DNA of 64,000 bases. Source: an uncultured bacterium. GTDB taxonomy: Bacteria > Krumholzibacteriota > Krumholzibacteriia > LZORAL124-64-63. Both the position numbers and the translations under genes were made by a program. The notes beneath the pieces are model-generated. The model saw only the letters and a list, made by a program, of their open reading frames with translations. It made no database searches and was not told where the DNA came from. This document shows, piece by piece, positions 1-64,000 of this stretch (the first letter of the stretch is position 1; each line of letters begins with the position of its first letter). Location of the stretch: assembly GCA_963732385.1 (NCBI GenBank), contig CAVSZB010000007.1, positions 864,001 through 928,000 on the forward strand. Reading direction: 5' to 3'.

Positions 1-126
1 GGCGGGCGATTCCCCCGCCGGCCGCGGCCGCGGCCCCGGCGCGCAACCGCCGAGCGCAATCAGCAGCGCCAGCGCGGTCACGCCCGCGGCCCGCCACCCG
101 CCAGACGCGCGCGCGGGCCCCTTCAC
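1..126 (-). CDS. 5' end of a putative lipoprotein (runs off window)
   Basis: GTG at 126 overlaps the TGA of the C25 gene (GTGA). Translates MKGPARASGGWRAAGVTALALLIALGGCAPGP, with a hydrophobic stretch and an LGGC lipobox. Confidence 0.65.
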   Translation of the reverse strand, partial: MKGPARASGGWRAAGVTALALLIALGGCAPGPRPRPAGESPA

Positions 127-3100
127 CGCATCACCACCAGCCTCTGCATGCCGCTGCGCAGACCGCCGCCCGGCGCCTCGAGTTCGACGCGGTACAGGTA
201 GACACCGTTGGCCACCACGTCCCCCTCACCGTCGCGACCGTCCCAGGTCAGCAGCCCCTGGCCATCGTCCACCCGCTCGGCCCCGAACGGCACCACCGCC
301 ACGCGCCGTCCGCCCACCGTGTAGATCACGATCCGCCCGGGCGACGCCGGAGCTGTCGTGCGGAACAGGATCCGCACCGGCCCTGACGCCGGATTCGGGA
401 ACGCCAGCACATCGCTGACCGTGTACGCCGCGAGGGGCGCTTCGCCCTGCTGCAGCACGAAGGTCGTGGGATAGCCGGACACGGCGAGCGTGACCGCCCG
501 TACGGTGGCGGCGGCGTCGGGTGCGGTGGCGGTGAAGGCGAGATCAAGCGTGCGGCCGTCACGCCGGGCGAGATGGATGTTGCTCAGCGTCAGCCCGTCG
601 CCGGTCAGCAGCAGCGGCGTTTCGGCAGCCACGAAGGCAGGCATGGCGACCACCGCGGTGAAGTCGAGCGGCACCCCGGAGGCGAACCGCACGGCGCCTG
701 ACTCGAGCGGCTCCGGAGAGCCGGCCAAAAACAGCGTGCCGGTCAGCGGCAGGCGCACGGTGAGCGTGGCGTGGTTGTCAGTCGGCAGGCGGTCCGCGGT
801 GTCGTAGACATGCAGCGTGACGGCATGGTCGAACGGCCGCACCGGCAGCGCGATCTCGTACCCGGCGCGCTGGTTCGTGGCCGGGTCCGGCGGCGGCAGC
901 TCGGTCACGGCGGCCGACAGGTCGTTTCCTGCCGAATCGAGCACCACCAGGCGATCGACCCCCGCCTCGTCCACGGCCGTCAGTCGGATACGCCGCACGT
1001 TGGTCGTATCGAGCGCCGCCATCTCCATCCCCTCGGTCAAGGGGGTGTCGCCAGCGTCCGTCAGGACGGCGACGATGGCCGGCGGGCCGCAGTCGAGCAC
1101 CAGCAGCGGATCGCCGAGCAGGCAGTACTGCGCCGCCAGCGCACGGTATTCGGAATCGTAGTAACCCGTGTAGTGCGCCAGCACCGCCGCCTCCCCCGCC
1201 AGCAGCAGGTCTCCGAGCCGCCACCCGGTGCGCGCGCCACCGAACAGCCGCGGCGGGGTGAACAGCCAGTTATCGAGCTGCAGCAGCGCGAAATCGGCGT
1301 TGGAGCCGAGGTACTCAAACCCACTGCTGGCGTAGGAGGCGCAGGCCCCGGAGGTGTGCGTGAGCAGTTTCTCCGCCAGCGACGAATGCTCCGGCCCGTT
1401 GCGGTCCGCCGTGTTCTGAGCCCACTCCGCGATGTGGCAGCCGAGCCCCACGAACACCCACGGCTTGCCGGCATTGGTCAGGCTGTTGACATCCTGGCGC
1501 AGATACGGCGAGGGGAAAGCCCGTTCGTCCTGGAACAGGATCTCATGGCACAGGAGCTTGGCGTTGGCGTGCCCCTGATAATGCACCAGGAGCGCGCCCT
1601 GCGACAGGGAGGGCAGCAGGGCCGGCACCGCCAGATTCGCCGTGTACTCCTTGACCAGGGCCAGGCTGCGGAACGTGTCTCCGGGCGGGAACTGCGGGTC
1701 GAGATAGGTCGACAGGAAGAACCGGTCCGCCGTCTGCTCCCCGCCCGCGAAGCGGTCCCAGCGGGCGGCGAGACTGTCCTGGCACACCCGGAAGCGCTGC
1801 TCATCCAAATTCCGCACCAGCGTGGACGAGGTCACATCGCCGTAGCCGTAGGAAAAATCATCGTCGGCGATGAAAAGCGCGCGGCGGCGCCAGGCCTGGC
1901 CGGCCTGGTCCGTCTCCACCTGCAGGGTCTTGGCGATCATGGTGGACAGTTCCGCCCCGTTGTTGCACGGGAAGCGCCCCACGACCATCTCCGCCGGCGT
2001 GCGGGTGCCGCTGGGATAGTTTAAGCCGGCTGCGGGAGTGGCGTACCATTTGTCGGCCGCCAGTGCTTCGGGCGGTTCCAGCACGTGCTGCGCGTGCAAA
2101 TGCGTCGGCACCCAATCATAGGTGCCGTCGACGACGTTCAGGGCGCGCGCGTTCTCGTTGGCGTCGCCCACGAGCAGCAGCCCCCAGCTACCCCAGCGGT
2201 CCATGGCGTACTCGCAGAAGCGCCGGATCGCCCAGGGGTCCTTCAGACCGCCGCTGAACCAGTCGTAGACATCCTGCACGTTGACCACCTGCAGGGCATG
2301 GCCGCCGCCGGCGGTGCTGCTGCGGTAGTCGATCCACGGCTGCAGGGCGGAGCGAAACGCGCCGTGCGTGATCACCAGCACTTTGGGCGAGCCGGTGGCC
2401 ACGGTCGGATCGACCGGATTGACGATCCGCCGCGAATTGAAGGTGGTGAACTCCGGCACGCCGCTGCCCGCCAGGTCCGCCAGCGCGGCGAACCGCCGGG
2501 GCGAACCGTCCGGCTGGATCGCCCGCAGCGAGAGCGTGTAGGAACCGCCGGCGTCGACGACGTTGCCGGCGCCAAGCGCGATCCAGGCCGGCCGGCGGGG
2601 ATCGGTGATGTCGATCACGCCGAGGTCGGCGCGGCTGAAACCGGTCACCTCGAAATCCCGGGCGCCGACGACCGCGTCGCCAGGGAAAACCAGCGCATCA
2701 TCGACGGCGCGGTAGAGCGCAGCGTAGGAAATCTCCGCCCAGTCCAGGTACGACATCAGGGCGGTGGGCGGATTGTTGAGCGAATCGATGCGCAGCGTGG
2801 CGGTCGGGTTGGCGAGCAGATTCCCACCGATCGGATCCGCGGAGAAAGCGAGGACCTCGGTCAGGGTGTTCAGATTGTGGGTGCCCAGATCCACGGTGTT
2901 AGCGCCGCAAACCAGCGAGGCCCGCACGAAGCGATCGAAGTTGCTGATACTCCAGCCCATCAGCCCGGCGCGCGCCTGCCCGTCAGTGCCGGCCGGATCG
3001 GGCGACCAGAGCGGAATCGACAACGTCGCCGCGGTATCGGTGTGGCGGTTGTAATGATTGCGATCACTGTCGGCGTTGAGCGTGAACTCCCGGTACGCGC

Positions 3101-4529
3101 TGTCCTCCTCGAGGTAATCGACACGCCGGTAACGCGGCAACGGCGCGCCGGCCGAAGGGGGCAGCGTCACCTCGGACATGCGCGCCCACGGCGCCCCCAC
3201 GACAGCGTCGGCGAAGGCGAGCCAGTAGACGTTGCCGGTGCGCAGTCCGGGATCGGCGGCGCCGCTGGGGCCGTTGTTCAGTTCGTAAGGATCGCCGCAG
3301 CCCGGCAGATCGACCGGCGAGTCGCCCGAGTCGTCGGTCCAGGCGTTGTCGTCGCGGGAACGCAGCGCGTAGAAAAGCAGCGCCTCGCCGTCGCTGAAGT
3401 CGCCACCGTCGCCGAGCAGCCGGATCGGCACTTCGCTGGTGAGATAATGCGCCGGGTCCGCCGCGTTGTAGCGGCGCTGGTAGAGACGGATCTGGTCCTC
3501 GCGCACGCCCCCCGCCGGCAGCCAGCCGAGCAGGCGCAGCTTGCTCGCGGTCAAACGGTAGAGCTGCGTTTTCGGCACGAGCAGTTGCACTTCCGGCGCC
3601 AGCGGCACGACCTCGCTCCGCGCGGCCGCGGCTCTGGCAGGCGCCGCGACGGCCGGCGCCGCAGCTTCGGCCGGCCAACGGCGCAACCCGTCCGGATTGA
3701 GAAACAGGAAGCCGAAGCGATCGTCACCGCGTCCACTGCGCGCCCCGGAAGTGCCGACACCGGCCCCCTTCGCCACCGGCACGAAGCGGATCTCCCAACG
3801 CCCTTCCCGCAACAGCCGGGAAGCGAGCCCGTCGGCATCCGCGGTCAACGGCGCCACGTTCACGCTGGCGATGCGGCGCCCCCGCCAGACGGTCGGCTCG
3901 CCGACGATCAGCGGCGCCTGCCCGGACGGCGCTTCGGCCGCCGTCCGCGCCGCCCACAGGGCCGGCTGCGAGCCTGCCGTAAGCGGCCGGCCGCGGCGCG
4001 GCGATTCGCCCGGCAGCAGCAGTTCCGCCCCCAGATCCTCCTCGCCGGTTTCGGGATCGCGCAGCGCCACCGGCGTGGACCCGACCAGCAGACGCCGCGG
4101 CGGGACCGCTTCCCAGCGCTCCGTCAACGGCGTCACCACGGGCCGCATCCCGGGCGGCACCACGATCCAGGCGCCCCACACCGGCAGCACCGGACGCGTC
4201 GGCGCGCCGCGGCCGCTGAAGCCGGGCAATTGCAGCTCCCACAACGGCGCGCCGCCATCGGGGCTCGCCGTCGCGCGCCACGCAGTATCGGCGGCGCTGA
4301 AAGCGAGCAACAAACCGGCATCGTCGCTGCGTTCCACCCGCACCGGGCGGTCACGACCACCATCCGGGATCGGCGTCGCCCCCCCTTCTGCCCGGGACTG
4401 GGCCGGCAGTCGCTCGACCGCGAACAGGCTCAGCAGCGCAACAACCGCCGGGATGGCGGAACCGGAGCGGCTCCACCGCGCCACGCGACGGCGCGCGCGT
4501 TCGTGAATCGGGACAGACGCGTGGATCAT
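123..4529 (-). CDS. Secreted C25-family (gingipain/PorU-like) cysteine peptidase with C-terminal FlgD-Ig/T9SS-like domain
   Basis: Signal-like N-terminus; C25 motifs LLLVGDA, VGRFPC, HYQGHAN (His) and FVGLGCHIA (Cys); C-terminus FPNP...WDGRDGEGDVVANGVYLYRV. Confidence 0.85.
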   Translation of the reverse strand: MIHASVPIHERARRRVARWSRSGSAIPAVVALLSLFAVERLPAQSRAEGGATPIPDGGRDRPVRVERSDDAGLLLAFSAADTAWRATASPDGGAPLWELQLPGFSGRGAPTRPVLPVWGAWIVVPPGMRPVVTPLTERWEAVPPRRLLVGSTPVALRDPETGEEDLGAELLLPGESPRRGRPLTAGSQPALWAARTAAEAPSGQAPLIVGEPTVWRGRRIASVNVAPLTADADGLASRLLREGRWEIRFVPVAKGAGVGTSGARSGRGDDRFGFLFLNPDGLRRWPAEAAAPAVAAPARAAAARSEVVPLAPEVQLLVPKTQLYRLTASKLRLLGWLPAGGVREDQIRLYQRRYNAADPAHYLTSEVPIRLLGDGGDFSDGEALLFYALRSRDDNAWTDDSGDSPVDLPGCGDPYELNNGPSGAADPGLRTGNVYWLAFADAVVGAPWARMSEVTLPPSAGAPLPRYRRVDYLEEDSAYREFTLNADSDRNHYNRHTDTAATLSIPLWSPDPAGTDGQARAGLMGWSISNFDRFVRASLVCGANTVDLGTHNLNTLTEVLAFSADPIGGNLLANPTATLRIDSLNNPPTALMSYLDWAEISYAALYRAVDDALVFPGDAVVGARDFEVTGFSRADLGVIDITDPRRPAWIALGAGNVVDAGGSYTLSLRAIQPDGSPRRFAALADLAGSGVPEFTTFNSRRIVNPVDPTVATGSPKVLVITHGAFRSALQPWIDYRSSTAGGGHALQVVNVQDVYDWFSGGLKDPWAIRRFCEYAMDRWGSWGLLLVGDANENARALNVVDGTYDWVPTHLHAQHVLEPPEALAADKWYATPAAGLNYPSGTRTPAEMVVGRFPCNNGAELSTMIAKTLQVETDQAGQAWRRRALFIADDDFSYGYGDVTSSTLVRNLDEQRFRVCQDSLAARWDRFAGGEQTADRFFLSTYLDPQFPPGDTFRSLALVKEYTANLAVPALLPSLSQGALLVHYQGHANAKLLCHEILFQDERAFPSPYLRQDVNSLTNAGKPWVFVGLGCHIAEWAQNTADRNGPEHSSLAEKLLTHTSGACASYASSGFEYLGSNADFALLQLDNWLFTPPRLFGGARTGWRLGDLLLAGEAAVLAHYTGYYDSEYRALAAQYCLLGDPLLVLDCGPPAIVAVLTDAGDTPLTEGMEMAALDTTNVRRIRLTAVDEAGVDRLVVLDSAGNDLSAAVTELPPPDPATNQRAGYEIALPVRPFDHAVTLHVYDTADRLPTDNHATLTVRLPLTGTLFLAGSPEPLESGAVRFASGVPLDFTAVVAMPAFVAAETPLLLTGDGLTLSNIHLARRDGRTLDLAFTATAPDAAATVRAVTLAVSGYPTTFVLQQGEAPLAAYTVSDVLAFPNPASGPVRILFRTTAPASPGRIVIYTVGGRRVAVVPFGAERVDDGQGLLTWDGRDGEGDVVANGVYLYRVELEAPGGGLRSGMQRLVVMR

Positions 4530-4591
4530 GGTGCAGACGCTCCTCGAAGCCGGGGCGTGGGGAGGGGCTCAGGGGGGCAACTCACCTGGTC

Positions 4592-4621
4592 AGTATAGGT
4601 TCGGTCGCCGGGAGGGGTCAA
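4592..4621 (-). promoter_or_regulatory. sigma70-type promoter for the C25 gene
   Basis: TTGACC-N18-TATACT on the minus strand, about 60 nt upstream of the ATG. Confidence 0.6.
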
Positions 4622-4647
4622 CTGCCGGCGCCCAGACCGACGCACAC

Positions 4648-4679
4648 AAAAAAACCCGGGTGGCGAAGCCACCCGGGTT
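4648..4679 (-). terminator. Rho-independent terminator
   Basis: AACCCGGGTGGC-N3-GCCACCCGGGTT hairpin running into a T tract on the minus strand, just after the stop at 4702. Confidence 0.85.
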
Positions 4680-4701
4680 GGAATCAGGCAGGCTGAAAAA
4701 A

Positions 4702-5328
4702 CTACTGGTACAGGCTCTTCACACTGCTCCAGCTGTTGTTCTCAGTGGGAACCACCGTGGGAATCTCCGGCGCCGGCAACGTCCAGAACCCAGCCATGAT
4801 GTAGAAGTAATCACGGCCCTCCAGCGGCATGCTGGTGGCCACCGGGAACAAGGGGAACTTCGCGTGGGATTGGCACCGTCGACATCGCCGGGGGTATGCA
4901 ACACGGGGAAGGACGTCGACGTGCAGGGACCAAGCCGAAACCTGCGCCGCCACGCCCATGCATAGAACCACTTCATGGTGAGCAGAAGCATCGCCGGCGT
5001 ACGGCATCGAAGGAGCAACGCCGACCTGGTAGTTCGGCGCGTCCAGAACAGTTGGTGCCGCCGCCAGCCATGGTATAGGTAACTCCGGCCACGGGGAACG
5101 CGATTGATCGCGACCTCAGCCTCCCAGGCGCGACAGGTGGCCGACTGGGTGATGTTCGTCGCCACCAGATAGGCGTAGACATCCACGTAGCATGGGAGCG
5201 GTGCGGCAGAGTAATTGTTGATGCCCATTCTGATCGAAGTAGACTCCGATGCCGTTGGGCATATTGCTCGTCTGCGCAAACGCGCTCGCAGACACCAGAA
5301 TCAGCGCCAAAACTAGCAACTTCTTCAT
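4702..5328 (-). CDS. Secreted protein with C-terminal ENNSWSSVKSLYQ motif, interrupted by several frameshifts (probably consensus errors)
   Basis: AAGGAG RBS and signal peptide MKKLLVLALILVSASAFAQ. Protein-like segments continue in alternating frames (GIGVYFD / VYAYLVATNIT..AWEAEV / PTENNSWSSVKSLYQ). Confidence 0.7.
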
Positions 5329-5365
5329 GATATTAACTCCTTAAAACCACGTTACGGACACCCTG

Positions 5366-6025
5366 TTACTGGCAACCCTGAAGAGCCGACTTCAGCGCCG
5401 TCACGTAGACCGACCGTGTCGGAAATGTTGATCACGCCGTCATAGACAAAATTCGGCATAGTAGTTGTCCGCCGCGAAACCCTTGAGGGCCGACACGTAC
5501 GACGCACCGTGTCCGAAACGTTGATTACGTTATCGCCAGTTGATGTCCGTGCTGTTGAACAGGATGTCGAGCTGGCTGCCGGACAGCGGCGTGCCGGCGA
5601 TCATGACCACGGTCTTCTCGCCACCGTTGCGGTTCGAGTGACCCTTCGCCAGATACCGCGTCGGTGAAGGTCGTGACACCGAGCGCATTGGTGTTGACGG
5701 CAGGAATGCTGGGCGTGCAGATGACCAAGCCACCCAGGCTGGTCGCGAGCCACAGATCCTCGCGGGGATACCCAAAGATCGGGTCTCCGTTGCCGTCTCT
5801 CAGGGTCAGGGTGATCGTCGCGTTGACCACAACGCCGCCGACCGTCTTCGCCTGGAGCAGGGTCTGCCCGGCTCCGGGGATCGGGGAGCAGTAAACCGAA
5901 ACCTGAGTCCCTGCAGCCGTCGTGGCCGTGGAAAGCGTATAATCCGGGATTCCTGCCACAGCCATGGAAACGGTTCCCATGACCAGACTGCATACGAACA
6001 GACTCACAAGTTTCCTTCTAACCAT
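5366..6025 (-). CDS. Secreted surface protein with C-terminal dockerin-like/EF-hand pair, frameshifted by single-base insertions
   Basis: AGGAGG RBS and signal peptide. Removing about 6 extra bases gives ...FNSTDINGDNVINVSDTVVYVSALKG...FVYDGVINISDTVVYVTALKSALQGCQ-stop. Confidence 0.7.
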
Positions 6026-6145
6026 TAGGACACCTCCTAAAGGACATTCCCAAGCGAGGGTGTTTAACCCAGGCGACCACGTTTGGCAACCGCGCTAACC
6101 CCTCCTCTCCACTCCTCAGAGCGTTGTCCGACACTTGACTTGCAT

Positions 6146-6175
6146 AGAATACCACAAGCGCCTCCAGGGCCACAA
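6146..6175 (-). promoter_or_regulatory. Putative extended -10 promoter for the 6025/5328 gene pair
   Basis: TTGTGG-N18-TATTCT with TGn immediately before the -10; AT-rich tract upstream. Confidence 0.45.
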
Positions 6176-6287
6176 GCCCTATTTTTAGTTTTTCGGGGGA
6201 TTTGAAGGATCCTGATTAAGGACGATCAAATTCTGCCAGGGCGGTGCGAGATCGGGCTCCGCCACCGCGCCCCATCACCTAGAGGTT

Positions 6288-6364
6288 TGGTGGGCGAAAC
6301 AGGGCTCGAACCTGTGACCTCCTGCTTGTAAGGCAGGCGCTCTGACCAGCTGAGCTATTCGCCC
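6288..6364 (-). tRNA. tRNA-Val(TAC)
   Basis: GGGCGAATAGCTCAGCTGGTCAGAGCG-CCTGC-CTTACAA-GCAGG-AGGTCACAGGTTCGAGCCCTGTTTCGCCCACCA: cloverleaf with encoded CCA. Confidence 0.97.
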
Positions 6365-6543
6365 GACCGCGGGGCGTCCTGACGGTAGGACCGATAAAGA
6401 TGCAGGGGAATGAACACGCAGTACCCGGCCACGAGCAGCAGCGGCGCGGCGCTGATATCACCCGCCGCGAGCAGGATGTAGCCAAGCAGCAGCGATGTCC
6501 CGCCGGCCACCAGCCAGGCGTGGGTGCGGAGCCGTTGCATCAT
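6355..6543 (-). CDS. Small two-helix membrane protein
   Basis: GGGAGG RBS; two hydrophobic segments (LLLGYILLA, APLLLVAGYCVFIP); the stop codon lies inside the tRNA 5' end. Confidence 0.65.
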   Translation of the reverse strand: MMQRLRTHAWLVAGGTSLLLGYILLAAGDISAAPLLLVAGYCVFIPLHLYRSYRQDAPRSGE

Positions 6544-6602
6544 CAGTTGCCTCCCCGGTCGGCGCGACCCGCCACGCGCGTGCCGCCGCCGTCCGGCTCA
6601 TG

Positions 6603-6631
6603 ACATTAGCGACGGGCGGTCGGAGCGTCAA
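6603..6631 (-). promoter_or_regulatory. sigma70-type promoter for the small ORF plus tRNA-Val
   Basis: TTGACG-N17-TAATGT. Confidence 0.6.
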
Positions 6632-6643
6632 GTGCCGCCCTGC

Positions 6644-7786
6644 TCAGCGGGACGGCGCCACGCCCGCCGCTCGCTCCCGCTGCGCCCGCCAGGCGCGCAC
6701 GCCCCGCTCGTGCGCCTCGAGCGTGCGCGAGAAGACATGCCCCCCGTCGCCCCGCGCCACGAAAAAAAGCGCCTCGCACGCGGAGTCGGGGCTGACCGCG
6801 GCGCGCACCGCGGCGGCACCGGGGCTGCCGATCGGACCGGGAGGCAGTCCGGGGCACGTGTAGGTATTGAACGGCGAGTCGACCGTGAGATCGCGGGTGA
6901 ACAGCCGCTCGCCCCGCTTGCGCAGCGCGTAGGCGACCGTCGGATCCGCCTCCAGCCGCCAGCCCAGACGCAGGCGGTTCAGGTAGACCGCCGCAATCCG
7001 CGGACGGTCGTCCGGCAGGCGCGCCTCCGCCTCCACGAGCGAGGCGAGGGTGAGCAGGTCGTGCGGCGCCAGACCGGTCACGCGGGGCAGCGAATCGGCC
7101 CGCGCCACGCCTGCCGTCACGATCACCCTGGCCGCGGCGACCGCCGACAGGCCGGGCGGCAGGAAGTAGGTGTCGGGCGCGAGGTAACCCTCGCACCAGT
7201 GGAAGGGGCGCAACGTCGCGGCCGCGCCGGCCCGCGCCCCCGCGGCCGCGAGGGCGTCGAGCCGGGCCAGACGGGCGGCGTCACCGGCCAGTCCGCGGGC
7301 GACGATCCCGGCCCGCGCCAGCGAGTCGGCGGCCGCGAGGAAGCGCGCCGCATCGCCGCCGGTGGCATCGGCCACCCGGCGCGCCGCCTCCTCCGCCTCG
7401 ATTCCCTCAGGCAACAGCACCCGCGCCAGCACGACCCGCCCCGTGGCCAGCAGCGCGAGCAGGTCACGCGGCGCCAGGCCGCGCGGCAGGGTGTAGACAC
7501 CGGCCCTCAACTGTCGATCCCGGCCGGTGACCCGCGCCACCAGACGCAGCAGTCGGCGCTGGCGGACCAGGCCACGCCGGGCGAGGGTGTCGATGACCGC
7601 GCCATAGGGAGCACCGACCGGCACCCGCACCGTCTGGTACGGCGGCCCGGGCGGACGGCCGCCCGCGGGGCGGCTCCAGGCGCGCCAGCCAAGTCCCACA
7701 CCGCTCGCCAGCAACGCGGCCGCCAGGAGCAGCCGCGCGCTCACGCGCGCGAGCCGTACGCCGGGCCACGGTAACGCGCGCCTCAC
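6644..7786 (-). CDS. mltG: Endolytic transglycosylase MltG
   Basis: EGYLAPDTY, LASLVEAEA, LEADPTV, SPFNTY and GLPPGPI motifs; N-terminal TM helix. Confidence 0.93.
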   Translation of the reverse strand: MRRALPWPGVRLARVSARLLLAAALLASGVGLGWRAWSRPAGGRPPGPPYQTVRVPVGAPYGAVIDTLARRGLVRQRRLLRLVARVTGRDRQLRAGVYTLPRGLAPRDLLALLATGRVVLARVLLPEGIEAEEAARRVADATGGDAARFLAAADSLARAGIVARGLAGDAARLARLDALAAAGARAGAAATLRPFHWCEGYLAPDTYFLPPGLSAVAAARVIVTAGVARADSLPRVTGLAPHDLLTLASLVEAEARLPDDRPRIAAVYLNRLRLGWRLEADPTVAYALRKRGERLFTRDLTVDSPFNTYTCPGLPPGPIGSPGAAAVRAAVSPDSACEALFFVARGDGGHVFSRTLEAHERGVRAWRAQRERAAGVAPSR

Positions 7787-8232
7787 CGCGCCCCCTCAGG
7801 AGCTCCGTCGTCCGGTCGCGACGAACGCGACTGGTCGAGATACTGCTGAAGGATTATCTCGGCGGCGAGCGCATCGACCTCGCCCCGCGGCCGGCGCCGA
7901 CGACCGCCGGCCCGCAGAAACGCAGTCGCCTCACGTGAACTGTAGCGCTCGTCGAGCAGGACGACGGGGAGTCCGAGCGCCGTGGCGATCCTGGCGGCGA
8001 AGGCGCGCGCGCGAGCCGCCGTCTCCCCCTCCCGCCCGCTCTCCTCGAGCGGCAGTCCGACCACCACGGCACGCACGCCGCGCTCGGCAACGAGACGGCG
8101 TAACCGATCGAGCAGGGAACCGTCGCCGGGAGTGGTGTGGGTGCCGACCGCGAAGGCCACGGTCTCGGTCTCGTCGCTCACGGCCATGCCGACGCGGCGC
8201 GCACCGTAATCGAGGCCGAGCAGGGCGCACAT
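7783..8232 (-). CDS. ruvX: YqgF/RuvX pre-16S rRNA nuclease
   Basis: LGLDYGARRVGMAVSD, VVGLP, DERYSS and VDALAAEIILQ motifs. Confidence 0.93.
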   Translation of the reverse strand: MCALLGLDYGARRVGMAVSDETETVAFAVGTHTTPGDGSLLDRLRRLVAERGVRAVVVGLPLEESGREGETAARARAFAARIATALGLPVVLLDERYSSREATAFLRAGGRRRRPRGEVDALAAEIILQQYLDQSRSSRPDDGAPEGAR

Positions 8233-8237
8233 GGGGA

Positions 8238-8651
8238 TCAGGCGCCGGGGTGGAAGCGCTTGCGGAGCCGGGCGCAGAAGCGACCGTCGGGTGCACGCGA
8301 GAATTCGAGATCATCGGTGAATTCGCGCATGATCAGGATGCCGCGGCCGCGCTCCTGCATCAGATCGACGGGCGGCGTCCAGACGCTGTAGTCGAAGCCG
8401 GCGCCATGGTCGAAGACCGCGACTTCGATTTCGGCATCGCCGAATTCGAAGTGGATTTCGATCTCCTGGTCCTCGCGCAGACCGTTGCCGTGCTCCATGG
8501 CATTGGTGCAGGCCTCGATGACCGAAGTGCTCAGTTCGTCGATCTCGCGGCGCTCGAACGGCAGATCACCGGCCAGCTCCATGAGCACCGCATCGGGCAC
8601 CCCCAGGAACACCAGCTGGCTCGGGATCTTCAACTCGATGCGCGGCTTCAC
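8238..8651 (-). CDS. Anti-sigma factor Ser/Thr kinase (RsbW-like)
   Basis: EACTNAMEHG, DHGAGFD and ERGRGILIM HATPase_c_2 motifs. Confidence 0.88.
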   Translation of the reverse strand: MKPRIELKIPSQLVFLGVPDAVLMELAGDLPFERREIDELSTSVIEACTNAMEHGNGLREDQEIEIHFEFGDAEIEVAVFDHGAGFDYSVWTPPVDLMQERGRGILIMREFTDDLEFSRAPDGRFCARLRKRFHPGA

Positions 8652-8673
8652 GGGATCGCGACCTCGCGTCGGT

Positions 8674-9012
8674 TCAGGAGAAGCTCCGGATGGCCGCCTC
8701 TTCGTCCTCGAAGGAGGCGAAGACCGTGTGCAGCTTCGTGACCATGAAAATGCTCTCGATACGGCCCGAAACCCGCAACAGTTTCAGGTCGCCGCCGTTG
8801 TTTTTCAGCGTGGAGTAGCCGGAGATCAGGATCCCGAGGCCGCTGCTGTTGATCCAGGAGACCCGCTCGAGACTGATGACGACGTTGCGGTAGCCCTCGT
8901 GGATGAGCGTCTTGAGCGTGCTGTCGAACATGCCCGCATCGTCGCCGCCCATGATCTTGCCCGACAATTCGAGAATCGCCACACCGTCGCGCTTGCGTTC
9001 CTTGATCTTCAT
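8674..9012 (-). CDS. STAS anti-sigma factor antagonist (RsbV-like)
   Basis: VSWINSSGLGILI with the phospho-Ser; GGGAGG RBS before ATG 9012. Confidence 0.9.
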   Translation of the reverse strand: MKIKERKRDGVAILELSGKIMGGDDAGMFDSTLKTLIHEGYRNVVISLERVSWINSSGLGILISGYSTLKNNGGDLKLLRVSGRIESIFMVTKLHTVFASFEDEEAAIRSFS

Positions 9013-9114
9013 CCCGCGCCTCCCGCGCAACCGCGCCGCACGGCCGAATCCCCGGCGCCACCGGACCGATTGTCGTCAAAATAGGAGCCGCTCCCGGTCC
9101 TGTCTAGGCGCAAT

Positions 9115-10092
9115 TCACCTCGCCGGACCGCGCAGGAGCGCCAGCGCACGCGCGAAGTCCGCCGGCACCGGGGCGTTCAGCACGAGACGCTCGCCGGTGG
9201 CCGGATGCGTCAGCGACAGTTCCGCGGCGTGCAGCATCTGGCGTCCACCCGCCAGCTTCACCAGCAGCAGCGCTTTTTCGCGATCGAGATTATGCACGTT
9301 TTTGGCGCGGCCGTCGTCGCCGTACACCGGATCGCCCACCACGGGATGACCGTGGTGCGCGCAGTGGACCCGAATCTGGTGCGTGCGCCCGGTATCCAGA
9401 CGCGCACGGGTAAGTTGCACGAAACCGAAATCCTCCGCCACCTCGTAGTGCGTGCGCGCCGTCCGTCCCCCGGTCGGCAGCACCGCCATCCGCTGCCGAT
9501 GCAGCGGGCTGCGCCCGATATTCCCCTCCAGCGTACCCTCACGGTCGCGCCAGAAGGCCCAGGTCAGGGCCAGATAGACCCGCCCGAGTTCGCGACGGCG
9601 GAGTTGGGCCGTCAGCGCGCGCATCGCCTCGTCCGTGAGCGCCACGACCAGCAGCCCGGAGGTGTCGCGGTCGAGCCGGTGCACGATGCCGGGGCGGGTC
9701 GCCGGACCGGCCAGTTCACGGCAGTGATGCAGCAGAGCGTTGACGAGGGTGCCGTCGCGGTGGCCGGGCGCCGGATGCACCACCTGTCCCGGCTCCTTGT
9801 CGATGACCAGCAGATGAGCGTCCGCGTGGACGATCCGCAGCGGCAGATCCTGCGCCACGGCATGCGGCGGCGGCGGCGCCGCCGGCGTCAGCACTACGCT
9901 CGCCTGCGCGCGCAGGCGGTAGGACTTCGGACGGGAACGCCCGTCCACGGTGACCCCGCCGGCGGCGAGCGCCTGCTGGACCTGGTGCCGCGACAGGTCG
10001 GGACAGCGGGCGACGAGGAAAAGATCGAGCCGGGCGGAGTCTTCCTCCGGCGTGACCGTGAAAACGCGCACGGTGACGGCGGGTTCAGACAT
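9115..10092 (-). CDS. rluD: RluD-type 23S rRNA pseudouridine synthase
   Basis: S4-like N-terminus; GIVHRLDRDTSG and TGRTHQIRVH motifs. Confidence 0.92.
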   Translation of the reverse strand: MSEPAVTVRVFTVTPEEDSARLDLFLVARCPDLSRHQVQQALAAGGVTVDGRSRPKSYRLRAQASVVLTPAAPPPPHAVAQDLPLRIVHADAHLLVIDKEPGQVVHPAPGHRDGTLVNALLHHCRELAGPATRPGIVHRLDRDTSGLLVVALTDEAMRALTAQLRRRELGRVYLALTWAFWRDREGTLEGNIGRSPLHRQRMAVLPTGGRTARTHYEVAEDFGFVQLTRARLDTGRTHQIRVHCAHHGHPVVGDPVYGDDGRAKNVHNLDREKALLLVKLAGGRQMLHAAELSLTHPATGERLVLNAPVPADFARALALLRGPAR

Positions 10093-10669
10093 GGTCCGCG
10101 TCCTGCGGCGGCGTTTCCGGTGCAGCGGCGGGCCCCGGCACGACGGCGGGCGGCGACGGCGGCAACGGCTCTGCGGCAGCGGCCGGCGACCGCCGCTGGG
10201 CGCGGTTCTCGGTCAGCACCGCCAGGAACAGCGCGGCGCCGCCGAGCGTCACCCCCATGTCGGCGACATTGAAGGTGTAGAAACGATGGGCTCCCACGCC
10301 GAGGTCGATGAAATCGACGACGAGGCCGTGGTAGAAGATCCGGTCGACGAGATTGCCGAGCGCGCCGCCGAGAATCGCGGCCAGCGCGCCCAGGCGCAGG
10401 CGCTGGTCGCGAGGGCCGCGCGTGTAGAGCCAGATCAGCAGCAGGGAGGTCGCGAGGCTGACCCCGATCAGCAGCCAGCGCCCGCCGTGGAACAGGCCCA
10501 TAGCGGCGCCGGGGTTGCGCACGTAGCCGAAGCGGATGAAGTCGCCAAGAACGGGCACACCAGCCCGCAGGACGTCGGCCTGGCCCAGTACGACCCGCTT
10601 GGAGCAGAAATCCGTCACGAGGACGGCGGGCGCCCAGAGCCACGCGGGGAGGGAACGAAGAGGGCTCAA
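10085..10669 (-). CDS. lspA: Signal peptidase II
   Basis: NPGAAMG, GGALGNLVDR, VVDFI and FNVAD motifs; TTG start behind AAGGAGG, overlapping the upstream stop. Confidence 0.93.
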   Translation of the reverse strand: MSPLRSLPAWLWAPAVLVTDFCSKRVVLGQADVLRAGVPVLGDFIRFGYVRNPGAAMGLFHGGRWLLIGVSLATSLLLIWLYTRGPRDQRLRLGALAAILGGALGNLVDRIFYHGLVVDFIDLGVGAHRFYTFNVADMGVTLGGAALFLAVLTENRAQRRSPAAAAEPLPPSPPAVVPGPAAAPETPPQDADHV

Positions 10670-11043
10670 TCGGCCTCCTTCTCCTCCTTCTCCTTGCAGG
10701 CGATGCAGAGCCGGGTGTACGGCAGCGCCTTGATGCGCTCGATCGCGATCTGGCCGTTGCATGATTCGCACCTGCCGTAGGTGCCATCCTCGATGCGCGT
10801 GAGGGCTTCCATAATATGGTAGAGGTAGCGGCCCTCGGTGGTGGCGAACTGGATGGTGGCCTCATACTGGTACTCGTCCGTGCCCTGATCGGCCATGTGG
10901 TTCGAATGCGCCTTGGACAGGTCCGGACCAGGGCCATCGCCTTCGTGCTTGATGATGTTCGAATGTTTGGCGAGGGACTTGCCCACCCGATCCCTTTCCG
11001 CCTCGAGCACGCGTCGAAAACGCTCCAGGTCGGTCTTCCTCAT
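10666..11043 (-). CDS. TraR/DksA-family C4 zinc-finger protein
   Basis: HMADQGTD coiled-coil tip; YGRCESC...RIKALPYTRLCIAC. Confidence 0.9.
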   Translation of the reverse strand: MRKTDLERFRRVLEAERDRVGKSLAKHSNIIKHEGDGPGPDLSKAHSNHMADQGTDEYQYEATIQFATTEGRYLYHIMEALTRIEDGTYGRCESCNGQIAIERIKALPYTRLCIACKEKEEKEAD

Positions 11044-14000
11044 GATCCGCCTCCCGGCTCGGCCGACCGTCGGGCCAGTGCCACCACGATCCGCACGTCA
11101 TCCACCGTGAACTCTTCGCGATGGGGCAAATCTTCCTCCGTCGCGACCGATTCCGCCAGCGTCTCACCCGTGATCCGCGCCCCGTGGGCCGCCATGATCC
11201 GCCCCACGCGCGGCGCGCCGGCCACGGCCAGCCGGATGCGGTCCGAGACCGCCAGGCCGCTCTTCTTGCGCAGGTTCTGCACCCGGTTGATGATCTCGCG
11301 CGCGAGACCTTCGTCCACCAGTTCGTCGGTAAGAGTCGTATCGAGCGCCACTGTAAAGCCGTTTCCGCTGACCGCAATATACGGCGTCACGCCGGCTTCG
11401 GTCACCCCCGCTTCCGCGGAGGTGATCTCCAGGCGTTCCCCCTCCAGATCGACCTCCACCCGCCCCGCGGCGCGCAGAATGGCCGCTTCGGCCGGAGACA
11501 TCGCCGTGATGCGCCGCGCCGCCAAAGGCGCGCGCGGGCCGAAGCGCGGACCGAGCGCCCGGAAGTTGGGGCGCACGGCGAGCGTCAGCACCCTCAGGGG
11601 GTCATCCAGCGCCACGACCTCCCGCACGTTGAGTTCCTCGGCGACCAGCGCGGCCACGGCCACGTTGCCCGTCAGCCGCGCAGCCCGCCCGTCGGCGCCA
11701 TGCACCAGCAGGCGTGCGAGCGGTTGCCGGGTGCGCAGCCCGGCATCCTGACGCAGGGCGCGGCCAAGGCCGACCACTTCCTGGGCGGCGGTCATCTGCG
11801 CCTCGAGCGACTCGTCGCGCCGCGCCGCGTCGGGCAGCGGGTAGTCGGTCAGATGCACCGAAACGTCCGGATCGGCGTGCGCGCGCAGGCCGCGGTACAG
11901 CTCCTCGGCGACGAACGGCACGAACGGCGCCAGCAGGCGCAGCGATGTCTCGAGCACGGTGTACAAAGTGGTGTAGGCGGCGCGCTTGTCGGGCGTGGCC
12001 TCGCCCTTCCAGAAACGGCGCCGGCAGAGCCGCACGTACCAGTTGCTGACATCGTCGACGAGGAACGCCCCGACCGCCTTGGCGGCGCGGGTGAAATTGA
12101 GCTCGTCGAGCGCCGCGCGTGCCTCGACGACGACGGTCTGCAGGCGGCTCAGCACCCAGCGGTCGAGCAGCGCCAGCGCCGTGTCGTCCGCCGCCGCGCC
12201 GACCGCCGGCGCCACGAAGCCGTCGAGATTCGCGTAGAGCGTGAAGAAGGTGTACGTGTTCTCCAGCGTGGCCAGCAGCTTGCGCTGCGCCTCCTTCACC
12301 CCCTCGCGGTCGAAGCGGGTCGGCACCCAGGCCGGCGAGGCGGTCAACAGGTACCAGCGCAGCGGGTCGGCCCCCTCGACGCGCAGGATGTCGCGCGGAT
12401 CGACCGCGTTGCCCTGCGATTTCGACATCTTCCGCCCGTCGCGGTCGAGGATCAGCTCGTGCACGAGACACGACCGGTAGGAGCTGCGACCGGTCAGGAA
12501 GGTGGAGATGACCAGCATCGTGTAGAACCAGCCGCGGGTCTGGTCGATCCCCTCGCTGATGAAATCGGCCGGGAACTGCGAATCGAACAGCTCGCGGTTG
12601 GCGAAGGGATAGTGGTACTGGGCGAACGGCATCGCGCCCGAATCGAACCAGCAGTCGATCACCTCCGGCGTGCGGCGCATCGTGCCGCCGCAGCCGGCGC
12701 GGCAGGCGAACGTGACCTCGTCGACGAAGGGGCGGTGCGGATCGAGCTGCCCGCAATCGCGTCCGCTCCAGGCGGTGAGGTCGGCGCGGCAGGTCGGCAT
12801 GGCCTGCGCGTCGCAGCCGTCGCAGATCCAGACGTTGAGCGGCGTGCCCCAGTAGCGGTTGCGGCTGAGCGACCAGTCGACATTGCCGGCCAGCCAGTTG
12901 CCGAAGCGTGCCTGCCCGACCTCGGGCGGCATCCAGCGGATGTCGGCGTTGGCCGCCGCGAGCTGCTGCCGGAGCTCGCTCGTGCGGATGAACCACGCCG
13001 GCGTGGCGTAGTAGATCAGCGGGGAATCGCAGCGGTCGTGGAACGGGTAATCGTGCGTGTAAGGGGTGTCGGCGAGCAGCTGGCCGCCGTCGCGCAGGTC
13101 GGCGATGATCCGTTGGTCGGCCGCCTTGACGTGCGTGCCGGCGTACGGCGGCACCTCGTCCGTGAACTTCCCCTCGGCATCGACCGGACAGAAGACCGGC
13201 AGGCCGTGCGCCTGGCCGGTCTGGAAGTCATCCTCGCCGAACGCCGGCGCGAGATGGACAATGCCGCTGCCGGTATCAAGGGTGACGTAGTCGGCCGGCA
13301 CGACGCGGAAAGCCGCGGCGCGCAGGCTCTCGGGCAGGAACGGGAAGAGCGGCAGGTAGCGCCGCCCGACCAGTTCGGCCCCCTTCAGCTTGTCCAGTAC
13401 TTCGACCGCGTCGGCGCCGCCGAGCAGATCGAGACGGGCCTCGGCCAGGATCAGCGTCTCGCCGTGGTGGCGCACGCGCACGTAATCGAATTCCGGGCCG
13501 ACCGCGAGACCGACATTCGCCGGCAGGGTCCAGGGGGTGGTGGTCCAGGTGACGAAGTGCTCGTCGGCGTCGGCCGCGCGCAGCCGCACCGCGATCGCCG
13601 GATCGGTGACCTGACGGTAACCGTTGGCCATTTCGTGGCTCGACAGCGGCGTGCCGCACTGCGTGCAGTAGGGCACCACCTTCTGCCCGCGGGTGAGCAG
13701 ACCGGCCTCGCCGAAGCGCGACAGGATCCACCAGACCGACTCGATGTACTCCGGATCATAGGTGACGTAGGGATCGTCGAGATCGACCCAGTAGCCGATC
13801 GCGGCGGTGAACTCGTCCCAGTCGCTCTTGCAGGACCAGACGCTCTCGCGGCAGGCGGCGTTGAAGCGCTCGATTCCGTAGGCTTCGATCGCGCGGCGTC
13901 CCTGGATGCCGAGCCGCTTCTCGACCGCGCGCTCGACCGGCAGCCCGTGCGTGTCCCACCCCGCCTTGCGCAGCACGCGGTGGCCGGTCATGGTCCGGTA

Positions 14001-14237
14001 GCGACACATGACGTCCTTGCACAGGCGGGCCATCACATGGTGCACGCCGGGCAGGCCGTTGGCCGTGGGCGGGCCCTCGTAGAAGACGAAGTCCGCCGCC
14101 CCCTCCCGCTGCGCGATGCTGCGGCGGAAGACATCGTGGTCGCGCCAGAAGGCGCTGATGAGTTGCTCCGACTCCGCGTCGTGGAACTTGCGCGCCAGCG
14201 GCGGGTAGAGCGGGGCGTCCTTGTCCATCATCCTCAT
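11040..14237 (-). CDS. ileS: Isoleucine-tRNA ligase, type 2
   Basis: FYEGPPTANGLPGVHH, GWDTHGLP, WTTTPWTL, EGIDQTRGWF and KMSKS motifs; start reassigned to the MRMMDK ATG cluster. Confidence 0.96.
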   Translation of the reverse strand: MRMMDKDAPLYPPLARKFHDAESEQLISAFWRDHDVFRRSIAQREGAADFVFYEGPPTANGLPGVHHVMARLCKDVMCRYRTMTGHRVLRKAGWDTHGLPVERAVEKRLGIQGRRAIEAYGIERFNAACRESVWSCKSDWDEFTAAIGYWVDLDDPYVTYDPEYIESVWWILSRFGEAGLLTRGQKVVPYCTQCGTPLSSHEMANGYRQVTDPAIAVRLRAADADEHFVTWTTTPWTLPANVGLAVGPEFDYVRVRHHGETLILAEARLDLLGGADAVEVLDKLKGAELVGRRYLPLFPFLPESLRAAAFRVVPADYVTLDTGSGIVHLAPAFGEDDFQTGQAHGLPVFCPVDAEGKFTDEVPPYAGTHVKAADQRIIADLRDGGQLLADTPYTHDYPFHDRCDSPLIYYATPAWFIRTSELRQQLAAANADIRWMPPEVGQARFGNWLAGNVDWSLSRNRYWGTPLNVWICDGCDAQAMPTCRADLTAWSGRDCGQLDPHRPFVDEVTFACRAGCGGTMRRTPEVIDCWFDSGAMPFAQYHYPFANRELFDSQFPADFISEGIDQTRGWFYTMLVISTFLTGRSSYRSCLVHELILDRDGRKMSKSQGNAVDPRDILRVEGADPLRWYLLTASPAWVPTRFDREGVKEAQRKLLATLENTYTFFTLYANLDGFVAPAVGAAADDTALALLDRWVLSRLQTVVVEARAALDELNFTRAAKAVGAFLVDDVSNWYVRLCRRRFWKGEATPDKRAAYTTLYTVLETSLRLLAPFVPFVAEELYRGLRAHADPDVSVHLTDYPLPDAARRDESLEAQMTAAQEVVGLGRALRQDAGLRTRQPLARLLVHGADGRAARLTGNVAVAALVAEELNVREVVALDDPLRVLTLAVRPNFRALGPRFGPRAPLAARRITAMSPAEAAILRAAGRVEVDLEGERLEITSAEAGVTEAGVTPYIAVSGNGFTVALDTTLTDELVDEGLAREIINRVQNLRKKSGLAVSDRIRLAVAGAPRVGRIMAAHGARITGETLAESVATEEDLPHREEFTVDDVRIVVALARRSAEPGGGS

Positions 14238-14281
14238 GATCCCGTGACGGCCGGCGCGGGCGGAGCGACAGCCGGCGTGGT

Positions 14282-15112
14282 TCAGGCGGCCGGCAGCCGC
14301 CGCAGGAAACCGGTCATCAGCGCCTCCAGATGCGGCGTCGCCGCGCTCGCGGTGCGGATGATCTCCTCCACGTTGGCCGGGTGCAGGGCATCGGGGAAGC
14401 AGGCGTCGGTGACGACCGAGACGCCCAGCACCTTCAGCCCCGCGTGAACCGCCACCAGGCACTCCGGCACGATCGACATGCCGACGGTATCGGCGCCCAC
14501 CGCGCGCAGAAAGCGGTATTCCGCGGCCGTTTCCAGGTTCGGACCGGCCACGGCCACGTAGACGGCGCGCCGCAGTTGCAGGCCCGCCGCCAGCGCCACC
14601 GACTCGATCAGCTCGACATGGGCCCGACAATACGGTTCCGACATGTCGGGAAAGCGCGGTCCGAGGCGGTCGTCGTTCGGCCCGATGAGAGGATTGTCGC
14701 CCATCAGGTTGATGTGGTCGGTGATAACCGTCAGGTCGCCCGGGCGCAGCTGCGGATTCATCCCTCCGACGGCGTTCGACATGATCAGTGTCGACACACC
14801 GAGCGCCTTCATCACCCTGACCGGCAGGGTGATCTGCTGCATCGAATAGCCCTCGTAGTAGTGGACCCGCCCCTGCATCGCCATGACCGGCTGCCCGCCG
14901 AGGGTGCCCAGCACCAGGTTGCCGGCGTGGCTCTCCGCCGTGGAGGCGGCGAAATGCGGGATCTCCGCGAAGGGGACGGTCAGCACAGCGTCGATCTGGG
15001 CGGCCAGATCGCCCAGCCCGGTCCCGAGGATCAGACCGACCCGCGGACCGAAATCCGTGCGCGCCCGCAGGTACGCCACGGCCGCTTCGATCTGGTTCCA
15101 GATGCCGCTCAA
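14282..15112 (-). CDS. punA: Purine-nucleoside phosphorylase (trimeric type)
   Basis: ILGTGLG, QGRVHYYEGY, GPNLETAAE and VGMS motifs; TTG start after GGAGG. Confidence 0.92.
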   Translation of the reverse strand: MSGIWNQIEAAVAYLRARTDFGPRVGLILGTGLGDLAAQIDAVLTVPFAEIPHFAASTAESHAGNLVLGTLGGQPVMAMQGRVHYYEGYSMQQITLPVRVMKALGVSTLIMSNAVGGMNPQLRPGDLTVITDHINLMGDNPLIGPNDDRLGPRFPDMSEPYCRAHVELIESVALAAGLQLRRAVYVAVAGPNLETAAEYRFLRAVGADTVGMSIVPECLVAVHAGLKVLGVSVVTDACFPDALHPANVEEIIRTASAATPHLEALMTGFLRRLPAA

Positions 15113-15282
15113 GGCGTGCCTCCCAGGCAATGAACGGGTCAAAATAGCATGGTCGCGTCCGGTGCGACAGGAAAATGAAAGTTGGCCGCAGCGCGGCGCC
15201 GCGCCCCCAGGACCGGCCCCGGAACGGTCGCGGGCGGCCCGCAAGGGACCGCCCGTGCCGTGAAGCCGAGGTTGCCCGCGGC

Positions 15283-16215
15283 CTAGAGGTCGTTCAGTCC
15301 GCGGGTGAAAGAGTCCATGTTCCAGGTACCGACGTTCGCGCGCGCCCCGGACTCGGCCGGTGCCGGGTCGGCCGCCTCCGCCTCGCGGTCGAGCGCGGCG
15401 ACCTCCTCCTGCACCGCGTGCAATGGCTCGAGCAGTTCATCCACGTCCTCGGGCTCCAGATCGGCGCCCGGGCGGTGCGCGGCGGCCGGGGGGGGCGCCG
15501 CCGGCTCGGCCGGGCGGGGCGCCGGCGTGTCGCTCCACGCCTCGGCGCCGGGCGCCGCCTCGGCCCGCCACGGATCAGCGACCGGCCGCTCCGGCGCGCG
15601 TTCCGGCCCGGCCGCGGCGCGGCCCGGTTCGTAATCGCGCCACTCGTCACGCACGCCCTCGTCACGCGGCCGCTCCGACGCGACGGGGATCTCGCCGGCG
15701 GGACGCTGGGGCGCGGACGCCTGGCGCGGGGCCTGCCCCATCAACCGGCGGTCAAGCTCATCGAAGTCGGTCCGGTGGTTCTCGATGAACTGGATCTGCG
15801 CCTCGGCCAGTCCCTTCACACGCGCCAGGAAGGCCTCCTTCTCCTTGTGGAGATCGATGACTTCGCGCCGCAGCTCCGCCGCCTGGCGGCGGTAGTTCTC
15901 GGTCGCCTGCTGCGCCTTCATCTCGGCGTCCTTCAGGATCAGGTCCGCCTCCTTGCGCGCGTTGTCGCGCGCCTCGGCGAGCACGCGCTCGGCGGTCATC
16001 AACGTATCGCGCAGGGTCTTTTCCATGTGGCGGTACTCCTGGATCTTCTCGTCGAGTTCCAGGATCCGCTCGCGCAACTGCTTGTTGTCCAGCAGGACGG
16101 CCTCGTACTCATCGGCCACGGTGGTCAGAAAGGCCTGGACCTCCTCAGCGTCGTAGCCGCGCATGCCCTTCTTGAATTCCTGCTTGCGGACGTCCAGAGG
16201 AGTGATCCTCATCAT
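15283..16215 (-). CDS. divIVA: DivIVA-domain protein with long Pro/Ala/Glu-rich tail
   Basis: ITPLDVRKQEFKKGMRGYDAEEVQAFL followed by a coiled coil. Confidence 0.88.
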   Translation of the reverse strand: MMRITPLDVRKQEFKKGMRGYDAEEVQAFLTTVADEYEAVLLDNKQLRERILELDEKIQEYRHMEKTLRDTLMTAERVLAEARDNARKEADLILKDAEMKAQQATENYRRQAAELRREVIDLHKEKEAFLARVKGLAEAQIQFIENHRTDFDELDRRLMGQAPRQASAPQRPAGEIPVASERPRDEGVRDEWRDYEPGRAAAGPERAPERPVADPWRAEAAPGAEAWSDTPAPRPAEPAAPPPAAAHRPGADLEPEDVDELLEPLHAVQEEVAALDREAEAADPAPAESGARANVGTWNMDSFTRGLNDL

Positions 16216-16299
16216 CTGACCTCCCGGGTTGGGCCCGGCCCTTGGGGACACCGCGCGTCAAACCGCGCGGCCCGGGGTCGCACGCTTTCGCGACCCTTT

Positions 16300-16542
16300 T
16301 CAGCCCCCGGCCAGGAGCCGGCTGGCGAACTGTATCAAAAGGAATGCCAAAAGAGGAGACAGATCAAAACCCGGGATCGGCACCAGGGGGCGCAGCAGCC
16401 GCAGCACCGGCTCGGTCACCCGGATCACCATGATCAGCGAGGGATGCCGCGGCTGCGGGTTGATCCAGCTCAGGATCACGCGGGCCAGGATCAGCCAGGA
16501 ATACACTTTCAGCAGCGCCAGCAGCAGACGGATCAGGAACAT
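16300..16542 (-). CDS. yggT: YggT-family membrane protein
   Basis: RVILSWI..P, TEPVL and DLSPLLA motifs; GGGAGG RBS. Confidence 0.9.
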   Translation of the reverse strand: MFLIRLLLALLKVYSWLILARVILSWINPQPRHPSLIMVIRVTEPVLRLLRPLVPIPGFDLSPLLAFLLIQFASRLLAGG

Positions 16543-16644
16543 CGTGCCGCCTCCCGGCATGGCCTTCCTCCGCGCAGAGGTGGCCGGAAAATTGCCGGCG
16601 CCATCCGCCCCCGGCCGGCAGCGCCTGCCGGAACCGTGCGCCGC

Positions 16645-17373
16645 TCAGGCCCGGGGCCCGAAAATGGCGGTGCCGACCCGCACCAGCGTGGCCCCCTCCT
16701 CCACCGCGATCCCGTAGTCATCCGACATCCCCATGCTCAAGGCGGGCAGCGGCAGCCGCGTGGCCGCGCGGGCCGCTTCGGCCAGGCCTCGCAGGGTGCC
16801 GAAGGTCGCCCGCAACTCCGCCTCGCCGGCGCCGAAACGCGCCATCGTCATCAGTCCCCGCAATTCGAGGTGGGGGCACGATTCGACCAGTCGCGCCGCG
16901 CCTTCGCCGGCTGCCTCCGGCATCACGCCCGCCTTCTGCGGTTCGCGCGTCACGTTCACCTCCAGCAACACCGCCTGGCGCAGTCCCGCCGCCGCGGCCG
17001 CCTGATCGAGGCGTCCGGCGAGCACCAGGTCGTCCACCGCGTGCAGCAGGGCGAAGGGGCCGATCGCCCGGCGCGCCTTGTTGCTCTGGAGATGCCCGAT
17101 GAAGTGCCAGCGCGGCGTCGCCTCCGGCGGCAGTCCGGCCGCGGCCAACAGCGCCGGCAGCGCTTCGGCGCGGGGCAGGGCGTCCTGCACACGATTCTCG
17201 CCGAAATCGCGGTGGCCCGCGCGGCAGGCAGCCACGACCGCCGTCAACGGCGCGGTCTTCGAGACCGCCACGAGCGTGACCGGATCACGCCGACCGGCGC
17301 GGTCACGCGCCCGTTCGATTTGCTCGCGAACGACCGCCAGCCTCGCCTCGATATCACGGGCGGAAGGCTCCAT
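16645..17373 (-). CDS. yggS: PLP homeostasis protein YggS
   Basis: LVAVSKT, FGENRVQ, WHFIGHLQSNK, SMGMSDDY and VRVGTAIFG motifs. Confidence 0.95.
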   Translation of the reverse strand: MEPSARDIEARLAVVREQIERARDRAGRRDPVTLVAVSKTAPLTAVVAACRAGHRDFGENRVQDALPRAEALPALLAAAGLPPEATPRWHFIGHLQSNKARRAIGPFALLHAVDDLVLAGRLDQAAAAAGLRQAVLLEVNVTREPQKAGVMPEAAGEGAARLVESCPHLELRGLMTMARFGAGEAELRATFGTLRGLAEAARAATRLPLPALSMGMSDDYGIAVEEGATLVRVGTAIFGPRA

Positions 17374-17404
17374 GACGGCTCCCCGGGGCCGACGGCCCGG
17401 ACCG

Positions 17405-18112
17405 CTACCGCCAGCGCAGCAGCAGCGTGGAAGGGTCGAGTTCCAGATGCAGGTCCGCCACCTCGCGGTGCTCGTGGTCCTTGAGAATGCGCACGCGCAC
17501 ATGGTCGGCCTGGGAGTCCAGCAGCACCACGACCGACACGTAGGCATCGTGCCGCGCCACCTCGAACGGGATGCCACGTTCGTCGCACTGCTGTCCCTCT
17601 CGATGCACCAGCGACGAGGTCCAGATCTCGGCATCCCACTCGCGGGCCAGCCGCTGCACTCCCTGCATCTCCCACTCTTCGGTCTGCTCGAAACGCGGCG
17701 TGCCGTCCATGATCACGAACGAAGGCTCGAAGTGCGCGGCCTGACGCAGGAAGCCCACCGACTGCTCGAGCTTTTCGAGCGAGAACGACTTGCGATTGTA
17801 GGCCAGGATATGGCGGTTGCGCTCCAGTTCGAGCAGCTTCTGCACCCGGTCATCGAGCTGTAGATCCTCGGCGAGCGCGTGGAACAGCTGATCGTAGAAG
17901 CGACGCACCGCCTCGACCGATTCCTGCGTGGAGATGTGGAGCACCTTGCGCCCCTGCAGCAGCGCATCGAGCGCCAGGCCGATCAGGAACGCGGTCTTGC
18001 CGACGCCCGCGCGCGACAGCGCCACGCCGATCCGGCCGCGGCCGAGTCCGCCGGCAATGGCCCGCTCGAAAACACGCACCGGGTTCCGCTCCCAGACGTC
18101 CTTCTGCGGCAT
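17405..18112 (-). CDS. RecA/KaiC/DnaB-fold P-loop ATPase of unknown function
   Basis: GGL..G.IGVALSRAGVGKT Walker A, KVLHIS and FVIMDG Walker B. Confidence 0.75.
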   Translation of the reverse strand: MPQKDVWERNPVRVFERAIAGGLGRGRIGVALSRAGVGKTAFLIGLALDALLQGRKVLHISTQESVEAVRRFYDQLFHALAEDLQLDDRVQKLLELERNRHILAYNRKSFSLEKLEQSVGFLRQAAHFEPSFVIMDGTPRFEQTEEWEMQGVQRLAREWDAEIWTSSLVHREGQQCDERGIPFEVARHDAYVSVVVLLDSQADHVRVRILKDHEHREVADLHLELDPSTLLLRWR

Positions 18113-18125
18113 CCTGGTCCCCTCC

Positions 18126-20213
<2,088 letters not shown>

Positions 20214-20332
20214 GGCAGGCTCCGCGCCACGCGGCCTCCCGCGCGGCGTCTCGGTGACAGGGCATCCGGGGGTCGGCCGCCGACGCGCCGGTCGCGAACG
20301 CGACCCGCCCCCCCGGCCGGCAAGCCGGGGCC

Positions 20333-20361
20333 ATAGTAGGGCCCGGCAGGCCGCACCGCAA
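20333..20361 (-). promoter_or_regulatory. Putative sigma70 promoter for fusA
   Basis: TTGCGG-N17-TACTAT. Confidence 0.5.
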
Positions 20362-20398
20362 CCCCGGGCAGCGGCGCGGACCCGCCGCCGTCGCCTTA

Positions 20399-21598
20399 TC
20401 AGTCGATCACGCCGAGCCGGCGGCCGACCGCCGCGAACGCCTCGAGGCACCGGTCCACCTGCTCCGAGGTGTGAGCCGCGGACGCCTGCAAACGGATCCG
20501 GGCCTGTCCCCGCGGCACGACCGGATAGCTGAATCCGATCGCGTAGACCCCCTCCGCCAGCAGTTCGCGTGAGAAGCGCTGGGCCACGACGGCGTCGTCG
20601 GCCTGCCGACGGAAGTGCACCGGCACGATCGGGTGGTCGCCCGGATCGACGTCGAAACCGAGGGCGCGCAGCCCGCCGCGCAGGTGCGTCTGGTTGGCCG
20701 CGAGCCGGGCCCGCGGCGTGGGATCCTCCACCAGGATCCGCAGCACCTCGAGCGCCGCCGCGCAGATCATGGGGGGCAGCGAATTGGAGAAGAGATAGGG
20801 GCGGCTTTTCTGACGCAGCCAGGCGATGACCTCCCGGCGACCGCTCGTGCAACCGCCGAGCGCGCCACCAAGCGCCTTGCCCAGGGTGGTGGTGACGAGA
20901 TCGATCCGCGGCGCGACGCCGAAGCGTTCGCCGGTGCCGCGACCCCCGGGGCCGACGAATCCGGTGGCGTGGCTGTCGTCCACCAGCAGCAGCGCACCGT
21001 GCCGGTCCGCCAGTTCGCAGATCTCCGGCAGGCGGGCGTAGTCTCCGTCCATCGAGAAGACGCCGTCCGTGACGATCAGCCGCCGGCGCGCCCCGGCGCA
21101 GGCGCACAGGGCCTGATCGAGTGCGTCGAGATCGCTGTGCTCGTAGATGTGGCGCGACGCCTTTGCCAGGCGCACCCCGTCGATGATGGAGGCGTGGTTG
21201 AGCCGGTCGGCCACGATCGCGCAGTCCTCGCCCAGCAGCGGCTCGAACACGCCGCCGTTGGCGTCGAAACAGGCGGCATAGAGGAGCGTGTCTTCGGTGC
21301 CGAGAAAGCGGGAGAGCGCCGCCTCCAGCTCCCGGTGCAGACGCGTGGTGCCACAGATGAAGCGCACCGAGCTGAGGCCGAACCCCCACGCGGACAACGC
21401 GCTGCGCGCCGCCTCCACCACGCGCGGATCGGACGCCAGGCCGAGATAGTTGTTCGCGCAGAAGTTGAGCAGGGTCTGCCCGTCGGCGCACACGACCGCA
21501 CCCTGCGGCCCTTCGAGGCTCCGCTCCTCCTTGAAAAGACCCTGCGCGACCAGCGCATCGAGTTCGCGCTGCAGTTCCCGTCCCAGTTCCCCGTACAC
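20399..21598 (-). CDS. kbl: Glycine C-acetyltransferase (2-amino-3-ketobutyrate CoA ligase)
   Basis: [34 protein letters not shown] and RPYLFSNS motifs. Confidence 0.94.
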
Positions 21599-21606
21599 CG
21601 TTCTCC

Positions 21607-22632
21607 CTACCGGCCCCCGTAACGGCGGGCCATCTCCTCCAGGGAGACCACCGGGATCCTGCCGGCCTGGCCCGCCTGGCCGAACGCGATCATGCGCTCG
21701 CGGACCACCTCGACCATCGCGTCGCGAGCCGGCTTCATGTAGTCGCGCGGGTCGAAGGCGCCCGGGTTCTCCTGCAGCACGCGACGGATCGCGCCGGTCA
21801 TGGCGAGCCGGTTGTCGGTGTCGACGTTGACCTTGCGGACGCCGTGCCGAATGCCGCGCTGGATCTCCTCCAGCGGTACGCCGTAGGTCTCGGGCATCTG
21901 CCCGCCGTAGCGGTTGATGATCTCGATCAGCGCCGCGGGCACCGACGAGCTGCCGTGCATGACCAGGTGCGTGTCCGGCAGCCGGCGGTGGATCTCCTCG
22001 ATGACACTCATGCGTAGCACATCGCCGGTCGGCTTGTGCTTGAACTTGTAGGCGCCGTGACTGGTACCGATGGCGACGGCCAGCGCATCGCAGCCGGTGT
22101 CGCTCACGAACTGCGCGGCCTGCTCCGGGTTGGTAAGATGGGCGAGCGCCTCCTCGCCCGTGAGCCCGGCGCCGTGGCCGTCTTCGATCCCGCCGAGACA
22201 GCCGATTTCTGCCTCCACCGTCACGCCCTGCGCGTGCGCGGCGGCCACCACCTCGCGCGTCACCCGCACGTTGTACTCGTAGGTCGAGGGGGACTTGCCG
22301 TCGGCGGTGAGGCTGCCGTCCATCATCACCGAGGTGAATCCCTGCGCGATCGCGGACAGGCAGGTTTCCGGGCTGTTGCCGTGATCCTGGTGCATGGCGA
22401 TGGGCAGACGCGGATTCAGCTCGGCCGCGGCGAGCATGAGGTGCCTCAGGTAGGCGTCGTTGGTGTAGGCGCGCGCGCCGCGCGACGCCTGCACGATGAC
22501 CGGCGATTCGGTCTCGGCGGCCGCCTGCATGATCGCCTGGATCTGCTCCATGTTGTTGACGTTGAACGCGCCGACGCCGTAACCGTGCTCGGCGGCGTGA
22601 TCCAGCATGACACGCATCGGAATCAGTGGCAT
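21607..22632 (-). CDS. fba: Class II fructose-bisphosphate aldolase
   Basis: [30 protein letters not shown] and VMHGSSSVP motifs. Confidence 0.95.
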
Positions 22633-22705
22633 GGGTCTTCCTTTCGCTCGCCCCCGCCCGGGGGCGACTCCTGCCGACCCGCCGCGCATCCGCGCGGCTG
22701 GTTCC

Positions 22706-22734
22706 AAGCTAAGCGATCGGGCGCGGGAGTTCAA
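22706..22734 (-). promoter_or_regulatory. Putative sigma70 promoter for fba
   Basis: TTGAAC-N17-TAGCTT. Confidence 0.5.
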
Positions 22735-22840
22735 CGCCGGTCGGCCGCGCGCCGGCATCCGCCCGGCAACGCGGGAGAGCGGGCTGCGCGCGCGACCGCC
22801 CCGGGGTGTGGCCCCCGGCGGGCTGCGCGCGCGGCGGGGG

Positions 22841-23302
22841 TCAGTCGTCGAGTTGCAGCCGCAGCAGCACCGGGTGCCCCTCGACCACGAAGCCGACGGC
22901 GTCAGGCGCGTCGCGCAGGGCGGTCCAGCCGGCCCCATCGAGCCGGCTGAGCTGCGGCGCATCGAGGTCGAAAACCGCCGACTCGCCGGCCACCACCGTC
23001 AGCACGTGACCGCAGGTCACGTTGAGCAGTTCCTGGAAAGCGTCGCCGGACCGGTCGAGCGCCTGCGCATCCTGAGGCTCGAGCCCGAGCACGTTGGCCG
23101 CCAGTTCCTGGCAGAGGCTGTCCGCGGCCGCCAGGGTGAGCGAGCCGCGGCGCGCGCCGCCGAAGGTCATGGCGGCCAGGACCGCGCCGCCGGCGGGCGC
23201 AGGCAGATCGGCCGGGCCGGTCGGGTCGCCGAACATGAAGGCCATGCGCGCGAGGACATCGCAGAAGACCCCTCCGACCAGTTCCATGGTCTCAACCTTC
23301 AT
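22841..23302 (-). CDS. CheX-like phosphatase (divergent)
   Basis: ELAANVLG and [13 protein letters not shown] (ExxN); lies in the che cluster. Confidence 0.75.
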
Positions 23303-23681
23303 TGGGCACCCCCACCGTGTCTTCGACGACCTGACGCAGAAGTTCGGGAGTGAACGGCTTGCGGATGTAGGCCCGCACCCCGGACGCCCGGAGCTGTTCG
23401 ATCCGGCTGACGCTCCCCTCCGTCGAGCAGATGATGACGGGGATCGTCTGCAGCAGTCCGTCCTCGCGCATCTTCTCGATCATCTCCACGCCGTTCATCA
23501 CCGGCATGTTGATGTCCGCGAAGACCAGGTCGATCCACTCTCTGCCCAGGATCGCCAGGGCCTCCCGCCCGTTGGCTGCCTGGTGGAGATTCCCCACCGG
23601 CACCCCCGCCAGCTCGAGCGAGCGGGCGATCACCGCCCGCACCGTGGTCGAGTCGTCGACCAGCAGGATATTCAGCGCCAT
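23292..23681 (-). CDS. cheY: CheY-like response regulator
   Basis: LLVDDS, DINMPVMNG, STEG and KPF motifs. Confidence 0.88.
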   Translation of the reverse strand: MALNILLVDDSTTVRAVIARSLELAGVPVGNLHQAANGREALAILGREWIDLVFADINMPVMNGVEMIEKMREDGLLQTIPVIICSTEGSVSRIEQLRASGVRAYIRKPFTPELLRQVVEDTVGVPNEG

Positions 23682-23738
23682 GTCCGCCTCCCCGGCGCGC
23701 GGGCCCCGTCTCACGGACGGTGCGGCGCGCCCGTTCTC

Positions 23739-24107
23739 CTACGCTCCGACCTTGGCCAGGGTCTCCTGCACCTTGACGGCCACGGTCTCCGGCTTGAACG
23801 GCTTGACGATATAGTTGTTGGCTCCCGCCTTGAGAGCCTCGATGACGCGCAGCTTCTCGGCCTCCGTCGTCACCATGATGATGGGCATCTTCTGTCCCGC
23901 CGCACGGATCGCTTTGACGGCGTCGATCCCCAGCATGTTCGGCATGTTCCAGTCCATCAGGATCAGGCCGTAGTCGCCCTCGCCCGCAGCGGCCACCGCC
24001 AGCTGGCCGTCGGCGGCCTCCCCCACTTCCGTGATACCGGCCTGCTTGAGCGCGCCGATCAGGATCTTGCGCATCACCGCGGAATCATCCACCACCAGGG
24101 CCTTCAT
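23739..24107 (-). CDS. cheY: CheY-like response regulator
   Basis: VVDDS, DWNMPNM, MVTTEA and YIVKPF motifs. Confidence 0.92.
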   Translation of the reverse strand: MKALVVDDSAVMRKILIGALKQAGITEVGEAADGQLAVAAAGEGDYGLILMDWNMPNMLGIDAVKAIRAAGQKMPIIMVTTEAEKLRVIEALKAGANNYIVKPFKPETVAVKVQETLAKVGA

Positions 24108-24622
24108 GAGTTCCTTCCTTCCCCGGCGCCGGCGCCGATGGGCTCCGTCTGTGCTGTTGTCTGCTCGAGGGTCACCCGCAGCGTGAACGCGCCCAGCTCG
24201 CTGGCGAAAGGGACGTCCAGCCAGGTGGACTGGGTCAGTCCCTGTACGGAGTAGTCCTGTCCCCGCACCACGGTCGGCAGGCTCAGGTCGGTCACCGCGC
24301 CGTTACCAGAATTGAGCTTCGCCTTCGCCCCGCCGGCCACGATGTTGACCAGTTCGGCCAGCCCGTCGCCGAGCGAATCGGCGAGCTCCGCCTCCGGCAG
24401 CCCGGTCATGCGGCCCACCATCGCCAGCGCCGTCGAGTCCGGGAACGACAGCGCCACCGTGCCGCGCACGGGCCCGCTGAGGCCGATCAGGGCGGTGAGA
24501 TCGCCCGACGACTCGCCCGGCTTCACCAGCCCCACGCGGCCGCGTTCGGCCGCGCAGCCGAGCATGGTCGTGAACAGTTCGTTCACGCTCTCGATGAAGG
24601 GATTGATGTACGCGACGTTCAT
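24104..24622 (-). CDS. cheX: CheX phosphatase
   Basis: YINPFIES, IGLSGPVRG, ELVNIVAGGAK and LSLPTVVRG motifs. Confidence 0.9.
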   Translation of the reverse strand: MNVAYINPFIESVNELFTTMLGCAAERGRVGLVKPGESSGDLTALIGLSGPVRGTVALSFPDSTALAMVGRMTGLPEAELADSLGDGLAELVNIVAGGAKAKLNSGNGAVTDLSLPTVVRGQDYSVQGLTQSTWLDVPFASELGAFTLRVTLEQTTAQTEPIGAGAGEGRNS

Positions 24623-26157
24623 GACGGTTTACGCTCCGTTGGCTGCGGCTGGCCCGCCCGCTGACCGCTCGCGCGAACCGCCTCCTCCCCCCCCGACGGG
24701 ATCCCGGCCCCGCCCTCCTTGCCTGCGGACTCCTCATCCTCGCCGTCGGCGTCACGTTCGCCGGGCAACGCCATCACTTTGCCCCGCACGAAGCGGGCAC
24801 GGAACGGCCCTTCCCGCAAATCATCGAGGATCAGGCGTCCCTCCGGCAGCACGAACACGGTGTCCGCGTGGGCACGCTGCAGCACGAGCACGCGCGGTAC
24901 AGCGCGATCGCGCGAGCCGGCCGCGAACTGCGCGGCGATGCGCTTCAGTTCGTCGATCGCGGACTCCATCTCCGCGGCGCGGGCGAGCAGTTCCGTGGCC
25001 GCCTCGCGCTGCTTGGGCGTGAGAGACTTCTCCCGCTCGAGCAGCGGATGCACCATCGACTGGATACGGGTGCGGGTCTGCTCGTGCCTGCGGGCCTCCT
25101 CTTCGCGCGCCGCGACCTCGGTGTTCCAGCGATGGTCCATACCGGCGCTGATGACCGTACGCGAAAGGCCCTCGCCCCCCGCCACGCCGACGGTCACGCC
25201 GCCGAGGGCCATCACGTCGCCCGACACGATGCGTCCGCGCGGGACCTCCACAGACCCGCGGCAGCGCACCACACTGTGGGTGATCTCGCTCTCGACCAGT
25301 ATCGTCTCGCCCACTTCGACCTCGGCATCGAGCAGGTACTTGGCCTGCATCTTGCCGCCCACGATGCTTGGCGCGTCACCCCGTCCCATCACGCCGCCGT
25401 GGACGATCAGATTGCCGCCGACGTTCAGCACTGACCGTTCCACGGTGCCGCGGATCTCGCAGTCTCCGCCGGCATCGATGCGCGATCCAGGTTCCATGTC
25501 GCCCTTCACCACGACCGCGCCCCGGTGGACGATGTGCCCCGTCTGGAGGCCGACATTGCCGTTGACCAGATAAACATTGTCGACGGTGACCGCGCCCGAC
25601 GCGAGGCGCACGCGGCCGTCGAGGGTGGCGATCAGCGCGGCCCGTCCCGCCTCGCGCGGCTCGGTCCGCACGTTGGCGCCGGCGCGCAGGCGCAGCGCGG
25701 CCGGCACGGCGGCCGGCAGCTTCGTGCCGAAGACATCCAGCCCGTCGGCCCCCTTCTGCGGCTCGATCAGCGTGGCGATGACTTCGTCGGCGCCGATCGA
25801 CGGATTGCCGCGACGCTGCCAGAAATCGACGCCGCCCGCGGCATCTTCCACGAAACCGTCGGCGAAAAAGTCACGCGTCCAGATCACTTCGCCGTCAATG
25901 GACGGCTCCGGCTGGCGACCGTGCGCCACCTCAAGGTCGCACACCTCGCCACCGGGACCGGCAGCGGCCCTCACCATCCCCAGGAGCGCCTCGCCGTCGG
26001 GCAGGTTCGCCAGGCCCCGCTCGCGCAGCGCCGCGACCAGTTCGGATACGGCCGTTGCCGAGGCCTCATCCGGCAGCCGCCCCGACACGAGCACGCGCAT
26101 CGCATCGGCCGTGACCTGGAAGGTCAGCGCGCGCTCGGTGGCCAGCTCGTCGACCAT
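24619..26157 (-). CDS. FapA/DUF342-family protein
   Basis: G.DVFG, LRAGANV and GNVGLQTGHIVHRGAVVVKGD beta-helix repeats, followed by a coiled coil. Confidence 0.85.
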   Translation of the reverse strand: MVDELATERALTFQVTADAMRVLVSGRLPDEASATAVSELVAALRERGLANLPDGEALLGMVRAAAGPGGEVCDLEVAHGRQPEPSIDGEVIWTRDFFADGFVEDAAGGVDFWQRRGNPSIGADEVIATLIEPQKGADGLDVFGTKLPAAVPAALRLRAGANVRTEPREAGRAALIATLDGRVRLASGAVTVDNVYLVNGNVGLQTGHIVHRGAVVVKGDMEPGSRIDAGGDCEIRGTVERSVLNVGGNLIVHGGVMGRGDAPSIVGGKMQAKYLLDAEVEVGETILVESEITHSVVRCRGSVEVPRGRIVSGDVMALGGVTVGVAGGEGLSRTVISAGMDHRWNTEVAAREEEARRHEQTRTRIQSMVHPLLEREKSLTPKQREAATELLARAAEMESAIDELKRIAAQFAAGSRDRAVPRVLVLQRAHADTVFVLPEGRLILDDLREGPFRARFVRGKVMALPGERDADGEDEESAGKEGGAGIPSGGEEAVRASGQRAGQPQPTERKPS

Positions 26158-26189
26158 GATTCCCGCCTTGCGCCCGGACGGGCGCCGTG

Positions 26190-28838
26190 TCAGACCCCGG
26201 ACGCGGCTGCGGCCACGCCGCCGCTCTGCGCCAGTTTGACCAGGCCACTGGGATCGAGAATGAGTCCCACGCGTCCGTCGGGCATGATCGCACCGCCGGC
26301 GATTCCCGGCTGCGCCTGCATCGCCTTGCCCATGCTCTTGATCACGATCTGCTGCTGACCGAGCAGTTCATCGACCAGCAGGGCCGTCTGGCGGCCGTCC
26401 GCCTCGATTACCAGCGCCAGCGCGCGGGTCGGCTCGCGCTCCGCGTCCGGCACGCCGTAGAGGCGGTCGAGACGGTGCAGCGGCAGCAACTTCCCGCCCG
26501 CCGAGAGCATTTCGCCGCGGCCCAGGACCGAGGCCACGTCACCCGGCGCCGGCTGCACGGTGCGGACGATCGAGAGGGTCGGCACGATGTAGCGCTCACG
26601 GCCCACCCGCACGATCATGCCGTCGATGATGGCCAGCGTCAGCGGCAGACGGATGCTGAACGTGCTGCCGCGGCCCGCCTCGGAGCGGATCTCGACCGCC
26701 CCGCGCAGCGCCTCGATCGAACGCCGCACGACGTCCATGCCGACACCGCGCCCCGACACCTCGGTGATCTTCTTGGCCGTGGAGAAGCCGGGCTGGAAGA
26801 TGAGGTTGTAGATCTCGCGATCGGAGAGGGTCTCCCCCTCGCGCACCAGACCGCGCTCGATCGCCTTGGCCAGGATGGCGGCGCGGTCGAGGCCGCGGCC
26901 GTCGTCAGAAAGCTCGACGTAGATGTTGCCGCCGCGATGGTAGGCGCGCAGCTCGACCCGCCCCTTGTCCGGCTTGCCGGCCTGCCTGCGCGCCTCGACC
27001 GACGCCTCGAGCCCGTGGTCGACCGCGTTGCGCACCATGTGGACGAGCGGATCCCCGATCCGGTCGACAACCGTCTTGTCCAGCTCCGTATCCTCGCCCG
27101 TGACGACGAATTCGACCGGCTTGCCCGCTTTCACGGAGAGGTCGCGCGACAGGCGGGCCATCTTCTGGAACGTCGCCTTGATGGGCACCATGCGCAACGA
27201 GGTGGCCATCTCCTGCAGTTCGCGCGTGATCTTGTCGAGCAACCCGAGCTGGCGCGCCAATTCGCCGTCCACCGTTGCCCGTTCCTGCAGCGACTGGCTG
27301 ACCATCAGCTCCGCGATGACCAGCTCGCCGATCGCGTCCACCAGCCGGTCGAGCCGGTCGGTGTCGACCTTGACCGCTTCCTTCACCGTGACGGTCTGAG
27401 CTGCCGGAGGCGCCGCGCGTGTCGCCGCTGCACGGCCCTCCGCCGCCTCCGCAGCCGGCGCGACGGGGATCCGAACGTCCGTGTCAGACACGATCGCGGT
27501 GGCGACCGGCGGCGCGGCGCCGGCGTCCGAAACGGCGGCCGGCGACGCTTCCCCGGCCGACACGGCGCGCAGGCTCGCCAGCAGGCCCGGCAGTTCCGGT
27601 TCGGAGATCAGCCCGCAGCCGCTCTCGAGCGCGGCGCGCAACGCCTCCACGAGCCGTTTCATGAGGTCCACCGAGGAGAAGGTCACCTCGATCGCCGATC
27701 CCGTGAGGGTCAGCTTCCCCTTGCGCGCCCGGTCGAGCAGATTCTCCGCTTCGTGGGCGAGCTTACCGATGTCGTCGAGCCCCAGGAACCCGGCCACTCC
27801 CTTGATGGTGTGGAAGGCGCGGAAGATTCCGTTGAGCGCATCGTCCTGGCGGGGGTCGGCTTCCAGCGCCAACAGGTGGCCTTCCGCCGCATCGAGATGT
27901 TCGCACGCCTCGCTGACGAACTCGCCGAGCAGCGACGGGTCGCCGCTCAGGGGGACCGATGTCGTCGTCCCCACCGTCGCGTCCGTCACCGGCGGCTGCG
28001 CGGCGGGAGCCCCTGAGGGCTTCGCCTTCGCCTGGGGAGCGACGGGCGCGGCCGCCGTCAACGCCGTCAGCGCGCCGTCGCCTTCGCCCTGGAACATGGC
28101 AAGCAGCTCGCCGGACGGGGCCGGTTGTTCGCAGGCGCCGCGACAGAAGGCGAACATCAGTTCGAGCCAGTCGCGCGCCTCCAGAAGCGGCTGGACGAGC
28201 GTGATCGCGGGACGCGCCTGCAGGGCGTCCTCGATCGCGTGACAGAGATGTTCGACCTCGTGCAGACCGAGCAGCGCGGATTCGCCCTTCACCGTGTGCA
28301 CCTGGCGCCGCAGCAACGCCAGCTTATCGCCTTCAGCGTCGTTCCCCGCCTCGATGGCCAGAATCGCCGCCTCGATCTCCTCGAGCACGCCCCCCTGACG
28401 TCCCAGAAATTCGGCGTAGATCGCCGGCTCGACATGGGACGGCAGTGCGCCCGGGTGACGCATGCCTTCGGGCAGGGCGGGCCGGGCGGCCGCCACGCCG
28501 GCGGCGAGCCCGAGTTCGGAAGGCAACTCGACGGTGGCCGGATCACGCCCTTCGCACAACACGGCCTGCAAAGCCGATACTGTTCGTCCGACCACTTCGA
28601 GCGATGCGACCGGATCCGGAACTTCGCTCAGGATTACCTGTCCGAGCAGCGTGGCCGCGGCAGCGGCGGCGGCGACGGTCATCGCCCCCGAGGGGGGCAG
28701 TTCCTCGGCAAGTGCATCGAGCCAGCCGTGTACCTGCGCCAGGTCCTGCAGGTCGGCCGGCCCTGCGAGAACCAGGGTGCTCGCCGCCTTTTCCAGCAAC
28801 TCCTGCAGACGGGCCTCGCCAACGATCACGTCGGTCAT
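26190..28838 (-). CDS. cheA: Chemotaxis histidine kinase CheA with two Hpt domains
   Basis: HTVKG and FRAFHTIKG Hpt motifs; HMVRNAVDHG, DDGRG and SGRGVGMDVV; C-terminal CheW-like domain. Confidence 0.95.
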   Translation of the reverse strand: MTDVIVGEARLQELLEKAASTLVLAGPADLQDLAQVHGWLDALAEELPPSGAMTVAAAAAAATLLGQVILSEVPDPVASLEVVGRTVSALQAVLCEGRDPATVELPSELGLAAGVAAARPALPEGMRHPGALPSHVEPAIYAEFLGRQGGVLEEIEAAILAIEAGNDAEGDKLALLRRQVHTVKGESALLGLHEVEHLCHAIEDALQARPAITLVQPLLEARDWLELMFAFCRGACEQPAPSGELLAMFQGEGDGALTALTAAAPVAPQAKAKPSGAPAAQPPVTDATVGTTTSVPLSGDPSLLGEFVSEACEHLDAAEGHLLALEADPRQDDALNGIFRAFHTIKGVAGFLGLDDIGKLAHEAENLLDRARKGKLTLTGSAIEVTFSSVDLMKRLVEALRAALESGCGLISEPELPGLLASLRAVSAGEASPAAVSDAGAAPPVATAIVSDTDVRIPVAPAAEAAEGRAAATRAAPPAAQTVTVKEAVKVDTDRLDRLVDAIGELVIAELMVSQSLQERATVDGELARQLGLLDKITRELQEMATSLRMVPIKATFQKMARLSRDLSVKAGKPVEFVVTGEDTELDKTVVDRIGDPLVHMVRNAVDHGLEASVEARRQAGKPDKGRVELRAYHRGGNIYVELSDDGRGLDRAAILAKAIERGLVREGETLSDREIYNLIFQPGFSTAKKITEVSGRGVGMDVVRRSIEALRGAVEIRSEAGRGSTFSIRLPLTLAIIDGMIVRVGRERYIVPTLSIVRTVQPAPGDVASVLGRGEMLSAGGKLLPLHRLDRLYGVPDAEREPTRALALVIEADGRQTALLVDELLGQQQIVIKSMGKAMQAQPGIAGGAIMPDGRVGLILDPSGLVKLAQSGGVAAAASGV

Positions 28839-28912
28839 CGTTCCCCCTCGAACAGTCCGGGTCGGCAGCGCGGGATCGGCCTGGCGCACGGGTCGTGGTG
28901 CGACTTGTCATA

Positions 28913-28939
28913 GCATCGGACAGCGTGGACTTGGCTTTA
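28913..28939 (-). promoter_or_regulatory. sigma28 (FliA)-like promoter for the che cluster
   Basis: TAAA-N15-TCCGATGC versus consensus TAAA-N15-GCCGATAA, about 75 nt upstream of the cheA ATG. Confidence 0.6.
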
Positions 28940-29399
28940 GGTAACAACGGCGGCGAAGAGGACCGGCGCGGCATCCGGTGGCGCACCCGACAAACTCCGA
29001 CCGCGTGGCGAGCCGGGACCTGCCGCCGCCACGGCGGCAGGGACGCCGCACCTCCCAGCCGGAATCCGACCGGTCGGCGCCCGGGCCATGCCCATAAGAG
29101 AGAATTACAAATCGTATAGGGATGGCCTGTTACAGTATTTTCCGAGAAAACGAATGAACTTCCGATAATGATGGCCTGACGCCGGCGCCGCGACAGGGCG
29201 ACCCGTGAGGCCGGCGCCCGCCGCCGCGCGCCCGGTTCGGGCAGGTTCGCAGCCGGCAGGCCGGCTGCGCGGTCAGGAGCGCAGGGTGATCGTCTGGACG
29301 CAGACCCTGGCGCAGCCAGAGCATACCCATCCTTTCACCTCGGGGCACCTGATTCCGGCGATCGTCACCCTGGACGCGATCCCGCTTCTTCTCCGGCCC

Positions 29400-29430
29400 T
29401 TGACAGGGCGGTAATACGTAGTATTAATAC
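29400..29430 (+). promoter_or_regulatory. sigma70 promoter with overlapping palindromic operator
   Basis: TTGACA at 29400 with an AT-rich -10 region; TAATAC-GTA-GTATTA (29412-29426) and GTATTAATAC (29421-29430) palindromes. Confidence 0.7.
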
Positions 29431-29471
29431 CGACTCGCATGTCCTCATGCTTCGACTAGAGGATAGTCGTC

Positions 29472-29765
29472 ATGCCGAACCACAAGTCGGAAATCATCAC
29501 CTTCAAAGCGGATCGTGCGCTGCTGCAGGCGATGCAGGGGCTGCCCAACCGCTCCGAATTCATCCGGTCGGCCGTGCTTGCAGCGCTCGACAGCGCCTGT
29601 CCGCTCTGCCGCGGCACCGGCATCCTGAGCGCGCAGCAGCGGCAGCACTGGTCCACCTTCGCACGCAGCCACACGGTTCAGGAGTGCACCGACTGCCACG
29701 AGTGGCACTTGGTGTGCGGTCAAGGCGAGCCCCCGGAGAAGAACAGCCATGTCGCACAGGACTGA
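29472..29765 (+). CDS. Ribbon-helix-helix (CopG-like) regulator with Cys/His metal-binding C-terminus
   Basis: IITFK beta-strand and NRSEFIRSAV helix; CPLC and H..ECTDCHEWHLVC; GAGGA RBS. Confidence 0.8.
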   Translation: MPNHKSEIITFKADRALLQAMQGLPNRSEFIRSAVLAALDSACPLCRGTGILSAQQRQHWSTFARSHTVQECTDCHEWHLVCGQGEPPEKNSHVAQD

Positions 29766-30687
29766 ACACTGTCTGCGACGACTCGCTGTGACGCTGCTGC
29801 TGCTGGGGATCGGTCTGGCGAGCCGGCCGGCCACGCCCGCGGGGCTCGCCGCGCCCGGACCCGCGACGCCTTCGGCGCTCATGACGTTCGTGACGATCCT
29901 GCCCCAGGCGTATCTGGTCCAGACGATCGCCGGCCCTCACGCGCGCGTGGAGGTGCTCGTGGGGCCGGGCCAGTCGGCTGAGACATACGAACCGACGCCC
30001 CGCCAGATGGCGGCGCTCGACGACGCCGTCGTCTATTTCCGGATCGGCGTCCCCTGCGAACGTTCCCTGCTGCCCAAGATCGCCAGACTCCATCCCGAAC
30101 TGCCGATCGTTGACGTGCGCCAGGGGATCCGCCTGCGCCCGTGGGAAGGCGACGACGGCCACGGCCACGACGAGGGCGACCCCCACATCTGGCTCGACCC
30201 CGCGCTGGCGCGGACCCAGGCCCGCACCATCGCCGCCACCCTCGCGCGGCTCGACCCGGCGCGCGCGGAGGCCTACGCCGCAGGGCTGGCGCGCCTCGAT
30301 GCCGAATTGTCCGCCACCGAAGCGGAGGTGGCGCGACTCCTGTCGCCATGGCGCGGCCGCTCCTTCTATGTGTTCCACCCCGCCTTCGCCTACCTCGGCG
30401 CCCCCTTCGGGCTGCGCCAGGTCGCCGTCCAGCGGGGCGGACGCGAACCGGCAGCGCGTGAACTGGCGGCGCTGATCGATCAGGCGCGGCGCGAGGGGGT
30501 ACGCGCGATCTTCATCCAGCCGCAGTACGCCCCGCGCAGCGCGCTCACGGTGGCCGAGGCGATCGGGGCGCGGCTCGTGCCGCTCGACGATCTCGCGCCC
30601 GACTATCCGGCCAACCTGCGCCGGATGGCGGCGGCCCTTGCGCAGTCGTTCACCGCCGATCCGGCCACCGCGCGAGAGCAGCCGTGA
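29749..30687 (+). CDS. znuA: Zn/Mn ABC transporter substrate-binding protein
   Basis: YEPTP, His-rich loop GHGHDEGDPHIWLDP, FHPAFAY and REPAAREL motifs. Confidence 0.88.
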   Translation: MSHRTEHCLRRLAVTLLLLGIGLASRPATPAGLAAPGPATPSALMTFVTILPQAYLVQTIAGPHARVEVLVGPGQSAETYEPTPRQMAALDDAVVYFRIGVPCERSLLPKIARLHPELPIVDVRQGIRLRPWEGDDGHGHDEGDPHIWLDPALARTQARTIAATLARLDPARAEAYAAGLARLDAELSATEAEVARLLSPWRGRSFYVFHPAFAYLGAPFGLRQVAVQRGGREPAARELAALIDQARREGVRAIFIQPQYAPRSALTVAEAIGARLVPLDDLAPDYPANLRRMAAALAQSFTADPATAREQP

Positions 30688-31463
30688 ACGCCGTCCCGGC
30701 CATTGCCGTCGGCGACCTCGCCTTCGCCTATCCGGGCGAGCCTCCGGTGCTCGAGGAGGTGACCTTCACGATCGCCGAGGGCGATTTCGTCAGCGTGGTC
30801 GGTCCCAACGGCGGCGGCAAGACGACGCTGCTGCGGCTGCTGCTCGGACTGCTCTCACCCTCGCGCGGCCAGGTGCGTCTTTTCGGCCTGCCGCCGGAGC
30901 AGGCGCGCCGTCAGATCGGCTACATGCCGCAGCACCCACAGCTCGATCCGCACTTCCCGGTCAGCGCTCGCGACGTGGTGCTGATGGGCTGTCTCGGTCC
31001 CGGCCGGCCGCGCGGCCTGTTCGGCCGCGACGACAAGGACGCTGCGCGGCGGGCCCTGGCCGAGGTCGGGCTCGAGGAGATGGAACGGCGCCCGTTCGCC
31101 GCCCTCTCCAGCGGACAGAAGCAGCGGGTGCTCATCGCCCGCGCCCTCGCCTGCTCGCCACGCCTGCTGTTGCTCGATGAGCCGACCGCCAACCTCGATC
31201 TCCACGTCGAGGGTGAACTGTACGCACTGCTGCGCGAGCTCAACCGCCGGCTCACGGTCGTACTGGTTTCCCACGATCTCGGCTTCGTCTCACGGTACGT
31301 GCGGACGGTCGTCTGCGTGAAGCGACGGGTGGCCGTCCACCCGACCAGCGAGATCACCGGCGAAATCATCCGTGACATGTACGGCGGCGACGTGCGGGTC
31401 GTGCGCCACGATCACGACGTGCCCTGCGCGGCCGCCGAACCGCCCGGAGGGGACGGCGCGTGA
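30684..31463 (+). CDS. znuC: Metal ABC transporter ATPase
   Basis: GPNGGGKT, IGYMPQ, LSSGQKQR, LLDEP and SHDL motifs. Confidence 0.9.
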   Translation: MNAVPAIAVGDLAFAYPGEPPVLEEVTFTIAEGDFVSVVGPNGGGKTTLLRLLLGLLSPSRGQVRLFGLPPEQARRQIGYMPQHPQLDPHFPVSARDVVLMGCLGPGRPRGLFGRDDKDAARRALAEVGLEEMERRPFAALSSGQKQRVLIARALACSPRLLLLDEPTANLDLHVEGELYALLRELNRRLTVVLVSHDLGFVSRYVRTVVCVKRRVAVHPTSEITGEIIRDMYGGDVRVVRHDHDVPCAAAEPPGGDGA

Positions 31464-32305
31464 GCGAATTCCTGCACGCCCTCAACACGCACGCCTTCCT
31501 GCAGCACGCCTTTCTGACCGGACTGCTGGCCAGCGTGGCCTGCGGCGTGGTCGGCAGCTACGTCGTGGCCCGGCGCATCACCTACATCGCCGGCGCCATC
31601 GCGCACTGCGTGCTCGGCGGCATCGGCGCGGCGCGCTGGCTGAACGTGGTCGGCGGCTGGACCTGGCTGCAGCCGCTCCACGGCGCGATCGCGGCGGCGC
31701 TGCTGGCGGCGCTCGTCATCGGGGTCGTCAGCCTGCGCTCCCGGCAGCGCGAAGACACCGTGATCGGGGCGATCTGGGCGATCGGCATGGCGGCCGGCAT
31801 CCTTTTCATCGCGCGCACACCGGGCTACCAGGAGGATCTCCTCGGCTATCTCTTCGGCAACATCCTGATGGTGTCGCGCGGCGATCTCTGGCTGGTGGCC
31901 GGTCTCGACGCGCTGGTCCTCGGCCTCGGGCTCCTCTTCTACCACCAGTTCCTGGCCGTCTGCTTCGACAGCGAGTTCGCCCGGCTCCGTGGCGTTCGCG
32001 TGGAACTGTTCTACCTGCTGCTGCTGCTGCTCACGGCACTGACCGTGGTCCTCCTGGTGACGGTCGTAGGCATCGTGCTCGTGATCGCCCTGCTCACGCT
32101 GCCGGCCGCGGTGGCCAACCACTTCTCGAAGACCCTCTGGCAGATGATGGCCATCGGCGCGCTCTGCTGCGCGTTCTTCACCACCGGAGGACTGGCGCTC
32201 AGCTACGCGGCCAACCTGCCGGCGGGCGCAGTGATCATCCTGCTTGCCGCGGCCGCCTGGCTCCTCCTCGATGTACGCCGCTTCGCGCGCCGGCCTCGCG
32301 GCTGA
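31460..32305 (+). CDS. znuB: Metal ABC transporter permease
   Basis: GSYVVARR, IAHCVLGG, YLFGNIL and FDSEFA motifs; multiple TM helices. Confidence 0.9.
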   Translation: MSEFLHALNTHAFLQHAFLTGLLASVACGVVGSYVVARRITYIAGAIAHCVLGGIGAARWLNVVGGWTWLQPLHGAIAAALLAALVIGVVSLRSRQREDTVIGAIWAIGMAAGILFIARTPGYQEDLLGYLFGNILMVSRGDLWLVAGLDALVLGLGLLFYHQFLAVCFDSEFARLRGVRVELFYLLLLLLTALTVVLLVTVVGIVLVIALLTLPAAVANHFSKTLWQMMAIGALCCAFFTTGGLALSYAANLPAGAVIILLAAAAWLLLDVRRFARRPRG

Positions 32306-32312
32306 GGACGCC

Positions 32313-33488
32313 ATGTTGTCGCACCGGATCGCCTGGGACCAGCCGCCGAATCGCCTGGCCGTTGCGCTGGCGGCCCGTCGCCTCGCCGGCCTGCCGATCA
32401 TCGACCTGACCGAGGCCAATCCGACGCGCGCCGGCCTCGCCCCCCCGGCGGAAGAACTGCGCGCGGCCCTGGCGACGCCCGGCGAGCATCTCTACGCGCC
32501 CGACCCGCGCGGACTGCCGGCGGCGCGCGCGGCCGTGGCCGCCTACTACGCCGACCACGGCGGACCCGTGGACCCCGCGCGGCTCTTTCTCACCGCCGGC
32601 ACGAGCGACGGCTACGCCTGGCTTTGCAAACTGCTCGCCGACCCCGGCGATGAGATTCTGGTCCCGGCGCCGAGCTACCCGCTGCTGTCGCTGCTGGCCG
32701 AACTCGAAGGGATCCGCCTCGTGCCATATCCGCTGGTCTGGCGCGAGGGAACCGGCTGGCGAATTGATCCGGACGCGCTGGCCGCGGCCAGCGGCCCCCG
32801 CACGCGGGCGGTGATCGTGGTGAGTCCGCACAATCCGACCGGCGCCATCATGGACGCGCGGGAACGGACCGGGCTCGACGCGCTTTGCGCCCGGCATGAT
32901 CTCGCCCTGATCGTCGACGAGGTCTTTCTCGACTATCCGGGGGACGGCTCGCCCGGCCCGCTGCCGTCGGCCGCGGCCACGGACGGCGAGGCGCTCACCT
33001 TCGTGCTGAGCGGACTCTCGAAGGTGGCCGCGCTGCCGCAGGTGAAGCTGAGCTGGCTGGTCTGCGGCGGACCCGCGCCGGCGCGCGCGCGCGCCCGGAG
33101 CGGTCTGGAGCTGATCGCCGACGCGTACCTCTCGGTCGGCACGCCGGTGCAACTGGCGACACCGGCTTTACTGGCCCTGCGGCACGCCGCCCAGGCGCGG
33201 ATCCGCGCCCGCCTGCGGGAGAACGAGTCGTGGCTGCGGGAAGCGTGCGCCGACCTGCGCTCGGGCCGGCTCCTGCCGCGCGAGGCGGGTTGGTACGCGC
33301 TGCTCGAAGGCTGGACCGGCGAGGACGAGGAGGAGTGGTGCCTGGCGCGCCTCGAAGAGGACGGCCTGCTCCTGCATCCGGGGTATTTCTTCGACTTCCC
33401 GCGCCGCGGCTGCCTGGCGCTGAGCCTGCTCGTTCCACCCGCGGAGTTCCGCGTCGGCGCGACGCGCCTGCTGCGGCATCTGGCCTGA
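32313..33488 (+). CDS. PLP-dependent aminotransferase class I/II
   Basis: PSYP, SPHNPTG, IVDEVF and SGLSK motifs. Confidence 0.88.
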   Translation: MLSHRIAWDQPPNRLAVALAARRLAGLPIIDLTEANPTRAGLAPPAEELRAALATPGEHLYAPDPRGLPAARAAVAAYYADHGGPVDPARLFLTAGTSDGYAWLCKLLADPGDEILVPAPSYPLLSLLAELEGIRLVPYPLVWREGTGWRIDPDALAAASGPRTRAVIVVSPHNPTGAIMDARERTGLDALCARHDLALIVDEVFLDYPGDGSPGPLPSAAATDGEALTFVLSGLSKVAALPQVKLSWLVCGGPAPARARARSGLELIADAYLSVGTPVQLATPALLALRHAAQARIRARLRENESWLREACADLRSGRLLPREAGWYALLEGWTGEDEEEWCLARLEEDGLLLHPGYFFDFPRRGCLALSLLVPPAEFRVGATRLLRHLA

Positions 33489-33508
33489 AGGGTTCGTCTC
33501 GGACCGGC

Positions 33509-33934
33509 TCACCGCGCGGTCAGCACCAGGATCCCGCCCACCGTCATCAGCAGGCCGACGACCGCGCGCGGCGAGACCGGTTCCCCACCGAGCCAGACCC
33601 CCATCAGCGCGCCGAACAGCGGCGATGTGAAAGCGATCGGCATGACCACGCCGAGCGGCGCCTGCCTGAGCGCCGCGTAGAAGCAGAGCATCCCGAGCGC
33701 CCCCGCCACGAGTCCGCCCCCGACGATCAGGTACGCCAACGCGCGCGGCGGCGCCTGCGCCACCGTCCGCCACTGCGGAAACGAGACGAGCGCCAGCACC
33801 GCCAGCGCCGTCGCTGTCCGCAGCGTGATGCCGACCTGCGGCGACAGCTGCCCCAGATGCAGCCCCTTCTTCTCGAAGTAGCCGCCCACGCCCCAGGCGA
33901 CCGCGGTCATCAACGCCAGCCACTGCGCTTTCAT
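33509..33934 (-). CDS. EamA/DMT-family single-domain transporter
   Basis: Five TM segments; AWGV...EKKGL, FYAAL...VVMPI and LGGEPVS motifs. Confidence 0.82.
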   Translation of the reverse strand: MKAQWLALMTAVAWGVGGYFEKKGLHLGQLSPQVGITLRTATALAVLALVSFPQWRTVAQAPPRALAYLIVGGGLVAGALGMLCFYAALRQAPLGVVMPIAFTSPLFGALMGVWLGGEPVSPRAVVGLLMTVGGILVLTAR

Positions 33935-33961
33935 GTCGCTCCTCCAGGCCGCCGAGCGGCC

Positions 33962-34582
33962 TCAGGCCAGGGGGATGAAGCGCCCCGTCGCGGCGTCATA
34001 GCCCAGCAGACGACCGCGCTCGAGATCGAAGTACCAGCCGTGCAGGGCGAGCGTGCCCGCCTCGACCCGCTCGGCCACCCACGGGAAGGTGAGCAGGTTC
34101 CGCAGGGAAAGCAGCAGCGAGGCCTGCTCGCAGGCGCGCGCCTGCAGTTCCAGCGGCTTGCCGGGCAGGCGGGCGAGCACTTCATCGCGCGCCTCCCGGG
34201 CGATCGCCACCCAGCGCGGCAGGAATTCGCCCTGCGCCCCCTCGATCAGCGCACGCACGCCGCCACACTGCCCGTGCCCGAGCACGCAGATGTGCGCCAC
34301 GCCGAGCGAGCAGACGGCGAATTCGAGGGCCGCGCTCACACCGTGCGTGGCGCCGTCGGATTCGTACGGCGGCACAAGGTTCGCGACGTTCCGCACCACA
34401 AACAGGTCGCCGGGACGCGCGTCGAGCAGGTGGGCGGGATCCACACGCGAATCGCAGCACGCGATCACGAGCGCATGAGGCCGCTGTCCGTGCCGCAATT
34501 CTGCATAGAGTTCGCGATCGCCGCCGAAGAACCGCACCTGGAAGCGCCGAAACCCGGCCAGGAAATCCTCGACGTCGCGCAC
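33962..34582 (-). CDS. can: Beta-class carbonic anhydrase
   Basis: GQRP, CCDSRV, RNVANLVPP, HGQCGG and LHGWYFD motifs. Confidence 0.93.
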   Translation of the reverse strand: MRDVEDFLAGFRRFQVRFFGGDRELYAELRHGQRPHALVIACCDSRVDPAHLLDARPGDLFVVRNVANLVPPYESDGATHGVSAALEFAVCSLGVAHICVLGHGQCGGVRALIEGAQGEFLPRWVAIAREARDEVLARLPGKPLELQARACEQASLLLSLRNLLTFPWVAERVEAGTLALHGWYFDLERGRLLGYDAATGRFIPLA

Positions 34583-34601
34583 GCGAACCCCCGGGTATGG
34601 A

Positions 34602-34627
34602 AAGGCCAACCGACCGCGGTTGGCCTT
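34602..34627 (-). terminator. Hairpin just downstream of the tmRNA 3' end
   Basis: AAGGCCAACCG-N4-CGGTTGGCCTT with only a short U tract. Confidence 0.5.
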
Positions 34628-34631
34628 GATC

Positions 34632-34986
34632 TGGTGGAGGCGGCGGGAATCGAACCCGCGTCCACAATCGGTTCTCTGCCAGCTTCTACATGCTTAGCCG
34701 CGCGTTCATTCTCGCCGGTCGGCAGGCTACGCGGCCCGCCTACCTTCCGGCCAGTTCCCTAATTTTCTCGCCCGTCGCCAAGGAACACGACTCGGGGCCA
34801 GGCACCGGAAAATTTCGCTCCGTGGACAGGGCCGCTGCCCCCCCCATCCGGGAACGCGCCGCCTAATTAGGCAGCGAGGGCAAACTGATTGTTGTCAGTT
34901 ATCTTTTTTCCACCGTTTTACGAGAGAGATGGGATCTCGGCATGCCGCCAACAGTCCCCCGACCGCGTCGAAGCCATGTCGCCCCC
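34632..34986 (-). ncRNA. ssrA: tmRNA, tag (A)DNNQFALAA
   Basis: 5' GGGGGCGACATGGCTTCGAC; 3' GACGCGGGTTCGATTCCCGCCGCCTCCACCA; tag frame GAC AAC AAT CAG TTT GCC CTC GCT GCC TAA at 34896-34867 after ATAACT. Confidence 0.96.
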
Positions 34987-35024
34987 GATTCTCCGGGAAC
35001 GGGCCCTCGTGGGACCGAGCTTGC

Positions 35025-35054
35025 ACAATATCGCACATTGGGGGGCGGCGTCAA
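35025..35054 (-). promoter_or_regulatory. Putative ssrA promoter
   Basis: TTGACG-N18-TATTGT. Confidence 0.55.
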
Positions 35055-35164
35055 TGCCCGGGGGGGCGTGGCGTCGATGCGGGCGCGGCCGCTCAGAGCC
35101 AGCGACCTGCGGTCGCAGTCTCTGCGCGGATTGCGCCCGCATCGACGCCACGCCCCCCCGGGCA
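35055..35164. repeat. Long palindromic element, copy A
   Basis: Perfect 32-bp inverted repeat (35055-35086 / 35133-35164) around a 39-nt core at 35089-35127. Confidence 0.9.
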
Positions 35165-35455
35165 AAGGCGACTCCGGCCCAACGAGTGATATTGAGAGGC
35201 GCGCGGCAAGGTTACTGCTCCGACGATGCGATTCGCGATCGGCGACCTGCGGCGAGCAAAGCGACACCCCCCGCCTGTTCGATCGTTGGCGGGAACCGGC
35301 GGGGCGGAGTTGCCGCGCCCCCGCCCCCGAGACCGGGCCGCCAGGAGAGGCCTGGACGGGGACCCATGCGACTCATGCGGTTGGCTGGACGCACGCACCG
35401 CCGGAGCGTAGACTCATGTTGCCCGGATCAGGAACGCACCCGAGGGAGGTCGACC

Positions 35456-37960
35456 ATGAGGGTGACAGGCGGGCGTTTCTTTCCGCATGCATCGATTTTG
35501 CTCGCCGCGTTGCTGCTGGCGGGACCGGCAGTCGCAATCCCCGATTGCCTTCCGTATGAGACGTTCTTTCACTGGATCGTCCGGGTTCCCAACAGCGCTG
35601 GCGCCTTGGATGTCGCCGTTCAGGGAGAGTACGCCTATGTAACGGGATACTGGACGGCGGTGATGGTATTCAACATCTCCGACCCGTACCATCCAGGCAG
35701 AATTCAAGATATCGACATCTCTGAGTACGCAGGAAAAATCCTCTGCAAGCCGCCCTACCTATTCGTGTCCGGCCTTTCTCGGGATGAGACGACCTCGCAC
35801 CTCCACGTCATCGATGTCTCTGATCCCCTCTCTCCCCTCGTCTTGGGACAAGCGACGCTGCCAGCCGAGCCCAGTGCCCTGGCCTATGATCCCCCGTATC
35901 TTTACGTCTGCGCTGGCAGCCTGTGCGTGATCGATGTCCGGGACCCGGCGCGACCGACTGTGGTGGCGAATCTCGCGCTGGCCTCTCCACCCATGGCCGT
36001 GGCGGTGTCGAAGGGACGCGCCTATCTGGCAATGTGGGATCGCGGGCTGAACATTGTCGATGTCTCGGACCCGCTTCACCCGACGTTCCAGCAGGAAATC
36101 GACTTGCCCCACCGCGAGAGAGCCATAACGGTCGCAGGGGACTACGCCTTCTTGGGCAGCTTCAGGACTCTCCTGGTTCTCGACATTTCCGGTCCGACTC
36201 CTGTGCGCGTGGGAGAAGTGACCGTGGGCAATCCGGAGGACGATTTCATTGGTGATATCGTCGTCCGGGATCACTTTCTTTTCCTTTCTTCCAACTACGG
36301 TGGCGTGAAGGCGGTGGATGTATCCGATCCCACCGCCCCGTTCGTGGTAGGGGAGATCGGAACGGGTGATCGCAGCCTGGGTATTGCCGATGCGGGGAAC
36401 TGTGTCCTGGTCGCAGACTGTCTGGCCGGCTTGCAGGTGATGGCCGCGATGAATCCGCAGACCGCCGGAGCCAGTCCCGCAGGGGGAATCACCGAGGCAA
36501 TCCATGACATCGCCGTGGCCGGCAACATCCTCTTTGCGGCGAACTCCGATTCCGGACTGGTCGTTGCGGATATTTCCCTACCGGAAAATCCGGCTCCGCT
36601 CGCCCTGGTCGCTACACCTGGCTCGGTGAGAAGCATGCGTCTGGACAGCGATCGGCTGTACCTGGCGTGTCAACGAACCTACGGCGCCACTCCCACCGGG
36701 AGATTGCAGATCGTCGACATTGCGAACCCTGAGAATGCTGCACCGCTCGGAGATGTCCCGTTGCCCGGCTGGATGCTGGCAGTCGAAGTCGCAGGACAGT
36801 ATGCGTATGTGGCCGCAGGCGATCGAGGACTCCAAGTCGTCGACGTTTCGGATCCACGCGCGCCGGTTCTCGTGACGAGCCTCGCCACGCCGCGATATGC
36901 GATGGATGTCGCTGTCAAAGAAAACAGGGCCTACATCGCGGGCTTCGATGGTGGCTTCCAGGTGGTCGACATCACCGATCCGCGCGTGCCGGCGTACCTG
37001 GGTTCGTCCCCGACATTTGGCAACGCGTTTGCGATTGAGTTGGTGGGTGACCGGGCCTATGTGGGCGGCGGCAGCGGGGGAATGCGCATTTTCGATATTG
37101 CGGGCGCCGGTATTCCTGAGGCTCTGGCGGATGTGACCCTTCCAGGCCCGCTCATGGGAGAGTTCGCCGGGCACCCAAGGGATCTGGTTGCCAACGGGAA
37201 CTACGTCTATGTGGCGTGTGAAGCGGCCGGCATCCAGGTGGTGGACATCACCAGCCCGACATCGCCTTTGATCGCGGGCTTGATCACTGTTCCCTCGTAC
37301 GCAGTGGCCATCGCCGTGACCAACGATGGCATCTGGATCGCAGGTGCGTCGTCGGGGCTCCTGCTGGCGCCCCGACAATGCGGCGATGCCCTCGCCGTGA
37401 GCATCCGCGACTTCGGCGCCGGCTGGTCGGATGGCCTGGCCGTCGTGCATTGGCTGGTCGAGGAAGGCCCAGGCATCGCCAGCCTTGCGTTGTATCGCGA
37501 AGGGCCGTCGGGCCATCGAATGCTGGTCCGAGAGGTTCCACTGACCGGGCAGGAGCTCTACCAGATTATCGACACTGCGGCGAATTCAACCGGGCACGAG
37601 AGGTACTGGTTGCGGGAGAGCGGAGCCCAGGGTTCGGACATCTGGCATGGTCCCGTGGAGCTGACGCCGCAGGAGGCGCCGAGCATCCTGACCCTCGGGC
37701 CGGCCTGTCCCAACCCCTTCAATCCAAGCACGTCCATCCGCCTGACTCTGCCCCGGGCGGGAAGGATCGCGGTTTCAATTTACGATCAGCGCGGTCGACT
37801 GGTGAAGAGGTTGACGCAGGGCGAAATGCCCGCTGGCGTGCACCCGCTGGCGTGGGACGGTGAAGATTCGCGCGGGGCACCCGCGGCCTCCGGGACTTAT
37901 GTGGCACGGCTGGTGACGCGACAGGGCGTGTGCTCGGCCAAGCTGATGCTGACGCGGTAG
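35456..37960 (+). CDS. Secreted LVIVD-repeat (beta-propeller) protein with C-terminal FlgD-Ig domain
   Basis: GGGAGG RBS and signal peptide; many 'YAYVA...GLQVVDVSDP' repeats; PNPFNPST...WDGEDSRG...SGTYVARL. Confidence 0.88.
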   Translation: MRVTGGRFFPHASILLAALLLAGPAVAIPDCLPYETFFHWIVRVPNSAGALDVAVQGEYAYVTGYWTAVMVFNISDPYHPGRIQDIDISEYAGKILCKPPYLFVSGLSRDETTSHLHVIDVSDPLSPLVLGQATLPAEPSALAYDPPYLYVCAGSLCVIDVRDPARPTVVANLALASPPMAVAVSKGRAYLAMWDRGLNIVDVSDPLHPTFQQEIDLPHRERAITVAGDYAFLGSFRTLLVLDISGPTPVRVGEVTVGNPEDDFIGDIVVRDHFLFLSSNYGGVKAVDVSDPTAPFVVGEIGTGDRSLGIADAGNCVLVADCLAGLQVMAAMNPQTAGASPAGGITEAIHDIAVAGNILFAANSDSGLVVADISLPENPAPLALVATPGSVRSMRLDSDRLYLACQRTYGATPTGRLQIVDIANPENAAPLGDVPLPGWMLAVEVAGQYAYVAAGDRGLQVVDVSDPRAPVLVTSLATPRYAMDVAVKENRAYIAGFDGGFQVVDITDPRVPAYLGSSPTFGNAFAIELVGDRAYVGGGSGGMRIFDIAGAGIPEALADVTLPGPLMGEFAGHPRDLVANGNYVYVACEAAGIQVVDITSPTSPLIAGLITVPSYAVAIAVTNDGIWIAGASSGLLLAPRQCGDALAVSIRDFGAGWSDGLAVVHWLVEEGPGIASLALYREGPSGHRMLVREVPLTGQELYQIIDTAANSTGHERYWLRESGAQGSDIWHGPVELTPQEAPSILTLGPACPNPFNPSTSIRLTLPRAGRIAVSIYDQRGRLVKRLTQGEMPAGVHPLAWDGEDSRGAPAASGTYVARLVTRQGVCSAKLMLTR

Positions 37961-38065
37961 GAACGGAGATCCCCTGCCCCGCGACAATGGCCGAACCCCT
38001 GCATGCCATCGGGGGCGGCGCCCTGCGGCGTGCCAAGCGACGCCGCCCCCCCTGCCCGTCGGTGA

Positions 38066-38167
38066 GGGGTGGTCCGGCGCGGGTGCGCGGGCGCGTCTGC
38101 GCAGAGACTGCGACCGCAGGTCGCTGGCTCTGAGCGGTGCACCCGCACACCCGCGCCGGACCACCCC
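38066..38167. repeat. Long palindromic element, copy B (inverted relative to copy A)
   Basis: 20-bp perfect outer stem (38066-38085 / 38148-38167) plus an imperfect inner stem around the exact reverse complement of the 39-nt core (38099-38137). Confidence 0.9.
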
Positions 38168-38232
38168 CCGCAATGCGAAGGCGGGGCAGAGTCGCCTCCG
38201 CCCCGCCTCAGACCCGACCCGCCAGCAGAATC

Positions 38233-42769
<4,537 letters not shown>

Positions 42770-42797
42770 CTCAGCTCCCGCCCCTGTCAGGCGTCAG

Positions 42798-44345
42798 TCA
42801 GGCCGAGAACTCCACCCCCTGAGCCAGGTGGATCTCGCCGCCCCAGTTCACGGTGTTGGTCTGGCGGCGCATGTAGCCCTTCCAGGCGTCCGACCCCGAC
42901 TCGCGCCCACCGCCGGTCTCTTTCTCGCCGCCGAACGCGCCACCGATCTCCGCGCCCGACGTGCCGACGTTGACGTTGGCGATGCCGCAGTCAGAGCCCT
43001 GCCAGCTGAGGAACGCCTCCGCCTCCGCCACGCTGTCGGTAAAGATGCTCGACGACAGCCCCTGCGGCACGTCGTTGTGCAGCTGCAGCGCATCCGCGAG
43101 CGTGCGGTACTTCATGACGTACACGATCGGGGCGAAGGTCTCGTGCTGCACGATCGCGGCCGAATTGGCGATCTCAATGATCGTCGGCAGCACGAAGGTG
43201 CGGCGCCCGAACGGAGGCGTCATCGCCTTGCCACCGTAGAGGACCCTGCCACCCTGCCGCTTCGCCGCCTTGACCGCCTCCTCGTACGCAGCCACCGCGC
43301 CCTCGTCGATCAGCGGCCCCATGAGCGTCTTCGGATCGAGCGGATCGCCAATGCGCACCTTCTTGTAATTCGCGACCAGCTTGCCTACGAAGGCATCGTA
43401 CACCTTTTCCTGGATGATCAGGCGACGCGTCGAGGTGCAGCGCTGCCCGGCGGTGCCGACCGCGCCGAAGAACGACGAGGCGAGCGCGCCGGTGAGATCG
43501 GCGTGGTGCGAAACGATCAGGGCATTGTTGCCGCCCAGCTCGAGGATGACGCGACCGAGCCGCGCGCCGACGATCTCGCCGATCCGCTTGCCCATCCGGG
43601 TCGAGCCGGTGGCGCTGATGAGAGTCAGGCGCGGATCGGCGATCATCCGCTCGCCCACGGTCGCGCCGCGACCGATGGCCACGCACGAAATCCCCTCGGG
43701 CAACCCGTTGGCGCGGAATACCTCATTGACGATGTTCTGGCAGGCGATGCCGCACAGCGGCGCCTTGCTCGACGGCTTCCACACCACCGGGTCGCCGCAC
43801 ACCCAGGCCAGCGCCGAATTCCAGGCCCAGACCGCCACGGGAAAGTTGAAGGCGCTGATGACGCCGATCGGCCCGAGCGGGTGCCACTGCTCCATCATGC
43901 GATGCATGGGCCGCTCGCTCTGCAGCGTCGGCCCGGACAGGAACCGGCTCTGGCCGACTGCGAAATCGCAGATGTCGATCATCTCCTGGACTTCGCCCAG
44001 CCCCTCGGTGAGGATCTTGCCCATCTCGAGCGAGACCAGCCGGCCGAGCATCTCCTTCTTCGCGCGCAGGGCCACGCCGACCTGACGCACGATTTCACCG
44101 CGCCGGGGCGCCGGCACGGCGCGCCAGGCCAGAAACGCCTTGCCGGCCTGCTTCATGACCCGCTCGTAGTCCTTCGCGTCAGCCTGTTCGATCTTCGCCA
44201 GCAGTTCGCCGGTGGTCGGGCTGCGCGACTCGATCAGGTCGCGGCCGCTGGCGAACCATTCGCCGCCGCAGTTGGCGCCCGCCTGGCGCGACTTGAGCCC
44301 GAGCGCCTTGAACATTTTGCCTTTTTCCTGGGTCGTCATTGCCAT
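42798..44345 (-). CDS. ALDH7/antiquitin-type aldehyde dehydrogenase (alpha-aminoadipate semialdehyde dehydrogenase-like)
   Basis: ISAFNFPVAV.AWN, LELGGNNA, GTAGQRCT and GAEIGGAFGGEKETGGGRESGSD motifs. Confidence 0.9.
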   Translation of the reverse strand: MAMTTQEKGKMFKALGLKSRQAGANCGGEWFASGRDLIESRSPTTGELLAKIEQADAKDYERVMKQAGKAFLAWRAVPAPRRGEIVRQVGVALRAKKEMLGRLVSLEMGKILTEGLGEVQEMIDICDFAVGQSRFLSGPTLQSERPMHRMMEQWHPLGPIGVISAFNFPVAVWAWNSALAWVCGDPVVWKPSSKAPLCGIACQNIVNEVFRANGLPEGISCVAIGRGATVGERMIADPRLTLISATGSTRMGKRIGEIVGARLGRVILELGGNNALIVSHHADLTGALASSFFGAVGTAGQRCTSTRRLIIQEKVYDAFVGKLVANYKKVRIGDPLDPKTLMGPLIDEGAVAAYEEAVKAAKRQGGRVLYGGKAMTPPFGRRTFVLPTIIEIANSAAIVQHETFAPIVYVMKYRTLADALQLHNDVPQGLSSSIFTDSVAEAEAFLSWQGSDCGIANVNVGTSGAEIGGAFGGEKETGGGRESGSDAWKGYMRRQTNTVNWGGEIHLAQGVEFSA

Positions 44346-45688
44346 CAGCCTCCCTGGGGTACACGCCCCTGGAACGTCTCGGTCTTCTCGCGGCAGACGA
44401 TGTCCAGCCGGGCCAATTCATCGAGCACCGGCTCGTAGATATCTCTGGTCACGGGACGCAGCACGCCCGTCTGCGTGATGCGACCGCTGAGGATCATATC
44501 GACGCCGATCGCGGCCGGCAGTGACACCGTGCGCGACATCGACGAATCGCCGTCAGGGATGCCGTAGTCGATGAGCGTCGAGACGATCCGCTCGCGCCTC
44601 CCGTCCGGGAAGGCGGCGCGGAAATCATGGTACAGCACGATCATGTCGCGTTCGCCCGGGCGGAAAGACAGCTTCTCGTACATCAGGTCACCCATGGCGT
44701 CCAGCGGCGAGATCCGGTCGACCTGGAACCGCCGGTCGGAGAAGAGTCCGAGCCAGTGCAGGTTCCAGACCGGCAGCGCGTCGGGCGGCAGGCCCAGCTT
44801 GCGCGCCACGGCCACGCGCAGGTCGTCCCGCGGACCGGCCCCGATCAGTCGCCGGGTGAAGTCGGCATAAGAGAGCCCCTTCACATCGACTTCGTCCAGC
44901 GACAGCAGCCCGAGCCGGCCGATATTGAACAGGGTGTCACACCACCCCATGTTGCGCAGCGTGCCGCGAAACATGGTGGAGATGCCCTGCAGACCGTAAA
45001 CGTCGATGTAGGAGATCGAGTCGCGGTTCGGGTAGGCCTCGTAGTCGCCCTGCCCCTCGACCTGCAGCACGTGCATGTCGCGGAACAGCCGCTGACTCGG
45101 CACCTCGACCGGCCGGTCATCCGCCAGGTACTGGGCGTTGTTGCGCCCGGCCAGCAGCACGCCGCGCGGCGCCCAGGAGAACTTGTAGCCGAACGGATTG
45201 TCGTTGGCCTCGGGCGCCGGCAGGCCGCCGCAGTAGGACTTGAAGGAGACGATCCGGCCGCCGCGCCCGCGCACATCATCAATGATCCGCATGGCCGACA
45301 TGTGGTCGATGCCGGGATCGACGCCGATCTCGTTCAGGATCGTCACGCCGGCCTGCTTCGCCGCACCATCGAGCTCCTGCATCGCCGCCGATACGTAGGA
45401 GGTCGTCACCATCGGCTTGCCGTGCCCGATGCACAGCTTCGCCACCACCGGATGGAAGGCGAAAGGGACCAGGCTGACGGCGAGGTCACAATCCTTGATG
45501 AACGGCGACAGCTTCGCCTCGTCCTGCAGGTCGAGGGCGAAAGCCTTGCCGTGAGGGTGACCCGCGAGCATCCGCTCGGCCTTTTCGACCGTGCGGCTGG
45601 CCATAACAACCTCGTAGCCCTTGTCAAGCAGGTAACGGACCAGCGGCCGCGCCACCAGTCCCGCGCCCAGCACCAGCACGCGCTTCAT
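44345..45688 (-). CDS. Saccharopine dehydrogenase, glutamate-forming (Lys9-like)
   Basis: VLGAGLVA, VTTSYVS, NEIGVDPGIDH, SYCGGLPAPE, YKFSW.PRG and YPNRDS motifs. Confidence 0.92.
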   Translation of the reverse strand: MKRVLVLGAGLVARPLVRYLLDKGYEVVMASRTVEKAERMLAGHPHGKAFALDLQDEAKLSPFIKDCDLAVSLVPFAFHPVVAKLCIGHGKPMVTTSYVSAAMQELDGAAKQAGVTILNEIGVDPGIDHMSAMRIIDDVRGRGGRIVSFKSYCGGLPAPEANDNPFGYKFSWAPRGVLLAGRNNAQYLADDRPVEVPSQRLFRDMHVLQVEGQGDYEAYPNRDSISYIDVYGLQGISTMFRGTLRNMGWCDTLFNIGRLGLLSLDEVDVKGLSYADFTRRLIGAGPRDDLRVAVARKLGLPPDALPVWNLHWLGLFSDRRFQVDRISPLDAMGDLMYEKLSFRPGERDMIVLYHDFRAAFPDGRRERIVSTLIDYGIPDGDSSMSRTVSLPAAIGVDMILSGRITQTGVLRPVTRDIYEPVLDELARLDIVCREKTETFQGRVPQGG

Positions 45689-45765
45689 GGCATCCTCCTC
45701 GGGTTCGCATCCCCGCCACGGCGGGGGCACCATACTCTGCCCGACGACCCGACCGGAACGGGCGC

Positions 45766-47082
45766 TCAGGCTTCGACGTAGTGCCGCAGGTAACCGTAGG
45801 TCGGCGTCAGTTCGCCGCGATGGACGATGACAGCCTTCTTGAGGTGAGGCGGCAGATTCAGCCGGGCGAAGTCGGCACTCCAGTCGGCGGCGGCCAGATC
45901 GATCACCATGCCACGCAGGGTGGCGCTGAAGTGCTGTGACGACTCCAGCGACAGCTCGCACGGCAGATTGTCCACCGCCATGATCACGGGCCCGTGCCCC
46001 TCGACACCATCCCGCACCGTGTCCTCGACCGGATCGTAGGTATAACAGGGCGAGGCGGGCTGCGTCGCGCGCAGGGTCAGCTCGATGCTGCCCTCGATGT
46101 CGCAACTGATGTCGCCGATGACCTGCAGACGGGGGCGGCGACCGGGCAGGTAGTGGGTCATGGCCCACTCCCGCGTGACGAGCCGCGGATAGCGCTCTTC
46201 CCAGTAGATCGTGTTCACCAGCACATCCAGATACGGCAGGTGCCGTTCGAAACAACCGATGTAGCGCTCGGGCCGCTTATAGTAGTCCTGGAGCTGGAAG
46301 GTCGCCTGGGGATCGGTCGGGCGCGCCATGTGCTCTTCCCTGAAGAGGACCTTCAGGAGCGCCGGTCCGTCAGCGCTGCCAGGGGTCGCCGCGGCCGGCA
46401 ATTCGTCCGGCGACACTTCCGTCAGCGGCAGGCACTCGAGGATCTCCTGGGCCCCCTGCGCCACGTTGCCGTAGCCCGCGATGCCGATCACGAGCGGACG
46501 CATCCCCTCGGGCAGGCCATGCCGCACGATCCGCGCGCCGATGTCACGCAGATGATCCTTGGCCGCCTCGAGATCGGCGTACCCGTACGCGTGCCGCACC
46601 TCGGAGAACGGGGAGGCGATGCCCCGCCATTTGAGCCGCTGGCCGAGGCACCACAAAGTCTCGATCATGCCGGCGAAGCCGGCGTGACGGCTGAAGAACA
46701 CCAGCCGGCGGTTCTGCTCGTCTGCGATCTTCTCGTAGTCGACCAGCGAACAGCCCAGTTCGAGCAGCCGCCCGAGCATCGGCATGTTGTACGGCTGTCC
46801 CTTTACGACGTGCGAAAAATAGACGTAGGCCTTGCCCGCCTGCAGCAGCCGCGCCGGAATCTCCTTGATGGCCAGGATGACGGAACAGGCGCTCAGATCC
46901 TCGCTCACGGTGAGACCGGCGGCACGGTATTCCTCGTCCGTAATCACCCGGATCGGGGAGGGCTGGATAATGAATTTCAATCCCTGTTCCCGTTCCAGCG
47001 CCACCAGATCCTGCGGAATGAGCGGCGCGCGCCGCTCCCACTCGCTCTTGTCTTCCCGACGAATACCAATCGTAACACCCAT
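45766..47082 (-). CDS. Lysine-ketoglutarate reductase (LKR domain of AASS-like)
   Basis: IRREDKSEWERRAPL, FSHVVKGQPYNM, DYEKI, IYWE.RYPRL, DISCD and VDNLP motifs. Confidence 0.9.
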   Translation of the reverse strand: MGVTIGIRREDKSEWERRAPLIPQDLVALEREQGLKFIIQPSPIRVITDEEYRAAGLTVSEDLSACSVILAIKEIPARLLQAGKAYVYFSHVVKGQPYNMPMLGRLLELGCSLVDYEKIADEQNRRLVFFSRHAGFAGMIETLWCLGQRLKWRGIASPFSEVRHAYGYADLEAAKDHLRDIGARIVRHGLPEGMRPLVIGIAGYGNVAQGAQEILECLPLTEVSPDELPAAATPGSADGPALLKVLFREEHMARPTDPQATFQLQDYYKRPERYIGCFERHLPYLDVLVNTIYWEERYPRLVTREWAMTHYLPGRRPRLQVIGDISCDIEGSIELTLRATQPASPCYTYDPVEDTVRDGVEGHGPVIMAVDNLPCELSLESSQHFSATLRGMVIDLAAADWSADFARLNLPPHLKKAVIVHRGELTPTYGYLRHYVEA

Positions 47083-47159
47083 TAACGGACCTCGTGCGAT
47101 GCGCCCAAATCGTTCTGAAATCTGCAACAACAACGCTCCCATGGGGGCGAAGCCCCTCT

Positions 47160-47188
47160 AAGCTAGGCCCCCCGGCAAAGGGAGTCAA
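47160..47188 (-). promoter_or_regulatory. sigma70 promoter for the lysine-catabolism cluster
   Basis: TTGACT-N17-TAGCTT. Confidence 0.6.
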
Positions 47189-47444
47189 GGCGGGCCGGAC
47201 GGCAACCGGCGTCGATGACTTGCCTCACATTCGGGCGGGAGGATCGCCCGGATCAGGTCGCGAGATCGCGGCCGGTGATCCGCTTGAGTTTCTCGACCAT
47301 CCCCTCGAGTCGTCCCCCCGAGACGCCAGCCCCCCGGTCAGTCGGATACATGGAGGACTCCAGCAGCAGCATCGGGACCGTCCATTCCCGCGCCCGCGGC
47401 CCGCCGTTCCGGATCCTTGACAAGGGCCTGGCCGGCGGTTAGTC

Positions 47445-48119
47445 ATGCCGACTATGGTTCACACCGTGCTCGAAGCCGTCGGCGCCTGGATCATCCAGCA
47501 GATCTCGGCCCTGGGATACTGGGGCGTCATCCTGCTGATGGCCATCGAATCGGCCTGCATCCCGCTGCCGAGCGAGATCATCATGCCGTTCGCCGGCTCC
47601 CTGACCAGCGGACTCGTCAGCGAGGGGGTCGCGCGGCCGGCCGAGTTGAACCTCTGGCTCGTCGGCCTGGCCGGCGCGCTCGGCTGCCTGCTCGGTTCGA
47701 TCCTCGCGTACTGGATCGGCGTGTGGGGGGGGCGGCCTTTCGTGGAACGCTACGGCCGTTTCGTCCTGATCACACGGCACGATCTCGATCTGGCCGACCG
47801 TTTCTTCGCCCGCCACGGGCAGGCGGCCATTTTCATCAGCCGCCTGCTGCCGGTCGTGCGCACGTTCATCTCACTGCCGGCCGGCATCGCCCGCATGCCG
47901 TTCGGAACCTTCTGTCTCTACTCGTTCCTCGGCTCGGTGCCGTGGTGCCTGGCGCTGGCCTGGGTCGGTCGCGTGATGGGCGAGAACTGGCGCTCGCTGC
48001 GCGTCTGGTTCCACCGGCTCGACGCGGTGATCGGCGTGATGATCATCGTCGCGGTCGTCTGGTACGTGCGGCGCCATCTGGCGCTGCTGCGCACCGAGAA
48101 GCGCGGCCGGGCCGCCTGA
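47445..48119 (+). CDS. dedA: DedA-family membrane protein
   Basis: ESACIPLPSEIIMPFAG and RLLPVVRTFISLPAG motifs. Confidence 0.92.
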   Translation: MPTMVHTVLEAVGAWIIQQISALGYWGVILLMAIESACIPLPSEIIMPFAGSLTSGLVSEGVARPAELNLWLVGLAGALGCLLGSILAYWIGVWGGRPFVERYGRFVLITRHDLDLADRFFARHGQAAIFISRLLPVVRTFISLPAGIARMPFGTFCLYSFLGSVPWCLALAWVGRVMGENWRSLRVWFHRLDAVIGVMIIVAVVWYVRRHLALLRTEKRGRAA

Positions 48120-48154
48120 GCGGCGCGGCGCCCCGCTCCGGAAGCACCCCCCGT

Positions 48155-49696
48155 TCAGTTCTTCGCGTCGCGACCCACCGTGCGTTCGAGTGCATCAACC
48201 ACCGTGCGCAGCACCTTCACGCGTGCGTACGGCTTGTCCTCCGCCTCGACGATGGTCCACGGCGCGGCGGCGGTGCTGGTCTGGCGCAGCATGTCCCCCA
48301 CCGCCTCCATGTACTGCGGCCACTTCGCGCGGTTGCGCCAATCCTCCGGAACGATCTTGTAGCGCTTGTCGGGATTCTCCTCGCGCGCGCGGAAGCGGCG
48401 CAGCTGCTCCTGAGGGCTGATGTGCAGCCAGAATTTCAGGAGCACGACGCCCGCTTCGGTGAGCGCCCGCTCGAATTCGTTGATCTCGCGGTAGGCGCGG
48501 CGCCAGGCCGCCTCGCCGGCGATGCCCTCCACCCGCTCCACGAGCACCCGGCCGTACCAGGTGCGGTCGAAGACCGCGAGGTGCCCCCCCTTGGGCAGGT
48601 CGCGCCAGAAACGCCACAGGTAATGATGCGCCTTCTCCTCGGGGGTAGGGGCCGCCACCGGGATGACCGCGTAACCGCGCGGATCGAGTTCCTCGACGAG
48701 GCGTTTGATGGCGCTCCCCTTCCCCGCCGCGTCCCACCCCTCGAACGCCACGATCGTCGACTGGCGGCGCGCGTAGCAGGCGAATTCCAGTTCGCGCAGC
48801 CGCGCCTGCGCCGCGGCCAGTTCGCGCTGGGCATCGGCCCTGGCCAGGCGCAGTGACAGGTCGGCGCGCGCCAGCGGCGAATCGGGCGGAATGGCGAAGC
48901 CGGGCGACAGCGTGTCGGGGGTCGGCGTGACCGGCGCCGCCGCTGCGGCCTGGTCCGGCGCGGCGGGATCCGCCACCGTCACGCCCCGCGCAGCCAGCCC
49001 GCGACGCAACGCGTCGGCCGCCCCGCGCATCACCCCGACCCGCCGCCACTGGTCGTCGTCCGCCTCCACCAGCACCCAGGGCGCCTCGGACACTTGCGTG
49101 CGCGCCAGCACCTCCTCGACCACGCGCAGCGTCTCTTTCCAACCGTGCTCGCGTCGCCCGCGCGCCAGCTCGGCGCGCCAGCGCTGGTGCTCGTCCTTCG
49201 CCCACGCCTTGACCCGGCGCTTCTGCTCCTGGCGGCTGACGTGCAGCCAGAACTTCACCACGACCGTGCCGTCGGCGACGAGTTGCTGCTCGAATTCGCG
49301 CGTCTGCGCCAGCGCGCGTTCCCAGGCGGCGTCGTCGAGCGCGCCGTCGAGCCGCCGCTGCACCAGTTCGCTGTGCCAGGAACGATCGAACAGGGCCAGC
49401 TCCCCGCGCAGGGGTGTGCGCAGCCAGAATCGCCACCACATCGGCCGCAGCGACTCCTCCTCGGACGGCTCCCGCGGCGCGTAGACCTGGAATCCGCGCG
49501 GATCGAGCCACTCCACGAGGTGCGCCAGCGAGTCTCCCTTGCCGGCGCCGTCCATCCCCTCGAAAACGAAGAGGGCCGGCAGCCCGTGCACGAACGCCGC
49601 GCGCTGCAGGCGGGCCAGCTCCTCGCCGAGCCGTTTGCGCTCCACTTTGGCGATTTCGGGGTCGAGCTTCCGGGTGAGGTCGAGGATCTCGAGCAT
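48155..49696 (-). CDS. Two-domain polyphosphate kinase 2 (polyP:AMP phosphotransferase)
   Basis: Tandem FEGMDGAGKG..LDPRG..FDRSW and FEGWDAAGKG..LDPRG..FDRTWYGRVLVERVEG domains. Confidence 0.92.
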   Translation of the reverse strand: MLEILDLTRKLDPEIAKVERKRLGEELARLQRAAFVHGLPALFVFEGMDGAGKGDSLAHLVEWLDPRGFQVYAPREPSEEESLRPMWWRFWLRTPLRGELALFDRSWHSELVQRRLDGALDDAAWERALAQTREFEQQLVADGTVVVKFWLHVSRQEQKRRVKAWAKDEHQRWRAELARGRREHGWKETLRVVEEVLARTQVSEAPWVLVEADDDQWRRVGVMRGAADALRRGLAARGVTVADPAAPDQAAAAAPVTPTPDTLSPGFAIPPDSPLARADLSLRLARADAQRELAAAQARLRELEFACYARRQSTIVAFEGWDAAGKGSAIKRLVEELDPRGYAVIPVAAPTPEEKAHHYLWRFWRDLPKGGHLAVFDRTWYGRVLVERVEGIAGEAAWRRAYREINEFERALTEAGVVLLKFWLHISPQEQLRRFRAREENPDKRYKIVPEDWRNRAKWPQYMEAVGDMLRQTSTAAAPWTIVEAEDKPYARVKVLRTVVDALERTVGRDAKN

Positions 49697-49925
49697 GCTG
49701 CGCCTTCCGTCGACTCCCGCGCCCCGGGGGACGCCTCCCGTCGATCCGGGAGCGGACCGACCGGCGGAGGCTAGCACGCCGACCGTCACGGGGAAACCGC
49801 GCGCTCGGCGCGGCGGCCGCGCCCCGCACTCACGGTCTGGCATCCTCCCGGCGCAAATGTTATTGTGCCGCGACCGTAAGCTCCCAGCCCCCGGCCCACC
49901 CCACAAGAGGCTCACAGGCGAGATA

Positions 49926-52088
49926 ATGAAGAAAATCACCGGGTTGGTCAGCCTTCTGTTTTTTCTGAGCGGGGCCAGCGGTCTGATCAGCGAACTGGTC
50001 TGGATCAAGCTGCTGGGCCAGCTCCTGGGCGGAACCACCTTTGCCATCAGCGCCGTTCTCGCGGCGTTCATGGGCGGCCTCGCCCTGGGCAGCTGGCGGT
50101 TCGGCCCCCGCGCCGACCGCGATCCGCGGCCGCTACGCCTCTATGCCCGGCTCGAGCTCGCGGTCGCGGCCACCTCGCTGGCGGTGCCGCTGCTGCTGGT
50201 GGCCGTCCGGCCGCTCTACGTCGTGCTCGCCCGCGCCGTGCCGGAGCCTGGCACGAGCCTGGTGCGCATCCTCGTGGCTGCGGCCCTCGTGCTCCCGCCG
50301 ACCTTTTTCATGGGCGGCACCCTGCCGGTGCTCGGACGCTTCCTGGTGCGGCGTGGCGACCGGCTCGGACGCGGGCTCGGCCTGCTCTACGCTGTCAACA
50401 CGCTGGGGGCGGTGGCGGGAGCGTTCCTGACCGGCTTCCTGCTGATCCCGGCCCTCGGCCTGCTGCCGTGCGTGGCGCTCGCGGTGGCCGGCAACCTCGT
50501 GGCGGGCGGCGCCGGCCTCCTGCTGGCGCGCAGCCTGGGCGACGCGGGCCCGACCGACAGGACCGGCGACACGACCGACGGCGCGGCTGGTGTCGTCCCG
50601 AGCGCGCGCGGGGAGACACCGGTCACGACCGCGCCCGAACTGGACCTCCGCCTGCTCGCCGGCGTATTCGCGCTGACCGGCTTCGCCGCCCTCGGCTGCG
50701 AGCTGTACTGGACGCGCGCCCTGCACCACTTCCTGGGCAACACCACTTACGCTTTCAGCGCGATGCTCACCACTTATCTCTTCGGGCTCGCCGCGGGCGG
50801 CTGGGTCGGCGGCCGCCTCGCGGACCGGGCAGCCTCGCCCGCGCGCCTGCTCGGCTGGACCCTGCTCGCATCCGCAGCGGCGTTCCTGGCCTCCGTCCCG
50901 CTGATCTGGAACTGGCTGCCGACAATCGACGGCTCCGCCTGGCTCAGCGCGCCGCAGCAGAGCTGGCACAGCTACCTGCTGAAACGCTTCCTGGCGAGCG
51001 CCGCCGTGATGGTCGTGCCGACCCTGCTGTCGGGCATGACGTTCCCCCTGGTGAACCGGATCGGCATCGCCTCGCTGTCACGCCTCGGCCAGGGCGTGGG
51101 CCGGCTCTACGCCGCCAACACCGCCGGCGCCATCGCCGGCTCGCTCGCCGCCGGTTTCCTCGTGCTGCCGCTGCTGGGCGCGCGGCGGGCGCTGCTGGTG
51201 ACGGCGCTGCTGAGCGGCGCGGCCGGCGTGACGGTGCTGGTCGCGGCGCGCCGCCGTCGCGGCGGGATCGTGGTCTGGCCGGCCCTGGCCGTGCTGGCGG
51301 CGCTGGTCCTGCTGGCGCCAACGCTCGACCGGCGGGCGCGCGTCATCCTGAGCGACTCCCAGGCCTCCGGCGACACGGTGCTGTTCAGCCGCGAGGATCC
51401 CACCGCCGAAACCCGCGTCTACCGCAAGCCCAACGGCGAACTGCACATGAGCGTCGATGGCCGCCACATCGGCGGCACCGAGCCCGGCATCGTGCGCAAG
51501 GAGAAGATCCTCGCGCATCTGCCGGTGGCGCTGACGCCGCGCGCCCGCAACGTGCTGGCGGTGGGGCTGGGCAGCGGCATCACGCTCGGCGCGCTCGGCC
51601 TGTACGACGAGGTGGAGCAGCTTGCCTGCGTGGAGATCGTCCCCTCGGTGGTCGAGGGGGCCCGCCTGTTCGCGACGGCGAACCACGACGTGCTGGCCGA
51701 CCCGCGCCTGCGCCTGATCGTCGGCGACGGCGTGCAGTTCCTGCTGACCACCCGCGAACGCTTCGACGTGATCAGCAGCGACTCGAAGCTCAACCCGGAA
51801 TTCGTCGGCAACTCCGCGATCCTCGCGCGCGAATACTACGAGCTGTGTCGCGACCGGCTGACGGAGCGGGGCGTGATGATCCAGTGGACGGTCACGCACC
51901 TGCCGAACGCGGAAACGCGCATCGTCACGCGCACTTTCATCGAGGTCTTCCCGTACGTGGAATTGTTCTGGATCGATCCGAGCAACGTGATCCTGGTCGG
52001 CAGCCGCGCCCCGATCGCGCTCGACGCGGACCGCTGGGCCGAGCGTGGACGGAGGCCTGTCGATTGCCACACGCGATGCGCACCCTGA
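49926..52088 (+). CDS. Fused MFS-like membrane / spermidine synthase-like protein, possibly C-terminally truncated
   Basis: Two repeats of SG...ELVW..LG.T / LYAVNTLGA; VGLGSGIT, VEIVPSV, GDG and FDVISSD motifs. Confidence 0.85.
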   Translation: MKKITGLVSLLFFLSGASGLISELVWIKLLGQLLGGTTFAISAVLAAFMGGLALGSWRFGPRADRDPRPLRLYARLELAVAATSLAVPLLLVAVRPLYVVLARAVPEPGTSLVRILVAAALVLPPTFFMGGTLPVLGRFLVRRGDRLGRGLGLLYAVNTLGAVAGAFLTGFLLIPALGLLPCVALAVAGNLVAGGAGLLLARSLGDAGPTDRTGDTTDGAAGVVPSARGETPVTTAPELDLRLLAGVFALTGFAALGCELYWTRALHHFLGNTTYAFSAMLTTYLFGLAAGGWVGGRLADRAASPARLLGWTLLASAAAFLASVPLIWNWLPTIDGSAWLSAPQQSWHSYLLKRFLASAAVMVVPTLLSGMTFPLVNRIGIASLSRLGQGVGRLYAANTAGAIAGSLAAGFLVLPLLGARRALLVTALLSGAAGVTVLVAARRRRGGIVVWPALAVLAALVLLAPTLDRRARVILSDSQASGDTVLFSREDPTAETRVYRKPNGELHMSVDGRHIGGTEPGIVRKEKILAHLPVALTPRARNVLAVGLGSGITLGALGLYDEVEQLACVEIVPSVVEGARLFATANHDVLADPRLRLIVGDGVQFLLTTRERFDVISSDSKLNPEFVGNSAILAREYYELCRDRLTERGVMIQWTVTHLPNAETRIVTRTFIEVFPYVELFWIDPSNVILVGSRAPIALDADRWAERGRRPVDCHTRCAP

Positions 52089-52124
52089 CCAAGCCGAACG
52101 CCATGCCTCACGGTCGCCGAACCG

Positions 52125-52913
52125 TCAGCCGACCATCAGGACCTCGCCCGCCTCGTGCTGGCCCGCCACGCCCAGTCGCAGCGGCGGCCGCCGGCCAAGC
52201 CGCGCCTCCAGCCGCGCCCACACCGTCGCCACAGCCAGCGCGGGGTCGTTGTTCGTGCCGCTGAGGTGGCCGAGCGTGACCCGGCGCAACCGCGGACTGA
52301 GCGGCACGATCCGCGCCAGCAGGTCGCCGCACTGCGTGTTGCTCAGGTGGCCCCGCGACCCCGCGATGCGCCGCTTCAGGAACGGCGGGTACGGCCCGTC
52401 GCGCAGCAGGCCCTCGTCGTGATTGGCCTCGACCAGCAGATAGTCGAGGTCGCTCAGCGCCCGGTCCGGCAGGTCGTCCGCATCGCCCAGATCGGTCAGG
52501 ATGAGCGCCGTCGCCCCGCCCCCTGCGATCCGGTACGCGACCGCCTCGTTCGCATCGTGCGGCACCGCCACCGCGGTGATCGTCAGCCCGGCGGCCGCGA
52601 AAGGCGCCCCGACCACCACCCGCCGTCCGACCGTCCCCGTCAGGTGACCGCTGCCGCGCAGGGTGCCCCGCGTCATGTGCAGCGTGGCCTGGTGTCCGGC
52701 CACGAACGACCCGAGCCCGGCGATGTGGTCGTGATGTTCATGCGTGACCAGCACCGCGGCGATGCATCGCGCCTCGATCCCGCGCGCGGCCAGCCGTTGC
52801 GCAAGCATCCGCCCGCTGAGCCCGCAATCGACCAGCAGCGCAGCGCCGTCCGCCTCCACCCAGGTGGCATTGCCACGGCTTCCGCTGGCGAGATGGCAGA
52901 CCCGCAGGGACAC
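52125..52913 (-). CDS. MBL-fold metallo-hydrolase (YycJ/WalJ-like)
   Basis: SGSRGN, THEHHDHI, PHDA, TDLG, EANHD, GHLSN and HLS motifs. Confidence 0.9.
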   Translation of the reverse strand: MSLRVCHLASGSRGNATWVEADGAALLVDCGLSGRMLAQRLAARGIEARCIAAVLVTHEHHDHIAGLGSFVAGHQATLHMTRGTLRGSGHLTGTVGRRVVVGAPFAAAGLTITAVAVPHDANEAVAYRIAGGGATALILTDLGDADDLPDRALSDLDYLLVEANHDEGLLRDGPYPPFLKRRIAGSRGHLSNTQCGDLLARIVPLSPRLRRVTLGHLSGTNNDPALAVATVWARLEARLGRRPPLRLGVAGQHEAGEVLMVG

Positions 52914-53297
52914 GGTTCCTCCTGCAATACGAGGGGCCGGGCAGCTTCGGAGCCCACGCCGATAATGCTCTAACTTACGCCATTACAGGATATTTCGCGC
53001 AAGATTTCAAGTCCCATGCGAACCACTTCGAGACACGGAAACCGGCCAACGCCCGCGATTCTCGGGCCTGCCTGCCCGCGACCCGCCGCGCCGGATCGCT
53101 CGTCGCAGCCGGCGTGGCCACGTTTGACCCGCGAAAGTGGCCAAACGGCATTGACCTGCGGGCAGCCAGAGGTCATGTTTTGACCCGCGTGCTTCGGCAC
53201 CCGCGGTTGCGGGCGCGACGGTGCGTCGAGCGAGCCACGCGGACCGTCGCCTGCAGGCGCCGGTCTCTTACGCCAGATGTGGAGCGGAGGAAGCGTC

Positions 53298-53909
53298 ATG
53301 TGCGCAGTTCAGGTCGGGCCCGGCATCTACGCCTTCGAGCCCGGCGACGTCCGTCCCGAGGCCCTGCTGTTCGAGTACACCGTGGAGAGCCATGATGGCA
53401 GCGCCGACGGCGCGGCTTACTACTGCATCTGTGGCAACGTCTCGGAAGTGGCCGGCACCTGCGCCGAAATCCTGCGCGCCCAGCTCGAGACCGGCATCAC
53501 CGAAGAGGAGTCCTACGCCGACTATCTGCGCGGCGGCGCCTACACCGGCGCCAACGCCAGCGCCAACGCCGCCCCCAGCCCCGGCCAGAGCCCCGACGCG
53601 GCCCTGATCGACCGCTGGATCACCTGGCAGTCCGAGCGCCTGACGGGGCTCCACCTGACCTACCTGCGCTCGCAGAGCCCCGCCATCCTGGCCGGCGTGG
53701 TGGAGATCATCCGCCAGTACAACTTCGGCGAAGTGAGCTTTATCGAAGCCCTCGGCTCGTATGTCGACGACAGCCAGGAATACCTGCTCGACCGCCTCGC
53801 CGCGATGCGCGCCACCAATGGCGCCGCCTCCGACAAGTGCAAGCTTGCCCTCCCCACCGACGCCGCGCTGCTGGCGGAGCTGTTCACATTCCTGAACGAG
53901 CGGAACTGA
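53298..53909 (+). CDS. Hypothetical acidic protein
   Basis: GGAGG RBS, GC3-biased codons and globular-looking composition; no motif recognised. Confidence 0.7.
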   Translation: MCAVQVGPGIYAFEPGDVRPEALLFEYTVESHDGSADGAAYYCICGNVSEVAGTCAEILRAQLETGITEEESYADYLRGGAYTGANASANAAPSPGQSPDAALIDRWITWQSERLTGLHLTYLRSQSPAILAGVVEIIRQYNFGEVSFIEALGSYVDDSQEYLLDRLAAMRATNGAASDKCKLALPTDAALLAELFTFLNERN

Positions 53910-53942
53910 CCGGACGGGAATATTGGCGGGCGCCGGACGCGG

Positions 53943-56237
53943 CTATTTGAGCAACGTGATCCTGCGCCCGTCCCGCCCGAGCTCCCCCTCGACCCGCACC
54001 AAATAGCTGCCCGACGCGACCGCCGCCCCCTGTGCGTCGAGCCCGCGCCAGACCAACTCCTGCCGCCCCGCCCCGAACGTCTCGTCCGCGAGCGTCGCCA
54101 CGCGCCGTCCGCCGAGGTCGTACACCGTCACCCGCGCCCGCTGCGGACGCGCGAGCACGAACGGGATGCGCACGACCGGGTTGAACGGGTTGGGGTGGGG
54201 GGCGAGCAGCGCCACGGAACGCGACGGTGCAGGGTCGGTCGTGGGCAGGTCGACCGGTAGCGACGACGCGCAGGCCAGCGACAGCACGCGCAGATCGCTC
54301 GCGTCGGCATGCAGGAGCCCGCCCTCGCAGGCATCCAGCGTCCCGTTCCAGGTGAGCGGCCAGACCGTGCCGACGACCGCGAGCCGCGTGGGGTCGGCGA
54401 TGTCCACGACCTGTACGGCATCGAGTTGACCGCCCACATAGAGTCGTGTCCCGACCGCGACTTTGAATTGGGCCGAGCCGGGCAAGGGTATCCTGCCCAG
54501 CACGAGGGGGGCCGAGGGATCCGCGATTCCGATTGCGATGAGTCCGTGTGGGTCCGGCCACCAGGTGCTGCAGTACGCCACCTGCCCGGTGATCAGCACG
54601 GGGCCCGACATCTCCTCGCCCGGCGCGATCGCGCCCAGCGTGACCGGGCGCCACGGGTCGGTCACGTCGAACGTCAACAGCGAGTCCCCGCGCACGACGC
54701 ACGCCACGTCGCCGGAGCGGACCAGATCGCCATTCTGCAGGGCCGCGGGCAGGGGACCGAGGAGAACCGGCGCCCCCGGATCGCGGATGTCCACGAGGCT
54801 CCATCCGTAGGGGGTCTGTACTCCGGACCCCACCAGCACATGATCGCCCCAGACCTGCAGCTCCTTCCAGTTCTGTTCATTGTTTGGGGGAAGCAGGCGG
54901 ACCGTTCCGAGCACCACCGGCCCCGCCGGCGCGGAGACATCGACGACCGTCAGGTCGCCGGCCTGGATCAGCAGGAGGTTGCCCGACTTAGCGAGGCGGC
55001 CGCTGCCCACGTAGGGAATGGCGATGTTCGCCATGACGACGGGCTGAGCCGCCGTGCCCAAGTCGAGGACGACCAGCCTGCTCTCCTGGATTTCGCGGTC
55101 GTTGGCGTTGGCGAAGAGGCAGTACGCAAGCTGTCCGTCGCCAAGTACATCTTCCAGATACCGGCTCGCGAGCAGATCCGCCGGTTTCGGCCAGACACCC
55201 AGCGGCGCCGGCGCGGCCTGCCCGCCGACCCGCCAGGTCTCGATCACGGTGCCGTCGTACTCCTCGGTGAAGGCCATGCGCGCCAGTCCGTCCCGGAGGC
55301 TCGCCCCCGTTGTGAACGCACCGTTGGGACTCCCGCCATGGACGAGGAGGCGCGGCTGCGCCGGCGTCGCCACATCACACAGCCAGAAGTCAAAGTTGGC
55401 GGTGGCGAGCACCGTGCCGCCATCGATGGCGAGTTCGTCGCCCCCAACGCCCTCCAACTGGCCTAGCAGTTGCGGTGATACCGGGTCCGTCAGGTCGAAA
55501 AGCGCCAGGCGATATCCACTCGTGAAGAGACGCCCGGCAGCGATGGCCACGGCGTGGACGTCACCGAGGCCTGCCCGCCGGGCCACGATCTCCGGCCGCG
55601 ACGGCACGGCCAGATCCACGATCACCACGCCGTCACCCGTGCCCACGTACGCCACGCCATCCGCCAGCGCGACGTCATAGCCGCACTCGCCCAGTCCCAG
55701 ACTCCCGACGGTCACGGGCGTCTCGGGAAGTGCGAGGCTCAGGACGCGCAGCGAATCATCCTCGAGCCTCAGCAGCAGATCACCGTCAGTGGCGAGATGA
55801 CTGCCCAACGGCAGGAGCAGCTCGCGCACCACCGCCGGCGCCGTCGGTTCCGCCAGCGAGATCACCTGGAGCGATTGTAAGCCGCCCGCATAGGCGCGCC
55901 GTCCCCGCGCCACGATGTCGTACCGCTGTCCCTCCTGCCCCAGGTCCACGCCGCCGATCTCGACCAGGCGCTCCGGATCGAGCGCGTCGAGGACGCGAAG
56001 CCGATCGTTCGTGTCGTCCGCAACGAACAGGAGCGTGTCCCCCTCGCCCAACCACGTCAGGCCGCGAAGCGTCGCCTCGCTCGACGCGCAGGCCCCTCCC
56101 CACCACCGGCTCGCGATGCAGCGCGGGGCGTCGGTGTAATCGAAGCACGTCTGCGCGTGGGCCGCCGCCGTGAACACCGCCGGCAACGTGGCGATGACGG
56201 CCACGCACGCCGCGTACAGACCCCGTGCTCCGTGCAT
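53943..56237 (-). CDS. Secreted LVIVD-repeat protein with C-terminal FlgD-Ig domain
   Basis: Signal peptide (AAAHAQ); 'VVDVSAP/LVDIRDP' repeats; PNPFNP...WRGLDAQG...SGSYLVRV. Confidence 0.85.
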   Translation of the reverse strand: MHGARGLYAACVAVIATLPAVFTAAAHAQTCFDYTDAPRCIASRWWGGACASSEATLRGLTWLGEGDTLLFVADDTNDRLRVLDALDPERLVEIGGVDLGQEGQRYDIVARGRRAYAGGLQSLQVISLAEPTAPAVVRELLLPLGSHLATDGDLLLRLEDDSLRVLSLALPETPVTVGSLGLGECGYDVALADGVAYVGTGDGVVIVDLAVPSRPEIVARRAGLGDVHAVAIAAGRLFTSGYRLALFDLTDPVSPQLLGQLEGVGGDELAIDGGTVLATANFDFWLCDVATPAQPRLLVHGGSPNGAFTTGASLRDGLARMAFTEEYDGTVIETWRVGGQAAPAPLGVWPKPADLLASRYLEDVLGDGQLAYCLFANANDREIQESRLVVLDLGTAAQPVVMANIAIPYVGSGRLAKSGNLLLIQAGDLTVVDVSAPAGPVVLGTVRLLPPNNEQNWKELQVWGDHVLVGSGVQTPYGWSLVDIRDPGAPVLLGPLPAALQNGDLVRSGDVACVVRGDSLLTFDVTDPWRPVTLGAIAPGEEMSGPVLITGQVAYCSTWWPDPHGLIAIGIADPSAPLVLGRIPLPGSAQFKVAVGTRLYVGGQLDAVQVVDIADPTRLAVVGTVWPLTWNGTLDACEGGLLHADASDLRVLSLACASSLPVDLPTTDPAPSRSVALLAPHPNPFNPVVRIPFVLARPQRARVTVYDLGGRRVATLADETFGAGRQELVWRGLDAQGAAVASGSYLVRVEGELGRDGRRITLLK

Positions 56238-56517
56238 CCGTTTGCTCCCGGTCTGGAAGGGGACAGGCGATCCGCGCGCAGGCGCAAGGGCGCGCAATAC
56301 CCAGGCGCCGCGCAGGCGATTCGTGACGCCAACTCCGCAGGCGGCATGCATGGAACATGCCCTGAAGCGAAGTGTGATGATTGTTTAACGTGCCTAATGA
56401 TACCGCATTGGTGCGCCGGGATTCCCTGGAGGATCCTCGATGTTCGGCCGTGACTGCGGTTTGCCTGAACTCGGCGGATCTTTTGCACGGGGGAAATGCC
56501 CCGGCCCCGCCCGACAG

Positions 56518-56580
56518 TGCGGCAACGACGACTGCGGCCAGATGTCGGCGTGGTACATCTTCAGCGCGATGGGTTTCTAC
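56518..56580 (+). pseudogene. Orphan fragment of a GH92 alpha-mannosidase
   Basis: Encodes CGNDDCGQMSAWYIFSAMGFY, the conserved GH92 C-terminal motif; flanking sequence is unrelated. Confidence 0.75.
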
Positions 56581-56635
56581 AACTACGGCCGTACCAGTCA
56601 AGGGTGGGCGTGCCGGATTTGCGCTCCGACGGAGT

Positions 56636-59600
56636 TCAGGCGCGGACCTCTCCCTTCCGGCCCACCCTCGTCTGGAATCGGTCGAGATAGGTAAAAAACA
56701 CCGGTGTCACGTAGAGCGTTATCAACTGCGAAAAGAGCAGGCCGCCCACGACGCACAAACCGAGCGGCCGCCGCGCCTCCGCCCCCGCGCCCAGTCCCAG
56801 CGCGATCGGCAGGGTGCCCATCAGCGCGGCCATCGTGGTCATCATGATCGGCCGGAAGCGGATGCTGCACGCCTTCACGATGGCCGCCTCGGCGCCCATC
56901 CCTGAGCGCTTCGCGTCGAGCGCGAAGTCGATCATCATGATGGCGTTCTTCTTCACGACGCCGATCAGCATGATCAGGCCGACAAAACTGTACAGGCTCA
57001 GGTCGGTGCGGAAAATCAGCAGGGTCAGCAGCGCGCCGAAGAGGGCGAACGGCAGTCCGGTCAGGATCGTGATCGGGTGGACGAAGCTCTCGTAGAGGAT
57101 GCCCAGGATCAGGTAGATGACGAGAACGGCGAGGATCAGCAGGGCCGCCAGGCCGGACTGCGAAGCCTTGAACGCCTGCGCGGTGCCCGCGAAGCTCGTG
57201 ACGATGGACGAAGGCAGCGTATCGCGCGCGACCCTGTTGACGATCGCCACCCCCTCGCTCAACGCCACCCCCTCGCCGAGGTTGAAAGACACCGTCACCG
57301 ACGGCAACTGCCCCGAGTGGTTCACGGTGAGCGGGCCCAGACCGGTCTCGATGCGGGCGAGCGAGGACAACGGCACCAACCCGCCGTCCACGGCGCGCAC
57401 GTGGAGCCGGGCGAGGGCCTCCGGATCACGCTGGCGTTCCGGCAGCAGTTCCATCAGCACGTAGTACTGGTTGTTGGGCGCCAGGATGGTCGACACCTGG
57501 CGGGTGCCGAACGCCGAGTAGAGCGCGTTCTCGATCGCCTGCGGCGTCACGCCGAGCGAGGCGGCGCGGTCGCGATCGATGATCACATCCACCTCGGGAT
57601 TGCTCACGCGCAGGTCGCTGTTGATGTCACGCAGTTTCGCTTCCTGCCGCAGCCGCGACTCGAACGCGGGGGCGGAGGCGTACAACGCCTCCAGGTCGGA
57701 CGACTGCAGCGTGAACTGGTAGAGGCCCGACGCGAAACGCGCGCCGACGTTGATGGCTGGCGGGTTGGCGAGGAACACGCGGATGCCCGGGATCCGGGCC
57801 AGCCGTCCGCGCAGGCTGCTGACGACCTGGTCGGCGTTCAGCGGCCGTTCACGGCGCGGCTTCAGGCGCAGGAAGACCCGTCCCTGGTTGCCGGACGTGC
57901 TCGACCCGCCCGCGCCCACGCTCGACATGAAGACCTCGATGTTCGGATCCTGCGCGAGCGCCGCTGCCACCGACTGCTGGTGCGTCTGCATCGCCTCGAA
58001 CGACAGCCCCTCCGCCCCCTCCGTCGTCCCCGTGAGGAATCCGTTGTCCGAGCTGGGGATGAAGCCCTTGGGAACCACGCGAAACAGGATCATGGTGCCG
58101 GCGAACACCGCGACCGACACCAGCAGCGTGGCCACCTTGTGCCGCATCGCCACGGCCAGCGTCCGCTCGTACAGCGCGAGGCCGCCCACCCACACCCGCT
58201 CGATGCCGTCGTACATCCGGTTATGCTTCATCTTCTGGGGCCGCAGGAATCGACTGCACATCATCGGCGTCAGCGAGAGCGACACGAATCCCGAGACCAG
58301 GATCGCCGCCATGATGACGACCGCGAACTCCCGGAACAGGCGCCCCATGATCCCGCCCATGAACAGGATCGGGATGAACACCGCGGCCAGCGACAGCGTC
58401 ATCGACACGATGGTGAACCCGACCTCGCGCGCCCCCTCGACGGCGGCCGCGAACGGCGTCTTTCCCATCTCCATGTGCCGGTAGATGTTCTCCAGCATCA
58501 CGATGGCATCGTCCACGACGAAGCCGACCGACAGAGTCAGGGCCATCAGCGACAGGTTGTCGAGGCTGTAGCCCAGCAGCGACATCACCGCGAACGTGCC
58601 GGCGATCGACATCGGCAGGGCGAGACTGGGGATCACGGTGGCGGAGAGGTTGCGCAGGAACAGGAAGATCACCAGGATCACGAGGCAGAGTGTCAGCACG
58701 AGGGTGCCCTTGACATCGCGGACCGACTCGCGGACCGGCTGGGCACGGTCGAACATCACGGTCAGCTTCGTGGAGGCCGGCAGCTGGCTCTGGAAGCTGG
58801 GCAGCAGCGCCTGAACCGCCCGCGACACCGCATCGGTGTTCGTGCCGGGCTGACGCTGCACCGCCAGCATGATCGCACGCTCGTTGTTGAACCAGCTGGC
58901 GACCTTGTCGTTCTGGACGCTGTCGAAGACGCGACCGAGGTCCTGCAGACGGACCGGCGAGCCGTTGCGATACGCCACCACGATCGGCCGGTACTCCGCC
59001 GCCGTGTTCAGCTGGCCGGTGGCCCGTATGGTGTAGACCTTGTCGGGGCCCCACAGCGTGCCGGTCGGCAGATTGACGTTGCCCGCCTGGATCGCCTGCA
59101 CCACCTCGTCGATGCCGATGCCGCGCGAGGAGAGCGCCAGCGGATCGAGCTGGATGCGAACCGCGTACTTCTGCGAGCCGTAGACCTGAACCTGGGCCAC
59201 GCCGCTCACCATCGAGATGCGCCGGGCGATCAGCGTCTGCGCGTATTCGTCCACCGTCGACAGCGGCAACGCCGGCGAGGTGAGCGCGATGTAGAGGATC
59301 GGCTGGTCGGCCGGGTTCACCTTCCGGTAGGACGGCGGCGACGGCAGGTCGCTCGGCAGCTGTCGCTGCACCGCGGCGATAGCGGCCTGCACGTCCTGGG
59401 CGGCGGCGTCGATGTTGCGCTCCAGGCTGAACTGGATGGTGATCGACGTCGAGCCCAGGCCGCTCGTGGAGGTCATGTTGTCGATGCCGGCGATCGTGGA
59501 GAACTGTTTCTCGAGCGGCGTGGCCACTGCCGAAGCCATCGTTTCCGGGCTGGCGCCGGGCAGGCTCGCCGACACCGAGATCGTCGGGAAGTCCACGTTC

Positions 59601-59704
59601 GGCAGGTCGCTTACCGGCAGTTGCCGGTAGCCGATGACGCCCGCCACGAGGATGGCCAGCATGACGAGCGTCGTCATGACCGGCCGGCGAATGAAGAGGC
59701 TCAT
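56636..59704 (-). CDS. RND efflux permease (MdtB/MdtC-like)
   Basis: FIRRPV.T, PGASPETMAS, GFVVDDAIV, GVVKKNAIMMIDFA and RFRPIMMTT motifs. Confidence 0.95.
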   Translation of the reverse strand: MSLFIRRPVMTTLVMLAILVAGVIGYRQLPVSDLPNVDFPTISVSASLPGASPETMASAVATPLEKQFSTIAGIDNMTSTSGLGSTSITIQFSLERNIDAAAQDVQAAIAAVQRQLPSDLPSPPSYRKVNPADQPILYIALTSPALPLSTVDEYAQTLIARRISMVSGVAQVQVYGSQKYAVRIQLDPLALSSRGIGIDEVVQAIQAGNVNLPTGTLWGPDKVYTIRATGQLNTAAEYRPIVVAYRNGSPVRLQDLGRVFDSVQNDKVASWFNNERAIMLAVQRQPGTNTDAVSRAVQALLPSFQSQLPASTKLTVMFDRAQPVRESVRDVKGTLVLTLCLVILVIFLFLRNLSATVIPSLALPMSIAGTFAVMSLLGYSLDNLSLMALTLSVGFVVDDAIVMLENIYRHMEMGKTPFAAAVEGAREVGFTIVSMTLSLAAVFIPILFMGGIMGRLFREFAVVIMAAILVSGFVSLSLTPMMCSRFLRPQKMKHNRMYDGIERVWVGGLALYERTLAVAMRHKVATLLVSVAVFAGTMILFRVVPKGFIPSSDNGFLTGTTEGAEGLSFEAMQTHQQSVAAALAQDPNIEVFMSSVGAGGSSTSGNQGRVFLRLKPRRERPLNADQVVSSLRGRLARIPGIRVFLANPPAINVGARFASGLYQFTLQSSDLEALYASAPAFESRLRQEAKLRDINSDLRVSNPEVDVIIDRDRAASLGVTPQAIENALYSAFGTRQVSTILAPNNQYYVLMELLPERQRDPEALARLHVRAVDGGLVPLSSLARIETGLGPLTVNHSGQLPSVTVSFNLGEGVALSEGVAIVNRVARDTLPSSIVTSFAGTAQAFKASQSGLAALLILAVLVIYLILGILYESFVHPITILTGLPFALFGALLTLLIFRTDLSLYSFVGLIMLIGVVKKNAIMMIDFALDAKRSGMGAEAAIVKACSIRFRPIMMTTMAALMGTLPIALGLGAGAEARRPLGLCVVGGLLFSQLITLYVTPVFFTYLDRFQTRVGRKGEVRA

Positions 59705-60873
59705 CGGGAGCCTCCCTGCGCCGGCTGGGCCGGTTTCACGTCCACGACCGTCCCCGGCACGAGCCGCATCTGACCGTCGGTCACGACCGTTTCGCCGTCG
59801 CTCAGGTCGCCCGTCACGACGGTGAGTCCGTCGAGGGTGCGATCCACCTGCACGACGCGCTTCTCAGCCTTGCCGTCGGCGCCGACGACGAAGACGAACG
59901 GGCCCTCCCGTCCGGTCACGACGGCGGCGGCCGGCACGGTCAGCGCGGTCGACTCGACCGCGAGGACCAGAGCGACGTCCAAGAACTGCCCCGGCCAGAG
60001 CGCGCCGTCGAGGTTCGGGAACTCCGCCTTCAGCATCACGGTGCCGCTGCCGCCATCGACGGCGTTGTCCACGAAGACCAGGCGACCGCTGAGCTCCTCG
60101 CCCGCGCCGTCGCGCGACGACCGCGCGCGCACCGCGAGCGCTCCGCCGGCCGCGTGCTTCCGCACGAGCGGCAGCTGGTCGCCCGGCACGGCGAAATTGA
60201 CGCGGATCGGACGCAACTGGTTGACGACGACCAGCGGAGCGCCGTTGGGCGCGACGACATTCCCCTTCTTCACCAGGATGCTCCCCGTGCGGCCGGCCAC
60301 CGGCGACGACACGGTGGCGTAGGCAAGGTTCAACTTCGCCTGCTCCACCGCCGCGCGATCGGCCTGCACGGCGGCCCGGAAAACGTCCGCCTGGGTGCGG
60401 GCGGCATCGAACTGCTCGCGCGTCACGTAGTCCTTGGCCACCAGCCGCTCGTAGCGCGCGGCCTGGGCGGCAGCGTTGGCGGCCTGCGCCTCATCGCGCG
60501 CGAGCTGGGCCTGAGCCGCCGCGAGCGCCGCCTGCAGCGGCCGCGGGTCGATCTGGAACAGCGGCTCGCCCGCCCCGACGTCAGCGCCCTCAATGAATGC
60601 CACGCGCGTGATCACGCCTCCCACCTGCGGACGGACCGCCACCGACTCGATCGGCTCGACCGTCCCCACCGCCTCCAGCAGCAACGGCACGGACTGCACC
60701 TTCACCGCACCGGTCACGACCGGCACGGGCGGTGCCTTCGCGACCGGCCTGGCGCCCAGGCCCGCGAGGGCGAGCACGGCGGCGAGCAGCGTCAGCAGGG
60801 GAGCGGGGCCGGCCTGGGCGGCACGCGGCCGCCGCGGGCCCGCCGGCGCGGAGCGACTGGTCATCGCCGTCAT
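59701..60873 (-). CDS. RND periplasmic adaptor (MdtA-like)
   Basis: VRPQVGG, LFQIDPRP, SPVAGRTG, DNAVD, LWPGQF and VVTDGQ motifs. Confidence 0.92.
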   Translation of the reverse strand: MTAMTSRSAPAGPRRPRAAQAGPAPLLTLLAAVLALAGLGARPVAKAPPVPVVTGAVKVQSVPLLLEAVGTVEPIESVAVRPQVGGVITRVAFIEGADVGAGEPLFQIDPRPLQAALAAAQAQLARDEAQAANAAAQAARYERLVAKDYVTREQFDAARTQADVFRAAVQADRAAVEQAKLNLAYATVSSPVAGRTGSILVKKGNVVAPNGAPLVVVNQLRPIRVNFAVPGDQLPLVRKHAAGGALAVRARSSRDGAGEELSGRLVFVDNAVDGGSGTVMLKAEFPNLDGALWPGQFLDVALVLAVESTALTVPAAAVVTGREGPFVFVVGADGKAEKRVVQVDRTLDGLTVVTGDLSDGETVVTDGQMRLVPGTVVDVKPAQPAQGGSR

Positions 60874-62360
60874 GGTTCCACCTCGGGGTGCAGGTTGTCC
60901 GGGGACAGGGGATTCGCGCCGTGCAGACCGAGCACGCCCGCGTCGCGGGCGAGCTGCGCCAGTGCCGTGAACCAGCCAAGCCGCGCGTTGATCTGCTGGG
61001 CGCGCGCCGCGGCGAGCGCACGCTGCGCCGACAGCAGCTCCAGGACGTCACCCACGCCCTCGCGATAGCGCCCCAACGCGACCGCTTCGGACTCGCGGGC
61101 GCTGGCCAGCAGTTCGTCGGCCGTCTGCACGCGCTCGGTGGCGGTAAGGAAATCGCTGTGCGCGGTGAAGACCTCGTAGATCACCTGCTGCTCGACCCCG
61201 CGCGTGCGCTCGGCGGCGGCATCGGCCTCGGCCCGCGCCCGCGCCAGGTCGTGCCGACCCGAAAATCCGGCGAACAGCGGGATGTTGAGCACGAGCGCGC
61301 CGCTCAGGCGATCCAGCGGATCGTCCACACCGTCGGTCCAGGTCCGACCGGTCGAGCCGCTCACCGACAGCGCCGGCAACAGGTCCGAGCGGGCGCTCTT
61401 CGCGCGGGCCGCGGCGGCCTGCGCCTGCGCCTGCGCGGCCCGCAGGTCGGGTCGCGTGGCCACGGCCTGCGCGATCAGCTCCTCCACCGTGCGCGCCAGA
61501 CCGTCGACCGGGATGTCGGGCGTGTCGATCGCGATGTCGTACGGCACGTTCGCCGGGTAGCCCATCGACACGGCGAGCGCCCCCTTCGTGGTGCGCACCT
61601 GCCCCTCCGTGGTCTGCAGATCCAGCTTGACCTGCGCGCGGGCCGTGCGCGCCTGCAGCACGTCGGCGATCGTGGCCAGGCCGACCTCGTGCCGCGCCTC
61701 CGCCGCGACGACGCTGCTCTCCGCCTCGGCATACGACACGCGGTTCGCCTCGAGGATCGCCTGCGCCCCCCCGTAGCGGTAGAAGGCCGTCTCCACGGCC
61801 AGGATGGCGTCCTGGAGAACGGCGTTGTGTGTCCAGTCGGCCGCCAGCATCGCCTGCTTCGCCGCCTCGACCCGCCCTCCGCGCCCGCCAAAATCGAGCA
61901 GCAGCCACGAGAGCCCCGCCGCGGGCCCGTAAGTCGTGGACCACGGGGACGTTCCGGTCGCGCCGTCGGTCGTCCGGCTCTGCGCGGAGCCGCCATTGCC
62001 CCGCGTGAGCGCGGCGCTGCCGTTGATCGTCGGCAGACGACTCCCCCGCACGGAGCCATAACCCGCCGCCGCGGCCCTGGCGTCGGCCCAGGCCGCGCGC
62101 GTGACCGGGCTGTTGGCCAGCGCAATGTCCACGACCTCGGCCAGCGTGAGGCGCGCCAGCCGCTCCGCCACTGCCTCGGGCAAGATGGCCGGGCCGACCG
62201 GCGCGCCAGAGACGACTGCTCGCGCCGGCGGCGTCCACGGCTCGGCAGGCGACGGCGCCGTCCCCGCCACCCCGTCCACGCGGGGCGGACTGCTCGCGCA
62301 GCCTGCGGCCAGCAGCGCGGCCAGCGCGAGCGCGGCCGCCGCGCAGGTTCGTGAATACAT
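60870..62360 (-). CDS. TolC-family outer membrane efflux lipoprotein
   Basis: LAAGC lipobox; two OEP repeats (LTLAEVVDIALAN, RPDL, RYREGVG.VLELL). Confidence 0.9.
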   Translation of the reverse strand: MYSRTCAAAALALAALLAAGCASSPPRVDGVAGTAPSPAEPWTPPARAVVSGAPVGPAILPEAVAERLARLTLAEVVDIALANSPVTRAAWADARAAAAGYGSVRGSRLPTINGSAALTRGNGGSAQSRTTDGATGTSPWSTTYGPAAGLSWLLLDFGGRGGRVEAAKQAMLAADWTHNAVLQDAILAVETAFYRYGGAQAILEANRVSYAEAESSVVAAEARHEVGLATIADVLQARTARAQVKLDLQTTEGQVRTTKGALAVSMGYPANVPYDIAIDTPDIPVDGLARTVEELIAQAVATRPDLRAAQAQAQAAAARAKSARSDLLPALSVSGSTGRTWTDGVDDPLDRLSGALVLNIPLFAGFSGRHDLARARAEADAAAERTRGVEQQVIYEVFTAHSDFLTATERVQTADELLASARESEAVALGRYREGVGDVLELLSAQRALAAARAQQINARLGWFTALAQLARDAGVLGLHGANPLSPDNLHPEVEP

Positions 62361-62374
62361 TTCGTCCTCCTGAC

Positions 62375-62605
62375 CGTCCGCCGCACGATCACACAGTTGA
62401 GAAACAGGTCGCGGCGTTCGTCGAAGCAGCCGAGGTTTCGCGCCAGGAACCGCTCGAGCTTCTCCCCCGGTGCCAGCGGCATGGCGAGGATCGGGAACAG
62501 TTCCTCCCCCAGGGGACGGAGCGCCTCATCCCTCGCCGCCGCCAGCAGCTGCTTCCTGTCTTGGAAATGGAGATAGAGCGCACCTTTGGCGAAACCGGAC
62601 TCGGC
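62375..62605 (-). pseudogene. Truncated TetR-family regulator remnant
   Basis: AESGFAKGALYLHFQDRKQLL matches the TetR HTH recognition helix. Helix 1 is missing and the frame runs into tolC without a stop. Confidence 0.7.
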
Positions 62606-62818
62606 GCCAGGTCCGCCCACCTGCCAGTCCGCCACACAAATGACCGGGCCGTCACTATAAGGACCGGACGGTGAGCCGACAAGAGAAGGGGCAGCAGACC
62701 ATCCGCTGGAACTTGCTGAAAATACCCTCCGGGGGCAGGATTCGGCCGATCTCCCCCTTCGATCCACCGGGAGCACGGGCCACCAGAATGATGAGTTTAA
62801 AATATTCGCCGAAAACAC

Positions 62819-62848
62819 TTGACGAGACATGAGTATTTAATTTAACAT
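62819..62848 (+). promoter_or_regulatory. Putative sigma70 promoter
   Basis: TTGACG-N18-TAACAT in an AT-rich patch. Confidence 0.5.
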
Positions 62849-62907
62849 ATAGTCTCGCTCAGAGAGCGTGCACATACTTTATTTGGCGCACCATGCTAGG
62901 GAGGATT

Positions 62908-63096
62908 ATGAAAATCGGCAGCAGCGGGAAGGACAAAGGCCTGAAAAAGCCTTACCGCAAGCCCACTGTGGACTCACGCGGGCTCAAGCTGGGTGTCTAT
63001 GGCGACTACGGTTGCGACGAGAACAAATCCGGCGGCGGCGATGACGATCATGGCGGTCACCGTCACCGTCACCACAACAGACATCACGGCCTCTAG
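62908..63096 (+). CDS. 62-aa peptide, RiPP-precursor-like, with His-rich tail
   Basis: GGGAGG RBS, own promoter and terminator; KKPYRKPTV motif; C-terminal DDDHGGHRHRHHNRHH. Confidence 0.7.
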   Translation: MKIGSSGKDKGLKKPYRKPTVDSRGLKLGVYGDYGCDENKSGGGDDDHGGHRHRHHNRHHGL

Positions 63097-63121
63097 GCTG
63101 AACTGTCCGCCCGTACATTTG

Positions 63122-63160
63122 GAGTCCCGCCGGTCCCCCTGGCCGGCGGGACTCTTTTTT
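63122..63160 (+). terminator. Rho-independent terminator
   Basis: GAGTCCCGCCGG-N9-CCGGCGGGACTC-TTTTTT. Confidence 0.9.
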
Positions 63161-63374
63161 GAGTGCGGGATCCGTGCAGCCGCCGCCGGCAATCCGAACC
63201 GGAATCGTCGCCCTGCGACCGGATGAATCAGGAGATGCAAAGCGCGCCGCGGTCTGCTATGCACGGCCGAACCGACCCCCGACGCGTTCCCGCGCCTGAC
63301 GGCGCCTTCGCCGCCGCAGAATCGCGTCATCCAGACCACCGGCGCACCGCGCCGTCTCCAGGGAGGGAAAGAGG

Positions 63375-63998
63375 ATGCACGAGGAGATGAGGCACGAGGG
63401 GAAAGACATCGAGGCTAGACTGCAGCGGCTGGAACGACAGAACGGGCGGTGGCGATTGGCGACCGTCGTGCTGCTGCTGCTGGCGGGGGGCGCGCTGCTG
63501 ACCGCGCAGGCGCCACTGCAGAGGCCGGTGGCCCTGGCCCAGCCGGCGAACGTGCCGATCACGACCTCGGCGTTGACGGCCGACAAGATCGTCCTGCGCG
63601 ACGCCGCCGGACGCGTCCGCGCGCGACTCGAGATGGACACCGAGCGCGGCGGCCCCGTGCTGACGATGGCCGACGATTCCGGCGTCGAGCGCCTGCGCCT
63701 CGGGCTCCAGGGCGAGCAGGGCGGCAACGCCAACGGCGTGCACCCCGCCAGCTCATTCCTGATCCTGCAGGACCTCGCGCAGAAACCGCGCCTGATGCTG
63801 ACGTTCGCCGAGGAGGTGACGCGGCGCGGCGGCCAGGTCACCGCCGAAGACAAGCGCTGCGAAACCTTCCTCTGCAGCCGCGATCAGGCCACCCAGGTCC
63901 GCCTCCGCTGCATCGACGACGACGTCATGAGCCTCACCAAACGCTACGCCAACCGCGACGGCATCCATTACGCGAAGTTCTTCCCGTACGAGAAGTAG
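63375..63998 (+). CDS. Hypothetical membrane-anchored protein
   Basis: IEARLQRLERQN coiled coil, a TM helix and 'LRDAAGRVRARL' beta-hairpin repeats. Confidence 0.7.
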   Translation: MHEEMRHEGKDIEARLQRLERQNGRWRLATVVLLLLAGGALLTAQAPLQRPVALAQPANVPITTSALTADKIVLRDAAGRVRARLEMDTERGGPVLTMADDSGVERLRLGLQGEQGGNANGVHPASSFLILQDLAQKPRLMLTFAEEVTRRGGQVTAEDKRCETFLCSRDQATQVRLRCIDDDVMSLTKRYANRDGIHYAKFFPYEK

Positions 63999-64000
63999 GG

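Follow-up and report, generated by a model that had tools for sequence, protein, structure and literature searches.

A 97-aa protein encoded at the head of a znuACB metal-uptake operon and a 17-bp operator in the promoter of its own gene form a regulator-operator pair that controls metal-uptake genes in several phyla, and there is little doubt that this pair is real and well supported. The protein is probably a zinc-activated repressor of the promoter that it shares with znuACB, where it would take the role of Zur in genomes in which no Zur was found; its metal binding, the identity of the metal (zinc most likely) and its oligomer state we infer.

The operon lies in a 64-kb stretch of DNA (the window), and all coordinates given here are positions within it, on the + strand. 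The regulator gene (29472..29765, from an ORF call with 396 homologs) is present in a single copy in the genome and is preceded by AGAGGA (29458..29463), a likely ribosome-binding site judged from its sequence. It overlaps by 17 nt the gene of a znuA-type solute-binding protein (SBP; 29749..30687), and behind it the stops and starts of znuA, znuC (ABC ATPase; 30684..31463) and znuB (ABC-3 permease; 31460..32305) overlap in series, the three products scoring over cut-off with Pfam ZnuA, ABC_tran and ABC-3, respectively. An earlier note made from the letters alone had taken a 97-aa protein overlapping znuA for the first gene of the operon, and this is borne out. RNA runs contained only small-share contigs, mostly 90–95% alike and from one study, which leave the start site and expression unsupported.

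The regulator belongs to a conserved family. A sequence search returned 396 homologs among 400 candidates and a profile search gave 189 representatives at 50% clustering (E up to 1e-10), while none of the 120 homologs listed has a precomputed Pfam domain, named homologs carry no label more specific than 'CopG family' or 'ribbon-helix-helix domain', the closest Atlas clusters are unnamed, and no Pfam or NCBIfam model scores over cut-off for the 97-aa protein itself. The alignment, an AlphaFold2 model and a VIA structure comparison all point to a ribbon-helix-helix (RHH) DNA-binding domain at about residues 5–41 (29484..29594), with F11, K12, N26, R27, S28, F30, I31 and R32 invariant. The model (pLDDT 75) has helices at 15–21 and 27–40, and nearly all 50 rows of the VIA comparison are RHH proteins, at low Z scores of 2.3–3.6 (for example PutA52, Z 3.1, rmsd 2.0, 39 aligned). 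The RHH-like N-terminus that had been noticed from the sequence is supported in this way, though Pfam RHH_1 is below cut-off (E 0.067); Foldseek returned 0 matches with E up to 0.001 for the whole model or for the C-terminal domain.

The C-terminal domain (29595..29720; alignment, model pLDDT 84) is rich in Cys and His, and seven of these residues, C43, C46, H59, H67, C72, C75 and C82, are invariant in 117 aligned sequences and are candidate ligands, with H76 and H79 present in 101 and 100 of the 117, respectively. The ligand motifs CPLC and H..CxxCHxxHxxC of the earlier note hold, as C43–C46 and H67-x4-C72xxC75H76xxH79xxC82. With this domain alone the best VIA hit has Z 2.4, and the modelled domain has no clear fold match; its first half (residues 43–67) has a sequence match to anti-TRAP (E 2e-4), and Pfam DnaJ_CXXCXGXG is below cut-off. 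In one natural family member (P0121) two tandem copies stand in one chain, which is what a dimer would lead one to expect and is only suggestive. Neither the FUR domain PF01475 nor, at E 0.1, a MarR or Fe_dep_repress domain was matched in the 97-aa protein, and NikR_C gave no match either; the C-terminal domain is about 42 aa long.

The promoter ahead of the regulator gene is predicted from a perfect −35 hexamer, TTGACA (29400..29405; sequence, and the placement of TTGAC in homologous sites), and an inferred −10, TATTAA (29422..29427), with a spacer of 16 nt; a strict sigma-70 scan called no promoter, because this −10 is without the final T. The conserved unit is GTAWTAC-N3-GTAWTA(H) (29411-29427), a 17-bp operator made up of two boxes 10 bp apart. 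Box 1, GTAATAC (29411..29417), has the pattern GTAWTAC and lies in the promoter spacer, and box 2, GTATTAA (29421..29427), has the pattern GTAWTAH and overlaps the predicted −10; both are conserved across 57 sites. In box 1 the positions other than the central W are conserved in 51–57 of the 57 sites. The central W pairs of the two boxes are AA in 17, AT in 16, TA in 13 and TT in 8, so the central W varies independently, and the unit is a pair of boxes, each symmetric in itself, instead of a single inverted repeat of fixed sequence. TTGAC begins 9–12 nt 5′ of box 1 in 33 of the 57 homologous sites, so that box 1 falls within the spacer and box 2 covers the −10, the position of a repressor and the one that had been proposed for the window. 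The earlier description of three interlocking half-sites needs correction: they are present at 29412-17, 29421-26 and 29425-30, but only the last two overlap, and the third (TAATAC, 29425..29430) is kept in just 1 of the 57 sites and is thus not conserved. The TAATAC-N3-GTATTA operator suggested at the time does correspond to the conserved site, with its form refined to two GTAWTAC boxes and its binding predicted.

The operator lies within 200 nt upstream of the regulator gene at 57 of 62 core loci with 0–1 mismatch and at 59 with up to 2 (three duplicate loci were dropped from this set, and two loci are copies within one genome), so the upstream motif is conserved in homologs, one of the checks proposed in the earlier note. 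For the first 34 loci it was found in 0 of 930 control windows and in 1 of 3400 shuffles. In the window the two-box pattern has 2 matches, which are one site on both strands, vs 0.07 expected, and a genome-wide scan (3.8 Mb) gave the regulator's own promoter as the only site with 0–1 mismatch. The operator was upstream of none of the znu operons of non-carriers, neither at 38 loci in the window's family (2 of 40 fetched were left out, one without znu matches and one cut) nor at 32 in the Desulfobacterota sample, where one match sits inside znuB.

Family records are labelled Planctomycetota, Verrucomicrobiota, Victivallaceae, Zixibacteria, Ignavibacteriaceae, Sumerlaeota, Syntrophaceae, Desulfobacteraceae, Myxococcota and Spirochaetota, a few of these labels looking doubtful. 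One member comes from the cultured Desulfocarbo indianensis (KMY68253.1). Within phyla the regulator is patchy: in that of the window 5 of 201 genomes have it, as do 18 of 301 in the phylum of genome G217, the Desulfobacterota sample (a count that leaves out one further match, E 1e-3); in the phylum of genome G203 there are 13 core and 13 distant members in 301 genomes.

Linkage with metal transporters, another of the proposed checks, is seen at 48 of the 62 core loci, where znu genes follow within 2 kb downstream. Among the 14 loci without adjacent znu, 7 have instead one unannotated His/Cys-rich membrane protein, 2 are cut by contig ends, L006 and L010 have neither operator nor znu, and in two Phycisphaerae genomes (L073 and L074) the regulator is away from znu and a perfect site stands just before a separate znuACB; L007 falls outside these categories, which leave its lack of znu unexplained. 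At L002–L005 the operator stays with the regulator gene though znu is elsewhere. The membrane-protein family also occurs in 13 non-carrier genomes, where it has no Fur-family neighbour and no clear box, and so gives no help in identifying the metal.

The operator also follows transporter genes that have left the operon. In 5 of the 18 Desulfobacterota carriers the order is regulator-znuC-znuB without znuA, and the orphan znuA bears the operator in 3 of these genomes (L202, L206, L209), while L213 has a regulator-znuA-znuC operon and a detached znuB that bears the operator. The 18 carriers have 12 perfect trans sites, 9 of which precede uptake-type genes: 3 before znuA/znuB, 1 before a znuA-containing operon, 2 before TonB receptors, 2 before LbtU-family porins and 1 before another operon (88% identity in its first large gene). 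The other 3 comprise one before an unknown exported protein behind TTGACA, one in coding sequence and one that is unclear. Sites before detached znuA, znuB and znuACB, TonB receptors and porins amount to a regulon, beyond autoregulation. The two TonB receptors score best as haem receptors, below cut-off, and LbtU proteins are siderophore-family porins; the operator before each pair hints at iron. Most one-mismatch trans sites, including Myxococcota sites that exceeded the control, lie in coding sequence or before unrelated genes and were not counted. Genes of the zinc-sparing kind (ribosomal paralogs and COG0523, partly after PMC6103462) did not turn up at the trans sites examined.

Where the regulator is missing, some znu operons have a Zur-like gene in its place. 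A Fur-family gene leads 11 of the 38 non-carrier znuACB operons in the window's family, and TGCAAY-N3-RTTGCA, which resembles the predicted Desulfovibrio ZUR_D box ATGCAACNNNGTTGCAT (excerpt of PMC545781), is upstream of 9 of these 11 vs 0 of the other 27, which have neither regulator nor box. Of 42 non-carriers in this family 12 have an ortholog of the operon-leading Fur-family gene, and none of the 5 carriers has one. The anti-correlation with zur anticipated in the earlier note is in the expected direction and is consistent with exclusion of Zur, but is statistically weak: the window's family gives p 0.31, the Desulfobacterota sample p 0.11 and the two pooled p 0.013, from kin that are non-independent and genomes that are incomplete. 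A Zur-like profile built on 7 znu-adjacent Fur genes matched in 30 of 60 non-carriers and in none of 18 carriers, and the non-carrier count was rejected because most of the weaker matches had ordinary Fur/PerR-type motifs and no znu neighbour; about 10 of 60 (7 seeds and 3 znu-adjacent matches) was used in its place. In the window's genome (completeness 95.8%) neither a znu-leading Zur-like gene nor a NikR domain was found, and the single Fur over cut-off precedes feoB, beside a DtxR-family gene, and scores best as an iron Fur. In a quick SBP tree regulator-led operons group apart from Zur-led ones, and a gene swap within one operon is thus unsupported, while whole operons may have moved.

Judged from sequence, the regulator would work like Zur and NikR yet fails their defining domains. 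With NikR it shares an N-terminal RHH domain, a putative C-terminal His/Cys metal domain, the predicted repression of an ABC metal importer (excerpts of PMC11672702; PMC545781) and GT-led half-sites (PMC545781). It differs in being 97 aa long with a Cys/His domain of roughly 42 aa in place of NikR_C, in having boxes 3 nt apart in all counted sites vs 13–14 nt for NikR, and in having ZnuA-type systems and not nik as targets. Like Zur, including the predicted ZUR_D of Desulfovibrio, it leads znuACB with an operator over the promoter, and znu genes plus TonB receptors are the shape of a known Zur regulon (excerpt of PMC4176598), but it is without the winged-helix Fur fold, its operator is unrelated, and zinc-sparing genes are missing from the trans sites examined. 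AdcR/ZitR of the MarR family show that a protein outside the Fur family can repress zinc uptake (PMC6103462, PMC11672702, both in part), but they differ from the regulator in fold, size and taxa. In the parts drawn on, these two reviews give Zur and AdcR as the bacterial zinc-import regulators and NikR as the RHH metalloregulator, sensing nickel only (the latter in PMC11672702), and no description of the regulator family or its operator was found in the full-text literature, with most subscription journals, supplements and RegPrecise outside the scope of that search. The CPxCxGxG-x-IL-T-x2-Q-helix-F-x3-H of anti-TRAP (RtpA) matches residues 43–67 of the regulator, but both CxxC of anti-TRAP precede the helix and it has no DNA-binding domain, whereas the second CxxC of the regulator follows the helix, possibly by permutation; fold searches did not return anti-TRAP, and the best VIA score of the domain speaks neither for nor against such a link. 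CopG/Arc/MetJ-type repressors and RHH antitoxins have the same RHH fold, and family members are labelled 'CopG family transcriptional regulator', but the regulator has an extra conserved Cys/His domain and has metal importers as neighbours, with no toxin partner seen.

RHH proteins are homodimers in which a two-stranded sheet reads the major groove. Given this behaviour and boxes that are each a symmetric unit of their own, the arrangement points to a pair of dimers spaced by one helical turn. Each self-symmetric box would be read by one RHH dimer through its two-stranded sheet, and the two dimers, 10 bp apart on one helix face, would form a dimer of dimers that keeps RNA polymerase off by covering the spacer and −10. 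In the C-terminal domain the two CxxC motifs would supply four Cys for a structural zinc site and H59/H67/H76/H79/C82 would be the sensing site, the latter assignment being made because H76, H79 and C82 are absent from a distant subfamily without a link to metal uptake. Zinc loading would strengthen DNA binding, perhaps because it links one dimer to the other, and zinc shortage would thus release the operon. An autoregulatory repressor of non-Fur architecture, as first suggested, remains the prediction, and it is supported by the conserved operator at its own promoter, the link to znu and the lack of PF01475, MarR, Fe_dep_repress and NikR_C matches. Transporter linkage, operator conservation and the distribution of Zur-like genes each could have spoken against it, and none of the three did.

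The distant subfamily bears on this mechanism in two ways. It keeps the RHH domain, CPxCxGxG and CxxC, often with extra Cys motifs, and is without H76, H79 and C82 in the sequences read; a degenerate upstream box is within 2 mismatches at 3 of 13 loci, and a znu-type neighbour is present at 1 of 13 and at none of the other 12. A box that drifts along with the subfamily supports the protein binding its own upstream site, and the comparison suggests that a structural Cys4 site is joined, in the uptake-linked family alone, by a sensing site. The same Cys without the znu link also mean that the Cys may be purely structural, which leads to the alternative that survives best and that we consider unlikely: the same protein, operator and regulon, with zinc structural only and the protein either fixing expression by negative autoregulation or answering another signal such as thiol redox. 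Besides the distant subfamily, with both CxxC and a degenerate box and no metal-transport link, it can draw on the closest sequence match of the domain being the zinc ribbon of anti-TRAP, which assembles via its C-terminal helix (excerpt of PMC11255114), and on the sole site in the window's genome being the regulator's own promoter. An operator before detached znuA, znuB and znuACB and outer-membrane uptake genes is, however, hard to explain without a metal signal, the extra His/Cys are conserved only in the uptake-linked family, and in sister operons the corresponding place is taken by a Zur-like gene that has a box of its own.

That the protein is a metal-sensing uptake repressor for Fe, Mn, Co or Ni is less likely again. 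The nearest solved relatives of the SBP are the zinc-type ZnuA 1PQ4/2OV1 (E about 1e-49, vs about 1e-17 for Mn-type), so that it is far nearer to zinc-type than to Mn/Fe-type proteins, and most members have His-rich loops; its first canonical His ligand is Glu78 here, which could speak for another metal, in a column that varies across the subfamily, also among its Zur-led members. Zinc is favoured by ligand sets rich in Cys and His, by sister operons that are Zur-led and by the Zur-like regulon shape of znu plus TonB receptors, and the window's genome keeps Fur, FeoB and DtxR in a cluster apart and has another SBP, Tro/Mnt-like, that is without the operator. On the other side stand the missing zinc-sparing genes at the trans sites examined, the operator-bearing LbtU porins and haem-receptor-like TonB receptors, one site just 3′ of feoAB and one near a DtxR-family gene, and a half-site like the predicted delta-proteobacterial NikR half-site GTGTTAC (PMC545781, in part). 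It is very improbable that NikR, a Fur protein or some other factor binds the site, or that the site is mere promoter sequence, with the small gene a passenger: box 2 does overlap the −10 and NikR half-sites are similar (PMC545781), but conservation is as strong in box 1, which lies in the spacer, as in box 2, the site is missing from 70 non-carrier znu upstream regions, it stays with the regulator gene when znu is elsewhere (L002–L005) and drifts with the distant subfamily, and NikR, whose spacing is N13/14 and not N3, has no domain found in this 96% complete genome.

A zinc-activated repressor in the role of Zur would bear on a question asked in 2004, when delta-proteobacteria with znuABC but no Zur were noted and it was asked whether another mechanism exists (PMC545781, in part); the regulator family is a candidate for those cases. 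A 97-aa sensor and a 17-bp operator are simple to test and may make a compact metal biosensor, and the operator is so well defined that orphan transporters, porins and the unannotated membrane family can be assigned a function by it. The broadest reading, towards which the evidence tips slightly, is that the family would add a third structural class to the zinc-uptake repressors of bacteria, after Zur and AdcR, and would be the first RHH zinc sensor, a protein of under 100 aa in which a zinc ribbon like that of anti-TRAP, but permuted, links two dimers on an operator with 10-bp spacing. It would then replace Zur in many lineages, most of them uncultured, and in some of these control an unannotated His/Cys-rich membrane family, which would itself be a new importer of metal.

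In the window, ZnuA (29749-30687) carries Glu78 at the position usually held by the first His ligand, and members of the subfamily differ in this column, which may be H, E, A or Q. The operon is followed, 7 nt past znuB, by a PLP aminotransferase gene (32313-33488, +), and genes for an EamA protein and a beta-carbonic anhydrase (both - strand, within 32313-34986) and for tmRNA (34632-34986) also lie downstream; upstream lies a divergent CheA-type kinase gene (26190-28889, -). Among the znuACB operons of non-carrier genomes in the window's family (L158-L196), 27 of 38 have neither the regulator gene nor, upstream, either box (the regulator operator or the Zur-like motif), and we propose that these are constitutive or controlled by other means.

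P0121 is a natural 185-aa protein consisting of two complete regulator copies in tandem. The distant subfamily (L231-L243; e.g., P0221 and P0246), found in the G203 phylum, has the same RHH and CxxC motifs as the regulator, frequently with additional C-terminal Cys motifs; its upstream box is degenerate and the subfamily is not linked to metal uptake.

In Phycisphaerae and Victivallaceae genomes (L073, L075 and L077), operator sites lie 5' of or adjoin prepilin-type N-methylation genes and small His-rich genes, the latter DUF2946-like with a score below the cut-off. The operator also precedes genes for exported proteins at L203 (3550-5007), L205 (1006-2538, -), L206 (3293-5080) and L211 (3271-5010), which had no match in Pfam or NCBIfam and are possibly outer-membrane metal channels; those of L203 and L205 are 88% identical, each with 20 His.

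In seven loci that lack znu, the regulator is followed by a conserved hydrophobic protein of ~215 aa (L002:767-1561, L004:5281-5916, L020:1271-1906, L021:5409-6062, L220:1715-2461, L221:811-1461 (-) and L228:1632-2432), in which His, Asp and a PCC motif are invariant. A Fur-family gene is divergent from the regulator in two carriers, L107 and L021 (4179-4610, -; the L021 gene is PerR-like by best score). No Fur-family gene adjoins the hydrophobic protein in 13 non-carriers. A database search with this protein gave 4805 matches, the matching Atlas clusters are unnamed and comparison with Pfam assigned no family, and the protein is a candidate for a new metal permease.

Follow-up and report, generated by a model that had tools for sequence, protein, structure and literature searches.

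Two inverted hairpins bracketing a secreted-protein gene between ssrA and gdhA are probably (about 0.6 by our estimate) resident copies of a genus-restricted family of palindromic insertions, whose stems mirror host DNA, likely as a result of fold-back template switching; the gene between them likely entered later, by a crossover within a duplication, and not as a cassette. The hairpins belong to a family that occupies fixed sites across the genus, and they persist at an empty allele of the locus. A direct duplication lies between them, the two arms of each stem change in a coupled manner, and the mirrored sequence extends into promoter, terminator and coding DNA.

The locus was analyzed in the window, the whole stretch of 64,000 nucleotides from the source genome (G000), and compared with two genomes of the same genus (G001 and G002) and with assembled contigs from public runs (X2, X3 and X5). 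Its parts are listed below by position in the window and strand.

34632..34986, minus strand: tmRNA gene (ssrA), the left neighbour, found with ARAGORN and Rfam RF00023
35025..35054, minus strand: ssrA promoter-like site with -35 TTGACG and -10 TATTGT; host DNA mirrored by hairpin A, with identical boxes in G001, which is without A
35055..35164, plus strand: hairpin element A, a 32-bp perfect stem around the core at 35089-35127
35170..35203, plus strand: ssrA promoter region repeated in inverted, decayed form, including a mirrored -10 box; significance borderline
35226..35358, plus strand: left copy of the direct duplication, comprising the D2 block, a gdhA-terminator-like hairpin and a remnant of the gdhA stop, without hairpin B
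35456..37960, plus strand: accessory gene for a secreted LVIVD-repeat / FlgD-Ig protein, missing from the empty allele
38003..38064, plus strand: right D2 block, which repeats the gdhA terminator arm in inverted, decayed form and is the likely crossover zone
38066..38167, minus strand: hairpin element B, core 38099-38137, facing A
38180..38207, minus strand: GC-rich gdhA terminator-like hairpin; host DNA, also in G001, which is without B
38233..39657, minus strand: glutamate dehydrogenase gene gdhA, the right neighbour; start codon approximate

The first-pass annotation of this DNA had described a 39-nt core at 35089-35127 on the plus strand with an exact reverse complement at 38099-38137, and both positions were confirmed; a third match is absent from the 3.82-Mb genome with up to 8 mismatches allowed, leaving 2 sites only. 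The long outer stems that it saw capped by the core are equally real. The arms of A (35055-35086 and 35133-35164) form 32 perfect base pairs, and those of B (38066-38094 and 38139-38167) pair over 29 nt at 93%, the outer 20 bp perfectly and the inner 9 bp less so. Folding z-scores of the hairpins range from -9.9 to -14.7 and were equalled by 0 of 200 shuffles. Stem A begins directly beside TTGACG upstream of the tmRNA gene, in agreement with the suggestion that it adjoins the putative ssrA -35 box. The two outer stems had also been called unrelated: their sequences do differ, as stated, but they are not wholly unrelated, since about 63 nt around the core are common to A and B in G002. The GC content of the elements is 77-78%, with G-runs at their ends. 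The gene between them (LVIVD plus FlgD_ig) is of lower GC, as noted earlier: its 62.6% falls at the 5th percentile when 1667 crude gene calls longer than 300 aa are ranked. A degenerate direct duplication (35226-35358 versus 38003-38239), which the earlier annotation did not record, also lies within the hairpin pair. A search for an Rfam family covering A and B returned only sub-threshold miRNA-type hairpin matches.

Copies were located with relaxed patterns, with a pair of covariance models and by scanning for hairpins. They constitute a family in which structure is kept, as had been proposed from A and B, with 8 copies in G000 and confinement to the genus. Besides A and B, these are a copy after the stop codon of an M64 peptidase gene, a copy after the groEL terminator, a pair at sdhB and the gene facing it, and a pair in the sucB linkers; the hairpin scan recovered seven of the eight among 12 hairpins, the first sucB copy coming from a separate search. 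G001 has an extra pair at wzx/asnB, split over two contigs, and lacks hairpins at its ssrA, gdhA and groEL sites. The pattern search matched 7 of 208 class genomes, comprising three genus members with three matches each and four genomes outside the genus with single matches, by pattern only. Either covariance model matches 3 of 91 genomes of the taxonomic family, all of the same genus (42-44 candidates scored per genome). The metagenome scan gave 28 matches and the genome scan 30: full new hairpins are present at six of the 28 metagenome loci, which carry the M64 or asnB copy, and the genome-scan loci that fold as the element are already known sites. An ordinary high-copy REP was rejected, there being just 2 exact cores and 8 family copies, as was viral carriage, since none of 21 pattern matches on viral contigs scored with model R1.

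A basal internal loop is common to all copies, and the mismatches of the core stem are nearly invariant. The tips, on the other hand, fall into locus-specific types, with one type shared by the partners of a pair. Face-to-face pairs within 3.1 kb account for 6 of the 8 G000 copies (4 of 6 when the seed pair is left out). The elements sit after stop codons or terminators and, in both sucB linkers, in frame.

Past the near-perfect stem, the sequence on the 3' side repeats that on the 5' side in inverted, decayed form, and the match extends up to about 130 nt from the shared core. This mirror was scored on 55-nt flanks against a null of real sequence, chosen because shuffles ignore codon structure; a score of 27 was reached by less than 1% of these controls, 34 by at most 0.05% and 24 by 2.3-2.7%. 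The scores for each genome copy were as follows.

sucB2: 44, 44, 44
sucB1: 21, 44
sdhB partner: 32, 42, 12
sdhB-side: 34, 12, 14
B: 27, 36
M64: 35, 28, 31, 27
A: 24, 24 (reached by 1 of 2000 shuffles and about 2.3% of real-sequence controls, hence borderline)
groEL: 18, 20
asnB: 17, 16

Six of the nine loci thus score at least 27 in at least one genome, A is borderline, and asnB and groEL are negative; at wzx, no mirror was seen by eye. The mirror is present in one of three sdhB-side, two of three partner-side and one of two sucB1 copies, and the low sdhB scores occur where a toxin-antitoxin module or an IS end fills the flank. The hairpin-free sucB of another genome, G008, scores 16 and 18. 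G001, which has no element at these two sites, nevertheless possesses the ssrA -10 region and the gdhA terminator, and C-termini similar to that of the M64 protein stand without a hairpin at 27 loci of other genera among the matches listed, so what is mirrored is host sequence. At sucB, both mirrored sides encode conserved domains, which indicates that the match there grew piecemeal.

This last point bears on a very improbable alternative, in which an extinct transposon-like element made an inverted 70-90-nt copy of its target at insertion, by fold-back synthesis primed from a hairpin end, and the copy has decayed since. Such an event would explain why, at ssrA, gdhA, M64 and sdhB, the 5' side of the core is host sequence and the 3' side its mirror, and why copies begin exactly at stop codons. 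Piecemeal growth at sucB does not fit a single insertion step, however, and orthologous stems are still changing in a coupled way after speciation.

The coupling is evident when the 8 orthologous hairpins of G000 and G002 are compared. Among 372 Watson-Crick pairs (the sum of two comparisons, with a 9-nt indel in the sucB1 row), 14 changed on both arms, 13 of them remaining Watson-Crick, and 22 changed on one arm, whereas 1.7 double changes would be expected if the arms were independent. Stems changed at 6.7% per base versus 7.5% at gdhA third positions (30/400), and this similarity of rates makes mutational coupling a better fit than slow compensatory selection. Template switching between the arms of inverted repeats is established, and coupled, near-neutral change is what it predicts, according to the available text of PMC5941160. 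Two observations count against the template-switch model: the B changes listed for X2 and X5 mostly break pairs (pairing kept in 0 of 7 and 2 of 9, respectively, with the register uncertain), and no mirror is found at asnB (0/2) or groEL (0/2), that of A being borderline. Furthermore, the G-run stem base common to the A, wzx and asnB copies implies that some of the stem moves together with the element.

Arms that change together could also reflect selection for pairing in a functional RNA, such as a terminator, a stabiliser or an RNase III site, with the pairs marking facing gene ends. We regard this explanation as unlikely. It accords with the sense-strand position of most copies directly after a stop or terminator (gdhA, M64, asnB, wzx, sdhB and its partner, groEL), with the retention of orthologous sites across the genus and with the covariation of 20 of 38 consensus pairs. 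Nevertheless, A follows no gene on its own strand, the sucB copies are in frame on opposite strands, and the core is reversed at loci L079 and L089, possibly through assembly flips, as X5 unitigs break at the arms. The G-U pairs of 13 copies show no consistent strand bias, leaving strand-specific folding unsupported, and the rate of double changes is close to the synonymous one. In addition, M64 loci of other genera manage without the hairpin, which follows a similar M64 C-terminus at 0 of 27 such loci among the matches listed (30 loci taken from 61 matching genomes).

The history of the bracketed gene is separable from that of the hairpins. An empty ssrA-gdhA site in relatives, which the first-pass annotation had suggested looking for, exists in G002 and in runs X2 and X5. 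Among 61 genomes searched, G002 alone also has the core, in two inverted copies about 230 nt apart, and there ssrA is followed by A and, after about 130 nt, by B, the terminator and gdhA, with no gene between the hairpins. A contig of run X2 joins 35263 to 38062, and the empty junction plus B is spanned by contigs of X2 and X5 (2 of 4 runs examined). The idea that the hairpins are the ends of a mobile unit is contradicted by these alleles, as both hairpins stay at the empty site in G002 and the junction with B persists in X2 and X5. In G001, where A and B are missing, ssrA and gdhA each lie beside different neighbours. Run X3 contains one 151-nt piece identical to the LVIVD gene, too short to carry weight. 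No inversion joint appeared among the matches listed (best 15 of 20 in one contig search), a result that concerns assembled contigs only and carries no weight.

The extra 2776 nt (about 2.78 kb) of G000 is bounded by the direct duplication, which is about 75% identical and lies inside the hairpins. Positions 35226-35288 and 38003-38064 share 49 of 64 identities, and 35298-35358 and 38180-38239 share 46 of 61, each above all 2000 shuffles; the second score was reached by 1 of 5000 random genome windows, probably the site itself. The left copy equals the right flank (D2 block, gdhA terminator, gdhA stop) minus B. Judging from the sequence, a single crossover in D2 would interconvert the filled and empty alleles. 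D2 had been considered as a dispersed repeat or att core, but only its two copies score genome-wide and it turned out to be B's mirror of the gdhA terminator; the duplication is therefore likely younger than B. Given three empty lineages versus one filled, we infer that gain of the gene from a diverged donor is favoured over its loss. The gene is accessory, as previously supposed: a search of 207 class genomes, with 6 candidates scored in each, gave no match at E<=1e-60.

Other pairs differ in what they enclose. At sdhB, the pair has nothing between its members in G001, whereas in G000 and G002 a MazE-like/Doc toxin-antitoxin module (56.5% GC) occupies the interval. What the sucB pair encloses is the native binding domain; G008 possesses this domain in the absence of hairpins, and the sucB linker region measures 152 aa versus 91 aa in G008. 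A third pair, found in G001, encloses the gene of a secreted protein, and the start of that gene is apparently cut at the hairpin. The earlier view of the hairpins as movers of surface-protein genes is difficult to reconcile with this distribution: of 64 FlgD-tail genes in G000, only the LVIVD gene is bracketed by such hairpins, and the other pairs hold Doc/MazE or a native domain. A pair is not a cassette, yet two of three pairs show gene turnover (a tally from hairpin pairs alone).

Such turnover would be expected if face-to-face pairs were resident capture platforms, at which a putative recombinase cuts and joins folded strands and loads accessory genes. Filled as well as empty alleles exist for each of the two intergenic pairs of G000 (the LVIVD gene and the MazE-like/Doc module), the start of the secreted gene in the third pair seems cut at the hairpin, and the core-stem mismatches are nearly invariant, as in hairpins read by proteins. 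This reading is nonetheless quite improbable. Cargo junctions share no common motif or position, being a direct duplication in one case and a replaced mirror in the other; the sucB pair contains a native domain; and the search for a suitable enzyme or site was negative, as detailed below.

Integron attC hairpins carry complementary RYYYAAC / GTTRRRY R boxes at their base; attC sites lie in direct orientation and one departs with the gene, just as the hairpin ends of IS200/IS605 elements depart with their cargo. No GTTRRRY R boxes were found near A or B. A Y1 transposase (PF01797) was absent from G000 (0/1 genome), and neither RAYT (NF047646) nor TnpA (NF033573) was found in the genus genomes (0/3 for each; 62-96% complete). 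These results run counter to the proposal that the hairpins are folded single-stranded DNA sites like attC, REP/RAYT or IS200/605 ends. G000 encodes three tyrosine recombinases, one of them an integron integrase (TIGR02249, 469 bits against a cut-off of 265) at C3:7223-8209, on a different contig from A and B. The genome-wide attC scan gave one attC-like site, at C3:3237, which is classical and unlike A and B. No family-model match lies next to four of the tyrosine-recombinase loci or the integron integrase.

A second repeat, with 46 profile matches in G000, offers a possible origin for the core. Its exact-type pattern occurs 23 times in G000, 29 times in G002 and 0 times in the other 206 genomes. 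It has the core's 3' arm motif GCAGTCTCTG-N3-GGA, carries GTAG and forms REPIN-like doublets, and the core may be a collapsed doublet of this GTAG-bearing kind of repeat. No transposase family was found near the related repeats among the 42 of 74 ORFs scanned. Mirrored flanks are absent from 12 of 13 doublet pairs, the match at the 13th being a neighbouring copy.

The preferred reading, resident palindromic insertions with host-mirroring stems, would proceed in four steps. First, a core of 55-65 nt, its basal internal loop fixed, would be seeded beside gene ends, probably through an enzyme of the REP/RAYT type, although none turned up in these genomes; this type is proposed because the 46-match repeat shares the arm motif of the core. 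Second, each face-to-face partner would be made by local copying, as the pair-specific cores of partners suggest. Third, the nascent strand would fold at the core and copy its own flank, which predicts a stem that is perfect near the core and decays outward. Fourth, such fragile palindromes may cause the interval between partners to gain and lose genes. As no enzyme was found, the first two steps, seeding and partner copying, are ones that we infer. A possible but rather unlikely variant dispenses with a transposase: a selfish core of about 60 nt would copy itself nearby on the opposite strand by template switching, build its stem from the adjoining host DNA, even promoters and coding sequence, and make the interval between both copies a slot in which genes are gained and lost.

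By the features tested, the family works like palindromic insertions of the RPE/YPAL type and is not a member of the attC, REP-RAYT or IS200/IS605 systems. Rickettsia palindromic elements (RPE), Yersinia YPAL and ERIC are bacterial MITE-like palindromes (Delihas 2008, PMC2229807), and the available text of that review describes them, like the present elements, as non-coding units of 100-200 nt with one long stem-loop and no enzyme of their own, located between genes and in frame within them, with empty sites in relatives. The same text gives most MITE families as TA-ended and A+T-rich, unlike the present GC-rich (77-78%) family with G-run ends. Compared with RPE, YPAL and ERIC as described there, the present family also has 8 copies only, a conserved tip, a stem mirroring the host site and mostly face-to-face pairs; a direct target duplication is not evident at its empty sites, which are too diverged for base-by-base alignment. 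REP and REPIN sequences, in the portions of PMC3733652 and PMC3116915 available, resemble it as palindromes near gene 3' ends that sometimes supply a stop or lie in ORFs, and as inverted doublets, which the related 46-match repeat with its GTAG also forms. REPs are nevertheless described there as 20-40 nt long with a terminal GTAG/CGTC, whereas A and B, at 100-110 nt, are three times longer and untagged; the only GTAG occurrences are inside a single G001 copy and in the related repeat. In REPINs the ends are conserved and the spacer varies, the reverse of what the present elements show; the REP/RAYT partnership of the same sources further differs in its RAYT, which none of the three genus genomes yielded.

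Correction of imperfect inverted repeats from arm to arm during replication, as the accessible part of PMC5941160 describes for quasi-palindromes, is the closest parallel for the stems; the arms there are shorter than 20 bp, and here the match runs up to about 130 nt from the core and includes promoters and coding DNA. With attC sites the hairpins share an imperfect fold and fixed unpaired bases, and an integron integrase is encoded in the genome, but they are without R boxes, inverted and not direct, and retained at both sites without the gene, and the integron's own attC differs. IS200/IS605 ends are set apart by the hairpins that stay when the cargo is absent (G002, X2, X5) and by the missing TnpA. 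The literature, as covered by titles, abstract openings and open papers without supplements, contains no account of the present family or of host-mirroring stems. The family differs from known palindromes in its conserved tip, in the host-mirroring stem and in the local pairing of copies face to face.

These results remove a candidate new cassette system; in its place stands a clear natural example of palindromes whose stems derive from the surrounding host DNA and whose two arms are rewritten jointly, even within sucB. Coupled change of this kind mimics covariation and can be mistaken for a selected RNA or a recombinase site. If the core does spread without an enzyme of its own, or if the pairs do raise gene turnover, this family would represent a testable route of genome change.

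Family hairpins, the palindromic elements that face each other around the LVIVD/FlgD_ig gene of the window, also occur as pairs at other sites in the genome under study (G000) and in two genomes of the same genus (G001 and G002):

G000 C8:317393-317800 (locus L105), sucB hairpin pair, two family hairpins, in frame, one per linker
G000 C1:126316-127333 (locus L221), hairpin pair 3' of sdhB, found also on G002 C27 and G001 C20
G001 C195 (L114:3-680), small secreted gene between the wzx/asnB hairpins
G000 C6 (L107:4398-5153), hairpin-free homologue of this secreted gene

The hairpin-bearing region of sucB encodes 152 aa in G000, compared with 91 aa in G008, a relative whose sucB is hairpin-free. 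In G000 and G002, the sdhB pair encloses a MazE-like/Doc module; the pair of G001 is empty. At wzx/asnB, the secreted gene of G001 appears to have lost its signal-peptide start at the hairpin, while the G000 homologue is complete and without hairpins; the ORF adjoining the latter reads, from its sequence, like an IS110 transposase. Relative to the neighbouring gene, the core at the hairpin tip is inverted at L079:1-79 and L089:5091-5206 compared with other strains, which may reflect either a true flip or an assembly artefact.

Behind the tmRNA 3' end, a carbonic anhydrase gene (window 33962-34609) is present in G000 and G001 and absent from the corresponding G002 site (window compared with L002). 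Beyond the stem of hairpin A, a decayed inverted copy of the ssrA promoter (35170-35203), of borderline significance and with the -10 box mostly kept and the -35 box lost, is oriented towards the LVIVD gene; this segment was not called as a promoter in a promoter scan.

Further repeats and an integron were recorded in G000:

C3:1-8209 (L155), integron, with the integrase at 7223-8209 and an attC of classical type at 3237
C2:19996-20081 and C2:131397-131467, REP doublets of the GTAG type, one at each site
C1, C3, C5, C6, C7 and C8, profile matches to a dispersed ~40-nt repeat, CAGAGACTGCTAC ... GCAAAAAGTGCGC

Low-GC ORFs adjoin the integron integrase, and no RAYT for the REP doublets was found in the genome. 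Separately, L053, L054, L062 and L074 represent a multi-copy repeat of one genome that fits the core pattern and differs in fold.

The ~40-nt repeat, present in 2 of 208 genomes of the class, is frequently arranged as inverted doublets or tandem runs. A profile search yielded 46 matches in G000, none of them in the window, and 29 pattern matches were obtained in G002. No transposase adjoining the repeats was found among the 42 of 74 nearby ORFs scanned. The repeat and the hairpin core have an arm motif in common.
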